Source: Steroidobacteraceae bacterium
GTDB lineage: Bacteria; Pseudomonadota; Gammaproteobacteria; Steroidobacterales; Steroidobacteraceae
Direction: 5' to 3'
Length of the DNA stretch: 53,335 nucleotides
Assembly: GCA_050738535.1 (NCBI GenBank)
Contig: JBOHZT010000001.1
Span: 1-53,335, forward strand
This document shows, piece after piece, positions 1 to 53,335 of this stretch. The position numbers and the translations under genes are program-made. Under the pieces are notes generated by a model, which was not told the origin of the DNA, did not search any database, and saw only the letters and a program-made list of their open reading frames with translations. The number at the start of each line of letters is the position of its first letter. Within the stretch, counting starts at the first letter, position 1.

Positions 1-96
1 ATCTGGGTCTATCCGCTCACCGGCAACTTCCGCCGACAGCTCTGCGCCAATTAGATCCAGCCGCTGTTGGTCATAAAATGCCAGGCCCGTTACGCC

Positions 97-486
97 TCAG
101 ATAATTGTGTGGAATAGAAAGGCCTCATACCCATAGCCGCGGCGCCAGTGCGGAACGAAAGTGAAATACGCCAGATGGGCCGATGAGTCCGGGCCGATGG
201 TGACCTGAATCTGGGCGACGTATTCGCCGTTTGATTTCTCGCGTGCGAACCAATTGAGCCACTCTTCGCTGCCATCGGGAGAGTGCCGGGCGGCCAGCTT
301 CCCGTAACGCTCCTCCAGGCTGAGCAGCTCGGTGGGCGGCTCGAAGGGCATGAAAGTGTAGAGGCGCTCGTCCTGCCAGAGCGCAAATGTTCGGGCGGCG
401 TGCCGCGGCAGAAGCACCTCGAGCACGAGGCGCTCGCTTTCCAAAGTCGGCTGAGAATCGAATTCGACGAATTGCTCCTGGCTCAT
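97..486 (-). CDS. GNAT-family N-acetyltransferase, apparently cut short by an in-frame TGA
   Basis: Within ORF 97..909(-). The plausible start is MSQEQF (ATG at 486). There is an acetyl-CoA motif-A-like 'RRGYGYEA' near the end. The product is only 129 aa, and the same frame stays open past the TGA (97-99) to the window edge. Confidence 0.55.
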   Translation of the reverse strand: MSQEQFVEFDSQPTLESERLVLEVLLPRHAARTFALWQDERLYTFMPFEPPTELLSLEERYGKLAARHSPDGSEEWLNWFAREKSNGEYVAQIQVTIGPDSSAHLAYFTFVPHWRRGYGYEAFLFHTII

Positions 487-920
487 TCGGCGCTCCCGAG
501 CAGCCGGAGCGGCAAGAACGTGCCGTCCGGGAACGACCTTGCCGTCGCTGGAATCAAATCTCGGATCTTCGAGCGCGGCTCTAGGAACTCGGCGGATGGC
601 GGAGAATTTCGCGTATTCCACCGATTTGCCACTGGAGAATATCAATCCGTTGATCGACGGAACCGGGCCTGTGACATACGATGCGACCGGCCAGCCCGTT
701 ACGGCGGCAAGCCAGACTGCCTTCAATGCCGAAGCGACGCGGCTCCGCCAAGGTAGACGATAACGCGTCCGGGAGCTACAAGACGCTCTTCGACTGGACC
801 CGCGTTTCGGGCGCCATGAACTCGGCAGTGCAGAACATGGCATCATCCGCCGCGTAGATGGAGGTCGAACTCGGCGCCGTTGCGCCTCGGCAATGAAGAG
901 TCTATACACTTGATGGCGGC

Positions 921-2072
921 ATGACGGCGTTCCGGACCAAGCACCTTCTATTCACCATCGTAGGCTTAGCGGCGGCGGCCATCATCATCATCATCTGGAT
1001 CGCCGCTGTACGCATCGACCGCACGCCGGCCGCGGTGTCGCGATCCGCGGCCATCACGAATCCGGACGTGAGCGCCGGCACTGTGCTCGGGGATACACCG
1101 GCACCGGCCTTCACTCTTGTCGATCAGAACGGTCGACCGACGTCGCTCCGCGACTTTCGCGGCAAGGTCGTCGTCCTGGCCTTCGTGGATTCGCACTGCA
1201 CGACCGTCTGCCCGCTGATGACCGAGAGTATGACGCAGGCGCTGCGCCTGCTCGGACCCGCGGCATCCCAGGTACAGCTTCTCGGTATCGATGCCAATCC
1301 TCTTGCGACTCGGGTCGCGGACGTAGCCGCATACACCCGAGCCCATCACATGCAGGGCAGTTGGCGATTCCTCACGGGCTCATTGCCCGAGCTCACCCAC
1401 GTCTGGCGCGCCTATCACGTGTACGTCGCAGCCGTGCACAACGATATCGATCATCAGCCGGTCATCGTGCTGATCGACGGGCACGGCCGCGAGCGAACCC
1501 TCTATTTCACCCAGATGAGCTACGAAGGCGTCTTGCAGCAGGCTGAACTGCTGGCGGAGGGCATATCGCGGCTGCTGCCGAGCCATCCGTCCGTCCACGA
1601 TATCGTCCCGCTCGAGTACATTCCGGCCCTCGAGCCGACGGACGTTGTTCGGCTGCCCGGCCTTGGAAAACGGGCCGAGTCGGTCGTTCTCGGCAAAGGT
1701 CATCCTCACCTCCTGCTATTCTTCGCTGGATGGCTCGCCGAGGACTCGGACGTGCACAGCGGGCTCGCGGCGCTCGATGGCTACGCGACGCTCGCGCGCC
1801 AGCACGGCTGGCCGACACCAGCAGCGATCAACGAGCTCGCGACGGAGGGTTCGGACACCGTTGCGCGGCAGGCGATTGCCCACCTCGCTGCGAGGATCCG
1901 TACGCCCATCGTGGAGGATGCGCAAGGCCGTCTGGGCGATGGATACGGCGTTCAGGACCTCCCATGGTTCGTGCTGACTTCATCATCAGGGCGCATTCTG
2001 TGGCACCACGATGGCTGGCTGTCCTCGCAGAGGCTCGCCGCAAAGGTTGGCGAGCTGCTGCACGCCGGCTGA
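921..2072 (+). CDS. SCO1/SenC-type thioredoxin-fold protein (membrane-anchored) fused to a second Cys-less TlpA-like domain
   Basis: N-terminal TM helix (LFTIVGLAAAAIIIIIWIAAV). CxxxCP motif 'CTTVCP' with a downstream 'IDHQPVIVLIDGHG', typical of SCO copper chaperones. The C-terminal half (HLLLFFAGW...LPWFVLTSSSGRILW) looks like a redoxin fold without Cys. Confidence 0.65.
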   Translation: MTAFRTKHLLFTIVGLAAAAIIIIIWIAAVRIDRTPAAVSRSAAITNPDVSAGTVLGDTPAPAFTLVDQNGRPTSLRDFRGKVVVLAFVDSHCTTVCPLMTESMTQALRLLGPAASQVQLLGIDANPLATRVADVAAYTRAHHMQGSWRFLTGSLPELTHVWRAYHVYVAAVHNDIDHQPVIVLIDGHGRERTLYFTQMSYEGVLQQAELLAEGISRLLPSHPSVHDIVPLEYIPALEPTDVVRLPGLGKRAESVVLGKGHPHLLLFFAGWLAEDSDVHSGLAALDGYATLARQHGWPTPAAINELATEGSDTVARQAIAHLAARIRTPIVEDAQGRLGDGYGVQDLPWFVLTSSSGRILWHHDGWLSSQRLAAKVGELLHAG

Positions 2073-2119
2073 TGCGAGTCTGAGGACCCCGCTGATCATG
2101 GCAAGCTCCGCCGGAACGA

Positions 2120-3487
2120 TCACGCTGGCCGGACCGTGGCCCCGGCGACCGATTCCGCCTCGGCGAGATCGAATACCTTCGAGTCTACTTTCAGGTAGGC
2201 CAATCCCTCCTCCGGGACGACGAGCGCCTCCGCGACGCCAGGTACGTGGCGAAGTCGCACCGAGAGCCCGTCTGCGTCCGCAGCGCAGCGTTCACCCACT
2301 CGCACCACCCGCGTAGTGAGATGACTCGGCTGGCGCATGGTCCCGGCGATGAACAGCCATAGCACCGCGAGCGCGCAGGCAACGAAGAACACCCCGACGG
2401 CGCCGTCGTGCTGATTCACCCAGCCGCCGGCGACACCGCCGACGAAGATACCGATGAATTGCGAGCTGGAGTAGATGCCCGTTGCCGTTCCCGTGGAACC
2501 GGAGGGCGCCGTCTTCGTGACCAGCGACGGCAAGCTGGCCTCCATGACATTGAAGCCGGCGAAGAACAGCGTGAGGGCGGTAATTAGAACGTAGACGTCG
2601 TGGCCGGCTAGCGCGAGCAGGAGCTGACTGACGGCGAGTGTTCCGACCCCGCCGACGAGCACGGTCTTCATGCGCCGGTACCGCTCGGCGACGATGATCG
2701 CCGGCACCATGATGACCACTGAAGCCAGCAGGACGGGCAAGTAGACGAACCATTGGTCGCGACTCCCCACCCCGAGCGTTCCATGCAGGAGGTCCGGCAC
2801 GACCAGAAAACTGGCCGTGAGCATGGCGTGCAGCGCGAAAATGCCGAAGTCGAGGCGCAGGAGCTCCGGATTGCGCAGCGTCGAGCCGAGCAGCGCGGGG
2901 ATTGGCTCTGCCTCGCGGTGAACACGCAGTCGGCGGGGCTTGGGAACCACGAAGGACGTGATGGCGATGCCGACCACTGCAAGTACGGCCATCAGCCAGA
3001 ATATGCCGCTGATGCCAATCCAACCCGCGACCGCCGGTCCGGTCACGATGGCGACGAGGAAGGAGAAGCCGATCGTCATGCCTACCAGGGCCATCGCCTT
3101 TGTGCGGTTCTCCTCCGCCGTGAGATCCGCAGTCAGTGCGAGGATCACCGAGCCGACCGCCCCGGCCCCCTGCAATAGACGACCCCAGATGATGCCGTCG
3201 ATCGATTGCGCGCTCGCGGCGACGGCACTGCCGAGCCCAAAGAGTATCAAGCCGAAAACGATCATGGTCTTGCGCCCGACGCGGTCCGAGAGCAGCCCGA
3301 ACGGCACCTGCAGTAGTCCCTGGCTGAGCCCATAAATGCCGAGCGCGAGCCCGATTTTGTAGGGAGTCGCGCCTGAGAATTGTCGCGCGAGCGCCGCAAA
3401 TACCGGGTAGATCATGAAAAGACCCAGCATACGTACGGAGAACACCGAAGCCAGCGATATGGCGGCACGAAGCTCTCGTTTTTGCAT
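2120..3487 (-). CDS. yajR: MFS transporter, YajR family, with C-terminal YAM (ferredoxin-like) domain
   Basis: 455 aa. Near-collinear similarity to E. coli YajR as I recall it (SVFSVRMLGLFM..., IGLALGIYGLSQGLLQVPFGLLSDRVGRK, ENRTKAMA). The soluble C-terminal tail is '...EEGLAYLKVDSKVFDLAEAE'. Confidence 0.85.
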   Translation of the reverse strand: MQKRELRAAISLASVFSVRMLGLFMIYPVFAALARQFSGATPYKIGLALGIYGLSQGLLQVPFGLLSDRVGRKTMIVFGLILFGLGSAVAASAQSIDGIIWGRLLQGAGAVGSVILALTADLTAEENRTKAMALVGMTIGFSFLVAIVTGPAVAGWIGISGIFWLMAVLAVVGIAITSFVVPKPRRLRVHREAEPIPALLGSTLRNPELLRLDFGIFALHAMLTASFLVVPDLLHGTLGVGSRDQWFVYLPVLLASVVIMVPAIIVAERYRRMKTVLVGGVGTLAVSQLLLALAGHDVYVLITALTLFFAGFNVMEASLPSLVTKTAPSGSTGTATGIYSSSQFIGIFVGGVAGGWVNQHDGAVGVFFVACALAVLWLFIAGTMRQPSHLTTRVVRVGERCAADADGLSVRLRHVPGVAEALVVPEEGLAYLKVDSKVFDLAEAESVAGATVRPA

Positions 3488-3499
3488 CGTCTAAGGTCC

Positions 3500-4951
3500 T
3501 CAAGCTCCCGGCGGCGGCACCGGTTTCGTCCGCAGAAATCCTCCAGGCGGCAGGGCCGCGACTGCGAAGTAGTTACTCTTCGCGAGTGCCTCGTAGAGGG
3601 GAGGGGTGAAGAAGGCGGCTATACGCGAGGCGACGAGCGCCGTCGCCATCATCGGAATGACCATCCCGGTGCCGTTGGTCATCTCCATCACGATGACGAA
3701 GGAGGTGATCGGCGATTGGGTGACCGCGGCGAGATATCCCGTCATGCAAAGTGCGATCACGGCCGCCATCGGTGCCCAGGCAAAGGCAGCGTGTACCCAC
3801 TGAGCAAGACCCGCCCCGATCGACAACGTCGGTGAGAAGAGCCCGCCGGGGATTCCGGCCATGTAGCTCACGACCATGGCGCCCCATTTGGTGACCGCAT
3901 AGCCTTCCGAGAGCGGCGCCGTACCCGTGAGCAGGTGGCGCGCCTGATCGTAGCCGCTGCCCCAGGTTTCACCGTGAGTGCAGACACCGAGCGCGGCCAC
4001 CACGATTCCGATGACGAGCGCATAGAGCAAGGGCTGGCGCGCACGCAGCGCAATGAGCCAGTTGGGCATCCAGGTGCGCCAGCGCAGAAGAGTCAGGTTG
4101 AACGCCGCGCCGAACAGGCCGCAGAGCACCGCCGACAGGACTACCGGCAGGACAAACGCGCCGCCCAAATCCTCGGGCACGTTGATCTGGCCGAAATAGA
4201 GGTAGTTGCCCGCCAACGCGAGCGAGGTGAGGCCGGAGAACACCACGGCCGTGATCATGATGCCGTTGGTGCGGCTTTCGAAATCGCGCGCGAGTTCCTC
4301 GATGGCGAAGATGATGCCGGCGAGCGGTGTATTGAACGCGGCCGACAGCCCCGCCGCCGCGCCGGCGAGCAGCAGCCGGCGTTCGAGCTGCGCGCTGTGG
4401 CGCGGATAGACCCGCCGCGTTTCCGCCATGATTGCCGCGCCGATGTGCACCGTGGGTCCCTCGCGGCCGATGGTGAGGCCGCCGAGCAAACCGATCAGTG
4501 AAACTGCGATCTTCCCGACGATTACGCGCAGGCCGAACAGGCGCCGCATCAGCGCGTCTTTTCCCTGCACGCGTGGCGCATGGAGCGCGGCAATCACCTG
4601 CGGGATGCCGCTGCCTTCGCTGCCCGTGAACCAGCGCTGGGTCAGGAATACCGCCAGAGCGGTTAGCGCAGGCGTGATCAGGAATGCAAGCCAGGAGCGG
4701 CCGGCGATCCACCCAATAAAAATATCGGAGGCATTCGTGCTCAGGTCGGTGTACAGGACCGAGACCAGGCCGACGAGCAGCGCCGCTCCCCAGGGAAGGC
4801 CCACCTGCAGGAAGAGCCTCCGCGACTGCACGCCGAGCAGCCGACGCCTCGCCCGCTCGCGAAGCCTCTCCCGTGGACCCCCTGCCGCGCTCTCCGGCGA
4901 GCCTGTCCCGAGTCCGTCCGAGTGCGGTTTTGAGCGCCGCCACCAATTCAT
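3500..4951 (-). CDS. ClC-family voltage-gated chloride channel / H+-Cl- antiporter
   Basis: ClC selectivity motifs 'GSGIPQV', 'GREGPTV' and 'GIPGGLFSPT'. Polytopic membrane protein of 483 aa. Confidence 0.85.
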   Translation of the reverse strand: MNWWRRSKPHSDGLGTGSPESAAGGPRERLRERARRRLLGVQSRRLFLQVGLPWGAALLVGLVSVLYTDLSTNASDIFIGWIAGRSWLAFLITPALTALAVFLTQRWFTGSEGSGIPQVIAALHAPRVQGKDALMRRLFGLRVIVGKIAVSLIGLLGGLTIGREGPTVHIGAAIMAETRRVYPRHSAQLERRLLLAGAAAGLSAAFNTPLAGIIFAIEELARDFESRTNGIMITAVVFSGLTSLALAGNYLYFGQINVPEDLGGAFVLPVVLSAVLCGLFGAAFNLTLLRWRTWMPNWLIALRARQPLLYALVIGIVVAALGVCTHGETWGSGYDQARHLLTGTAPLSEGYAVTKWGAMVVSYMAGIPGGLFSPTLSIGAGLAQWVHAAFAWAPMAAVIALCMTGYLAAVTQSPITSFVIVMEMTNGTGMVIPMMATALVASRIAAFFTPPLYEALAKSNYFAVAALPPGGFLRTKPVPPPGA

Positions 4952-5069
4952 CGACGGTTCCTCGATGGTGTGCCGCCAGTGGCGTGAGACTTGCTACCGA
5001 GCCGCCGCATTTTAAAACATATTTGGCCAAATATACCAGCTCGCCACGGTGTCAAGGTCAACCTTCGAG

Positions 5070-5585
5070 CTACTCGCCGAGGAGCGTCTCCCCGGCCGCC
5101 CGTGCCGTCGTGCGGCGCATGAGCTGGAGCAGCTTCGCGAGATCCCGGCGCATTCGCCGCAGATGGCGCAGATCGATTTTTCGCAGAGCATCGACCAGAA
5201 ACCCCGGATGAGGACCTGGCGATTGCGATAGTATTCGGCGGCCCTCCGCGGTCACGTGAAGATGAACGAAACGTCGGTCCGATTCGTCGCGCACACGCCG
5301 GATGAGGCTCTTCTTCACCAGTGCGTTCGCGAGATTGCTTGCGGTCGCTTGATGTAGCGCCATGCGCCGGGCGAGATCGTTCATACTCATGTCGTCCTCT
5401 CGTGCGATCTCCGAGAGGGCCCAGAGTTGTGAGCCCGAGATGGCCACGGATCTGCGCACCTGCGCGTCATGCCAGCGGGCAGAGGCGTAGATCAGCCGCA
5501 GGTTCTGCAGCGCCTGAAGCTCGGCGACGTTCCTCGGGGAGGCATCAGCTCTGTTACCCGCCTGTATGCCGCCCTTCGGCTTCAA
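5070..5585 (-). CDS. MarR-family transcriptional regulator
   Basis: Winged-helix core 'MSMNDLARRMALHQATASNLANALVKKSLIRRVRDESDRRFVHLHVTAEGRRIL'. Divergent from the cls locus. Confidence 0.85.
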   Translation of the reverse strand: MKPKGGIQAGNRADASPRNVAELQALQNLRLIYASARWHDAQVRRSVAISGSQLWALSEIAREDDMSMNDLARRMALHQATASNLANALVKKSLIRRVRDESDRRFVHLHVTAEGRRILSQSPGPHPGFLVDALRKIDLRHLRRMRRDLAKLLQLMRRTTARAAGETLLGE

Positions 5586-5859
5586 GCCTTGCCTCCGTAC
5601 GCGACTCCCGGCCGATCGGCGCCCGGCCCGAGTGCCGCGGATGCGAGCAGCCGGCGCGATCGCCGTGCAACTCGATCAGCAGGCATACTCGTGAGGGGCG
5701 CCGGTATTGCTCGAGTCAACCAGTCGCACATTTCCCGCATTTGCTCCCTCAAGCATATCGATGAATGATATTGGCCCGTAGCTGAATTCGCCAGTGGGTG
5801 ATCGCGGCGCGAATCCGCAGCAGATCGTTCCCAACCATCAGACTCCACCGCACCGAGGA

Positions 5860-7357
5860 ATGGCGGGCGCCATGAACGTGACTCTCATATGGGCTCGTAA
5901 CCCTGTACACATAGTCTTCACGCTGGCGTTGATCGCGCTGCACCTGCTCGTCGCTGCGCGTGCGATCACGCGGCCCAACCGGATCCCCGCGTCGCGCGTC
6001 GCCTGGTTGGCGGTGATCATGTTCCTGCCGGCGCTGGGCGTGATCACCTAACTGGTGTTGGGCGAGTCCAGCATCGGTCGCGAGCGGCTCAAACGCCTGA
6101 ACGCGGCTCGGGCGCGGATGTCGCTGCCCGACGCCGCACCGTACGCGCCCGCTGTCGTGGACGCGCGCACCGCGACCTTGTTCGCGTTTGGCCGTTCGAT
6201 CAACGGCTTCGAGCCGGTAGAGGGTAACCGTATCACGTTGTTGGGCGACCCAGCAGCGCCCATCGATGCTCCGATGCGGGATTCCGACATCGCTATGAAC
6301 ACGCTGGTTGCGGATATCGAGCAGGCCCGTGAGCACGTTCACATCGGCTTCTACATCTGGCTCGATCACCGCAACGGTGGCAAGGTCGCCGACGCGGTAT
6401 GCGCCGCCGCACGCCGCGGGGTGTCGTGCCGGGTCATGGTGGACGCATTGGGCTCGCGCGACCTTATCCGCTCTCCGCGGTGGCGCCAGTTGCGAGCGGC
6501 CGGCGTGCGCACGCTGGCGACGCTGGACGACATTCCCCGTCTCGGGCATTTCGCGGTCGGCCGTCCGGATCTGCGTAATCACCGTAAAATCGTCGTAATC
6601 GATAACCGTATCACCTATTGCGGCAGCCAAAACTGCGCCGCCCCACAGTTCCGCGTAGCGCCCAAGTTCGCGCCCTGGGTGGATATTTTCCTGCGCTGCG
6701 AGGGACCCGTTGCGCGGCAGGCGCAGTACTTGTTCCTCGGCGCCTGGATTGCCGAAGCGGGTGAACGGCTGGAAGCCTTGCCGTCGGCACCCCCGGCGTC
6801 TGAACACATCGAGCCGGGCGTGACGGCGCAGATGTTTGGGCCTGGCCCGGCCACCTACGGCAATGCGATGTCGGACATGTTCGTCGCCGTCGTGTGCGCC
6901 GCGCGCGAAGAACTGCTCGTCACGACGCCGTACTTCGCGCCCGACGAGGCGCTGCTGCGCACGCTGTGCGCGGCGCCGCGTCGATACCACCATCGTATTT
7001 CCGGCACGTAACAATTCCTGGCTCGTCGCCAGCACATGCCGCAGCGTGTACGCCGATCTGCTCTCCTGCGGTGTGCTGGTGTACGAATACCCGCTGGGCT
7101 TGCTGCACTCGAAGTCCATGACGCTGGATGGAGAGGTCGCGCTGGTCGGTTCGGCCAACATGGATCGTCGCAGCCTAGAGCTGAATTTCGAAAACAACCT
7201 GCTAATCGTCGACCGCGATGCCACGGCGGCGATTCGCCGGCGGCAGCTCGGCTATCTGGCGACATCGCAATCGGTTTCCATCGACGCGGTTCGCGCGTGG
7301 CCGTTTCACAAGCGCCTCGTTCAAAACGCAATCGGCATGATGACCCCGATTCTATAG
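5860..7357 (+). pseudogene. cls: Cardiolipin synthase (ClsA-type, two HKD motifs) interrupted by an in-frame TAA and a frameshift
   Basis: Three collinear ORF pieces: 5794..6051, 6055..7011 (same frame, separated only by TAA at 6049-6051, '...LPALGVIT*LVLGESSIGRER') and 6836..7357 (a different frame). HKD motifs are 'NHRKIVVIDN' and 'LHSKSMTLDGEVALVGSANMDRRS'. The frame switch lies near 6975-6985 ('AAPRR|VDTTIVFP', where the family has RGVD). Confidence 0.75.
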
Positions 7358-7430
7358 ATACGATTCGTCGTGGATCGGGTCAATGCCTCGCCGGCCGCCG
7401 GACGGAAACGTTACACCCGGCGCTGACGAT

Positions 7431-7830
7431 TTACTCCTTCTCGGCGACAGAGAGCACGACGGCTGCTTCGGTCGTCAGCAGCCGGAACGTGAAGGTCTCC
7501 AGCAAATACAGCTCGACGGCCGAGCCGGAATGGCTGGAATACCCGATCGAGACGTCCCGGCCGATATCGAGCTCGAAGTCGCCGGTGCGGGTCGTCAACA
7601 CGAGCCCGCCCTTGATGGCGGGGGGCCCAGATGATCTCACCGTCGATCTCGCGCTCGAGGTGCTGAAATACCGGGTAGCCTTCGTCGCTTGCCCCGCTCG
7701 CCGTCGTCGATCGCCTGCCGCGCCAACCGAAGAGGGACGCGCAGCTCCACGATTGCTTTCGCTTCGCGCTGCGCGGCTTCGATCCCGTCGAAGCAGGAGG
7801 CTGCCGAGCCGTTGCGATGTTCGCAGTCCC
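7431..7830 (-). pseudogene. Family-1 encapsulin (Linocin_M18) shell protein remnant, internally deleted and frameshifted
   Basis: Three minus-strand frames each carry one piece. 'GIEAAQREAKAIVELRVPLRLARQAIDDGERG' is the N-terminal third. 'SDEGYPVFQHLEREIDGEIIWAP' and then 'PIKGGLVLTTRTGDFELDIGRDVSIGYSSHSGSAVELYLLETFTFRLLTTEAAVVLS' are C-terminal. All match M. tuberculosis Cfp29-type encapsulin as recalled. The middle ~90 aa are missing, and there is an extra C in a C-run at about 7622-7627. Confidence 0.7.
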
Positions 7831-8248
7831 GTGGTGCCGTCGCCGCGGCGCTGCATTGAATGCAGCCATGGGTTGGCGTGAGGCATGATTTTGACTATCA
7901 TGGCTCGAGAAATAGGCACACACCGGCGAACGGGTGACATAAGCGCCCGGAGGGCAGGACGCCCCGAGCTCCGCGAGCGTCCGAGCCTCTCGACGGCACG
8001 CATTCTGCTCGCGAGCAATCGCGCCGTATGTTCGCGGGAATCGCGATTACACATGAGCCCGGTGCAACCCTCGTGAGAGGGGCCCCAAGCGGCTCTACGA
8101 CCCAAACGTCATCCGAAGAACGGATGGCAACCACGACCTTCCGGAAGGAAGGAGGCTTTAGCGACGACCGGATAATTTCCTCGGCGAACATCAGGCTTCC
8201 GCACCCGCACGATGTGGTGGCAGTTCGTTAAGAATGGGGGGCTTGCTG

Positions 8249-9565
8249 ATGACAATGAGGAAGCGCTCGCTCGCGCTGGCCATCATCGCCGCGGGTTTCG
8301 CGACACAGGCGTCCGCCGTGACGCTGACCATCGCCACCGTGAACAACGGTGACATGATCCGCATGCAGCAGCTCGCGAGCGACTTCGAGCGCGCGCATCC
8401 GGACATCAAACTGCGCTGGGTGACGCTCGAGGAGAACATCCTGCGCGAGCGCGTCACCATCGACGTCGCGACCCATAGCGGTCAGTACGACATCGTGACC
8501 GTCGGCAACTACGAGGTGCCGATCTGGGCCGCGCAGGGCTGGCTCGTGCCACTCGATGATCTCGGTCTGGAGTTCTCCGAGGACGACCTGCTGCCCGGCG
8601 TGCGTGAGTCCCTTTCCTGGCACGGCAAGCTCTACGCGGCGCCCTTCTACGCCGAGAGCGCGATCACCATGTATCGCACCGACCTGCTCATGCGGGCGGG
8701 ACTGACCATGCCTCACGATCCGACGTGGAAGTTCATCCGCAAGGCGGCGCGCAGGATCACCGACCGCCGTCACGGAATCTACGGGATCTGCCTGCGCGGC
8801 AAGGCGGGCTGGGGCGAGAACATGGCCTTCGTATCGGCGCTGGTGAATTCCTGGGGCGGGCGCTGGTTCGACATGAGATGGCGGCCGCAGCTGCGATCAC
8901 GGCCGTGGAAGCAGGCGGTATCGCTGTATGTAAAGCTGTTGAGGAAATACGGTCCACCGGGCGCCTCGACCGACGGCTTCAACGAAAATCTCGCGCTCTT
9001 CCAGGCCGGCAAGTGTGGCATCTGGATCGACGCTTCCGTTGCCGCATCCTTCATCACGGACCCCAAGCAGTCCAGGGTGGCCGATCGGGTGGGTTTCGCG
9101 CTCTTTCCGACGCGCGGCAAGCTGCACGACCACGGCAATTGGTTGTGGGCCTGGAGCTTCGTCATTCCGAAGGCGTCCCCCCACATCGCGGCGGCCAGGA
9201 CATTCATCGAGTGGGCGACCGGCAAGTCCTACGCGCCGCTCGCCGCGGCGCGGTTCGGCTGGGCGAACGTGCCTCCCGGAACGCGCCGGTCACTGTACGC
9301 GAACCCAGATTACCGGCGGGCGGCGCCCTTCTCGAGCCTGGTGCTCGAGGCCATCGAGGCCGCTGATACCCATCACCCTTCGGTGCTGCCGGTGCCCTAT
9401 GTGGGCGGCAATTTCGTCGCGATCGCCCCGTATCAAACCATCGGCACGGAGGTCGGCCAGCAGCTCTCGGCCGCCGTCGCCGGGCAGATTTCCGCGCGCA
9501 AGGCGCTCGCCAGCTCGCAGCGCATCGTCGTGCGCGAGATGACCCGCGCACAATACCTGCACTGA
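8249..9565 (+). CDS. mtlE: Polyol (mannitol/sorbitol-type) ABC transporter, periplasmic substrate-binding protein
   Basis: Signal peptide MRKRSLALAIIAAGFATQASA. Family-1 solute-binding protein. 'LTIATVNNGDMIRMQQL...LRWVTLEENILRERV' resembles MtlE/SmoE proteins as recalled. An alternative start exists at 8234. Confidence 0.75.
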   Translation: MTMRKRSLALAIIAAGFATQASAVTLTIATVNNGDMIRMQQLASDFERAHPDIKLRWVTLEENILRERVTIDVATHSGQYDIVTVGNYEVPIWAAQGWLVPLDDLGLEFSEDDLLPGVRESLSWHGKLYAAPFYAESAITMYRTDLLMRAGLTMPHDPTWKFIRKAARRITDRRHGIYGICLRGKAGWGENMAFVSALVNSWGGRWFDMRWRPQLRSRPWKQAVSLYVKLLRKYGPPGASTDGFNENLALFQAGKCGIWIDASVAASFITDPKQSRVADRVGFALFPTRGKLHDHGNWLWAWSFVIPKASPHIAAARTFIEWATGKSYAPLAAARFGWANVPPGTRRSLYANPDYRRAAPFSSLVLEAIEAADTHHPSVLPVPYVGGNFVAIAPYQTIGTEVGQQLSAAVAGQISARKALASSQRIVVREMTRAQYLH

Positions 9566-9579
9566 AGGACGCTGTAGCG

Positions 9580-10452
9580 ATGGCAAGCGTCCACGACCGG
9601 GCCGCCGCCCGCCTCCTGCTTTCACCCGCGGTGATCGTGCTGATGGCCTGGATGGCCATCCCGCTCGCCATGACGCTGTGGTACTCGTTCCACGACTACC
9701 AGCTGCTGATGCCGCGGGTGCACGGATTCGTCGGACTCGGCAACTATGTCTACTTCCTGACCGGCCCCGGCTTCCTCGAGTCCCTTGCCAACACCTTCCT
9801 GCTGGTGGGCGGAGTGCTGGTGATCACCGTGGCCTGCGGCGTCGGCCTCGCGCTGCTGCTCGACCAGCCGATGCACGGCCGGGGGATCGTGCGCGTGCTC
9901 GCGATCTCGCCGTTTTTCGTCATGCCGACTGTCGCGGCGCTGGTCTGGAAGAACATGCTCATGAACCCCGTCAATGGGCTGTTCGCCTGGCTCGCACATG
10001 TGCTCGGGATGCATGCCATCGACTGGCTGGCGCAAGTGCCCTTGCTCTCGCTGACGATCATCGTTGCGTGGGGCTGGCTGCCCTTTGCGACGCTGATCCT
10101 GCTCACGTCCCTGCAATCCCTCGATCGGGAGCAGAAGGAGGCGGCCGAGATGGACGGGGCAGGCGCCGCGCGCCGCTTCGTGCATGTCATTCTGCCGCAC
10201 CTCGCGCGGGCGATCACGATCGTCGTCCTCCTGCAGACGATCTTCCTGCTGTCGCTGTTCGCGCAGATCTTCGTGACCACGAACGGCGGGCCGGGCACCG
10301 AGAGCGCCAATCTCGCTTACCTGATCTATACCCAGGCGCTGCTGCATTTCGACGTGGGGGGCGCATCCGCGGGCGGCGTGATCGCTGTCGTGTTCGCAAA
10401 CATCCTGGCCATCGTTCTGATGCGCCTGGTCGGCAAGAACCTGGAAGCGTGA
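9580..10452 (+). CDS. mtlF: Sugar/polyol ABC transporter permease (MalF-like)
   Basis: 6-TM permease with EAA loop 'QKEAAEMDGAGAARRFVHVILP'. Tightly linked to the binding-protein gene. Confidence 0.8.
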   Translation: MASVHDRAAARLLLSPAVIVLMAWMAIPLAMTLWYSFHDYQLLMPRVHGFVGLGNYVYFLTGPGFLESLANTFLLVGGVLVITVACGVGLALLLDQPMHGRGIVRVLAISPFFVMPTVAALVWKNMLMNPVNGLFAWLAHVLGMHAIDWLAQVPLLSLTIIVAWGWLPFATLILLTSLQSLDREQKEAAEMDGAGAARRFVHVILPHLARAITIVVLLQTIFLLSLFAQIFVTTNGGPGTESANLAYLIYTQALLHFDVGGASAGGVIAVVFANILAIVLMRLVGKNLEA

Positions 10453-10456
10453 AGCC

Positions 10457-11287
10457 ATGGCCGATCTGACACCCAGGCGGCGCAAGCTCGCCATCACGAT
10501 CATCGCGTGGACGGTGGCCCTCGTGATCTTCTTCCCGATCCTCTGGATGGTGTTGACCTCGTTCAAGACGGAAGGCGAAGCCGTGGCGATCCCGCCGAAG
10601 TTCGTGTCCTTCCACTGGACCACCGCGAACTACGCTGAGGTCTGGGCGCGCACGCAGTATCTGCGGTACTTCGGCAACTCCGTCGTCATCTCGCTCGGCT
10701 CTTCCGTCATCGGGCTGGGACTCGCGATACCGGCGGCCTGGGCGTTGGCTTTCTCGCCCACACGGTATACCCGTCTGGTTCTGATGTGGATGCTGTCGAC
10801 GCAGATGCTGCCCGCCGTCGGCGTGCTCGTGCCGGTCTACCTGCTGTGCGAGCGGGCCGGGCTGCTCGACACCCGCTCGGGACTCGTCATAGTGCTGATG
10901 CTGAGCAACCTGCCGATCATGGTGTGGATGCTGTTCACGTACTTCAAGGAGATCCCCCGCGAGATTCTCGAAGCCGCGCGCATGGACGGGGCCACTCCCG
11001 GTCACGAGCTGCTGCACATCCTCGCACCCATGGCCCTTCCGGGCATCGCTTCGACACTGCTGCTCAACGTCATCCTGGCGTGGAACGAGTCCTTCTGGAC
11101 GCTCAACCTCACGGCCGCAGGAGCGGCTCCGCTGACGGCCTTCATCGCCTCCTTTTCCGCGCCCGAAGGCCTCTTCTACGCGAAGCTGTCCGCCGCCTCG
11201 ACGCTCGCGATCGCGCCCATCGTGGTGCTCGGGTGGCTGGCGCAAAAGCAACTGGTCCGCGGCCTGACGTTCGGCGCGGTGAAATAG
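10457..11287 (+). CDS. mtlG: Sugar/polyol ABC transporter permease (MalG-like)
   Basis: EAA loop '[22 protein letters not shown]'. There is a 4-nt gap to the upstream permease gene. Confidence 0.8.
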
Positions 11288-11297
11288 GAGGATCGGC

Positions 11298-12299
11298 ATG
11301 GCAGGCATCGCGCTGAGGAACGTTTCCAAGGCCTTCGGGCGGGTCGAGGTCATCCGGGATCTCGACCTCGAGATCGAGGACGGCGAGTTGGTCGTCTTCG
11401 TCGGCCCGTCGGGCTGCGGAAAATCGACGCTGCTGCGGCTGATCGCCGGGCTCGAGGAGGTGAGCGCTGGGGAGGTGCTGATCGGCGGGCGCAACGTGAC
11501 GCATCTGCCGCCGGCGCGGCGCGCATTGTCGATGGTCTTCCAGTCATATGCGCTGTATCCGCACATGAGCGTGCGCGAGAACATCGCCTTTCCCCTGAGG
11601 ATGGCTCGCGAAGACAAGGCCGCGGCCAGTCAACGTGTGCTCGAGGCCGCGCGCATTCTCAATCTCGAGGACCATCTCGACCGCAAGCCGCGCGAGCTCT
11701 CCGGCGGGCAGCGGCAGCGAGTGGCCATCGGCCGCGCCATCGTCCGACAGCCGGCCGCGTTCCTGTTCGATGAGCCGCTTTCGAACCTCGATGCCGCCTT
11801 GCGCGTCAGCATGCGGCTCGAGATCGCAACGCTCCACCGCCGGCTCGGCACCACCATGATCTACGTGACTCACGACCAGATCGAGGCCATGACGCTGGCC
11901 GACCGGATCGTCGTGTTCAACGCCGGCAGCGTGGAGCAGGTCGGCTCACCCTTGGAGGCGTATCACCGTCCGGCGACGGTGTTCGTGGCCGGCTTCATCG
12001 GCTCGCCGCGGATGAACCTGCTGAGCGGCGCCGAGGCGAGGCGGCACGGCGCCGCCACCGTCGGCATCCGCCCGGAGCACCTGTCGTTCTCGGCGATCGA
12101 GGGCAGATGGTGTGGCGCGGTGGAGCTCACCGAGCATCTGGGCTCCGACTCCATCGTTCACGTCGAGGTCGATGGTATCGGCACCCTCGCGGTCCGCGCG
12201 CCCGGCGATATCGACGTGCGTCCGGGCGAGTCGCTCTGGTTGACTCCCGACGAGACGCGGCTGCATCGCTTCGATGAACGGGGCCGGGCGATCCGGTAG
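11298..12299 (+). CDS. mtlK: Sugar/polyol ABC transporter ATP-binding protein (MalK/UgpC-like)
   Basis: Walker A 'GPSGCGKST', signature '[10 protein letters not shown]', Walker B 'FLFDEPLS', and a C-terminal TOBE-like regulatory domain. Confidence 0.85.
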
Positions 12300-12338
12300 G
12301 ACCGGCGGCACTCCACACCAAACCTAGCCTCGAGGTAA

Positions 12339-14582
12339 GTGAATACGATGATAGAGTTCTTCGGCAAGCGCATCGAGAGCGCCATCTTCGATATGGATGG
12401 CACCATGTTCGACACCGAGCGGCTGCGGTTCCACACGATCCGCCGGGCGTCCCTCGAGCTCGCGGGCCGGCCCATCGAGGACCGCACGCTCCTCGGCTCG
12501 CTAGGGTTGAGCGCCGTGCGCGCCGAGGCGCTCGCCAAGGAGCACTACGGCGAGGATTACCCCTACCGGGCGATCAGGCATCGCGCGGATGAGCTGGAGC
12601 TCGAGCATGTGCGCGCGCACGGCGTGCCCGTCAAGCCTGGGCTGCGGCAGGTCCTCGAGCGGCTGCGGCGCAGCGGCCTGACGATGGCCGTCGCCACCTC
12701 GAGCCGCCGCAGCCTCGCCGAGGAATATCTCATCAACGCCAACGTCCTGAAGTACTTCGACATCACGGTCTGCGGCGACGAAGTGCGCCGCGGCAAGCCG
12801 CACCCGGAGATCTTCCTACAGGCCGCCGCCGAGCTCAGCCGCCCGCCGCAGCGGTGCCTCATGGTCGAGGACTCCGAGAACGGCCTGCTGGCGGCGAGCG
12901 AGGCCGGCGGACAGCCGGTGCTGATCCACGACATCAAGGCACCGCGAGCCGAGGTCGAAAAGCGCGCGCTCAAGAGCTATGCGAGCATGCTCGACCTCCT
13001 CGTGGATCTCGCGGACTGCGTCGCCAAGCCCGGCATGCCGGCGCTCACCGATCCGTTCCCGCAGACGATCAATCGGCTGCAGGTCGGCATTCACGGCTTC
13101 GGCGCCATGGGCGGTGGCTACCTGACACAGGTGTTCTCGCACTGGGACGGCTACACCCGGCCTCGGGAGATCGTCGGCATCACGAGCGATCGCGCGCTGC
13201 GCGAGGCGGTCAACGCGTTCGGCAAGTTCAGTGTCCGCTACAACAAGCATGCCTTCGACCAGACCATCGACTACGTGCGGCTGGTCGACATGGCGGACGA
13301 GGAAGCCGTCGTCGCGATGTATCGCGATTCTGTGATCGTCGGTCTGGCGTTGCCGGAGCAGGCGATCCGACATCAGGCGCCGATCATCGCGCGGGGGCTC
13401 CTAGGCCGGCACGCGGACGGCGGAGGGGACCTGACCATCCTGGTCGTGCTGAACAAGGTCCACGGTGCCAGCTTCGTGCGCCGGCACATCGAGAGCGCGC
13501 TCTGCGCCATGACGAACCGGTTCGAGAGCGCGCGAATCCTCGCCGGCGTCCATTTCGCCGAGACCGTGGTCAGTCGGATCGTCAGCCGTCTCGGCCAGGA
13601 GCGTCTCCTGCGGCAGCTGCGGATCAAATGCGAGCTGCTCGAGAAGAACCTCGCCGCCGTGCGTGATGCGCGGGTGGCGTTGGCCGGGACGGTGGACGAG
13701 GAGCCGCAATCCCAGCTCGACCGGCGTTTGAAAGTGCTGCAGGGGGCGTCTGATCCGGCGCGCGCGCTGAGCGAGCTGCACCTCATCCTGTTCTACAGCG
13801 AGCCGGACATGCTGCTGTACGCGCAGGGCGGCGGACCGATCGTGAGCCGCCTGCGGCAGGTGAAGACGGTCGATGACATCACGGATATTCAGCTCATCAA
13901 GAATCGTCTGTGGAACGGGACGCACGCGATCGTCGCCTGGTACTCGAGCTTGCTCGGCCATGCGACCATCGGGCGTGGCATGGGCGATGCGCGCGTGATG
14001 GCGCTCATGCGGCAGGTGGTCGACAAGGAGATCCAGCCGGCGCTGCTGCGCGAGATCCCGGAGCTCGCGGCAATCATCAACGCATGGATGCGGCCGTTCA
14101 TCGATCGCTGCCGCTCCTCGTTCAAGGATCCCTGCCGGCGGGTCGGGCGCGATCCCCTGCGCAAGCTCCGGCGCAGCGAGCGCATACTCGGCGGCCTCAT
14201 GCTCGCCAGAAAGCACGGTATTCCGACCCCCGGGCTCGAATTCGCCATTGCGCTCGCGCTGCGCTATGCGCTGAGCGACGCAGCCGGGGATGACGCGGAG
14301 TGCGAGCTGATCCGTCGGATTCTGGATAGAACACCGTCCGTCGAGGCCGTTCTCACCTATCGAGGCGAATACAACGGCCATCCCTACCAGGGGCTCGATC
14401 CGGCGGCGGATGCCGCGCTGATCGCCTCGGTCCAGGGGCATTTCGAGAAACTCGCGGATCTCGACAGCCCGCATTGGCAATGGCCGCTGCGGTTCGCGCG
14501 GCGTACCGCTGCCGACCGCTCGCCGGAGGAGGCTGAGTCGGGCACTGCAGGCCGGCGCCCCAGGGCGGTAGGCGGATCGTGA
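12339..14582 (+). CDS. Fusion protein: N-terminal HAD (beta-PGM-like) phosphatase and C-terminal mannitol-1-phosphate 5-dehydrogenase-like domain
   Basis: HAD motifs I-IV: 'FDMDGTMFDTE', 'AVATSS', 'RGKPHPEIF', 'VEDSENGLLAASEAG'. The C-terminal ~500 aa are collinear with E. coli MtlD ('HGFGAMGGGY', 'VVLNKVHGASF', 'AETVVSRIVS', 'NRLWNGTHAIVAWYSSLLGHATI', 'CRRVGRDPLRKLRRSERILGGL'). The start is GTG at 12339 or ATG at 12348. Confidence 0.75.
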   Translation: MNTMIEFFGKRIESAIFDMDGTMFDTERLRFHTIRRASLELAGRPIEDRTLLGSLGLSAVRAEALAKEHYGEDYPYRAIRHRADELELEHVRAHGVPVKPGLRQVLERLRRSGLTMAVATSSRRSLAEEYLINANVLKYFDITVCGDEVRRGKPHPEIFLQAAAELSRPPQRCLMVEDSENGLLAASEAGGQPVLIHDIKAPRAEVEKRALKSYASMLDLLVDLADCVAKPGMPALTDPFPQTINRLQVGIHGFGAMGGGYLTQVFSHWDGYTRPREIVGITSDRALREAVNAFGKFSVRYNKHAFDQTIDYVRLVDMADEEAVVAMYRDSVIVGLALPEQAIRHQAPIIARGLLGRHADGGGDLTILVVLNKVHGASFVRRHIESALCAMTNRFESARILAGVHFAETVVSRIVSRLGQERLLRQLRIKCELLEKNLAAVRDARVALAGTVDEEPQSQLDRRLKVLQGASDPARALSELHLILFYSEPDMLLYAQGGGPIVSRLRQVKTVDDITDIQLIKNRLWNGTHAIVAWYSSLLGHATIGRGMGDARVMALMRQVVDKEIQPALLREIPELAAIINAWMRPFIDRCRSSFKDPCRRVGRDPLRKLRRSERILGGLMLARKHGIPTPGLEFAIALALRYALSDAAGDDAECELIRRILDRTPSVEAVLTYRGEYNGHPYQGLDPAADAALIASVQGHFEKLADLDSPHWQWPLRFARRTAADRSPEEAESGTAGRRPRAVGGS

Positions 14583-14617
14583 TCGTGCGGATCGAGGCTA
14601 GATGGAAGTTCGCGGCA

Positions 14618-14797
14618 TCATCGTGCCCTTTCAGATGGGCGGTGTACCTGGCATAAGAGCGTCACGCGCCGCAGCCTTAGCGCGTTGCCGATGACCGATA
14701 CGGAGCTCAAGCTCATCGCCGCCGCGGCAATCATGGGGCTCAGGATGACCCCGAAGGCGGGGAAAAGGACGCCGGCAGCGAGCGGAATGCCGATGAC
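14618..14797 (-). pseudogene. C-terminal relic (last two TM helices) of a heavy-metal P1B-type ATPase
   Basis: The tail of ORF 14618..15229(-) reads '[44 protein letters not shown]', the conserved CopA/ZntA C-terminus. No upstream ATPase domains are present, because the MAPEG gene begins at 14881. Confidence 0.55.
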
Positions 14798-14880
14798 GCC
14801 CCGACGGCCAGGCAACCCAGCGCGAACACGGCGGTGGAAAACGTGAGCGGCCAGGAGGCCGCGCCCAGCGCCTCCGGGGC

Positions 14881-15279
14881 TCACCCGGTCGCCATGAGAT
14901 ACGCAATCCTTCCCAGAGCGCCGAGCGAAAGCACGAACACCGCCATCGATTGGATGAAGAATCCCGGGAAGCGCTTCTGCGGAGCGGCGATGTAGCCCAA
15001 GAAATACAAGATTCGGCCGAGAATCCATATCCCGCCGACGATTGCCGCCCAGGTCGGACTCCAATACATCGCAAACAGCCACAGGGCAGGCAGAAAGATC
15101 GGTGTCCATTCGAGCGTATTGATGTGCGCCCGGATGCAACGCTCGAGGTAAGCGTCTCCCGTCATGACGGGCGCGAGGATGCCCGCCTTCGAATGAGCAC
15201 GCGCGACGGTCAGAGCCATGCCGAAGCATACGAGTCCGGCGAGCAATGTGACGATCGCGACCCCGTAATACGCTTGCAC
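14881..15279 (-). CDS. MAPEG-family membrane protein (microsomal glutathione S-transferase-like)
   Basis: About 132 aa with 4 TM helices. Motifs '[20 protein letters not shown]' and '[10 protein letters not shown]'. The start was chosen at a GTG preceded by GGAGG ('ttGGAGGctgtcGTG'). The listed ORF extends to 15384. Confidence 0.7.
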
Positions 15280-15435
15280 GACAGCCTCCAATCGAAATCG
15301 AGGAACATGGCGTTTTTCTAGCCGACGAGCTCTGCGTCGATTACCGCGAGGGCGATGCGGCTGATCGATTCGAGCATGGGCCACCTCGGCGGATGTACCG
15401 CTCCATGATACCAGCCGGGAGATCGTTCGCTGGTG

Positions 15436-16341
15436 CTAGAGTGCCGCGCGCGCCAGCCGCTCGCGCAGGCCGGGAATCGCGCAATCGATGAATGCGCGCA
15501 GCTTCAGCGGCAACCGGTTGTGTCTCGCGTAGACCAGATGCACTGGCAACGGTGGTCCTTCGAAGCCTTCGAGTACGACCGTCATCCTCCCGGCGCGCAC
15601 GAGCTCAACCACCTGGTAGGACATCGCGCGGATCAGACCCGCGCCGGCGAGCCCTGCGTCGATCGCCGCGTCGATCGTATCGACGCTCAACCGGGAGCGA
15701 AAAGTGACGCGCGCCGCGCTGTCGCCGGACCCGAAGGTCCACGTGGTCGGCGACGCCACGTTCTCGAAGGAGATCACGTTGTGCAGCCCCAGATCCCCGG
15801 GCGTCGCGGGAATGCCGCTCGATGCGAGATAGTCGGGGCTGGCGCAGGTCACGCGTCGGACTTCCCCCAGGCGGTTCGCGACCAAGTTGCCGTCCGACAG
15901 CGCGCCAACCCGAACCGCGACGTCGATTTGGTCGTCCGGGAAATGAGCGATACGGTCGGCCAGCGTCAGGCTGACGGCGATCTCGGGGAACCTCGATAAG
16001 AATTCCGTCACGACCGGCAGCACGTGCAGCCGGCCGAGCATGATCGGTGCGGTGACCACCAGATCGCCTCGCGGCGCGGTGTATTCGCCGGACGCCGCAC
16101 GTTCCACCTCGCTCAACTGCTCCAGGATCGCCTTTGCCGCCGTGACGTAGGCGCGGCCTGTCGGCGTCAGCTCGAGGCCCTTGGTCGACCGGATCAGTAG
16201 CGTCGCCTTCAGGTGCGATTCCAGTTCGGCGACCTTACGGCTGATGGTCGCGAGCGGCAGATGCAGCTCGCGGCTCGCCTTGGACAGGCTGCCGTGCTCC
16301 ACGGCGGCGAGCAGCAGTGTCATGGCTTCCAAGCGATCCAA
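15436..16341 (-). CDS. LysR-family transcriptional regulator
   Basis: N-terminal wHTH '(M)DRLEAMTLLLAAVEHGSLSKASRELHLPLATISRKVAELE' and a LysR substrate-binding domain. TTG start. Divergent from the hydrolase gene. Confidence 0.9.
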   Translation of the reverse strand: MDRLEAMTLLLAAVEHGSLSKASRELHLPLATISRKVAELESHLKATLLIRSTKGLELTPTGRAYVTAAKAILEQLSEVERAASGEYTAPRGDLVVTAPIMLGRLHVLPVVTEFLSRFPEIAVSLTLADRIAHFPDDQIDVAVRVGALSDGNLVANRLGEVRRVTCASPDYLASSGIPATPGDLGLHNVISFENVASPTTWTFGSGDSAARVTFRSRLSVDTIDAAIDAGLAGAGLIRAMSYQVVELVRAGRMTVVLEGFEGPPLPVHLVYARHNRLPLKLRAFIDCAIPGLRERLARAAL

Positions 16342-16443
16342 TGGACCTCTCGCTGGATGGGAGGATCGTTCTCGATTTTACCGACTAGCGGCTGATTCCG
16401 GAAGGCCACACGATGCAGGTGCCAGCCACAGGAGAGACGCGCC

Positions 16444-17286
16444 ATGAGCCTCGTCAACTATCGGACCGCGGATGTGGGGATCAAGATCTTCTATCGGGAG
16501 GCCGGTGCGCCGAGCGCTCCAAAGCTGCTGTTGCTCCATGGCTTCCCGAGCGCGAGTCACATGTTCCGGGATCTCATCCCGCTCCTGGCGGATCGCTTCC
16601 ACGTCGTTGCGCCCGATCTGCCGGGTTTCGGCAAGTCCGACATGCCGGGCGCGCCCCATGGTTTCGAGGGGATCGCGCAATGGATCGATCGCTTCACGCA
16701 GGCCGTCGGCTTCGATCGCTACGCCGTCTATATCTTCGATTACGGGGCGCCGACGGGCTTGCGGCTCGCGGTGAAATACCCCGAGCGGATCACCGCGATC
16801 ATCTCTCAGAACGGCAACGCCTATGAGGAGGGGTTGAGTGACGGCTGGAATCCGATCCGGGCCTATTGGCAGGATCCTTCCCAGGTCAATCGCGAGGCGC
16901 TGCGCGGCTTTCTGACGCCGCAGACCACGATCTGGCAGTACACGCACGGGGTTTCCGACCCGACGAAGGTCTCGCCGGATGGATACTCTCTCGACAACTT
17001 CTACCTGACCAAGCCCGGCATGACCGAGCTGCAGCTCGACTTGTTCGGCGACTACAAGAGCAACGTCGCGCTCTATCCGACCTTCCAGCAGTATTTGCGG
17101 ACGCACAAGCCGCCCTTGCTCGCGGTCTGGGGCAAGAACGATCCGTTCTTCCTGCCTCCAGGCGCCGAAGCATTCAAACGCGACGTTCCGGCGGCGGTGG
17201 TCCGTTTCTTCGACACGGGGCATTTCGCACTGGAGACTCACGCCGCTGAGATCGCGGCAGCCATCCGGGACTTTCTGCCGAGGTGA
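16444..17286 (+). CDS. Alpha/beta-fold hydrolase (epoxide hydrolase/haloalkane dehalogenase-like, Asp nucleophile)
   Basis: 'LLLLHGFPSASHMFRDLIPLLADRFHVVAPDLPGFGKSD', nucleophile elbow 'IFDYGAP', and a C-terminal 'DTGHFALETH'. Confidence 0.8.
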   Translation: MSLVNYRTADVGIKIFYREAGAPSAPKLLLLHGFPSASHMFRDLIPLLADRFHVVAPDLPGFGKSDMPGAPHGFEGIAQWIDRFTQAVGFDRYAVYIFDYGAPTGLRLAVKYPERITAIISQNGNAYEEGLSDGWNPIRAYWQDPSQVNREALRGFLTPQTTIWQYTHGVSDPTKVSPDGYSLDNFYLTKPGMTELQLDLFGDYKSNVALYPTFQQYLRTHKPPLLAVWGKNDPFFLPPGAEAFKRDVPAAVVRFFDTGHFALETHAAEIAAAIRDFLPR

Positions 17287-17998
17287 TGGCGATGTTCGAC
17301 TCGGTTGCCGCCGTGACGGGCGCGAGCCAGGGCATCGGCCGAGCCACCGCCGTGCGCCTCGCGCGCGACTTCTCGGCGCTGGTCCTGGTGGCGCGCAACC
17401 GGGAAAATCTGGAGCGGACCGCGGAAGCCGTCCGAGCCGCCGGCGCCGAGGCGCTGGTCATCGAGGCGGATCTGCGCCGACCGGACGCGGCTCGAGCAGT
17501 GGTCGACCGAATCATGACCGGCTGCAGCCGCATCGACGCGCTTCTCAACATCGCGGGAGCCGTGCCGCAGCTCGATCTCTTCGAGATGACCGACGCCCAA
17601 TGGGACGACGGAATGGCGCTGAAGCTCCACGGCGCGCGGCGGCTGACGATTGCCGCCCGAAGGCCCCGTATGCCGCCGTCGGCACGATCAATGCCGCGAT
17701 CGTCGCCTTGGCCAAGGCGTTCTCGGATCGCGGTATCCGGGACGGCGTCCAGGTGAACAGCGTCCTGCCTGGGCCGGTGATGACCGGCCGCCGCCGCTCG
17801 TACCTCGAGCACTGGGCGCCGCGGCATGAGATGACGGTGGAAGAGGCCGCCGCCAGGTTTCCGCAGGAGGCCGGCGTCGCGCGCTATGGCGAGCCGGAGG
17901 AAATCGCGCAGCTGATGGCCTTCCTCGTGTCGCCCGGCGCGCGCTGGATGACGGGCTCGACGCTGCGCATGGACGGCGGCGAGGTGATGTCAATCTGA
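17283..17998 (+). pseudogene. Short-chain dehydrogenase/reductase (SDR), frameshifted with an apparent small internal deletion
   Basis: ORF 17283..17756 carries 'VTGASQGIGRA' and 'NIAG'. ORF 17600..17998, in another frame, carries 'PYAAVGTINAAIVALAKAFSDRGIRDGVQVNSVLPGPV...MTGSTLRMDGG'. The frames meet near 17640-17660. The spacing between NIAG and the Tyr region is about 25 aa shorter than in typical SDRs. Confidence 0.6.
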
Positions 17999-18027
17999 GG
18001 GAACTTCCGGGTGCGGCGCAGGGCGGC

Positions 18028-19827
18028 TCAGGGATCATCTTGCCAGGGCGTCGCCAGGCGCAGGGATGCCTCGAGCATCAGCGCGTGCACGAACGCCTGC
18101 GGAAGATTGCCGCGGAGCTGGCGTTGCTCGACATCGTATTCCTCGGAGTACAGCCCCGGCGGTCCACAGGCGACGCCATTGCGCTCGAAGTAGCGGATCG
18201 CATCGGATGTTTCACCCTCCCGGTGGGCAGCCAGGGCGAGCGCGAACCCGCACAGCAGGAATGCGCCTTCCGCATCGCCCAGCCGACCGGGATGATGGCG
18301 ATACCGGTACACGTAACCCTCGCGGCTCAGCTCGCGGCGCACTGCCGTGAGCGTGGCGGCCGTGCGGGGATCGCCCCGTGGCAGTGCGCCACGGATGGCG
18401 GGCAGCAGCAATGCCGCATCCACGCGCTCGTCGTCCGGCGCACGTTGCCAGCGTCCGGACCGGTGCGTGCAGCGCTCGGCGGTATGAGCCAGGATCGTCT
18501 CGGCAAGCGCGAGCCATTCGCCCGCCCGCTGGGTCGGAACTCCCTGCGCGCGGCCGGCCGCGCGCAGCCCCGCCACGCAGATCAGGCGGCTGTGGGTCCA
18601 ACACCGATCATTCAATTCCCAGATGCCCGCCTCGGGCTCGGCCCAACGCTCGGCAATGCAGTCGGCAGCGGCTTCGGCAGCCCGCCAGCCGTCGGTATCG
18701 AGATGGTCCCGACGCGCAGCGGCGGCCAACAGCAGCAGTGACTCGCCGAACGCATCGAGCTGGAATTGGGCGTTGACGTGGTTGCCGACGATGTCATAAC
18801 CGCCGGGGTAGCCGGAAAGGTGCACCGAGTGCGGGTCGGGGATGCGGCCGCCCGAGGTGGTGTAGGCAGGGCTGAGCGTCGGGCCATCCTCGAGCAGCCG
18901 GGCGGCCACGAAGCGGACCGCGTCGTCGAGCAGCGGGTAGGCGCCGGCGGCCGCGATGGCTTCGCCGGTGAAACACTGATCGCGGATCCACACATAGCGG
19001 TAGTCGTAGTTGCGTCCTTCTTCGGCGCGCTCCGGGAGACTCATCGTTGCGGAGGCGACCATGCCGCCGCCGGAGCTGGTCAACCCGCGCAGTACCGCGT
19101 AGGCGTGCCGTGCCTCGCGCGGCTCCAGGCTCCCGGACAGCTCCGGCACCGTCGTGCGCCACGAGTACTCGGTGGCCTGCCAGGCTTGGTTCGGTTCCGG
19201 AGCCGGCTCGGGCAGCGCCCGCTCCGAGACCTCCAGGACCAGATCGCGGTGACCGCCGGCGGGCAGCGTGAACTGCAGTGAAAGAGCGCCCTTGCTGTCA
19301 CCGGCTCCATCGTCCGGCTCGGCCTCCGCGGCGCCGCTCCAGCGCAAATTCAGCCCGCCGGTCCGTCCAGTCCAAATGCCATCCCGGCGATCGAGCCGCT
19401 CGAGCGAGTGCTTTCCGAACCCGCCCCGCGCGTTCAGCCGCACCTGCATGCGCGCCGCGGTGTCGAGGGCCATGACTCGCCGCAGCAGCACTAGCCGGTT
19501 CGCATCGCCCGGGAAGGCGAGCGCCTCGCGGCACTCGATGATCCCGCTCTGGGTGATCCAGCGCGAGCGCCAGATCAAGGTGCCTTGCTCGTAGGAGCCT
19601 CCCCATACGAATCGAGCATCGACCGGCGTGATCGCATAGACGCCATGACCCCCGAGCAGTGAGGAAAAGACGGCGTCGCTGTCCCAGCGCGGGGCGCACA
19701 TCCAAGCGATGTCACCGCGAGGCCCGATCAGGGCGCCGCGCTCCCCGTCGGCGAGCAGCGCATATTGGCGCAGCACGCTGGGTGGATAGCGCTGCGCGTT
19801 CGGGCGGTCGATCTTCCTGTTCGCCAT
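18028..19827 (-). CDS. Glycoside hydrolase family 15 protein (glucoamylase/trehalase-like)
   Basis: 599 aa. The N-terminus 'YALLADGERGALIGPRGDIAWMCAPRWDSDAVFSSLLGG' and the (alpha/alpha)6 catalytic region 'MSLPERAEEGRNYDYRYVWIRDQ' are typical of bacterial GH15 enzymes. Confidence 0.85.
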   Translation of the reverse strand: MANRKIDRPNAQRYPPSVLRQYALLADGERGALIGPRGDIAWMCAPRWDSDAVFSSLLGGHGVYAITPVDARFVWGGSYEQGTLIWRSRWITQSGIIECREALAFPGDANRLVLLRRVMALDTAARMQVRLNARGGFGKHSLERLDRRDGIWTGRTGGLNLRWSGAAEAEPDDGAGDSKGALSLQFTLPAGGHRDLVLEVSERALPEPAPEPNQAWQATEYSWRTTVPELSGSLEPREARHAYAVLRGLTSSGGGMVASATMSLPERAEEGRNYDYRYVWIRDQCFTGEAIAAAGAYPLLDDAVRFVAARLLEDGPTLSPAYTTSGGRIPDPHSVHLSGYPGGYDIVGNHVNAQFQLDAFGESLLLLAAAARRDHLDTDGWRAAEAAADCIAERWAEPEAGIWELNDRCWTHSRLICVAGLRAAGRAQGVPTQRAGEWLALAETILAHTAERCTHRSGRWQRAPDDERVDAALLLPAIRGALPRGDPRTAATLTAVRRELSREGYVYRYRHHPGRLGDAEGAFLLCGFALALAAHREGETSDAIRYFERNGVACGPPGLYSEEYDVEQRQLRGNLPQAFVHALMLEASLRLATPWQDDP

Positions 19828-19875
19828 CGCATCCCCTGTTGCGCTAGATGCCGCCGGAGCGGCCTCGGACCGTCC

Positions 19876-20241
19876 TCACCTCATCGCCATCCGGTAAGCG
19901 AGGCTGGTCATGATCCAGACGGTGCCGCCGATCATGATGGCGAGCAGCAACGCCGAGAACAGGATCAAATGCAGGTCCTCGCGCTGCTGCTTGATGCCGA
20001 TGTGCAGGAAGAGCCTGAAATGGACGATCATCTGCACGAGCCCTAGCGCTCCGATCGTGTAGAGCACCGTCGTCCGGGGCGCGCCGCCCCAATGCACCAT
20101 CCCGAACGCCGCCAGCGTCAGCAGCAGCGCCAGAGCGGCTCCCCAGACATAGGAAAGGAATTCCCCGCGCTCGCGGGCGCCGGCGTCTCCCGTGCCGGGA
20201 TCGCCCGGCGGTACTTGCCCGTTCGTCGGGGTCGCGCTCAT
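19876..20241 (-). CDS. cyoD: Cytochrome bo3 ubiquinol oxidase subunit IV
   Basis: 121 aa with 3 TM helices. Start MSATPT, overlapping the cyoC stop (ATGA-type coupling). Last gene of the cyo operon. Confidence 0.85.
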   Translation of the reverse strand: MSATPTNGQVPPGDPGTGDAGARERGEFLSYVWGAALALLLTLAAFGMVHWGGAPRTTVLYTIGALGLVQMIVHFRLFLHIGIKQQREDLHLILFSALLLAIMIGGTVWIMTSLAYRMAMR

Positions 20242-20861
20242 GTGAGCCCCGCGAGATAAACGACCGTGAAAATCGCGATCCAGACGATGTCGAGGAAATG
20301 CCAGAACAACGCGAGCCGCATGACTGCGAGCTTGGTGCGCGCGTCGAGGCCGTAGCGCTTGACCTGACCGAGAATGCAAAGCAGCCAGATGGCGCCGGCT
20401 GTGACGTGCAAGCCGTGCAACGGCACCAGGTCGAAGAATGCCGACAGGAATCCGCTGCGCTCGGGCGCCCCCCCCTTCGCGATCATCGTGATGAAATCGC
20501 GGCACTCCAGTCCCAGGAACGCGATGCCCAGCACCAGCGTCACCAGCAGCCAGCCCACCAGCCGTCGCGTACTGTGCTTGTATTTCATCGCGACCGACGC
20601 CATGCCGAAGGAGAAGCTGCTGGCCAGCAACAGCAGGGTTTCGACGAATACGCTGGTGATGTCGTACAGGTCCTTCGGACCGGGGCCGCCGGCGGTGGCG
20701 TGGATAGACGACACGTAGGTCGCGAACACCAGCCCGAACAGGATGGCGTCGCTCATCAGGAAGACCCAGAAGCCGAACAGCGTGACCGCCGCGGCCGGCT
20801 CGGCATCGGGATGCTCGCCGCCGAGATTCAGCCCCGGATACCTGTAATTGGCTGCACTCAT
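20238..20861 (-). CDS. cyoC: Cytochrome bo3 ubiquinol oxidase subunit III
   Basis: 207 aa. 'LFGFWVFLMSDAILFGLVFATY' and 'LFWHFLDIVWIAIFTVVY'. The start overlaps the cyoB stop. Confidence 0.9.
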   Translation of the reverse strand: MSAANYRYPGLNLGGEHPDAEPAAAVTLFGFWVFLMSDAILFGLVFATYVSSIHATAGGPGPKDLYDITSVFVETLLLLASSFSFGMASVAMKYKHSTRRLVGWLLVTLVLGIAFLGLECRDFITMIAKGGAPERSGFLSAFFDLVPLHGLHVTAGAIWLLCILGQVKRYGLDARTKLAVMRLALFWHFLDIVWIAIFTVVYLAGLT

Positions 20862-22969
20862 GATGCGGCTCGCAGGGCGGTTTCGTCGGCCAAGCCCTGA
20901 TTGACCGGCCGGGTCTCGTCGGCGCGAGTGATCGGGGTGGCGGCGTGAACCACTTCCAGCCACCGGCTGTGCTCTTCCCGAACTCGAGCGGCCGGTACCG
21001 TTTGGGTGATATCGCGGGCGAAGCCGCGCACGATCAGCGTCGCGAGCACGCCCAGGAACGCGAGGCACACCATCCACCAGATGTGCCATACGAGCCCGAA
21101 TGCGAGTACGAATCCCAAGCCGCCGATCACCGGGCCCATCGCGGCGTTTCGGGGCATCAGGATGTCAGCGTAACGATCGGGCTGCCGGTACGCGGTGCGG
21201 GCTTCCTTGGCGATCGTGAATGCGTCGCGATCGCCGACGACGGGAATGACGGCAAAGTTGTATTCCGGCGGAGGCGCCGGCACCGACCATTCGAGGCTGC
21301 GACCGTCCCATGGGTCGCCGACCGGCACGCGGTTCTCCTCGCGGTGCCTCACCGACAACCACAACTGGATCACCAGAGCGAACAGCGCGACGCCGATCAG
21401 CAAGGCGCCGCCGAACGCCACTAATTCGAGCGGCACGTAAGCCGGCTGGGCATAGGCCACGGTGCGGCGCGGCAGGCCCATGATGCCGAGCGCGTACAGC
21501 GGGAAGAAGGCCAGCATGAACCCGAAGGTCCAGCACAGCGCCGAGAAGATGCCCCAGCGCTCGTTCAAGCGGAAACCGAACGCCTTGGGAAACCAAAAGT
21601 GATAGCCCGCCAGCAGCCCGAACAGCACCCCGGGAACGGCCACGTTGTGGAAATGCGCCACCAAGAACACGGTGTTGTGCACCTGGTAATCGACGCTCGG
21701 GTTGGCCAGGAGGATCCCGCTCATGCCGCCCAGCACGAACAGCACGATGAAGCCTATCGCGTAGACCATCGGGGCGGTGATGCGGACCCGGCCGCGAAAC
21801 ATCGTCCACATCCAGTCGTAGATCTTCACCCCCGTCGGGATGCCGATGAGCATCGAGGCGATGCCGAACACCGCGTTGACACTCGGGCCCTGACCCATCG
21901 TGAAGAAATGATGCACCCACACCGTGAAGGACAAAACCGCGATGCTCATGATCGCGAGCACCATCGAGGTGTAGCCGAACAGCGCCTTACCGGAATAGGT
22001 GGAGAAGACCTCAGAATAGATGCCGAACGAAGGAAGGATCAGGATGTAGACCTCGGGATGGCCGAATATCCAGAACAGGTTGACGAAGTGCATCATGTTG
22101 CCACCCTGTTCATTGGTGAAATAGTGAAAGCCTAGATACCGGTCTAGCGCCAATTGCAACGTGGCCACCGTCAGTGCCGGCATCGCGAAGATCATGAGGA
22201 TGGCCGTGCACAGCGCGGCCCAGGTGAACAGCGGCATCCGGAACAGATGCATGCCGGGCGCTCGCTCCTTGTAGATGGTCACGGAAAAATTTATTCCGGT
22301 CAGCGTCGAGCCGATGCCGGCCAGATTGAGCGACCAGATCCAATAGTCCGGTCCCACGCCGGACAGGAAATTGCTCTCCGTGTAGGGCGGATACCCGAAC
22401 CATCCGCCGGTCGAGAACTGGCCGAACACCAGGGATGCCATCACGAGCGCAGCGCCGGCCGCGGTCAGCCACAGACTGATGGAATTGAGCACGGGAAAGG
22501 AGACATCCCGCGCGCCGATCTGCAGCGGCATCACATAGTTCATGACGCCGGTCAGGAACGGCATCGCCATGAAGAAGATCATGATCGTGCCGTGGGTGGA
22601 GAACAGTTGCCCGAAGTGATCCGGCGACAGAAATCCGCCGCCGAGGCCCCAGGCCTGCTGCGCGCGCATCAGGATCGCTTCGATCAGCGCACGCGCCAGC
22701 ATCACGAACGCGATCACGACGTACATGATCCCGATCTTCTTGTGGTCCGTGCTGGTGAGCCAGTCCGACCACAGTACGCGCCATTTGTGAAACCAGGTGA
22801 TCAGCGCGACGATGATGACGATGCCACCCACGGCGGCGCAGGCCGCGAAACCCGCGATGCTGCCGTTAATGAGGTTCTCCTGGGTCGGATTCCTCACCAT
22901 GTCGTAGAAGGGCAGCGAATGCAGGGTGAAGCGTCCGATGACGTCGTAGAGGATCGCGTTCGTGCTCAT
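20858..22969 (-). CDS. cyoB: Cytochrome bo3 ubiquinol oxidase subunit I
   Basis: Heme-copper oxidase subunit I ('WLTSTDHKKIGIMY', 'FWIFGHPEVYILILP', 'HHFFTMG', 'VAHFHNV'). The start is MSTNAIL at 22969, overlapping the cyoA stop. The listed ORF extends further upstream. Confidence 0.9.
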   Translation of the reverse strand: MSTNAILYDVIGRFTLHSLPFYDMVRNPTQENLINGSIAGFAACAAVGGIVIIVALITWFHKWRVLWSDWLTSTDHKKIGIMYVVIAFVMLARALIEAILMRAQQAWGLGGGFLSPDHFGQLFSTHGTIMIFFMAMPFLTGVMNYVMPLQIGARDVSFPVLNSISLWLTAAGAALVMASLVFGQFSTGGWFGYPPYTESNFLSGVGPDYWIWSLNLAGIGSTLTGINFSVTIYKERAPGMHLFRMPLFTWAALCTAILMIFAMPALTVATLQLALDRYLGFHYFTNEQGGNMMHFVNLFWIFGHPEVYILILPSFGIYSEVFSTYSGKALFGYTSMVLAIMSIAVLSFTVWVHHFFTMGQGPSVNAVFGIASMLIGIPTGVKIYDWMWTMFRGRVRITAPMVYAIGFIVLFVLGGMSGILLANPSVDYQVHNTVFLVAHFHNVAVPGVLFGLLAGYHFWFPKAFGFRLNERWGIFSALCWTFGFMLAFFPLYALGIMGLPRRTVAYAQPAYVPLELVAFGGALLIGVALFALVIQLWLSVRHREENRVPVGDPWDGRSLEWSVPAPPPEYNFAVIPVVGDRDAFTIAKEARTAYRQPDRYADILMPRNAAMGPVIGGLGFVLAFGLVWHIWWMVCLAFLGVLATLIVRGFARDITQTVPAARVREEHSRWLEVVHAATPITRADETRPVNQGLADETALRAAS

Positions 22970-24000
22970 GGCTCGGTCTTCTCTCGCGTCGGCGTCGCGT
23001 TCGCGGCGGCGACGGGCGTGCTGCGCTTTGGTTCGGCGGTGCCCTTCGGCCCGGGCCCGGCGCCGTTTTTTACCGCCTCGACGAGGGCTCGAAACAGCCG
23101 GGGCGAAACGCCCGTCAGGTAGACGACTCCGTCGTGTACGGCGCGGCGCGGCAGGGCGGCGATCAATTGGGCATGGGTGTTGCGCTCGCCTATCAGTCGC
23201 AGAATGCGCGCGTCGATCGGAACGCCGGTGGCCTTCACCTTCCTCACCCACGCCTTGAATGCGGCGGGACTCGCGCCGACGGCGGTGAATTTCTGCTGGT
23301 GAAACCCGTTGCCGTCGTACATGGTGTTCTCGCCGAGGAAGCGCCCCGCTCGGCTCGCCTCCAGGTTCAACCGCGTGACCATGCCCCCCATGGCGTAGAT
23401 CTGACTACCCAGCGCAGGGATGAAGAACGACTGCATCACCGTCGCGGACGTCAGATGGATGCTCACGGGGCGGCCGATCGGTATCGTCATGCCGCCGATC
23501 GTGGCAATCCCCTGCTCGGGATAGATGAACAGCCACTTCCAGTCGTAGCCGATCACCTGCATCGCAAGCGGCGGTCGGCGGGATGCGATGGGCCGGGAGG
23601 GATTCAGGTGGTGGGAGTCCCGCCACACGAGGAAGCCCAGCGCGCACACGATGAGCACCGGACCGATCCAGGTCAGGGCTACGATGGGCGTGGAGTCGCA
23701 CCACTTCGGCGTGTAGCGCGCGGCCGTGTTGCCGTAGCGGTAGCGCCAGACGAGGAACGGCAGTGCGAGGAAGATGGGGCCTGCCACGAATACCGCCATG
23801 ATCCCGAGCACCCAGTAGAAGTGCACGCTCTGGTCGTAGGCGATCGGCCCTTGAGGATCGAGGAAGCTCATGTGCTCGTTGCCAACGCACGCACTGAGCG
23901 TCAGCACGATGCTGCCGATGGCAAGGCATCGGCACGCCGCCAGCTTCCGTCCGGAATGTATCCCGCGCGGCACGCGGGGGATAGGATTATGCGCGCTCAA
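22966..24000 (-). CDS. cyoA: Cytochrome bo3 ubiquinol oxidase subunit II (lipoprotein)
   Basis: Lipobox 'LTLSAC'. 'VMQSFFIPALGSQIYAMGGMVTRLNL' matches quinol-oxidase CyoA, and there is no CuA Cys pair. Pro/Ala-rich C-terminal tail. Confidence 0.9.
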   Translation of the reverse strand: MSAHNPIPRVPRGIHSGRKLAACRCLAIGSIVLTLSACVGNEHMSFLDPQGPIAYDQSVHFYWVLGIMAVFVAGPIFLALPFLVWRYRYGNTAARYTPKWCDSTPIVALTWIGPVLIVCALGFLVWRDSHHLNPSRPIASRRPPLAMQVIGYDWKWLFIYPEQGIATIGGMTIPIGRPVSIHLTSATVMQSFFIPALGSQIYAMGGMVTRLNLEASRAGRFLGENTMYDGNGFHQQKFTAVGASPAAFKAWVRKVKATGVPIDARILRLIGERNTHAQLIAALPRRAVHDGVVYLTGVSPRLFRALVEAVKNGAGPGPKGTAEPKRSTPVAAANATPTREKTEP

Positions 24001-24213
24001 TGAACTCGAAACTCTCGCTCGCGTAGGCTCTTGCCTACTCTCGGTTCGAGTCCGTCAGCACGAAGCGGGCCAGGAGGGCGAGCGGCTCCGAGTGGGTCAT
24101 CCGCATCACACCCACGGGCAGCGAGAGCCGGCCGCTCTCAGCTGCCCGCGTCGTCGGCAATCATGATCAGGAATTGCCCGGGGGCCGCGGCCCCGGCTCG
24201 CGCCGACAGCGCG

Positions 24214-24780
24214 TCAGGGATATTTGCGCGTGCGATGCAAAGTGTTGCGGTCCGTGTGATGCATCTCGTCGCCGGTTGCCTTGAGCTTGAGCATCAGATC
24301 GGAGGTGTAGCTGAACGTTCCGTCGTCGTTGAACGTGAACGAGCTCTTGAAGCTGCGCACCTCGGCCCGCTCGAGGAGATACTTGTTCTGCACCAGTCCG
24401 TAGTGAGGCGTGCCGGGGTCCGCCTTGAATGCGAGCGATTTGTCGCTCGGCTTCGCGGTGCCTCCCGCCAGGATGGCGAGCCCGCGCGGAACGGCGAAGC
24501 AGCGCATGACCTGCCCGGTCGAGGCCTCCCACAGGACGTAGCCCACCTCGTCGTGGAACGGATCCATTGCCTCCTCGCCATGCCGCCAGGCCGTCATCTC
24601 ATAGTTGAGCCCGTAGATCGTCTGCTTGCCGTTCTCGACGATGGGGATGGGCTTGAACCAAGCCTTCTCGAAGTAGGTGGTCTCGGTCGTCTCGTTCTCC
24701 TTGTTGTGATACGAGAGATCGACCCCGACATCGCCTTCCCATTCGCCGACCAGCGGAACGAGCGGACCAAGCTTGCTCAT
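24214..24780 (-). CDS. Nitrobindin/THAP4-like heme-binding beta-barrel protein (DUF1794-type)
   Basis: 188 aa. The N-terminal 'LVPLVGEWEGDVG' fits the L-x-x-L-x-G-x-W-x-G motif of the family. The composition is beta-rich, with a conserved His near the C-terminus. Confidence 0.55.
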   Translation of the reverse strand: MSKLGPLVPLVGEWEGDVGVDLSYHNKENETTETTYFEKAWFKPIPIVENGKQTIYGLNYEMTAWRHGEEAMDPFHDEVGYVLWEASTGQVMRCFAVPRGLAILAGGTAKPSDKSLAFKADPGTPHYGLVQNKYLLERAEVRSFKSSFTFNDDGTFSYTSDLMLKLKATGDEMHHTDRNTLHRTRKYP

Positions 24781-24865
24781 AGGTGCACCTCAGTGATACG
24801 GGTCGCACCGCCACGCTAGTCCTTTTGCGCCGGGGAGGCAATACAGAGGTAAGGCTCGAGCTCGC

Positions 24866-25273
24866 TCAGCGGTGCGCTTCGGCCTCCGGCTGATAGAGGA
24901 TCCTCACCACACGGTAGCGCCTGAGCTCACCCTGCGGGAGCGGCCAGTCGATCGTCTGCCCGGCCGAGAGCCCGAGCAGTGCGGTGCCCACGGGCGCGAG
25001 GACCGAGAGCCGGCCCTGGGCCGGATCGCTGTCCTGGGGGTAGACGAGGGAGACCTCACGCGTCTCACCGGTCGATTCGTCCTCGAACACGACGCGCGAG
25101 TTCATCGTGACGACGTTGCCCGCGATGCTCTCCGGCGAGACGATGCGCGCGCGGTCCAGCTCGTCCGCGAGCGCTTGCGCTGCCTCGTTGTCGCGGGCGT
25201 TTCGGCTGGCCTGTATCGCGCTTCTCAGCCGCCGCTGATCCATCGCCGTGATCACGATCTCGCTGCGCCGCAT
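24866..25273 (-). CDS. rnk: GreA/GreB-fold regulator of nucleoside diphosphate kinase (Rnk-like)
   Basis: 135 aa from MRRSEIVIT. C-terminal GreA/B FKBP-like domain 'LSVLAPVGTALLGLSAGQTIDWPLPQG'. Confidence 0.75.
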   Translation of the reverse strand: MRRSEIVITAMDQRRLRSAIQASRNARDNEAAQALADELDRARIVSPESIAGNVVTMNSRVVFEDESTGETREVSLVYPQDSDPAQGRLSVLAPVGTALLGLSAGQTIDWPLPQGELRRYRVVRILYQPEAEAHR

Positions 25274-25339
25274 CTGAAGCTCCTTACGACGGATGGGAAA
25301 CCCTGGGGCGCCCGGGTCCCGAAGCAAGATCGGGGCCGG

Positions 25340-26413
25340 TTAGTGGCGGGCGCTCCGAAATTCCAGGTAGCCGATCTGGTTGCGCCGCGCGTCGGCGAAC
25401 CAGAGCCGGTCGACGAGTCGCGAGGGCGGCTCGCGGTCGCTGCCCGCCGTGAGACCCACGGCGAGCGCGCCGGCGCCGAGCGGGAACTCCGTGATGCGCC
25501 CCGTCGGACTCACCCGCCCGAGCTTGCTGCCCCGCGTGTACCAGATGTCACGATCCGGTCCTACGGTGATGTTGATGGGCGAGAAGCGGCCTTGCGGCAT
25601 CACGAACTCGCGCACCTTGCCGCTCACCGTGATGCGACCCACTCGATTCCCGTGCGTCACCAGGCCGTCCATGCCGCCGGACAGCTCCACGAACCACAGC
25701 GCGCCGTCCGCGCCTGCCGTGATGTCGCCCGGGCCACTGTCCGGGCGCGGCAGCCGGAACTCGGTCACCTCGCCTGCGGGGGTGATCCGGCCGATCTTGT
25801 CGGCGCGGTATTCGGAGAACCAGAGGTTGCCGTCGGGTCCGGCCGCGAGCGCGCGGGGCCCGCTGTCGGGCGTCGGCAGGGTGAATTCGGTGATCGTCCC
25901 CTGCGGCGTGATGCGGCCGATCTTGCCTGCGGCGAACATCCCGAACCAAATGTTCCCGTCCGCGCCGAGCGCGAGGGCGCGCGGCTCGCTCGCGGGAGTC
26001 GGGATGTCGAACTCGGAGATCTCCCCGGCTGGCGTAATGCGGCCGATGCGATTGCCGGTGTGCTCGGAGAACCACATGTTGCCGTCCGCGCCGAGCGCGA
26101 TGATCCGCGGCGAGCTGCGGGGGTGCGGCAGCGCGAACTCCACGAGGCCGCTGCCGTCGGGATTCATGCGGCCGATGCGATTGCCGCTGCTCTCGGTGAA
26201 CCAGATCCGCCCGTCCGGGGCGATCGCGAGGGTCGTTGGGCCGCTGCGGGGATGCGGCAGGGGAAACGAGCGGATTTCGCCGGTGGCGATCATGCGTGCC
26301 GAGTGAGCAGTGAGCCAGCGCTGCGGCGCGGCGCCCGAGCCGAAGGCGGCCGCACTGCCGGCCGCGGCGCAAAGCAGGGCGGTCGCGCCGAGCCACGGCC
26401 AGGCGAGTCTCAT
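25340..26413 (-). CDS. Secreted Vgb (virginiamycin B lyase)-family beta-propeller repeat protein
   Basis: Signal peptide MRLAWPWLGATALLCAAAGSAAA, followed by about 7 repeats of 'GPDGNLWFxExxxNKIGRITPxGxxTEFxLP'. Confidence 0.8.
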   Translation of the reverse strand: MRLAWPWLGATALLCAAAGSAAAFGSGAAPQRWLTAHSARMIATGEIRSFPLPHPRSGPTTLAIAPDGRIWFTESSGNRIGRMNPDGSGLVEFALPHPRSSPRIIALGADGNMWFSEHTGNRIGRITPAGEISEFDIPTPASEPRALALGADGNIWFGMFAAGKIGRITPQGTITEFTLPTPDSGPRALAAGPDGNLWFSEYRADKIGRITPAGEVTEFRLPRPDSGPGDITAGADGALWFVELSGGMDGLVTHGNRVGRITVSGKVREFVMPQGRFSPINITVGPDRDIWYTRGSKLGRVSPTGRITEFPLGAGALAVGLTAGSDREPPSRLVDRLWFADARRNQIGYLEFRSARH

Positions 26414-26432
26414 GTTGCGCTTCTCTCCATAG

Positions 26433-27677
<1,245 letters not shown>

Positions 27678-27706
27678 GGTCGCTCGGCCGGTGCACGCAC
27701 CCGCCG

Positions 27707-29854
27707 CTACCAGATCCTCACCCGCTTGCCGGCGGTGCGCACCATCTTGTCACCCGCCTTGCACTGGAACGCCGCTGCGAACTGCGGCATGTCCGAGGGC
27801 CCGGCGATCGCACGGACGTTTACCGGCGAGTGCGGATCGATATTGAGCATCAGCTCCTCGAACTTGGGCCGCGCGCTGCCGCGCCACACGCGCGCCCAGT
27901 TGAGGAAGAAGCGCTGGTCCTGCGTGAATCCCTGGATCTTCTCGTGGGCGAGCGTCGGATCGCTCGCGAGCACCTTCTGGAGCGCGTGGTAGGCGAGATC
28001 GAGGCCGCCCAGGTCAGCGATGTTCTCCCCGAGCGTGAGCTCGCCGTTGACGTGGATCTTCGGCTTGCCCGGGATGGGCGCGTAGGCGTCGAACTGCTTG
28101 ACGAGCGCCTTCGTGCGCGCGTCGAACCGTGCCTTGTCCTGCTTCGTCCACCAGTTGCGGCGGTTCCCGTTGCCGTCGAATTGGCTGCCCTGATCGTCGA
28201 AGCCGTGGCTCGACTCGTGGCCGATCACGGCGCCGATGCCGCCGTAGTTGAGCGCGTCGTCGCCGTTCGCGAAGAAGAAGGGCGGCTGGAGGATCGCGGC
28301 CGGGAAATTGATGGTATTGGTCTGGGGATCGTAATAGGCATTGACGGTCTGCGGCGTCATCAGCCATTCGCGGCGGTCGGTCTTCTTGCCGATCTTGCCG
28401 ATCAGGTAGTGATAGTTGAACTTGCTCGCCGCCTCGAGGTTCTCGTAGTAATGCCCCGGGACGATCGTGAGGCCGGTCCAGTCGCGCCACTCGTCCGGGT
28501 CCGGGTAGCCGATTTTCGGGATGAACTTGTCGAGTTTCGCGAGCGCCTTGGCCTTGGTGGCCGGGCTCATCCATCCCAGGGTCTCGATCCGGCTCTTCAG
28601 CGCGCCGCGGATGTTGGCGACGAGTTGCTCCGCGCGCGCCTTCGCCGCGGGCGGGAAGTACTTGGCGACATAGAGCTTGCCGACTGCCATGCCCATCGCG
28701 TCGTTCACGGCGGAGAGCACGCGCTGCCAGCGCGGGCGCTGCGCAGGCTGGCCCTGAAGAGTTTTGCGGTAGAAGCCGAACCAGTTGTTCTCGAACGGCT
28801 GGCTCAGGTCAGGCGCGGCGGAATCGATCGTGTGGAAGGCGAGATAGGCCCGCCACTCGGAGAGCGGAGCGTGCGCGAGCAGCCGGTCCATCTCCACGAT
28901 GAATTTCGGCTGCGAGAGCGAGAACCCCTTGCCGACATTCACGCCCTGCGCGGCGAGGAATGCGCTCCAGCTGAAATGCGGGCTGAGGCGGTCCGCCTGC
29001 GCCAGCGTCACGAAGTGGTACTGGTTGTCAAGATTGCGCAGCTCGGTCGGGGAGAGGGAGTCTTTCGCGAGCGCGGTCTCGAGGCGCATGACCCCGCGCG
29101 CCTCGGTCGCGGCGGCTTTCGCCGCGGTGCCGGTGAGCTCGAGGGACTTCGCGATGTAGGCCACGTAGGCCGCACGGATTTTCGCGTACTGGGGCTTGAA
29201 GTAGTAGGCGGGCGTCGGCAGTCCGAGGCCGGCCTGATTCACGAAGCCGATCTGCACGGTCGCGTCGCGGAAGTCGGCACCGTTCGAGAACGAGAAGAGG
29301 TAGGAGTCCCCAGCAGCGAAGCGCGCGTCGATGAATTTCGCGATATCGCCGCGCTCGAGCTTCGCGATCGCCTCGAGCTGCGGCTCGATGGGATCGAAGC
29401 CGGCTTCGTTGATGGCGCCCGTGTCCAACCCGGCCGCGTAGAGCCATCCGAGCTTGCGCTGGATCGAGCCGGCCGGATCGTGAGCCGCGCTCTTGGCGGC
29501 CGCCTCGACGATCGTCCGCTGCTCCTCGAGACTCTTCTGCTGGAGCTCGTCGAACGCGCCCCAGCGCGAATGGTCGGCGGGAATGGGATTTGCCGCGATC
29601 CACCTGGCGTTCACGTAATCGAAGAAATCGTTGCAGGGACTGTAACGCTCGTCGAGCTCGAAAGGCGCGGGCTTGCGGGCGACGGCGGGTTGCGCCCGGG
29701 CGGTCGATGCCGTATGCCCCGCGGCCGCGCCGGCCGGCGCGCCGGGCTTGGCGGCTGGCGCCCTTGCGCCGCCTTGCGGGCTGCGGCTGCAGCCGCAGGC
29801 GAGCGCGGCCCCTGCCGCGAGGAGTGCGATCGATGAGAGCCGCCGTGTATTCAT
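27707..29854 (-). CDS. M13-family zinc metallopeptidase (PepO/endothelin-converting-enzyme-like), lipoprotein
   Basis: Lipobox 'AALACGC'. 'VNAYYDP', zincin 'HESSHGFD', 'GENIADLGG', and a C-terminal 'VRIW'. Confidence 0.9.
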   Translation of the reverse strand: MNTRRLSSIALLAAGAALACGCSRSPQGGARAPAAKPGAPAGAAAGHTASTARAQPAVARKPAPFELDERYSPCNDFFDYVNARWIAANPIPADHSRWGAFDELQQKSLEEQRTIVEAAAKSAAHDPAGSIQRKLGWLYAAGLDTGAINEAGFDPIEPQLEAIAKLERGDIAKFIDARFAAGDSYLFSFSNGADFRDATVQIGFVNQAGLGLPTPAYYFKPQYAKIRAAYVAYIAKSLELTGTAAKAAATEARGVMRLETALAKDSLSPTELRNLDNQYHFVTLAQADRLSPHFSWSAFLAAQGVNVGKGFSLSQPKFIVEMDRLLAHAPLSEWRAYLAFHTIDSAAPDLSQPFENNWFGFYRKTLQGQPAQRPRWQRVLSAVNDAMGMAVGKLYVAKYFPPAAKARAEQLVANIRGALKSRIETLGWMSPATKAKALAKLDKFIPKIGYPDPDEWRDWTGLTIVPGHYYENLEAASKFNYHYLIGKIGKKTDRREWLMTPQTVNAYYDPQTNTINFPAAILQPPFFFANGDDALNYGGIGAVIGHESSHGFDDQGSQFDGNGNRRNWWTKQDKARFDARTKALVKQFDAYAPIPGKPKIHVNGELTLGENIADLGGLDLAYHALQKVLASDPTLAHEKIQGFTQDQRFFLNWARVWRGSARPKFEELMLNIDPHSPVNVRAIAGPSDMPQFAAAFQCKAGDKMVRTAGKRVRIW

Positions 29855-29909
29855 GAATGGTCCTCAGGCCCAGCGGCCTGCCGCTCGAGGCACGCACGAG
29901 CGGCAGGCA

Positions 29910-30566
29910 TCACAAATCTTCGAGCTCGAGCGGGCTGCGCGCGCGCTCGAGGGTGCGGTAGGCGAGCCGCTGGATCTTCCAGGCTCCGCGCACGCGTACA
30001 TAGCGGTTGTCGAGCGTGCCGCGCTCCCACCACACCTGATTCGCCTGCCCCTGCTGGCGCGCCATCTCCGCGAGCGACCCGAGGGACGCTGAGTCCTGCG
30101 GCGCAAGTGAGGAACGCATGCGCACCAGGCACGTGAAGCGGGCCTCGGCCGAGCGGCGGTCCACGGCCACGCGGATTTCCTGACCGGGCGCCGGACGATC
30201 GAGCACGAGCGTGGGGCAGGGCTCTGCGCCGAGCGCGCCATGGAAGTCCACTGCGGCGTCCGGGGCAAGGAGCGCCGCGAGCTCCTCGTACCGCCCGGCG
30301 TCGATGGCGCGCCCGAGCGCATGATGCAGCGCCGCGATCGCATCGCGATCCTCGAGCGCGCCGAGCCGTCGCGACAACGCGTGCCGGCTTGCGTCCGCCG
30401 CGGAGCCCGTGCCCGCGCCGCGCCCCATTCGCGGAACGCCCGATACCGCTGTGGCCGAAGCCAGCGTGGCGGACAGCGTCGCGCCGGCCTTCCACAGGAA
30501 GGAGCGCCGCTCGGGCGGCGGCGGCTCCGCGCCCACGCGCTCGGCCGGAGATTTCTCGCGTGCCAT
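29910..30566 (-). CDS. Tat-exported NTF2/SnoaL-like domain protein
   Basis: Twin-arginine signal 'ERRSFLWKAGATLSATLASA'. The mature part 'LEDRDAIAALHHALGRAIDAGRYEELAALLAPDA' is typical of the SnoaL_4/NTF2 fold. It sits 12 nt downstream of the calycin-repeat gene. Confidence 0.6.
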   Translation of the reverse strand: MAREKSPAERVGAEPPPPERRSFLWKAGATLSATLASATAVSGVPRMGRGAGTGSAADASRHALSRRLGALEDRDAIAALHHALGRAIDAGRYEELAALLAPDAAVDFHGALGAEPCPTLVLDRPAPGQEIRVAVDRRSAEARFTCLVRMRSSLAPQDSASLGSLAEMARQQGQANQVWWERGTLDNRYVRVRGAWKIQRLAYRTLERARSPLELEDL

Positions 30567-30578
30567 GGCTTGCCCCCT

Positions 30579-32306
30579 CTAAGTCCACCTCGGACTGTAG
30601 AACCGCTTGAGATCGAACTCGCCGCCGCTGCGGGCTTCGGCGCCGACCGCGCCGAGCGACAGCCCGCGCTTGCTGACGTTATAGCCGATGCCGCAGTCGT
30701 GCATCATGCGGGTGTTGATGACGAGCACTCCGAGCGTGCCGTTGCACGCCTCCTCGAGCCAGTTGAAGAGATACAGGTCGTCCCGCAGCTTGACGTACTG
30801 CGCAGGCCCGCTCCACTCGAGGCCGCCGGCATCGTTCCCGAGGAAGATGATCCATGAGAAGGAGTAGGGGGTCGTGTAGACGTGCATCGAGGTGAGCCCC
30901 GGCGAGTAATGCCAGGTCATCGCTCGCCCGACCAGCTCGTCGGTGAAGTGGTGGCGCAGGTACTGTGGCGGCGTCAGGCCCTCGAGCTCGAGGGTGCCGA
31001 AGTAGGTCTTCCGCGAGGCCTCGTTCGCCATGTACTTCGTGCCGAGCATGCCGTGCACGCAGGTCGTCAAGCCGTTGCCGAAGTCGATCGCCACGGCGAG
31101 GCAATCGTGCCGCGGGGCTCCGGTGAGGTAATGGCCGAAGAAGATCACGTCCCGAGCAGGTTCCCACGCCTCGTAGGTCTCCTCGCGCCAGCGGGAAGTG
31201 CCTGCGTGGCGCCAGCGCAGCTGCCTCGGGCTGTCGAACCGGTACTCGATGACCGGTCCGCCGCCCTCGTAACGCGCGGTGAACGTCTTGCCGACGAGAT
31301 AGCTCGTGGTCGGCAGATGGTTGCCGGCCATCGGGCTTTCGTGGAACGCGACGGTGCTGTGCTTGCAGGCGGCCTCGACTTCCGCCTTCGTCATCGGTGG
31401 ACTCGTGAGGAGCGGACGATAGACCGGGCGGTCGCCCTTGTGGGTCGGACGCTGGCGCTTGCCGAGATCGATCTTCTTGCCCTCGTCGTCGAAGGGCTCG
31501 AAGGCAGCGATCTGACCGACCATCGCCCCCGAGCCGTCGAACACGTAGTACTCGAGCGCATCGTTGGCGTCGAAGCCGAGACGTACGCCCGCCTGCCGAC
31601 TCTCGTTCACGTCGAGCACATACAGGGTGAAGGTGCCGGAGAAACCCCCCTCCACGCGCGAGTAGATATAGCGGTCCTCGTCGAGCTTCACGTAGTCCGA
31701 GGCCGCGCAGAAGCACAGCTCCCCGCCGAGCCGGGTGAGCTCGACGAAGGTCGAGTACAGCACGGACGGGTAGATCTCGAGCGTCTCGATGCCATTGTCC
31801 TGCGTCCAGTGGAAGCCCTTGCCCTCGAGCCGGTTCGTGATCGCGTGGCGCGCCGTCGGCGGGGCCTTGCCTGCGACCTCGACGTATCCGTAATGGATCT
31901 CCCGCTGCACTTCGCGGTTGTCGACGTAGCCGCTGAACCAGATCTCGAACACGGTCGCGAGGTGGCTGTCGCGATCGATTACGACGTTGTAGCCCGTCTG
32001 GGTGCCGGGCACCATGTGCGAGAAGAAGACGTAACGGTCGAGCGTCAGGGCGCCGTATCCGGTTCGTACCGGGGAATCCTTGCCCACCGAGACCGAGAGC
32101 TTGCGGTCGCCGTCAAAGGTGTAATGGAGGTCGAGGCCGTCGTCCGTCGCGATCCTGAGCGACTTGCCGGCGAGCACGTCCGAGTACCGCGAGTGGCAAG
32201 CGGGGCCTGCCGCGGCCGCCGCGAGCTTGGTACCGATCTCACCGCGGGTGAGCTTCGTGTACCGGATGCGGTGCATCTGCTCCTTGGGATAGATGATTCT
32301 TCGCAT
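30579..32306 (-). CDS. MoaF/phenolic-acid-decarboxylase-like calycin protein with four tandem beta-barrel modules; function unknown
   Basis: 575 aa with four ~140-aa units. Each unit opens with 'L-x-G-K/R' (LAGKSLRIATDDG, LEGKGFHWTQDNG, LVGKTFTARYEGGG, LVGRAMTWHYSPG) and contains a 'Y-x-x-L...Y...E...G(T)' pattern similar to the MoaF/PAD lipocalin fold. Confidence 0.4.
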   Translation of the reverse strand: MRRIIYPKEQMHRIRYTKLTRGEIGTKLAAAAAGPACHSRYSDVLAGKSLRIATDDGLDLHYTFDGDRKLSVSVGKDSPVRTGYGALTLDRYVFFSHMVPGTQTGYNVVIDRDSHLATVFEIWFSGYVDNREVQREIHYGYVEVAGKAPPTARHAITNRLEGKGFHWTQDNGIETLEIYPSVLYSTFVELTRLGGELCFCAASDYVKLDEDRYIYSRVEGGFSGTFTLYVLDVNESRQAGVRLGFDANDALEYYVFDGSGAMVGQIAAFEPFDDEGKKIDLGKRQRPTHKGDRPVYRPLLTSPPMTKAEVEAACKHSTVAFHESPMAGNHLPTTSYLVGKTFTARYEGGGPVIEYRFDSPRQLRWRHAGTSRWREETYEAWEPARDVIFFGHYLTGAPRHDCLAVAIDFGNGLTTCVHGMLGTKYMANEASRKTYFGTLELEGLTPPQYLRHHFTDELVGRAMTWHYSPGLTSMHVYTTPYSFSWIIFLGNDAGGLEWSGPAQYVKLRDDLYLFNWLEEACNGTLGVLVINTRMMHDCGIGYNVSKRGLSLGAVGAEARSGGEFDLKRFYSPRWT

Positions 32307-32401
32307 GGGTTCTCCTCGAAGAAGGATGCGGAGCCGTATCGCGCGCCGGATTGTAACGCCATAGAATCCCGGAATGCGCGCCGCAAGATGAGGATGTCGC
32401 C

Positions 32402-32878
32402 ATGCCGGAGCAAGAGATTCGGCCGCCGCTGCCGCCGTTCACCCGGGAGAGCGCGATCCAGAAGATCCGCCAGGCCGAGGATGGCTGGAATTCACGCGAT
32501 CCGGCGCGGGTCGCGCTCGTTTATTCGCGGGACACCGTGTGGCGCAACCGCGCGGAATTCCTGAGCGGGCGCGCCGAGATCCTCGCGTTCCTCGAGCGCA
32601 AGTGGCGCAAGGAGCTCGACTACCGCCTCGTCAAGGAGCTGTGGGCCTTCGAGGGCAATCGTATCGCGGTGCGCTTCGCCTACGAGTGGCACGATGACTC
32701 CGGGAACTGGTGGAGGTCGTACGGGAACGAGAATTGGGAGTTCGGCGCGGACGGCCTCATGACGCGCCGCCACGCGAGCATCAACGATCTGCCGATCGCG
32801 GTCGCCGAGCGTAAATTTCATTGGCCGCTCGGACGGCGGCCGGACGCTCACCCCGGTCTGAGCGAGCTCGGATTTTAA
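32402..32878 (+). CDS. DUF1348-family NTF2-like protein
   Basis: 158 aa. '[50 protein letters not shown]...[21 protein letters not shown]' matches the conserved DUF1348 pattern. Confidence 0.75.
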
Positions 32879-33865
32879 TTAGATCTCCCAGAGCTCACAG
32901 CGGATGCCGTCGGGATCGACGAAGCGCAGGCGCCGCTCCTTCTCGCGGGCCGCGACCGGCTCGACTCGCGCGCCGCGCGCCTCGAGCCCGGCCCGCACTC
33001 GGCCGAAATCGAATTTCAGGACCTTGATGGCGAAGGCGGCGATGGCCGGCGATTCTCCGCTCGCCGCCTGCTCGAGCCCGAGGCGGGTGCCGTTCAGTGC
33101 GAAGTAGAGGCGCTTCGAGGCGCTGCGATGGGGCGTGAGTCCGAAGAGCTGCTGGAACGTCGCGCTCGCGGCATCGAGATGGGAGACGCGTAGCGTGACC
33201 TGCCGGAAACCATGCGCCGTGACGAGCGGCTGTCCGCTGTAGAGCGCCGGCATGGGCGCGAACCCGCCCGGCGCAACGCCATGGTGCTCGGCGGCCGGCG
33301 CTGCGTGCCTGATGCCTTGCGGATGTGCGCTGAGCGGCCGCAGTCCTCCGAGCAGCTGCACGGGAATGCTGTCGATATCGACGAACGTCCCTGCCGCGAA
33401 GTAGTGCAGGCCCTGCTGGGTCAGGCGAGCGCGCCAGGCGGCGAGCTCGAAGGACCGGGCCATGACGGCGAAGTGGTCGATGAACGCCTTCGTCTGCGCG
33501 CCCTGGGCGGCGGCTTTTAGGGGACCGATCGAGAGCGAGCCGGGCCTGAAGTCGATGAGATAGCGCAGGGCCGGCTGCCGCTGCCCGAGGAGCATGCCGG
33601 GGTCGAATAGGTGGCTGTAGAAGGTGGCGGACTTCGCCACGTCGGGCACGGAGATGCCGATGTGGTTGACGAGCTGACGCAGCTGCAGCGGCAGCCGCAA
33701 GGGTCCGGTCGCCGTTTCCGCAGAAGCCGCTGTTGCGGCGCGTGCGGGGCCCGCGAGCAGCAGCCATGGCGCGGCGCCGAGCGCTGCAGCGCTCTCGAGG
33801 AGCAGGCGGCGGCGCGTCAGTTGCGGTCCGCTAGGCTTACCGCTCGTCGCGAGGGGATCGCTCAT
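32879..33865 (-). CDS. Tat-exported two-domain VOC (glyoxalase/bleomycin-resistance/extradiol dioxygenase) family protein
   Basis: Start MSDPL at 33865. Tat signal 'TRRRLLLESAAALGAAPWLLLAGPARA'. Two VOC modules ('VNHIGISVPDVAKSATFYSHLF' and 'FRQVTLRVSHLDAASATFQQLFG...FVDPDGIRCELWE'). Confidence 0.7.
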   Translation of the reverse strand: MSDPLATSGKPSGPQLTRRRLLLESAAALGAAPWLLLAGPARAATAASAETATGPLRLPLQLRQLVNHIGISVPDVAKSATFYSHLFDPGMLLGQRQPALRYLIDFRPGSLSIGPLKAAAQGAQTKAFIDHFAVMARSFELAAWRARLTQQGLHYFAAGTFVDIDSIPVQLLGGLRPLSAHPQGIRHAAPAAEHHGVAPGGFAPMPALYSGQPLVTAHGFRQVTLRVSHLDAASATFQQLFGLTPHRSASKRLYFALNGTRLGLEQAASGESPAIAAFAIKVLKFDFGRVRAGLEARGARVEPVAAREKERRLRFVDPDGIRCELWEI

Positions 33866-34004
33866 GTTCGCTCCCGAGGTGAGTTGGCGCCTCGCGCACC
33901 TTACAGCCGGCCGCGGCGGTGGTCCAGGCGGGCGCGGGCCGATGCGCTCCCGCCGATTGAGTATCATCGTAGGCGCGTCGCCGCGCCGCGAAGGAGGAAT
34001 GCCG

Positions 34005-34487
34005 ATGTCACCGCGTCTAGATTATTTCAAGCTGTCCCCGCAAGGGCTCGCCGCCATGCGGCAGCTCGAGGGCTATCTCTCGAGCTGCGGCCTCGAGGCA
34101 TCGCTGCGCGAGCTCGTGAAGACCCGGGCATCGCAGCTCAACGGCTGCGCCTACTGTCTCGACATGCACACGAAGGACGCGCGCGCCGCCGGGGAGACCG
34201 AGCAGCGCCTGTACACGCTTTCGGCCTGGCGGGAGACGCCGTTCTTCAGCGACCGCGAGCGTGCCGCGCTCGCCTGGACCGATGCCGTTACCCGGGTCTC
34301 GGAGGGCGGCACCGACGATGCGCTCTATGAAGAGCTGCAGCGGCATTTCTCGGAGAAGGAGATCGTCGATTTGACGCTCGCGATCGTCGCGATCAACGGC
34401 TGGAACCGCCTGGCGATTCCCTTCCGGTCACCGGCGGGGAGCTATCAACCGCGCAGTCACGCTCCGGCTGGATCGACGCGAGCGTAG
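34005..34487 (+). CDS. Carboxymuconolactone decarboxylase (AhpD-like) family protein
   Basis: 'ELVKTRASQLNGCAYCLDMHTKDARAAGETEQRLYTLSAWRETPFFSDRERAALAWTDAVT' carries the CxxC/His signature. The ATG at 34005 lies 7 nt after AAGGAGGA. Confidence 0.8.
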   Translation: MSPRLDYFKLSPQGLAAMRQLEGYLSSCGLEASLRELVKTRASQLNGCAYCLDMHTKDARAAGETEQRLYTLSAWRETPFFSDRERAALAWTDAVTRVSEGGTDDALYEELQRHFSEKEIVDLTLAIVAINGWNRLAIPFRSPAGSYQPRSHAPAGSTRA

Positions 34488-35017
34488 AGGAGAGTCCCGT
34501 CGGGCTGGCGCCGTGCCGCCGGCGTGAGCTTCGCGTCCGTCAGCTTGCCGGGCCCCATGATGTGCCGCACCGGATGGCCGGAGGCGAGCAGGTAGTCGGC
34601 GATGATCCGGCGGTGGCACCGCCACCAGACCGCTTCGGCGCACATGATGGCGCTGCGGTGTGTCGCGGCGAGGCTCTCCAGCTCCTCGAGTCCTGTACGG
34701 AACTCCGCCGTCGTGGCGTAATCAGCGTAGTTGCGAAAGCTCGCGTTCTCCCAGAACTCGTTGGGCGAGGGGCCGCTGCCGCGCCTGCGCCCGCGCAAGC
34801 CGCCGAGCGCGGCGATGTGCCGGTAGCCGATGCCGGCGCGCTCGAGCTCGCGCGGCAGGCTGTCCGCATTGAACTGGGGATTCGTCCGCGATCGTGGCAC
34901 CGTCCGGACATCGACGAGCAGGTCGACGCCGCCCTCGCGCAGCAGCCCGATGAGCTCGGCGAGCGAGTGCGTGGAATGGCCGATCGTCAGTATCTCCGGA
35001 AGCATCGATCGCAGCAT
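34457..35017 (-). CDS. DUF488-family protein
   Basis: 'ILTIGHSTHSLAELIGLLREGGVDLLVDVRTVPRSRTNPQFN...GIGYRHIAALGG...AIMCAEAVWWRCHRRIIADYL'. The start ATG shares 1 nt with the monooxygenase stop (TGATG). The 3' end overlaps the convergent CMD gene by 31 nt. Confidence 0.75.
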   Translation of the reverse strand: MLRSMLPEILTIGHSTHSLAELIGLLREGGVDLLVDVRTVPRSRTNPQFNADSLPRELERAGIGYRHIAALGGLRGRRRGSGPSPNEFWENASFRNYADYATTAEFRTGLEELESLAATHRSAIMCAEAVWWRCHRRIIADYLLASGHPVRHIMGPGKLTDAKLTPAARRQPDGTLLYARVDPAGA

Positions 35018-36633
35018 CAATCGGCGCGCGACAAGATCTGCGCGAGCGCCCGTCTCAGCGCTTGCGCGGGCCGGGCGGGCAGGACCTTCGCGCGCAAGCC
35101 GACGAACCCGTCCGGCCGCACGAGCACCGCTCCTGAGGCGGAGAGCCCGTGGGACGCGGCGAAGCGCCCCTCGGGGTCCGTGAGCTCGGCCCCGATCCCG
35201 TGGGCCTCGAGCTCGACGCCGCCGAGACTCTCCGCGGCCTCGCGGGCAGCCTGGCACCAGGCGGTCCCCCGGGGAGCCGCGAGCAGCACGAAGGACTTGC
35301 CGTAGAGATCGAGCGTCGAGAGGCGCTGTCCGGCTCGCTCGAGCCATAGATGGGGCGCCCGCGAGCCCGGACGGCCGCGCGATTCGCGGGGATCCTCGTG
35401 CAACGGCGCCGCCTCGCTCTCGGAGCAAATCGCTCCCGAGCGGTAGAGATAGCCGAGCTCGATATGCAGATCATCGATCTGCGGCTCGAAATCCCGGGCG
35501 CCGAGATGCGGCGCCGTGCGCGTGACGTAGCGGGTGTACGCCTGCTCGACGGTCATCTTCCCGATGGGCCGCCGCTCCTCCCCGTAGCTCGACAGCAATT
35601 GCGGCCCGGCCGCGCCCCGCAGGGTCCAGGCGAGTTTCCAGGCGAGATTGTGCGCATCGTGGATGCCGGTGTTGCCTCCGAAGCCGCCGTTCGGAGGCAT
35701 GACGTGCGCGGCATCGCCCGCGAGGAAGACGCGCCCCTGTTGATAGCTTTGCGCGACATCCGTCACCGCTCGCCAGCGCGCGACGCCGTCGATCTTGACC
35801 GGGGTGTCGGGAACGCCGATGCCGGCGCGCAGGAGTTCGCGGAGCCGCTGCTCGCTCGTGTCGGCGGCGGCATCGCCGGCTTTCGGGCTCGCGGGATCGC
35901 CCACGGTGTTGACCGCCAGAAAGCCGCTCTGCGCGGCCTTGTCGAGGCGAATGAAGCCGCTGAGCGTCGGATTGTTGATGTACATGACGCTCAGATTCCG
36001 GCCGGCCATGAGGCGCGCGACATCGGCGTGGAAGTAGATCGTGAGGCTGTTCGAGAAAGTGCCTCGCCCGTCGACGGGGATGCCGGCGAGCGCGCGCGTC
36101 TTGCTGTGCGGTCCGTCGGCTCCCACCAGATAGCGGGCGTGGATCCGCCGCTCCGCGCGAGTATCCACATCCTGGAGGATCGCCGTCACGCCGTCCTCAT
36201 CCTGCGTGAAGCCGGTGAGCGCTTGCCCGTCGAGCACTCGCGTGCCGGCGCGCTCCGCGCGCGCCCGCAGAATCGGCTCGAGTCCCGGCTGGGTGATGAA
36301 CAGGCGTCGCGAGGGAGAGAGCGCCTCGACGCCTTCGTTGAGGCTCGGGATGAAGGCGGCCAACTGCTTTCCGGCGAGCGACTCGAGCGCGACGATCGCG
36401 CCTTCCGGCTGGAACTCACGCTCCGATTGACGCCGCACCTCCTCCTCGATGCCTGCGGATCGGAAGAGCTCGAGCGTCCGCAGGTGGAAGTGCGCGGCGC
36501 GGGGCAGCGCCGATGCCCCGCGCAGCCGCTCCGCGACCGTCGAGGCGATGCCGTGCTCGGCGAGGAACATTGCCGTGGTGAGGCCGACCAGCCCACCTCC
36601 GACGATCAGGACCGGTGTTTCCTCGGTGGTCAT
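35017..36633 (-). CDS. FAD-dependent aromatic-ring monooxygenase (PheA/TfdB-type, with C-terminal thioredoxin-like domain)
   Basis: 'VLIVGGGLVGLTTAMFLAEHG' and '[34 protein letters not shown]'. 538 aa. Confidence 0.85.
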   Translation of the reverse strand: MTTEETPVLIVGGGLVGLTTAMFLAEHGIASTVAERLRGASALPRAAHFHLRTLELFRSAGIEEEVRRQSEREFQPEGAIVALESLAGKQLAAFIPSLNEGVEALSPSRRLFITQPGLEPILRARAERAGTRVLDGQALTGFTQDEDGVTAILQDVDTRAERRIHARYLVGADGPHSKTRALAGIPVDGRGTFSNSLTIYFHADVARLMAGRNLSVMYINNPTLSGFIRLDKAAQSGFLAVNTVGDPASPKAGDAAADTSEQRLRELLRAGIGVPDTPVKIDGVARWRAVTDVAQSYQQGRVFLAGDAAHVMPPNGGFGGNTGIHDAHNLAWKLAWTLRGAAGPQLLSSYGEERRPIGKMTVEQAYTRYVTRTAPHLGARDFEPQIDDLHIELGYLYRSGAICSESEAAPLHEDPRESRGRPGSRAPHLWLERAGQRLSTLDLYGKSFVLLAAPRGTAWCQAAREAAESLGGVELEAHGIGAELTDPEGRFAASHGLSASGAVLVRPDGFVGLRAKVLPARPAQALRRALAQILSRAD

Positions 36634-36655
36634 CTTGCGCTGCCCTCTCGTGGAC

Positions 36656-39235
36656 TCATGAGTACAGGTCGAGCTGCCGCGTATCGCCGATCACGCGCCC
36701 AAAATCGAGCCCGAGCGTTTCGAGCACCGGCTCGGCGACAGGCCGCACCTGCTTGGCCACATAGTGCTCGCGGTCGAGTGTGTGCCGCACGCGCTCGAGC
36801 GGCTCCGCTCCTGCGATCGTCATCACGTAGCGAATGGATCGCCGGCCGGGCTCGCCCGACTTGCGGGCGGCAGCCACGTGTGGGGGCGTGCTGGCGGTGT
36901 AGGCGCGCGCGTCCTTGCGCAGATGCTTGAAGTAAACGAGCTCCTCGTCGAGCTCGCCCGCGCGCACGCGGCGGACGATTTCCTCAAGATACGCCGCGAC
37001 GGGCTGATCGGTGAAGAGGCGCTGATAGAGCTCGCGCTGTACCCGTTTGGCGAGTGCCGTCGAGTCGCGCCGCACGACCTCCAGGCCGACGAACTCGACG
37101 TTCCCGGCTCCCGCGCCCGCGCCCGCGCCGTGGAGCAGCCCCGCGTAGCGTTTGCTCGCGCCGCGCCTGCTGTGGCGGGCATGCGGCAGGAGCAATCGAA
37201 GATAGAGCTTCTCGAACTCGAGGACGAGACGGCTCGTCACGCGCCAGCGGGCGGCGATGTGCCGCTCGAGATCTGCATTCAACCGGGCCGCGAGCCCCTC
37301 CGCCTCGGCGCACGCCCGCTGCGGGTCGGCGGCTGTCGCCGCATCGCGCGCCGAGCGCACGAACAGGCTGTCGGTATCGCCGTAGAGCACCTCGAACCCC
37401 GCGGCCTCGAACCAGGCCTTGGACCACAGCAGCATCTCTCGGCCCGAAGCGGTAATCGCGTTGGCGAGCGCTGGGTTGTAGAACCGGCATGCCGGCGTAC
37501 CGAGCACGCCATAGAAGGAATTCATGAGGATCTTGATGGCCTGCGCCGCCACGCCGTCGCCGCGTTGCTTGGCCGCCTCGCGCTGCGGATAGAGCTCATC
37601 GAGCAGCCTCGGAAGAATCGCCGGCTCGCGGCGGAAGGCGCCGGCCGGCGTCGCGATCAGGTCCTCCCGCGGCCCTGGATGAGCGACGTAGCCGAGCGGA
37701 TCGATGTTGAACGTACGGATGAGGCTCGGGTAGAGGCTCTTGAAGTCGAATACCCATACGTTGCGGTGCAAGCCGGCGGCGGGCTCGAGCACGTGGCCGC
37801 CCAGCTGCGCTTCGTGCTCGGGCGACTGCCTGCTCCGGACGCTCGGCGCCACGATGCCCTTGCGCTCGAGCGCGGCGAGATACAGGAAATCGAACGAGGC
37901 GATGCTCGCCGCGACCCGGTCCGGCGTCATGCCGGTAAGGCGGCTGCGCGCGAACGCGAGCCGCACCAGAGCGAGCTTCTCGACGATCTCGAACGCAAGA
38001 CGCGAGTCCGTGCGCGAATAAAGCGCGAACGCGGGGAGGTCGTGCCGGTAGTTGTGAATGATCTCCGCCGCGCGGTCGCGCACATCGCCCTTGACTGCCT
38101 TACCCTCCCCGAGCACCGCTCGGGCGACGGCATCGAGCGAGTAGTCCTCCATGCGAACGAAAGCGCCCCGCAACAGATCGATGCCGTCGAGCACGACCCG
38201 GCCCGGGATCGTCGCCTGGCCGCTGCCGAACCAGCCCTCCGGCTTGCGAATGCGTATCGCGCCCGCATCCCGGCCGAGCTCGAGCGTGCGGCCGAGGCGC
38301 TTCGCGATCCGCTCGAGCACGGTGAGATCGAAGTCGATGATGTTCCAGCCGGTGAGCACATCCGGATCGCGGGCCGCGACGCGCTCCTCGAAGGCTGCGA
38401 GCGCTTCGCGCTCGCTCGCGCAGCGTGTCGCGCGCTCGGGCATCGGGCGATCGGTGCCGTCCACGATGAGGACTTCGTCGATTCCTGGCGCAGGCTCGTC
38501 GAGTCCCCGCGCACGTTCGCCGAGCCCAGGCTCATGTCCGCCGAGTCCGGGCGCATAGAGCGAGATGGCGAGGAGGCGCTCGCCCTTGACGTCCGTCTCG
38601 ATGTCGAAGGCCAGCACGCGCGGCTCGAGCGTCACGTCCGCGGGCCGAAGAATGGGATTGTCGAAGACCCGCAGGCGCTGGCGTGCGGCGATTGACGCGC
38701 GTTCGGGACCGTGACTGCCGAATGCGCCGCCGCTGGCCCCATTCCCGCTGGCCCCGTTTCCGCTGGGCCCGTTGCTGCTGCTGGACCGGTCGCTGCCGAG
38801 GTCGCCCCGGAGCCCCTCGTTCTCTATTTCACAGCCGCCGCGGATGCCGCGCTCGATCAGGTAGCGCGCGGCGAAGCGCACGTCCGCCTCGAAGGTCTCG
38901 ATTCCGGCGGCTTGCAGGCGGTCGCGCAGCGGCGGCACGTCGGCAGGGGTCTCGGTGCGGATGCGGGAGACCTCGGCACCCGCGAAAGTGCGCTTCTCGG
39001 TCGGCACCGGTGTCGGTATCAATGCGGTCGTCGGGGCCGGCGCGCTCAGCGCACGCACGCGCTCGGCATCGCGCGTGCGCACGTAGAAGCAGGGACGCTG
39101 CCGGTCGTCGCGCACCAGGAAGGCGCTGCCATCCTCGAGTCGGCCGTAGACATGGACCACGGGGACTCTTCGGCCGCCCCCGGAGGAGGCGACCCGATAG
39201 CTCGCCTGGAGGACGAAGCCGCGTGCGGTGGCCAC
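36656..39235 (-). CDS. polB: DNA polymerase II (family B)
   Basis: Exo motifs 'FDIETD', 'NIIDFDL' and 'YSLDAV'. Pol motifs 'DFKSLYPS', 'KILMNSFYG' and 'YGDTDS'. The start is proposed at GTG 39235 ('VATARGFVLQASYR'). The listed ORF runs on to 39745, which overlaps the next gene and is unlikely. Confidence 0.85.
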   Translation of the reverse strand: MATARGFVLQASYRVASSGGGRRVPVVHVYGRLEDGSAFLVRDDRQRPCFYVRTRDAERVRALSAPAPTTALIPTPVPTEKRTFAGAEVSRIRTETPADVPPLRDRLQAAGIETFEADVRFAARYLIERGIRGGCEIENEGLRGDLGSDRSSSSNGPSGNGASGNGASGGAFGSHGPERASIAARQRLRVFDNPILRPADVTLEPRVLAFDIETDVKGERLLAISLYAPGLGGHEPGLGERARGLDEPAPGIDEVLIVDGTDRPMPERATRCASEREALAAFEERVAARDPDVLTGWNIIDFDLTVLERIAKRLGRTLELGRDAGAIRIRKPEGWFGSGQATIPGRVVLDGIDLLRGAFVRMEDYSLDAVARAVLGEGKAVKGDVRDRAAEIIHNYRHDLPAFALYSRTDSRLAFEIVEKLALVRLAFARSRLTGMTPDRVAASIASFDFLYLAALERKGIVAPSVRSRQSPEHEAQLGGHVLEPAAGLHRNVWVFDFKSLYPSLIRTFNIDPLGYVAHPGPREDLIATPAGAFRREPAILPRLLDELYPQREAAKQRGDGVAAQAIKILMNSFYGVLGTPACRFYNPALANAITASGREMLLWSKAWFEAAGFEVLYGDTDSLFVRSARDAATAADPQRACAEAEGLAARLNADLERHIAARWRVTSRLVLEFEKLYLRLLLPHARHSRRGASKRYAGLLHGAGAGAGAGNVEFVGLEVVRRDSTALAKRVQRELYQRLFTDQPVAAYLEEIVRRVRAGELDEELVYFKHLRKDARAYTASTPPHVAAARKSGEPGRRSIRYVMTIAGAEPLERVRHTLDREHYVAKQVRPVAEPVLETLGLDFGRVIGDTRQLDLYS

Positions 39236-39361
39236 GCAGCCATTGTGCCGCAGGTTCGTCCTGATGGGGTCGGGCCGCCGGCGTGCCGCGGGGTCGCATG
39301 GCGCGCGACGGGCCACTACAATCACCGGCCGCCTGGCGGAAAACCCGCCGAGGGAGCCGCC

Positions 39362-39769
39362 ATGGTCCAAGCCACTTCTCCCAACGAGCGCACCGTGCTC
39401 GAGTTCTTCGGAGCCCTCAGCAACGGGGATCTCGCGAAGGTGCGCACACTGCTTCACGAGGAGGCCACGTGGACGCCGCAAGTCCAGGGGGTGCCGGGCG
39501 CCGGGACCCATAAGGGACACAAGGGCATCGTCGATGAGTTCCTGGCGCCCGTGCGCGGGCTGTTCGCGCCTGGGGACCCGAAGGTCGACATCACGACGAT
39601 CGCCTCGAACGGACCGCTCGTCATGCTCGAGTCCCGGGGCGTCGGGCGCCTGAGCGATGGCCGTCCCTACTCGAACCTCTATGCGTGGGCGGTCGAGGTC
39701 CACGGCGGCAAGATCACCGCGATCCGCGAGTACATGGATAGCCACTACGTGGCAGGGCTATTCGGCTGA
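39362..39769 (+). CDS. SnoaL/ketosteroid-isomerase-like NTF2-fold protein
   Basis: 135 aa from MVQATSPNERTVLEFFGALSNGDLAKVRTLLHEEATW, ending ...GKITAIREYMDS. This is only the last third of listed ORF 38711..39769. A GGGAG Shine-Dalgarno precedes the ATG. Confidence 0.7.
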   Translation: MVQATSPNERTVLEFFGALSNGDLAKVRTLLHEEATWTPQVQGVPGAGTHKGHKGIVDEFLAPVRGLFAPGDPKVDITTIASNGPLVMLESRGVGRLSDGRPYSNLYAWAVEVHGGKITAIREYMDSHYVAGLFG

Positions 39770-39804
39770 CGCGCTGGCGGTAGCGCCGCGGGCGCGGACT
39801 CGCC

Positions 39805-39831
39805 CGCCCGCCCGCAAGCAGCGGGCGGGCG
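39805..39831 (+). terminator. Perfect 11-bp GC stem-loop downstream of the SnoaL-like gene (no U-tract)
   Basis: cgcccgcccgc-aagca-gcgggcgggcg. It lies 36 nt after the stop codon and upstream of the tRNA. Confidence 0.35.
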
Positions 39832-39911
39832 ACCTTGTGGTAGGATGCGCCCCCCGCGAGAGACCCGCCGCAGGCGGCATCTGCTGCCTCGCCGCGGTAC
39901 CGGGCACCGGC

Positions 39912-39988
39912 GCGCCCGTAGCTCAGTTGGATAGAGTACCTGGCTACGAACCAGGGGGTCGGGGGTTCGAATCCCTCCGGGCGCGCCA
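39912..39988 (+). tRNA. tRNA-Arg (anticodon ACG)
   Basis: Cloverleaf read by eye: acceptor GCGCCCG/CGGGCGC, D-arm GCTCAGTTGGATAGAGT, anticodon arm CCTGG-CTACGAA-CCAGG, T-arm GGGGG-TTCGAAT-CCCTC, and an encoded CCA. Near-identical in layout to E. coli tRNA-Arg(ACG). Confidence 0.95.
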
Positions 39989-40015
39989 ATTAATCAGTGA
40001 CTTACGGGCGCCGTC

Positions 40016-40171
40016 TCATCCGCCTGGTCGCTGCCGTTGCCTGGCCCAACGAGCCTCGACCGCCCTGCGAGCTTGTTCGCTTGTCCTCGCCTTCCTCGGA
40101 CCGCTCGCCTTGCCGCCTTTGCGACCGATAGCCGCCAAGTAGGCGCGCACCGGCTCTGGAGTCTTGCTCAT
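40016..40171 (-). CDS. Small basic protein (51 aa) with 'GRKGGKA...ARRAVEARWARQ' motif; unknown function
   Basis: Hand translation: MSKTPEPVRAYLAAIGRKGGKASGPRKARTSEQARRAVEARWARQRQRPGG*. It is too short for the ORF track. Its ATG overlaps the upstream stop (TGATG). It ends 28 nt from the tRNA. Confidence 0.4.
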   Translation of the reverse strand: MSKTPEPVRAYLAAIGRKGGKASGPRKARTSEQARRAVEARWARQRQRPGG

Positions 40172-40389
40172 CAGTCAGCGAGCTCGAGGCGCTTCTCAAT
40201 GCGTTCGATGCGCCGCACGAGGCGGTCGTGACGGTCGTTCTGATCCGCCTTGTCGGTGTAGATGCTTCCGATCAGCCGCTCAACGCTTGAGAGCCGTGAG
40301 ATGATCTCGTCGAGCTTCTCATCCTGCCGATCCTGCTTGGCGCGCACGCCGCGCAGCATTTCGAGTACCAGATTCTCCGGCTCGTTCAT
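40171..40389 (-). CDS. Small coiled-coil protein (72 aa), unknown function
   Basis: MNEPENLVLEMLRGVRAKQDRQDEKLDEIISRLSSVERLIGSIYTDKADQNDRHDRLVRRIERIEKRLELAD. Heptad-like and highly charged, with locally lower GC. An alternative GTG start exists at 40431. Confidence 0.45.
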   Translation of the reverse strand: MNEPENLVLEMLRGVRAKQDRQDEKLDEIISRLSSVERLIGSIYTDKADQNDRHDRLVRRIERIEKRLELAD

Positions 40390-40482
40390 GTTTCGGCGTC
40401 CTGGCGTATCTCTAGTGTCGCCATTGTACACTAGCCGCTTGCGTATGCAAGTGGCCCGAGAGGTCGTACACTCGCCGCGCGA

Positions 40483-41652
40483 TCAGGACCAGTAAGTCCA
40501 GGGAACGTGGCAGACGCCGGCGCGCTGCAGCTCCACGCCATCGTGTGCCCAGGCCAGCACGGCTTGCTTGGCGCCCAGCGCTTTCATCGCAGTCTGTAGT
40601 GCCCGTTCGTCGTAGGCGACCCGGGATTTCGGGCTCACGGAGACTTTGATAGGGGTCCCCGACCAGACAAAGTCCACCGGGCTTCCGCGGGCGCTCTTGA
40701 AGAAGACAGGCGGAGCGCGCTTACCGGAGTACTCCGCCGCGGCCCGGATCTCCTTGAGAACGAATATCCGGCCCAGGCTGAGGGAGCGGCCCTCGCCCAG
40801 GGTTCCCTCCATCAGGTGGCTTGCGATGCCCGTGTCCGTGGGGAACCAGACGTCCCGTGCGACGCTCGCCTCGTGAGGGGTGAGCTTCTGCAGCAGGAAC
40901 ACGTCCTCGAGCGCCTGCAAATATCTGCGAAGCATGCGTGAGTTCTGCTTGAAGTGCTTGAGCGTAGGTGCTTCGCCCTCCGATAGGAGGCGGGCCATCT
41001 GCCGCAGAATCGACCACGTCGCATCGGGGTCATAGCGGTCGCCATAAGCTCGTGCAGCGTCTCGTACGACGGTAGTCTCTAGCCAGCTGGTGAAATAGGC
41101 GTGGCGCTCCGCGTCACCACGCGTGAAGAGTGGAGTCGGCAAGCCGCCGCATGCCAGCTGTTCGAGCGCCTTCGACTGGGGAAAGCGCGGCTCCGAGCCA
41201 TGGAGCGGGGCGGCGTGGCCGGCCGAGAACTCGGCCTGGTGCGCCTCGGCCAATGTCATCGGATACAGATAGTGCAAGCCGATTCGTCCGGTGAGCGATT
41301 CGCGGATGCCGAGCCGTGCGGAAAATCGCGACGAACCGGTGAGATAGTACTTCCCGGGCTGCCTCCTGCGGTCGACATCGAGCTTGATGGCATCGAAGAG
41401 CGCGGGCGCCTTCTGCGCCTCGTCGATGGCGACGGGGGTGCGGAGCTTCGACAGGAAGTTCTTGGCGGAGAGGCGCGCATCCTCGAGCGCGTCCTGGTCA
41501 TCGAGCGTGACGTGATGGGATACCCCGAGAAGGTTACCGAGCAGGGTGGATTTGCCGATCTGCCGGAGTCCGAGGACGCCGACGACGGGCCAGAAGCGAC
41601 CGGCTGCCTTCAGTCGAGCGAGGAGGTGACGATTGCGGAGATGAGCCACCAA
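40483..41652 (-). CDS. AAA+ ATPase (AAA_14 + DUF4143 family)
   Basis: Walker A 'GLRQIGKSTLL', Walker B 'VAIDEAQK', and a DUF4143-like C-terminal half. TTG/GTG start. It lies 41 bp downstream of the PRTase gene on the same strand. Confidence 0.8.
   Translation of the reverse strand: MVAHLRNRHLLARLKAAGRFWPVVGVLGLRQIGKSTLLGNLLGVSHHVTLDDQDALEDARLSAKNFLSKLRTPVAIDEAQKAPALFDAIKLDVDRRRQPGKYYLTGSSRFSARLGIRESLTGRIGLHYLYPMTLAEAHQAEFSAGHAAPLHGSEPRFPQSKALEQLACGGLPTPLFTRGDAERHAYFTSWLETTVVRDAARAYGDRYDPDATWSILRQMARLLSEGEAPTLKHFKQNSRMLRRYLQALEDVFLLQKLTPHEASVARDVWFPTDTGIASHLMEGTLGEGRSLSLGRIFVLKEIRAAAEYSGKRAPPVFFKSARGSPVDFVWSGTPIKVSVSPKSRVAYDERALQTAMKALGAKQAVLAWAHDGVELQRAGVCHVPWTYWS
40632..40690. repeat. 59-bp perfect direct repeat, copy A (inside the 3' part of the ATPase gene)
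   Basis: GGCTCACGGAGACTTTGATAGGGGTCCCCGACCAGACAAAGTCCACCGGGCTTCCGCGG is identical at 43363..43421. Here it encodes '...RGSPVDFVWSGTPIKVSVS...' of the ATPase. Confidence 0.9.
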
Positions 41653-41693
41653 AGTAGAGTATATAAATGTCGTTATGACGTCAAATATATGCC

Positions 41694-42362
41694 CTACTTA
41701 GGCGCTTCCGCTCCGGTCGCCCGGTCACTGGGGTGGATCGCCCGAGCGATGAAAATGGCGACGATCGCGTGCCCCGGCAGTGCCTCGAGGAGCCGGGTCT
41801 TGGCGACTTTGTAGTGCTTCCCGGACGTGAGGACGTCGTCGAAGAGGATGATCCGGTCACGGACGGGAGTGGTGAGCTGCGCGCGGTCCAATTCCGTGAT
41901 CTCGAGCAGCGCATCGTAGCTGCTGCGCAGGTCGCGCAGATGATCGGCCTCGGTGCTCACCGTTTGCCGCAGCAGGCAGCGTAGATCGAGTGCGTCGCCG
42001 AAGGCGGCACGGAGGGTACGCTCGAGACGATCGCAGTAGTCCGGATGGGTGCGCACGCGGGAGGTGGCGATCGGGACGAAAGTGGTCTCGGCCAGCGTCC
42101 GCCCGGAGATGGCCGTGCGCAGCGCCGCCGCTACGTCGCGAATCGCCTGCTCCTTGTAATAGTGAAGCTCGCGCGCCTTGGGACTCGCGCGGATCGCCAT
42201 GGGCCTGCGCTTGTAGTTGGCGATGAGCTGATTCGTCTCGCCGAAGCGAAAGCCCTGGCGGCTGTGGAAATCTCCAAAGAAGTAGCAGTGGTCGTCGGGA
42301 TCGAGGAAGTGATGCTGATCCCGGGTGGTCTCGTCGATCTTGGTGAGGCGGTCAGGGAGCAA
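41694..42362 (-). CDS. ComF-like phosphoribosyltransferase-fold protein (PPRT)
   Basis: PRPP-binding loop 'RIILFDDVLTSGKH' and upstream 'FVPIATSRVRTHPDYCDRLERTL', resembling ComF/amidophosphoribosyltransferase-like proteins. Overlaps the dprA-like stop by 11 nt. TTG start, so the start is uncertain. Confidence 0.7.
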   Translation of the reverse strand: MLPDRLTKIDETTRDQHHFLDPDDHCYFFGDFHSRQGFRFGETNQLIANYKRRPMAIRASPKARELHYYKEQAIRDVAAALRTAISGRTLAETTFVPIATSRVRTHPDYCDRLERTLRAAFGDALDLRCLLRQTVSTEADHLRDLRSSYDALLEITELDRAQLTTPVRDRIILFDDVLTSGKHYKVAKTRLLEALPGHAIVAIFIARAIHPSDRATGAEAPK

Positions 42363-43362
42363 GGTGTCTCATGATGTCCTCGAGCGTCGCGACGCGGGCC
42401 GCGCCGCGAGCGAGGAATCTGGCGGGCCAGGTCAGCTCCGGGTTGCGTAAGCAGCTGTCGAGGATGAGGAGCTTGCGTCCCTGCTGGAGTGCGTGGCGCG
42501 CCTGGATCAGCGTGCCGGAGGTGTTCCCCGCCTCGACGATGATCGTCGCCTCGGTGAGCGCGGAGATCGTCGCATTGCGCTCGGGGAAGAAGAGCCGATT
42601 CTGCAGCGGACTCTGCTTCGAATACCGGACGATCGGGACTTGGCTCACCACTAGGAACTCGGCGGCGATCCGGCGCTGGAGCGCTGCGTTCGCAGGCGGG
42701 TAGCAGGCGGTGATCGGCGTGCCGAGGACGGCGATCGTTCTGCCTCCGGCCTCGATCGCCGCGCGATGCGCAGCGGTATCGATTCCCTGCGCGAGGCCGG
42801 ACACGATCGTGAATTTCGCGCGGACGAGGCCTCGCGCCAGCTTCGCCGCGCGCCGCTCCCCGTCCTCACTGGGGTGGCGCGTGCCGACGATCGCGACGCA
42901 GCGCGTGCTCGTGAGATCCCAGTTGCCGCAGTAGTACAGGAGCTCGATCGGATGCGCGGCATCGCGGAGCCGCGCCGGATACTCGCCGGCTCCGTTGACC
43001 CGGATGCCGAAACGCGGGATGTCGGCCGCGCGGATCTGGTCGAGGGCGTCCCGCGCGTACTGCTCGGCCTCGCGCGGCTCGACGAGGTCCGAGGGCATCG
43101 CCTCGGGATGCATCCGGAATCGATTCGCGAGAGTCTTGAACGTCGCCCCCTTTTGCATCCACAGGGCTTCGTACGCGCCGATCTCGCGAGCCGGGACTAT
43201 CGCGCGCTCGGTGAAGTCGAGCGTGGCGGCGGTGGACTCGAAGAGGTCGGACATGGGTGTGATCCGCGGCGTCGGCTCGGCCCGCATGAGCGCCGCGTCC
43301 CGCAGGGTAACAGGCTTTCGAGATCGCGGCAGCCGGTCGACGACTGGCGCGATCAGGACCAT
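42352..43362 (-). CDS. DprA/Smf-family (SLOG Rossmann) protein
   Basis: 'YPARLRDAAHPIELLYYCG', 'VAIVGTRHPSEDGERRAAKLARGLVRAKFTIVSGLAQGIDTAAHRAAIEAGGRTIAVLGTPI...YPPAN', 'FPERNATISALTEATIIVEAGNTSGTLIQARHALQQGRKLLIL'. No C-terminal winged helix. 336 aa. Confidence 0.8.
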   Translation of the reverse strand: MVLIAPVVDRLPRSRKPVTLRDAALMRAEPTPRITPMSDLFESTAATLDFTERAIVPAREIGAYEALWMQKGATFKTLANRFRMHPEAMPSDLVEPREAEQYARDALDQIRAADIPRFGIRVNGAGEYPARLRDAAHPIELLYYCGNWDLTSTRCVAIVGTRHPSEDGERRAAKLARGLVRAKFTIVSGLAQGIDTAAHRAAIEAGGRTIAVLGTPITACYPPANAALQRRIAAEFLVVSQVPIVRYSKQSPLQNRLFFPERNATISALTEATIIVEAGNTSGTLIQARHALQQGRKLLILDSCLRNPELTWPARFLARGAARVATLEDIMRHLAP

Positions 43363-43421
43363 GGCTCACGGAGACTTTGATAGGGGTCCCCGACCAGACA
43401 AAGTCCACCGGGCTTCCGCGG
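43363..43421. repeat. 59-bp perfect direct repeat, copy B (abuts the dprA-like start codon)
   Basis: Identical to 40632..40690. Similarity stops exactly at both ends. It contains an internal 7-bp inverted repeat GACTTTG...CAAAGTC. Confidence 0.9.
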
Positions 43422-43446
43422 TCTCGCGTCGGCGACCGCCCCTGGA

Positions 43447-43474
43447 TTGCGAGCCGGATAATTTTAGCTAAAAT
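43447..43474 (+). promoter_or_regulatory. Putative sigma70 promoter with palindromic operator for the phd operon (possibly a leaderless transcript)
   Basis: TTGCGA (43447-52), 16 nt spacer, TAAAAT (43469-74), then 6 nt to the ATG at 43481 with no Shine-Dalgarno. The self-complementary octamer TTAGCTAA (43464-71) is followed by ATAGCTAA (43473-80). Confidence 0.4.
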
Positions 43475-43480
43475 AGCTAA

Positions 43481-43762
43481 ATGATTAAACGCGTATCGGC
43501 GACGGACGCCAAGAACAACTTCGGCGGGTTGCTCGAGGACGTTGCAGCGCTCGGGCGCGTCGACATCGTGCGGCACGGCCGCGTGGCTGCCGTCGTACTC
43601 TCTCCGCGCGCGCTCGGATCGCAGGCGCCGAGCGCAGAGCGCGCGAAGCCCGCGGGATCGGCGGGGCAGGCAAGCCGCTGGGGCGCGACGCACATGATCC
43701 CGCCGCGGCTTGCCCGCGGCGCCCGCATGCTCACCACGCCCGACGAGTTCGATGACGACTGA
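43481..43762 (+). CDS. Phd/YefM-family type II antitoxin
   Basis: 'MIKRVSATDAKNNFGGLLEDVAALGRVDIVRHGRVAAVVLSPRA' is the canonical Phd N-terminal fold. Disordered acidic tail '...TPDEFDDD'. Overlaps the next ORF by 11 nt. Confidence 0.8.
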   Translation: MIKRVSATDAKNNFGGLLEDVAALGRVDIVRHGRVAAVVLSPRALGSQAPSAERAKPAGSAGQASRWGATHMIPPRLARGARMLTTPDEFDDD

Positions 43763-44540
43763 GCAGGGCATCGAGGCGCCGCTCTCGCCGCAAGACGTGC
43801 GGAAGATCCTCAGGATCTGCTCGCCTTCAGGATTGCTCGTCGGCGGCCAGGCGCTCGCTTTCTGGGCCGATCACCTCGCAGTGCAGCGCCCCGCCGCGCT
43901 CGCCTCGCAGGTCACGGCCGATGCGGATTTCATCGGCGATTCGGCGTTGGCGAAAGACCTCGGCAAGCGTCTCGGTTGGACGACGTGGATTCCCGCCATG
44001 GACGATGCGACGCCGCAGACGGGGAAGGTGACGCATCGCCTGGAAGGCGGCCGCATCAAGCAGGTGGATTTCCTGTCGGGCGTCGTCGGTCTCAGCACGA
44101 AGGATATCGGCCGCAGGGCGGTCGAGATGCAGGTGCCGAGCATCGGGCGGCTACGGGTGATGCATCCGATCGACGTGCTCGACAGCCGCATCCAGAACTT
44201 GCATGCGCTGCCGCAGAAGCGTAACGAAGCCGGAGTGGCGCAGGCGAGGCTCGCTGTGGACGTCGCCCGGGCTTTCATTCGTGAGCGGATCTTCGCGCGC
44301 GGCGAGCGCACTGGGCTCAAGCTGCTCGAGCGCGTGGCCGACATCGCCGCGGACATCGCCGCGGTGCGCGTCTTCCTGCTCTACGGTGTCGAGCCGCTCG
44401 AAGCCGTGCCGCTCGAGGAGTTCCGCACGACCTCGGCTTTGCACAAGGTGCGCTGGCCGCAGATCGTCGCTGAGGTGCGGGCCAAGCGGGAGGCGCTGCG
44501 GCGCGTCTCAGCCGACGCGCCGCAGCCGGCAACTCGATAG
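43752..44540 (+). CDS. Nucleotidyltransferase-fold protein, candidate toxin/effector partner of Phd
   Basis: 263 aa from MTTEQGIE. 'LLVGGQALAFWADHL...VTADADFIG' fits the hGG-x-A...(T/S)-x-D-x-D pattern of minimal/AbiEii-like NTases, followed by a helical C-terminal domain. Confidence 0.45.
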   Translation: MTTEQGIEAPLSPQDVRKILRICSPSGLLVGGQALAFWADHLAVQRPAALASQVTADADFIGDSALAKDLGKRLGWTTWIPAMDDATPQTGKVTHRLEGGRIKQVDFLSGVVGLSTKDIGRRAVEMQVPSIGRLRVMHPIDVLDSRIQNLHALPQKRNEAGVAQARLAVDVARAFIRERIFARGERTGLKLLERVADIAADIAAVRVFLLYGVEPLEAVPLEEFRTTSALHKVRWPQIVAEVRAKREALRRVSADAPQPATR

Positions 44541-44542
44541 AT

Positions 44543-45337
44543 TTACCGGGAACCCTCGTCGTGCCGCTCGTCGTGGCCCGTATTCCCGTGGCTCGCACTC
44601 CCTCGGCCCGCGTTGCCGTGCTCCGCGCCGTGCGCGCTCGCCCCCGGGCGTTGCTGTGAGCCGTGCCGCGCCGTAGGGCCCGATCGCTGCGGTCGCTCCG
44701 GACGATGAGGCGCACTCTGCGGCCGTTGCGGCCCGTGGGACTGAGGCGCTCGTGCCGGACCACGGCGGCCTGGCACAGCGTGCCCGCCGGGCCCGGGACG
44801 GCCGAACGCGCCGTGCCCCGAAAGGCGACCGCCCGACGGCGCTCGGTGCATGGGCGGCGGACCGGCATGGGTCCGGCCGCGAGGCCTCATGTGCGGCGGA
44901 AGTCTGCGATGTGCCCAAGAGTTGCGCTGCGAGAAAAACGGCCGGCTGCGATAGTACCGGCCCCAGTACAACGGGAGCGAAAACGTGAGGATCGGCAGTC
45001 CCAGGCTCGGCCCGTAGGAGTAGAGCGGAACGCGCGTACCTTGGTAGTTGAAGGACAGGCCGCCCGCGTAGATCCAGCCCCGAATCTGACCGTCGGAGGC
45101 GTCGCACCAGCTCCAGTCGCTGAGACAGCCGTACACCTGGACAGGGGTGCCCGGTCCCAGCTGCGCAACCATCGGATATTCCCTGTTCGGGCCGGCGCGC
45201 ACGTTCATGGGTCGAGAGGTGAAGGCGTTCTGCGCGCTCGCGATCCCGGAAACGCAGAGCAAAAGAGCCCCTAGAGCGCATCCGATCGAGGTCCGCCCGG
45301 CGAGCGGCGACATAAGTCGATCTGAACTTCTTTGCAT
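44543..45337 (-). CDS. Secreted bacterial SH3-domain protein with Pro/Gly/His/Arg-rich tail
   Basis: Signal peptide (...GALLLCVSGIASAQ). SH3_3-like 'VRAGPNREYPMVAQLGPGTPVQVYGCLSDWSWCDASDGQIRGWI'. Low-complexity C-terminal half. Confidence 0.65.
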   Translation of the reverse strand: MQRSSDRLMSPLAGRTSIGCALGALLLCVSGIASAQNAFTSRPMNVRAGPNREYPMVAQLGPGTPVQVYGCLSDWSWCDASDGQIRGWIYAGGLSFNYQGTRVPLYSYGPSLGLPILTFSLPLYWGRYYRSRPFFSQRNSWAHRRLPPHMRPRGRTHAGPPPMHRAPSGGRLSGHGAFGRPGPGGHAVPGRRGPARAPQSHGPQRPQSAPHRPERPQRSGPTARHGSQQRPGASAHGAEHGNAGRGSASHGNTGHDERHDEGSR

Positions 45338-45576
45338 CGCGGGAACTCCCCTGGGCGCCTGTACGGAGCGGACCGCGGGAGTGTACCTGGGCCGCCCGTC
45401 GTGCTGCGCAAGCATCGCTCGTTCCAGGAGGGCGAGTCTCGATCGGCCATGGCCTGTATTGCACATTGTAGAGCTTTGCAGGAATTTCACCCATAATGGC
45501 CGCGGACCTGGGGCGGCGGCGGTGCCGATTCCTCGTACCACACAGTAAGAGCAGGGGGAAGCTCGAGGAGAACCAT

Positions 45577-46629
45577 ATGCCTCGGCTCGAGACGTATTCG
45601 ACCGCGGGTCTCGCGGTGGGGCGCAGGCTCGAGTTCTGGAACGATCTGACGTGTAGCACCTTCACGCCGAACGTTTCCGATCCGCGCGATCTTCAAGGTT
45701 TTGCGCCGAGCTTGTCGCGCTCGACGCTGGGGGAGGTGCTGTTGAGCGAGGTGCGCTCGGCCCCCTCGATCGTCCGCCACACGAGCCAGCACGTCGCCCG
45801 TACCCGCAAGGCGATGTTCTTTCTGCATGTACAGACTGAGGGCCGCAGCTGCAATCGGCAGGAAGGGCGCGAGGCTTTCCTCGACGTCGGCGATCTCACG
45901 CTGCTCGACAACACGCGTCCCTATCAAATGGAGTTCGAGGCGCCGAGCACCTTGCTCGTCGTCGGCATCCCGGACCCGCTCATCCGCCGCCATCTGCCGC
46001 ATCCCGAAAGCGCGGCTGCCCGCGCGATCCGCCGCTGCGACCCGCTCGCCGCGCTGCTCGTCGATCTGCTCGGGCGGCTGTGGGCGCTATGCCAAACCGA
46101 CGAGGCGCGCCTCAATCATGCCGTGGAGTGCTCGCTGCTCAGCATGATCGGCGCGGTGTATGCGGGAACGCCGCTCGGCCGCGGCGAGCTCAACGCAGGG
46201 CCTGAATTTCGCCGGCTGCGCATCCTGCGCTTCATCGAGGACCACCTGGGCGATGCCGATCTCGGCCCTACGAAGATCGCCTCGGCGCTCGGAACGACGC
46301 CTCGCAACGTTCACCTGACGTTCTCGCAGGGCGAGGAGACGCTCTGCCGCTACATCCAGCGCCGCAGGCTCGAGGAGTGCGCACGCATCTTCGCAGACCG
46401 CGCGCAGCAGGCGCGCACCGTCAGCGATGTGGCCTTCCATCTCGGATTCTCGAGCCTCACGCACTTCGGTAAGGTTTTTCACGACCATTTCGGCGTGGCC
46501 GCCACGGAATACCGCGCTCAGCGGATCCGCGAGCAGCCTGCCGCTCCGAGCTCGGCGGTTGTTCTGGCTGCAAAAACCTCCGAGCCCGATCATCTCGAAT
46601 CCGCCGCTTTCGCCGTTGCGGAGCGATAG
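45577..46629 (+). CDS. AraC-family transcriptional regulator
   Basis: GAGGAG Shine-Dalgarno plus ATG at 45577. N-terminal AraC-type ligand-binding-like domain. C-terminal HTH pair '...RNVHLTFSQ...TVSDVAFHLGFSSLTHFGKVFHDHFGVAATEYR'. Confidence 0.85.
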   Translation: MPRLETYSTAGLAVGRRLEFWNDLTCSTFTPNVSDPRDLQGFAPSLSRSTLGEVLLSEVRSAPSIVRHTSQHVARTRKAMFFLHVQTEGRSCNRQEGREAFLDVGDLTLLDNTRPYQMEFEAPSTLLVVGIPDPLIRRHLPHPESAAARAIRRCDPLAALLVDLLGRLWALCQTDEARLNHAVECSLLSMIGAVYAGTPLGRGELNAGPEFRRLRILRFIEDHLGDADLGPTKIASALGTTPRNVHLTFSQGEETLCRYIQRRRLEECARIFADRAQQARTVSDVAFHLGFSSLTHFGKVFHDHFGVAATEYRAQRIREQPAAPSSAVVLAAKTSEPDHLESAAFAVAER

Positions 46630-46831
46630 TTTCCGTGGCGTTAACACTGAATTGCGTAAATAGCCTGCTATCGTTTCGCTCTCAACGGAACAAGTCTTCG
46701 CTCTCGGTGGAACGGGCCCCGAGGACCGCTGCTAGCATCCTCGCCCGGAAATACGCGAAGCCGGTTCAGTTGTTGCGAATGCGCAACTGAATACCAGAAA
46801 AGCCGTCTTTTCGCTTTGGGGGGAATTAACT

Positions 46832-49800
46832 GTGAATCGAACTCGGTCCGTGTCGTATCTATTCCGTGGGGCGTTGGCGCTCGGCGCCTGTGCCATGATG
46901 GGCTCCGCACTCAGCGTATCCGCGGCTGAAGCCTCAGCGGCGAGCGCCGCCAAGGCGACCCAGACCGCTGACACTGCGAGTGCAGCCACCGCGACTAAGG
47001 CGACAGCGCGTACGACGAGTACCGCGCTGCTGGCCGCCAACTCGAACGACTGGACTCCATCGGTTCAATCCTTTCTCCTGGCGCAAGCGACGGCTGCGCC
47101 TGGTGCCACAGGGGCTCCCGCGGCGAGTAGCGCGGCGGCTGCGCCTGCCGAGCTCGAGGAAGTCACGGTAACCGGCACGCGTATCCAGCGGCCGGGCCTG
47201 AAGTCCATCAGTCCCCTCGTGACCGTCACTTCCGTGCAGCTCCAGCAGCAGGCCGGGATCAACGTCGAGTCGTATCTCAATAAACTGCCGAATTTCAACC
47301 CGGCCTACACACCAACGACGGAAAACGAGGATGTGCAGCCCGATGCCGTCAACACGGTCGGCATCGCCGACATCTCCCTGAGAGGCCTCGGACCCAACCG
47401 CAACCTGGTGCTGATCAACGGCCACCGCACGATGCCGATCAACGCGCTGATGGTGACCGACATTAACGGCATCCCGCAGGCGATGATCCAGAGCATCCAG
47501 ACCATCACGGGCGGCGCGTCGACCACCTACGGCCCGGATGCGGTCAGCGGCGTCGTGAATTTCATCCTGAGAAAGGATTTCCAGGGCGCCGAGTTCAACT
47601 ACCAGGACAGCATCACCCAAGCCGGTGACGGCGACGAAATGGACGCCTCCGCGCTCGTGGGAACCAATTTCGCGGATAACAAAGGCAACGTCACGATGGG
47701 GTTGGAGTATTACAACCGCCAGGTCGCGTTCCAGAAGAACCGCAGTTTCTTCACCAATTCCTGGAGCGACCCGAACGCGACGGGCACCAACAACTTCAGC
47801 TTGACGAATGGGTACAACGGCTGGGAGCCGCAGCAGTCCTTCTTCCCCACGGCCAACCCGAGCGTCGCCGCGTTGAGCACGGTGTTCGCGAAGCGCACAG
47901 CCGCAGGCGGCGGCGTGTGCCTGTTTGGAAACGCCTGCTCGTTCGACACTCTCAGCTTCAATTACAACAACACCCCGGCCCAGAACAGCATCTGGTTCAA
48001 TAGCTTGCCGATCGATCAAAGCGGCTATACGGGGCCGCAATCCGGGAACGGCTTTGGACTGATGAACGCCTATGACGGGACGGTGCTCAATACCTTTGGC
48101 GCCCCCGCCCCGGCGGAACAGCAGGTATTGAAATGGAACGATCCGCTCGCCACGATCACAGAGCCGCAAACCCGCTACTCGTTCTGGGCCGACGGTAACT
48201 ATCACATCACCCCGAATATCGATTTCTACTCGGATGTCCGCTTTGCGACGAGCAAGACGACCACCCTCTTGGACGTTCCCACCACCGCAATCTATGGCTG
48301 GGAGGCCCAGATCCCGTTCAACGCAGCGACGGACAGCCCGATCCTTCCGACTGCGGTCAGCAGCGCTTCGACGCAAAGCGAACTTCAGACGATCTCTGCT
48401 GCCTTTGCGGGCAATCCAGCGGCCAATGCCTACAGCAACCCGAACTATATTGCTCCGGGCGCCGCGGGTGCCCAGCACCCGGTACCTTGGCAGCTCGCCA
48501 TGCTGCTGCTGAGCCGAGGCGCTGCGAACGGAGTGCCGGACGGCGGCAGCAATGCACCGCAAGAAGCTCCGTCCATTAGCTGTCTGCCTGAAGTGACCGT
48601 CAGGCCGACTCCCTGCCCGGCGGCGGGACAGCCAAATTACGCGCCGACCAGCTGGATTCTTTCCTGGAATCCGGCGTTCAGCGCTCCCCCGCGCTCGACG
48701 GTCGATCAGTCGACCGTGTGGCAGATCGATACGGGCGTCCGCTTTCCGCTGTTCGCCGACTGGACGGGCGATATCTACTATTCGCGCGGCCAGTCGAGCG
48801 ACTACGAGAACGCCTTGGGCACTGACTCGCTACAGCGATACCGCACAGTGCTCGATTCGCCCGATTACGGCGCCGGCGAGTCCTATCAAGGCAACGCCAA
48901 CGGCGCCAATCCGAACTTCGGGACCTCGGTGCCTGCAACGTGCACCAGCGGCTTCTACGATGCCATCTTCGGGGGCGCCAGCGCTTCGGCGGATTGCATG
49001 AACGCCTTCAGTGCGACGCTCCAGACCTACACCGCAATGGAGCAGGACGACCTCGAGGCAAACTTCCAAGGGTCTATATTTAGGCTGCCGGCCGGAGAGG
49101 TGAGCGCTGCGCTGGGATTCGAATATCTCCGCGACGCGGGCCAGTTCATGCCGGACAACCTGCAGTCGACCGGTTCATTCCTCGACGAGGCGATCGGCCT
49201 CTATCCGCTCGGGGGGCTGGACAACGAGATCGCATCCCGGCAGGGCTACCTCGAGCTCTACATACCAGTGCTCAAGAACCTTCCGCTGGTGAAAGAGTTG
49301 GACATCAACCCGGCTATCCGCTACACGACTTATCCGGATCAGGTTCCCAATACCACCACCTTCAAGCTCAACCTCAGCTGGCAGGTGAGCAACGAGCTGC
49401 GTCTGCGCGGCGGCTTCAACCGCGCCGTTCGTGCACCGAATCTGGGTGAGCTCTACCTTGGAGAGCAGGAATTCTTCGGGGGCGCCGGCCAATTCGGAGA
49501 CCCGTGCTCGCTGCGCTCCATTGCGCCATTCGGCGCCGGCGATGCGGCGGCGGATCTCTCGCCACGAGACGCAGGACAACCGGCGCAGAAGCTCGCCGGT
49601 GGCCAGACGACGCAAGGCGCTATCAGCACCTACCTCATCTGCCAGGCGCAAATGCAAATGGCCGGCGGGAACCAAGCGCAAGGCTCGTACTACGCGGGTG
49701 CACAGTCGGCCGGAGTCGGCCTACCCTTTGCCTGGGTCAACGAGGTGGGCAACTCGAACCTCAAAGCCGAGACCGCGGACACCTGGACCGCCGGCTTCAC

Positions 49801-50749
49801 GCTCTCGGACCTCGGACAGGGTCCTTGGCTTCAGGGCCTGAATGCGACGGCGGACTGGTGGCAGATCCACATCAAGAACGCGATCGAGCTCGACTCCATC
49901 GACTACGCGAACTACCTCTGCTACGGGACCAATACCGTCACCACGCAGGCACAGGCGGTAGCTCAAGCTGAAACACCTGCGTGTCTGAACGTGCCTCGGC
50001 TCGGCGGCAACGGCGGTCCGGCCACGTCGCTGCTGCAGTACGACAACTCTGCGACGATCGGTGTCGCCGGTGTCGACCTCGGGGTCAACTGGATCGCCAA
50101 CCTCGAGGACATCGGTGTGAAGCATGTTCCGGGTGAAGTCACCTTCAGCACACGGACGACCATCCTCCAATATTTCCGTACGAAGCAATCGTCCCAAGCC
50201 TTCGACACGAATATCAACTGGAAGGACTCGTTCGGGCCGACGTTGTCGGGTACCAACGGGGGGGCTTACGGCTATCGCATCTTCACGACGATCGGCTATG
50301 TCTTGCCGTCCTTCTCGGCGCAGCTGCGCTGGACGTTCTACCCCTCGATCAACAGCGCTGCGCACGCGCAGCAGGAAGCGATCGTCGACCACAACAAGCA
50401 GGTCGCGGCCACGGGTCAGGGCTACATGCTGAGCTGGACGCCGGATACGAGCATCGCGACTCCGGCATGGAGCGAGTTCGATCTGTCGGCGACCTACACC
50501 GTCAACCACTGGCTGCAGATCCGCGGGGGTATCGACAACCTTCTGAATACCAATCCCCCGATCACCGGTGCGACTACGGGCGTTGCTCCGGGCTCGAGCG
50601 TTGGGGTTTGCAGCACGGCCGACTCGGCGCTGGGCTGCACCAACCCGACCAGGTACGCTCTTGCCAATGACGGCGCGGGCTTCACGAACGCAGGTTTCTA
50701 CGACGTTTACGGCCGCACCTTCTATCTCGGCCTGAAGGCCTCGTTCTAA
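46832..50749 (+). CDS. TonB-dependent outer-membrane receptor, unusually large (1305 aa)
   Basis: Signal peptide, an Ala/Thr/Ser-rich linker, and a plug ('LEEVTVTGTRIQRP...ISLRGLGPNRNLVLINGHR'). Long beta-barrel ending in the aromatic terminus 'YLGLKASF'. Confidence 0.85.
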   Translation: MNRTRSVSYLFRGALALGACAMMGSALSVSAAEASAASAAKATQTADTASAATATKATARTTSTALLAANSNDWTPSVQSFLLAQATAAPGATGAPAASSAAAAPAELEEVTVTGTRIQRPGLKSISPLVTVTSVQLQQQAGINVESYLNKLPNFNPAYTPTTENEDVQPDAVNTVGIADISLRGLGPNRNLVLINGHRTMPINALMVTDINGIPQAMIQSIQTITGGASTTYGPDAVSGVVNFILRKDFQGAEFNYQDSITQAGDGDEMDASALVGTNFADNKGNVTMGLEYYNRQVAFQKNRSFFTNSWSDPNATGTNNFSLTNGYNGWEPQQSFFPTANPSVAALSTVFAKRTAAGGGVCLFGNACSFDTLSFNYNNTPAQNSIWFNSLPIDQSGYTGPQSGNGFGLMNAYDGTVLNTFGAPAPAEQQVLKWNDPLATITEPQTRYSFWADGNYHITPNIDFYSDVRFATSKTTTLLDVPTTAIYGWEAQIPFNAATDSPILPTAVSSASTQSELQTISAAFAGNPAANAYSNPNYIAPGAAGAQHPVPWQLAMLLLSRGAANGVPDGGSNAPQEAPSISCLPEVTVRPTPCPAAGQPNYAPTSWILSWNPAFSAPPRSTVDQSTVWQIDTGVRFPLFADWTGDIYYSRGQSSDYENALGTDSLQRYRTVLDSPDYGAGESYQGNANGANPNFGTSVPATCTSGFYDAIFGGASASADCMNAFSATLQTYTAMEQDDLEANFQGSIFRLPAGEVSAALGFEYLRDAGQFMPDNLQSTGSFLDEAIGLYPLGGLDNEIASRQGYLELYIPVLKNLPLVKELDINPAIRYTTYPDQVPNTTTFKLNLSWQVSNELRLRGGFNRAVRAPNLGELYLGEQEFFGGAGQFGDPCSLRSIAPFGAGDAAADLSPRDAGQPAQKLAGGQTTQGAISTYLICQAQMQMAGGNQAQGSYYAGAQSAGVGLPFAWVNEVGNSNLKAETADTWTAGFTLSDLGQGPWLQGLNATADWWQIHIKNAIELDSIDYANYLCYGTNTVTTQAQAVAQAETPACLNVPRLGGNGGPATSLLQYDNSATIGVAGVDLGVNWIANLEDIGVKHVPGEVTFSTRTTILQYFRTKQSSQAFDTNINWKDSFGPTLSGTNGGAYGYRIFTTIGYVLPSFSAQLRWTFYPSINSAAHAQQEAIVDHNKQVAATGQGYMLSWTPDTSIATPAWSEFDLSATYTVNHWLQIRGGIDNLLNTNPPITGATTGVAPGSSVGVCSTADSALGCTNPTRYALANDGAGFTNAGFYDVYGRTFYLGLKASF

Positions 50750-50775
50750 CCAGCGGAAAGTCTCAGCTGATGAAG

Positions 50776-50806
50776 CGGCGGGCCCACGGGTCCGCCGTTT
50801 TTTTTT
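50776..50806 (+). terminator. Rho-independent terminator of the TonB-dependent receptor gene
   Basis: cggcgggcc-cacg-ggtccgccg stem (9 bp including one G-U pair) followed by T9. It lies 27 nt after the stop codon. Confidence 0.8.
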
Positions 50807-50977
50807 GTGCGCCCGGCAGGGCGCACTGACTGGAGGCGCAGGTTCGGTGCGGCTCTGGGGCCGCCACCTCTCAGCCGGCAATCCCTCCTTAGGTATCATG
50901 CCCTCGACGACTCGCACTCAAGGTGGCGCGGCGGCGTGGTGCCGTCACGGCGCCGCCGTGCTCCGGAGAGCCTCGAA

Positions 50978-52219
50978 TTGGCAAGGAGATTCCGCCTACC
51001 CCGCAACGTCCAGTGGCTGATTGCGGCGCGCACCACGCGCAGCGTGGGGCAAGGCGTCACGGTCGTCAGCTTCTCGCTCTACCTGCATGCTCTGGGCTAC
51101 AGCGGCACCGCCATCGGCGTGGTGCTGATGGCGGGGTTGCTGTTCGGGGCGGCCCTCACGCTGATCGTCGGGCCCATGAGCGACCGGCGCGGGCGGCGTG
51201 GCCTGTTGCTGGGGTACGAGTGCTCGGCCGCGCTCGCGTCCCTCGCGGCCATGGTGTCACCCCAGGAGGCAGTGCTGATCGCGGCCGCCACCATCGCCGG
51301 GTTCGGACGCGGCGCGAATGGGGCGGCGGGTCCATTCGCGCCGGTCGAGCAGGCCTGGCTCGCGCGCGAAGTGACCGGCGACATGCGGCGGCACGTGTTC
51401 GCGCTTAATGCGACGTACGGATTCGTCGGGATGGCGGTTGGAGCGGCGCTCGCGGCGCTGCCGAGCCTCTTCGGGCGGGGATTCGGGAACCTGGCCGCCT
51501 ACCGCTACTTGTTCCTGATCCCGTTCGTGGGCTCGCTCGCGTCCATTGCATTCATCGCTTTCGCGCGCGAGGGCCCCGTACCGCCTGCGGAGGTTCCCCA
51601 GCATCTGCACGGTGCGGAGGGCAAGGAAATCGTCCGCCTCGAGAACCGGCAGCTACGGCGACTTGCGGCGACGAACGGCATCAATGGGCTCGCCATCGGG
51701 ATCATTGGACCGCTCATGGCGTTCTGGCTCGCCCGGCGGTTCGGGCAGGGCCCAGCCCTGATCGGCCCGGCGCTCGCGGCGAGCTTCCTGCTCGGAGCGT
51801 TCGGCTCATCGCTCAGCGGTTGGCTGAGCATCCGCCTCGGGGCCGTGCGCTCGGTGCTGTGGATGCGGTTCTGCGGTCTCGTGCTCCTCGTCGCCGTGCC
51901 GTTCTCCGAGACGTTCGGTATGGCCGCGGGTCTGTATGCGCTCCGATCGGCGTTCAACCAGGGCACGGCGGGGACTCGGCAGGCCGTCGCCGTGGAGCTG
52001 ACGCGGGTGGAGCGCCGGGGCCTCGCGGCGAGCGTGCAGAGTCTGTCGTTGCAGATCCCCCGGGCGGCGGGGCCGGTGCTCGGCGGCTGGCTGATCCACA
52101 GCGGCCAGTTCGTGTTCCCGTTCCTGCTCGCGACCGCCCTGCAGGCGCTCTACCTGGTCCTGTACCGGCTCTACTTCAGTCCGCTCGACCGGATCGCACG
52201 GGAATCAAGCATACAGTAG
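50978..52219 (+). CDS. MFS transporter
   Basis: 12-TM profile. MFS motif A 'GPMSDRRGRRGLLL'. The start is proposed at TTG 50978 (GGAGAG 7 nt upstream). The listed ORF begins at 50807, which overlaps the terminator. Confidence 0.75.
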   Translation: MARRFRLPRNVQWLIAARTTRSVGQGVTVVSFSLYLHALGYSGTAIGVVLMAGLLFGAALTLIVGPMSDRRGRRGLLLGYECSAALASLAAMVSPQEAVLIAAATIAGFGRGANGAAGPFAPVEQAWLAREVTGDMRRHVFALNATYGFVGMAVGAALAALPSLFGRGFGNLAAYRYLFLIPFVGSLASIAFIAFAREGPVPPAEVPQHLHGAEGKEIVRLENRQLRRLAATNGINGLAIGIIGPLMAFWLARRFGQGPALIGPALAASFLLGAFGSSLSGWLSIRLGAVRSVLWMRFCGLVLLVAVPFSETFGMAAGLYALRSAFNQGTAGTRQAVAVELTRVERRGLAASVQSLSLQIPRAAGPVLGGWLIHSGQFVFPFLLATALQALYLVLYRLYFSPLDRIARESSIQ

Positions 52220-52281
52220 CGGGCGGGTCGGTTCGGCCGTGCACTTTCCCGCCGGGAACGGACAAGCTCGAACGCGATACC

Positions 52282-52309
52282 TTGATTTACTCATTATATT
52301 GAGTAAAAA
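52282..52309 (+). promoter_or_regulatory. Putative promoter with a perfect 8-bp inverted repeat upstream of the second AAA+ ATPase gene
   Basis: TTGATT (52282-87), 16 nt spacer, TAAAAA (52304-09). The spacer holds TTTACTCA-ttatat-TGAGTAAA (52286-52307). This is an AT-rich patch in GC-rich DNA. The ATG is at 52321. Confidence 0.35.
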
Positions 52310-52320
52310 TACGCGGCGTC

Positions 52321-53335
52321 ATGAGTGCTGATTTTCGGCGTCCTCACGCCGCCTACCTCGCCAAGCGCCTCGTCGAGCCGCGTCGCTTCCTGCAGGTCAT
52401 CACGGGGCCTCGGCAGGTCGGGAAATCGACACTGGTCCAGCAGGTCACCTCGGATCTCGAGGCACCGGTGCGCTATGCGAGTGCCGATGAGCCCACGCTC
52501 CGCTCGGCCGATTGGATCGGTCAACAGTGGGACGCCGCCAGGCTGCAATCCGGCGCGCGATCGTCCGCCGGTGCAGTGCTGGTGCTCGATGAAATCCAAA
52601 AGATCCCTGGCTGGTCGGAAACGGTCAAGCGGTTATGGGATGAGGACACTCGGGCGCGCCGGCCGCTCAAGGTCGTTGTGCTTGGGTCCGCGCCACTGCT
52701 GGTCACGAAAGGACTCACAGAAAGCCTGGCTGGCCGATTCGAGACGCTGCACTTGCCCCACTGGTCCTTCTCCGAGATGCGAGCAGCATTCGGCTGGTCG
52801 CTCGACGATTACCTTTTTTATGGCGGTTATCCGGGCGCAGCGGGCCTCATTGGGGAGTCGGAGCGGTGGATGCGATATATCGCGGACAGCTTGATCGAGA
52901 CCTCGATCTCGCGGGATGTGCTCCTGCTTACGCGCGTCGACAAGCCGGCGCTGTTGAGGCGGCTGTTCGAGCTCGCCTGCCGCTATTCCGGACAGGTGTT
53001 GTCCTACACCAAGATGCTCGGCCAGCTTCAGGATGCCGGGAACACGACCACTCTGGCGCACTATCTGCAGTTGCTCGAAGGAGCGGGCATGGTCTGCGGA
53101 TTACCCAAGTACGCGGGCGATCTGGCGCGCAGCCGTGGCTCGAGCCCGAAGCTTCAGGTGCTGAACACCGCGCTGATGAGCACGACTTCGGGTCTTACAT
53201 CCCGCGATGCTCGGGCCGATCACGAATTTTGGGGGCGCCTCGTAGAATCGGCAGTCGGAGCGCATCTCGCCAACGCCGCGGTCGAGGGGGGATGTTCCAT
53301 CTCGTACTGGCGAGAAGGGAACTTCGAAGTGGATT
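52321..53335 (+). CDS. AAA+ ATPase (AAA_14 + DUF4143 family), 3' end beyond the window
   Basis: Hand translation: MSADFRRPHAAYLAKRLVEPRRFLQVITGPRQVGKSTLVQQV...AVLVLDEIQKIPGWSETVKRLWDED...LSYTKMLGQLQDAGNTTTLAHYLQLLEGAGMV.... It is open to the window end, so it is absent from the ORF track. Distant paralog of 40483..41652. Confidence 0.8.
   Translation, partial: MSADFRRPHAAYLAKRLVEPRRFLQVITGPRQVGKSTLVQQVTSDLEAPVRYASADEPTLRSADWIGQQWDAARLQSGARSSAGAVLVLDEIQKIPGWSETVKRLWDEDTRARRPLKVVVLGSAPLLVTKGLTESLAGRFETLHLPHWSFSEMRAAFGWSLDDYLFYGGYPGAAGLIGESERWMRYIADSLIETSISRDVLLLTRVDKPALLRRLFELACRYSGQVLSYTKMLGQLQDAGNTTTLAHYLQLLEGAGMVCGLPKYAGDLARSRGSSPKLQVLNTALMSTTSGLTSRDARADHEFWGRLVESAVGAHLANAAVEGGCSISYWREGNFEVD

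Follow-up and report, generated by a model that had tools for sequence, protein, structure and literature searches.

The question raised by this locus was whether a DprA-like gene and the phosphoribosyltransferase (PRTase) gene that overlaps it make up a phage defence system, and whether the neighbouring ATPase gene takes part in it. The window, as used below, is the whole stretch of DNA that was analysed, 53,335 nt in length. A preliminary description of the sequence had reported a 336-aa DprA-like ORF (42352..43362, minus strand) and a 222-aa PRTase ORF sharing 11 nt on the minus strand, and every coordinate held. The ATPase ORF (389 aa, 40483..41652, minus strand) was confirmed on the same strand 41 nt 3' of the PRTase ORF, as was the distance of 1.7-3.4 kb between the block and the tRNA-Arg gene. 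The features of the locus are listed in Table 1.

Table 1. Features of the shosTA locus and its surroundings (positions in the window, nt)
Feature	Position	Strand	Basis or remark
shosA, predicted DprA-like antitoxin, 300 aa; helical N-terminal domain and DprA/SLOG Rossmann domain	42352..43254	-	PADLOC ShosA, Pfam, homologue lengths, AF2 model
shosT, predicted short-form toxin, 222 aa, PRTase domain only, PRPP loop 'LFDDVLTSGKH' (D175/D176)	41694..42362	-	PADLOC ShosT, AF2 model
11-nt overlap of shosA stop and shosT TTG start	42352..42362	-	Same overlap in related loci
AT-rich hairpin, from the last shosT codons to the start point of the ATPase cassette	41652..41699	-	Complementary arms
Scar of the ATPase-gene 3' end within the shosA leader	43347..43421	-	Repeats of ATPase-gene sequence
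Inserted ATPase cassette (AAA_14/DUF4143), outside the ShosTA system	40408..41651	-	PADLOC PDC-S01; cassette missing from relative L181
tRNA-Arg(ACG)	39912..39988	+	Context, adjacent; without att-like repeat
72-aa hypothetical gene between tRNA and ATPase	40171..40389	-	Also in L181; without counterpart at other shosTA loci
Phd-family antitoxin (43481-43762) and overlapping 262-aa ORF (43752-44540)	43481..44540	+	Context; divergent, separate module

The family membership of the two proteins was established with profile HMMs. The PADLOC ShosA profile PDLC03961 matched the DprA-like protein with an E-value of 2.8e-95 (residues 62-334), and the ShosT profile PDLC03962 matched the PRTase with an E-value of 4.9e-32 (model positions 2-214 of 237). 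The result was in agreement with the earlier proposal that the pair is an instance of a catalogued DprA + PRTase defence system; the DefenseFinder name 'Rst_DprA-PPRT' is the former name of ShosTA. When the profile check was extended to the ATPase, PADLOC named it PDC-S01. Furthermore, both profiles recognised the validated E. coli system of P2_4C9/APEC O1, PDLC03961 matching its ShosA at 2.4e-85 and PDLC03962 its 424-aa ShosT at 1.8e-53. The related system PsyrTA (RqlHI) also combines a DprA-like antitoxin with a PRTase-containing toxin, and weak cross-hits to PsyrA (1.6e-27) and PsyrT (0.0064) were obtained, but PsyrT is a 689-position model with helicase and PRTase parts, and the window proteins fitted the ShosA and ShosT models far better. 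On the evidence of these profiles, the pair is a chromosomal copy of the catalogued ShosTA module in its short form, and thus of an already-known system type. No phage, integrase or plasmid genes were found around the window copy. The annotation outcome is a ShosTA defence/toxin-antitoxin module and an independent ATPase cassette, not a new system.

The DprA-like protein, ShosA, was matched by Pfam DNA_processg_A (E 3.1e-59) and by SLOG LDcluster4 (28.6 bits, cut-off 26.3). Its AF2 model matched the DprA of S. pneumoniae (3uqz) at 5.5e-16 and E. coli ShosA (8zva) at 3.8e-12, and the predicted fold is closest to DprA and ShosA. At the sequence level, S. pneumoniae DprA was the better match to the protein (4.6e-30), ahead of E. 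coli ShosA (3e-19). The length of 336 aa given before was correct for the ORF but not for the conserved protein, which has about 300 aa. Homology in the relatives begins at about residue 37, more than 100 homologues have 299-300 aa, and the 36 codons between 43254 and the ATG at 43362 form an open but unconserved frame. Judged by these homologues, the start of ShosA is M37 (43254), and the ATG at 43362 is a spurious start made by the ATPase-gene scar. The DNA-binding motif was intact. E. coli ShosA binds ssDNA and RecA, with R139, R234 and R261 as the ssDNA-binding residues (PMC12961424), and these align with R126, R226 and R253 (300-aa numbering), which were invariant in 25 ShosA homologues. 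The RecA-contact residues K200 and R206 of E. coli ShosA aligned to P187 and Q193, in an alignment of about 23% identity and with an E. coli interface that is itself a predicted model.

The motif 'IILFDDVLTSGKH' was found in the 222-aa translation of the second gene. The description of this protein as having a PRTase fold was borne out by the PRPP-loop motif and the AF2 model, but not by the Pfam search, in which the 222-aa protein gave no hit. The AF2 model (pLDDT 92.9) consisted of one PRTase domain. In the Foldseek search of the PDB, the top matches of this model were ShosT 8zvb/c/d (E ~1.5e-4, TM 0.44-0.49, 10-12% identity), and H. pylori ComF (7p0h) followed with 3.9e-4 and a TM of 0.51; ShosT and ComF are the nearest structural matches of the predicted PRTase fold. 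The catalytic motif was intact as well. The window ShosT has all 24 residues that are invariant in the 22-sequence family alignment, and D175/D176 of the PRPP loop were invariant in the 22 family members. The counterpart DD pair of E. coli ShosT, D331/D332, is essential for toxicity (PMC11961720, PMC12961424). The N-terminal pyrophosphatase (HAD-like) domain is missing from the window protein, as seen from its length of 222 aa, the single-domain AF2 model and the lack of a PDLC03012 match. Nearly all members of the short ShosT family have 200-240 aa, and the profile of this PRTase-only family found 2,308 representative clusters among 1.84 billion proteins. Neither phmmer nor the family profile gave a significant match to solved ShosT among the PDB sequences, and the comparison of the short-family profile with the long E. 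coli ShosT was not significant either (hhalign probability 0.8%). The window ShosT is linked to the studied toxin only through the structural search and through the broad profile of PADLOC.

The conservation of the pair was investigated at related loci. ShosA lay directly upstream of ShosT at 49 of the 80 genome loci, and the pair was present at all 11 further loci, including 7 viral contigs, the P2-like Burkholderia phage Mana and an E. coli plasmid. The genes flanking these loci were unrelated: among the 138 ORFs in their vicinity, any one family turned up 3 times at most. From this comparison, the conserved unit is the ShosA-ShosT pair. The co-oriented and adjacent order, with ShosA upstream, is common to the window, the E. 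coli phage P2_4C9 and the related loci. Moreover, the identical 11-nt overlap was found in 19 related loci, with the junction ...CAC CTT GCT xCC TGA conserved; the overlap is a probable site of translational coupling with a weak toxin start codon. The module is mobile. It occurred in Proteobacteria, Bacteroidota, Chloroflexota, Acidobacteriota and Patescibacteria in unrelated contexts, and the Mana copy is situated in the variable int-to-cos region, beside the cos site, which agrees with the P2 association given in the preliminary description. Phage Mana gp51 ('DprA') and gp52 ('phosphoribosyltransferase') are of the same short-form subtype as the window pair. The ShosA proteins of Mana, of Burkholderia, Ralstonia and Pseudomonas phages and of the E. 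coli plasmid CP010208 were 55-56% identical to that of the window, and the Mana-type PRTases have 208-225 aa, match PDLC03962 only and show the same gene order and coupling. These copies are carried on phages and plasmids, whereas the window copy is chromosomal.

The likeness to DprA and ComFC, which had been noted before, was upheld, since the PRTase model matched H. pylori ComF as well as ShosT and since E. coli ShosA binds ssDNA and RecA (PMC12961424). The window pair and DprA/ComFC have in common the DprA fold, the ssDNA-binding arginines and a ComF-like PRTase fold. The pair might be housekeeping genes, a resident dprA and a ComFC-like partner serving natural transformation, and the closeness of ShosA to a true transformation DprA (3uqz) and the TM of 0.51 to ComF would fit such a role. 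However, ShosA scored below the dprA equivalog cut-offs (169.2 bits against 191.15 for TIGR00732; 143.7 against 495 for NF008007), and no C-terminal DprA winged-helix domain was reported on it by Pfam. ShosT has three isolated cysteines, without the CxxC zinc-finger pairs of the ComFC type, and no helicase gene adjoins it. As had been described, neither competence genes nor the usual dprA neighbourhood were found nearby (no comFA, def, fmt, smg or topA). The mobility of the pair, which P2-like phages and plasmids carry, and its patchy distribution also speak against a housekeeping function, which is considered very unlikely. No second DprA-like gene was found in the 53,335-nt window.

The ATPase was matched by AAA_14 (E 9.5e-19), and DUF4143 scored 25.4 bits, slightly under the cut-off of 28.1. 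It also matched PADLOC PDC-S01 (PDLC04790) at 2.9e-55; PDC-S01 is a single-gene phage defence candidate, predicted by its embedding in known systems. A three-gene variant using the ATPase had been suggested, in which the protein would act with ShosA and ShosT as sensor or effector. The gene lies on the same strand, 41 bp downstream, without a terminator-like site being found between; a fragment of the ATPase gene is also present just upstream of shosA, and a match to a defence-candidate profile would suit such a part. Nevertheless, the DprA-PRTase-ATPase trio was not conserved. An ATPase homologue was found at 0 of 91 related loci, comprising 80 genome loci searched within 8 kb and 11 more with flanks of 6-10 kb. 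In the closest relative, L181, which has 90% nucleotide identity, shosA-shosT is intact, the 72-aa gene comes immediately after shosT and exactly the ATPase cassette is missing, indicating that the 1,244-nt cassette is an indel. In addition, PDC-S01 is defined as a single-gene candidate, and homologues of the ATPase stand alone elsewhere, such as at L131 and L132. It is scarcely plausible that the ATPase is a third component; from these comparisons it is a separate single-gene defence candidate and not part of ShosTA.

The end of the operon was also considered. The arms of the hairpin behind shosT (AAGTAGGGyATATA / TATATACyCTACTT) were perfect in L181 and had two mismatches in the window, and this element is probably the operon end. 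The promoter/terminator scan found no T-run terminator, and its only promoter-like site was on the plus strand, for the Phd gene, so the scan was uninformative on the shosTA operon. The wider block had been called a tRNA-linked islet, of which the adjacency was all that could be retained: neither an integrase nor a second copy of the tRNA 3' end was present, and the composition shifted only weakly. No 16-20-nt piece of tRNA-Arg (at most 2 mismatches) was found elsewhere in the islet, and five weak 16-nt matches all lay at 7,017-30,049, outside it. The GC and GC3 of shosA and shosT were close to those of the flanks, and composition is thus weak evidence of a foreign origin. No empty site of the islet was found in the metagenome contigs scanned with the neighbouring PolB, because the 80 PolB loci were only 64-70% identical and not syntenic.

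The characterised ShosTA systems come from the P2-like prophages of E. coli APEC O1 and KTE181 (Rousset 2022 pFR105; Millman 2022 'Shosta'; Pu 2025 PMC11961720; Yang 2026 PMC12961424). The earlier statement that the mechanism is unknown has been overtaken by a study of 2025 (PMC11961720) and one of 2026 (PMC12961424), which have described ShosTA in E. coli as a type IV toxin-antitoxin system acting by abortive infection, with a toxic ShosT that ShosA counteracts without binding it. The window pair resembles it in the DprA-like gene immediately upstream of the PRTase gene on one strand, in the match of both proteins to PDLC03961 and PDLC03962, in the acidic DD pair of the PRPP loop and the ssDNA-binding arginines of ShosA, and in the two-domain ShosA; both types occur in P2-like phages. 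There were also differences. The window toxin has 222 aa instead of 424 aa and is without the N-terminal pyrophosphatase/HAD domain, which in E. coli ShosT only modulates toxicity (PMC11961720). The window ShosT missed PDLC03012, and its ShosA matched the long-form profile PDLC02997 weakly (2.9e-21). The genes overlap by 11 nt in the window, whereas a 1-nt gap separates them in the E. coli phage, and the window ShosA differs at the aligned RecA-contact positions given above.

Taken with the E. coli studies, the pair is probably a self-contained two-gene module of the ShosTA family, working as a type IV toxin-antitoxin system and as a phage defence by abortive infection. Its toxicity, its target, the role of RecA and the triggers are assumed by analogy with the E. 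coli work on a distant and longer ShosT. Under the proposed mechanism, shosA and shosT would be expressed from one transcript, in which the weak TTG start of the toxin overlaps the antitoxin stop. The PRTase-only ShosT would bind PRPP through its DD loop and transfer or consume phosphoribosyl groups, leading to disturbed nucleotide metabolism and DNA damage. ShosA would not sequester the toxin but would offset the damage via recombination and repair. Upon infection, the function of ShosA might be lost, either through shut-off of host expression or through titration by phage ssDNA, and the pre-made ShosT would then kill or arrest the cell prior to phage release.

A pair of this kind could also serve only as an addiction module, stabilising the islet or a mobile element while giving the present host no meaningful protection from phages. 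The discovery of ShosTA was as a toxin-antitoxin pair, in work that involved no phages, the locus adjoins another antitoxin-type module (Phd), and plasmids and prophages often carry the pair. Tested long-form homologues, however, protect against T7 and lambda (PMC11961720), several established defence genes are scattered among the neighbours of ShosTA elsewhere (CBASS cyclase, AbiEii, DruD, SoFic and RmrA), and the position of the Mana copy in a variable phage region also counts against addiction alone. Addiction without defence is therefore judged unlikely, and defence by the toxin-antitoxin pair is preferred.

The chemistry of the short toxin deserves separate attention. The short ComF-like ShosT might act on DNA or ssDNA intermediates and not on the free purine pool, with ShosA guarding the ssDNA substrate. 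Phosphoribosylation of nucleic acid or of a DNA-bound substrate would be an example. Where the gene directly upstream of a short ShosT was identifiable, its product handles ssDNA or takes part in DNA transfer: ShosA in defence modules, and either a relaxase (MobA/MobL) or a type IV coupling protein in a syntenic Steroidobacteraceae module situated next to leuB. Both kinds of upstream partner, the DprA-like ShosA and the relaxase with coupling proteins, handle ssDNA. ShosA is missing altogether from a clade of about 26 close relatives of ShosT, in which the gene before the PRTase is a relaxase or coupling protein. The existence of this clade means that short ShosT may not always be a toxin needing ShosA. 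An action on DNA would also be compatible with a fold as near to ComF as to ShosT, with the missing pyrophosphatase domain of the short form and with the finding that no tested purine binds the E. coli enzyme. On the other side, metabolomics of the long form implicated purine metabolism, and PRPP binding is essential in long-form ShosT (PMC12961424). A chemistry that differs from the long form in this way seems improbable. The broader idea, that the short ComF-like family consists of phosphoribosyltransferases coupled to ssDNA, with DNA or a molecule bound to it as the true substrate, is likewise improbable. If it were true, the window system would act directly on the replication intermediates of the phage, sensing or marking them, and the purine pool would not be poisoned.

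The experiments so far all used the 424-aa ShosT with the N-terminal pyrophosphatase domain, and no experimental test of short-form ShosTA was found in the searched literature. Yet the PRTase-only proteins form a large family, carried by P2-like phages and plasmids, and the mechanistic work has all been done on the rarer-looking long form. A short-form pair would be informative on the status of the pyrophosphatase domain and of the RecA contacts, as essential parts of the mechanism or as lineage-specific additions. Similarly, the relaxase-linked clade without ShosA is a natural experiment on the role of the PRTase without its antitoxin.

The genes on either side of the module were examined as context. 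The Phd toxin-antitoxin pair reported beside it was supported for the antitoxin (NCBIfam TIGR01552, 28.3 bits against a cut-off of 20.8; slightly under the Pfam cut-off) but not for the 262-aa partner, which matched no family. Neither gene was kept beside shosTA elsewhere. The scar in the shosA leader was made up of 59 nt equal to 40632-40690, then 1 nt, then 15 nt equal to 40477-40491. A longer ATPase pseudogene upstream of shosA was considered and rejected: the 80-aa tblastn match consisted of the 20 identical residues of the 59-nt repeat and of 60 aa with about 25% identity and gaps, and no convincing similarity to the ATPase gene was found past the repeat. The scar repeats recurred in a second assembly, which was 99.73% identical.

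The proteins of the DprA-like gene and the 222-aa ORF were matched by the PADLOC models of ShosA (PDLC03961, E 2.8e-95) and ShosT (PDLC03962, E 4.9e-32), respectively. The preliminary description had proposed a DprA-PPRT-type system, and this identification was right: 'Rst_DprA-PPRT' of DefenseFinder is the earlier name of what is now ShosTA. The system tested by Rousset et al. was taken from a P2-like prophage of E. coli APEC O1. In the same PADLOC library, the proteins of E. coli phage P2_4C9 matched subtype-specific models (PDLC03012, E 3e-294; PDLC02997, E 2e-231) and also the broad models found for the window (PDLC03962, E 1.8e-53; PDLC03961, E 2.4e-85). Because both sets of proteins match the same broad profiles, the window pair can be placed in the catalogued family, but in a subfamily separate from the E. 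coli long form, whose studied ShosT has 424 aa with an N-terminal pyrophosphatase domain. This short-form (PRTase-only) subfamily is already picked up by existing profiles, and the window pair is one more member. Against the curated dprA equivalog, ShosA scored 169.2 bits (cut-off 191.15).

The positions of all three ORFs in the preliminary description were borne out on re-reading of the window, and the 336-aa and 222-aa ORFs overlapped by 11 nt. In Pfam, the 336-aa protein contained DNA_processg_A (E 3.1e-59), with SLOG LDcluster4 also above its cut-off; the 389-aa protein contained AAA_14 (E 9.5e-19) with a sub-threshold DUF4143 match, and the 222-aa protein had no match. The similarity of the 336-aa ORF to its relatives started near residue 37, and more than 100 ShosA homologues at 68–76% identity were 299–300 aa in length; the 300-aa protein beginning at 43254 is therefore most probably the true ShosA, as judged by homology.

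Features of the window and of the comparison loci
Feature	Location	Strand	Remark
336-aa ORF (DprA-like, shosA)	42352..43362	-	ORF reading
222-aa ORF (shosT)	41694..42362	-	ORF reading; TTG start
389-aa ORF (ATPase)	40483..41652	-	41 nt past shosT
tRNA-Arg(ACG)	39912-39988	+	
Phd-family antitoxin and 262-aa ORF	43481-44540	+	overlapping genes
Second AAA_14/DUF4143-type ATPase	52321-53130	+	near window end
ShosA-less example locus	L032:3348-8663		relaxase/coupling-protein-linked PRTase
Other ShosA-less loci (about 25)			including L023, L026-L028, L033, L034, L037-L039, L041, L043, L044, L052-L054, L058, L068, L069, L071, L072, L074
Gut viral contig with separate HAD hydrolase gene	L173:3596-6290		also L174-L180
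Second ShosA-like ORF fragment	L014:6437-7081		immediately upstream of complete shosA
ATPase homologues beside PolB	L131:7983-9173; L132:8193-9383		two metagenome contigs

The AlphaFold2 model of the 222-aa protein (22 homologues, pLDDT 92.9) showed one PRTase-type domain. Its best PDB matches were E. coli ShosT (8zvb, 8zvc and 8zvd; E about 1.5e-4, TM 0.44–0.49), followed by ComF from H. pylori (7p0h, E 3.9e-4, TM 0.51), with PyrR and purine PRTases ranking behind. The E. coli toxin is composed of the pyrophosphatase domain (residues 1–164) and the PRTase domain (165–424) (PMC11961720), whereas the window toxin is the PRTase alone. The subfamily was also distinct by sequence: window ShosT gave no match to the long-form ShosT model of PADLOC, its family profile gave no significant alignment with the 424-aa toxin (hhalign probability 0.8%), and PDB sequence searches with it found no ShosT. 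The PRPP loop 'LFDDVLTSGKH' was invariant across the family. When the family profile was searched against 1.84 billion proteins, 2,308 representative clusters were obtained at E <= 0.001 and 611 at E <= 1e-30, nearly all 200–240 aa in length, so the short form is not rare. The window pair offers a way into a very common subtype. ShosA was better conserved than ShosT, the top 120 ShosA homologues being 67–76% identical to the window protein and the ShosT homologues, after the first few, 55–60%.

Of the comparison set of 80 genome loci encoding short ShosT, 49 had ShosA as the immediate upstream gene in the same orientation, 19 of them with the identical 11-nt overlap. The pair was also present in all 11 further loci (two close metagenomic relatives, seven viral contigs, phage Mana and an E. 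coli plasmid); in Mana, a P2-like Burkholderia phage, it was located between the integrase and cos. The flanking genes varied by locus. When the 138 nearest-neighbour ORFs of 36 loci were classified with PADLOC, no family came up more than three times; known defence genes (CBASS cyclase, AbiEii, DruD, SoFic, RmrA and mad genes) were scattered among them. A constant pair with varied flanks, in hosts of several phyla, is characteristic of a mobile two-gene module rather than of a core competence gene. In one locus, a second ShosA-like fragment (E 2e-39) preceded the complete shosA, possibly as a tandem remnant.

The preliminary description held the mechanism to be unknown, which has been superseded: the mechanism of the long form has been published (PMC11961720, PMC12961424). 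Long-form ShosT is toxic and requires PRPP binding, D331A/D332A and R285E abolishing toxicity; its effects are a disturbed purine metabolism, filamentation and DNA duplications (PMC11961720, PMC12961424). E. coli ShosA does not bind ShosT and neutralizes it indirectly (PMC11961720, PMC12961424); it is a dimer that binds ssDNA via R139 and R234 and also binds RecA (PMC12961424). One trigger is T7 Gp0.7, which stops host transcription, ShosA being unstable; another, probable one is phage ssDNA competing with RecA binding (PMC11961720, PMC12961424). Like the E. coli system, the window pair has the same gene order, the DD pair of the PRPP loop and all three arginines of ShosA (R126, R226 and R253). 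The window ShosA model (pLDDT only 71) had two domains and matched 3uqz (Foldseek, 5.5e-16) and 8zva (3.8e-12) over about 300 columns. Furthermore, the weak TTG toxin start inside the last antitoxin codons was conserved in short-form loci, which fits coupled, antitoxin-biased expression. The window ShosTA is thus probably a type IV toxin-antitoxin, which would act by abortive infection as the E. coli long form does. The borrowed steps (target, RecA and triggers) are proposed by analogy with lower confidence, because the toxin resembles the studied one only at fold level and lacks the pyrophosphatase domain, because the RecA-contact residues K200 and R206 of E. coli ShosA align with P187 and Q193 in the window, and because the literature searched contained no experiments on a short-form system.

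ShosA was absent from about 26 of the 80 loci, mostly metagenome-assembled genomes of Steroidobacteraceae or unclassified Gammaproteobacteria, and this clade cuts across a simple toxin-antitoxin model. Here the PRTase gene is translationally coupled to a gene for a MobA/MobL relaxase or a TrwB-type coupling protein, the end of which it overlaps, and one or two coupling-protein genes were found upstream. In a neighbour-joining tree, these PRTases grouped together as a single clade within the ShosA-linked ones; in about 22 of the loci, mostly Steroidobacteraceae, the gene cluster occupied the same chromosomal site, convergent with leuB-leuD-leuC. That a 'toxin' is retained in the absence of its antitoxin, and always next to proteins that process ssDNA, suggests that the short PRTase may act in connection with ssDNA. 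A reading built on this, in which its substrate would be DNA or a DNA-bound molecule, is considered unlikely. In a third arrangement, gut viral contigs encoded, in this order, a 203-aa PRTase, a 329-aa DprA-like protein and a 166-aa HAD hydrolase as a gene of its own. A pyrophosphatase-like function may thus be fused to the toxin, encoded separately or missing.

The ATPase had been suggested as an optional third component, and this was refuted. A search within 8 kb of the 80 genome loci and in the 11 further ones found no homologue, and the cassette was missing in L181, a 1,757-nt contig of a relative with about 90% DNA identity. L181 aligned with window 42964-41652, spanning shosA, shosT and the 41-nt spacer, and after 4 nt (L181:1342-1345) resumed at 40407-40232, a 72-aa gene, and then the tRNA flank. 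The ATPase-bearing 1,244 nt (40408-41651) therefore represent an indel that distinguishes two closely related genomes. Its junction lay directly after an AT-rich hairpin whose start is in the final shosT codons; neither a transposase nor an integrase was found nearby. The ATPase is not a ShosTA component but may have a defence role independent of it; PADLOC labels it PDC-S01 (E 2.9e-55). PDC systems are candidates, as yet untested, whose prediction is based on their embedding in BREX, DISARM and RM loci.

In addition, a scar built from the 3' end of the ATPase gene was located directly 5' of the annotated shosA ATG (43347-43421). It consisted of 59 nt identical to ATPase codons 321–340 (43363-43421 = 40632-40690) and, one base further, a 15-nt copy of the stop region (43347-43361 = 40477-40491), the whole being the ATPase 3' end minus 140 nt. 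The spurious ATG at 43362 arises where the two pieces join. The scar was also present in a second assembly, 99.73% identical to the window, and is therefore not an assembly artefact. We infer that an ATPase cassette was formerly also upstream of shosA, or was relocated; the scar is a further sign that cassettes have come and gone around shosTA, which itself stayed intact.

Homologues of the Phd-like, 262-aa and small downstream proteins were likewise found neither within 8 kb of the 80 loci nor in the 11 further ones. The 93-aa Phd-family antitoxin, which exceeds the NCBIfam cut-off, overlaps the 262-aa ORF. The latter matched nothing in Pfam, NCBIfam, PHROGs or PADLOC and is possibly the toxin partner, as yet uncharacterised; the promoter region of this module contains a TTAGCTA direct repeat. 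A homologue of the window ATPase also occurred directly downstream of a PolB homologue in two metagenome contigs; this context differs from that of the window and fits a mobile single-gene cassette. The second, distant ATPase paralogue of the window showed 27% identity over 295 aa (tblastn).
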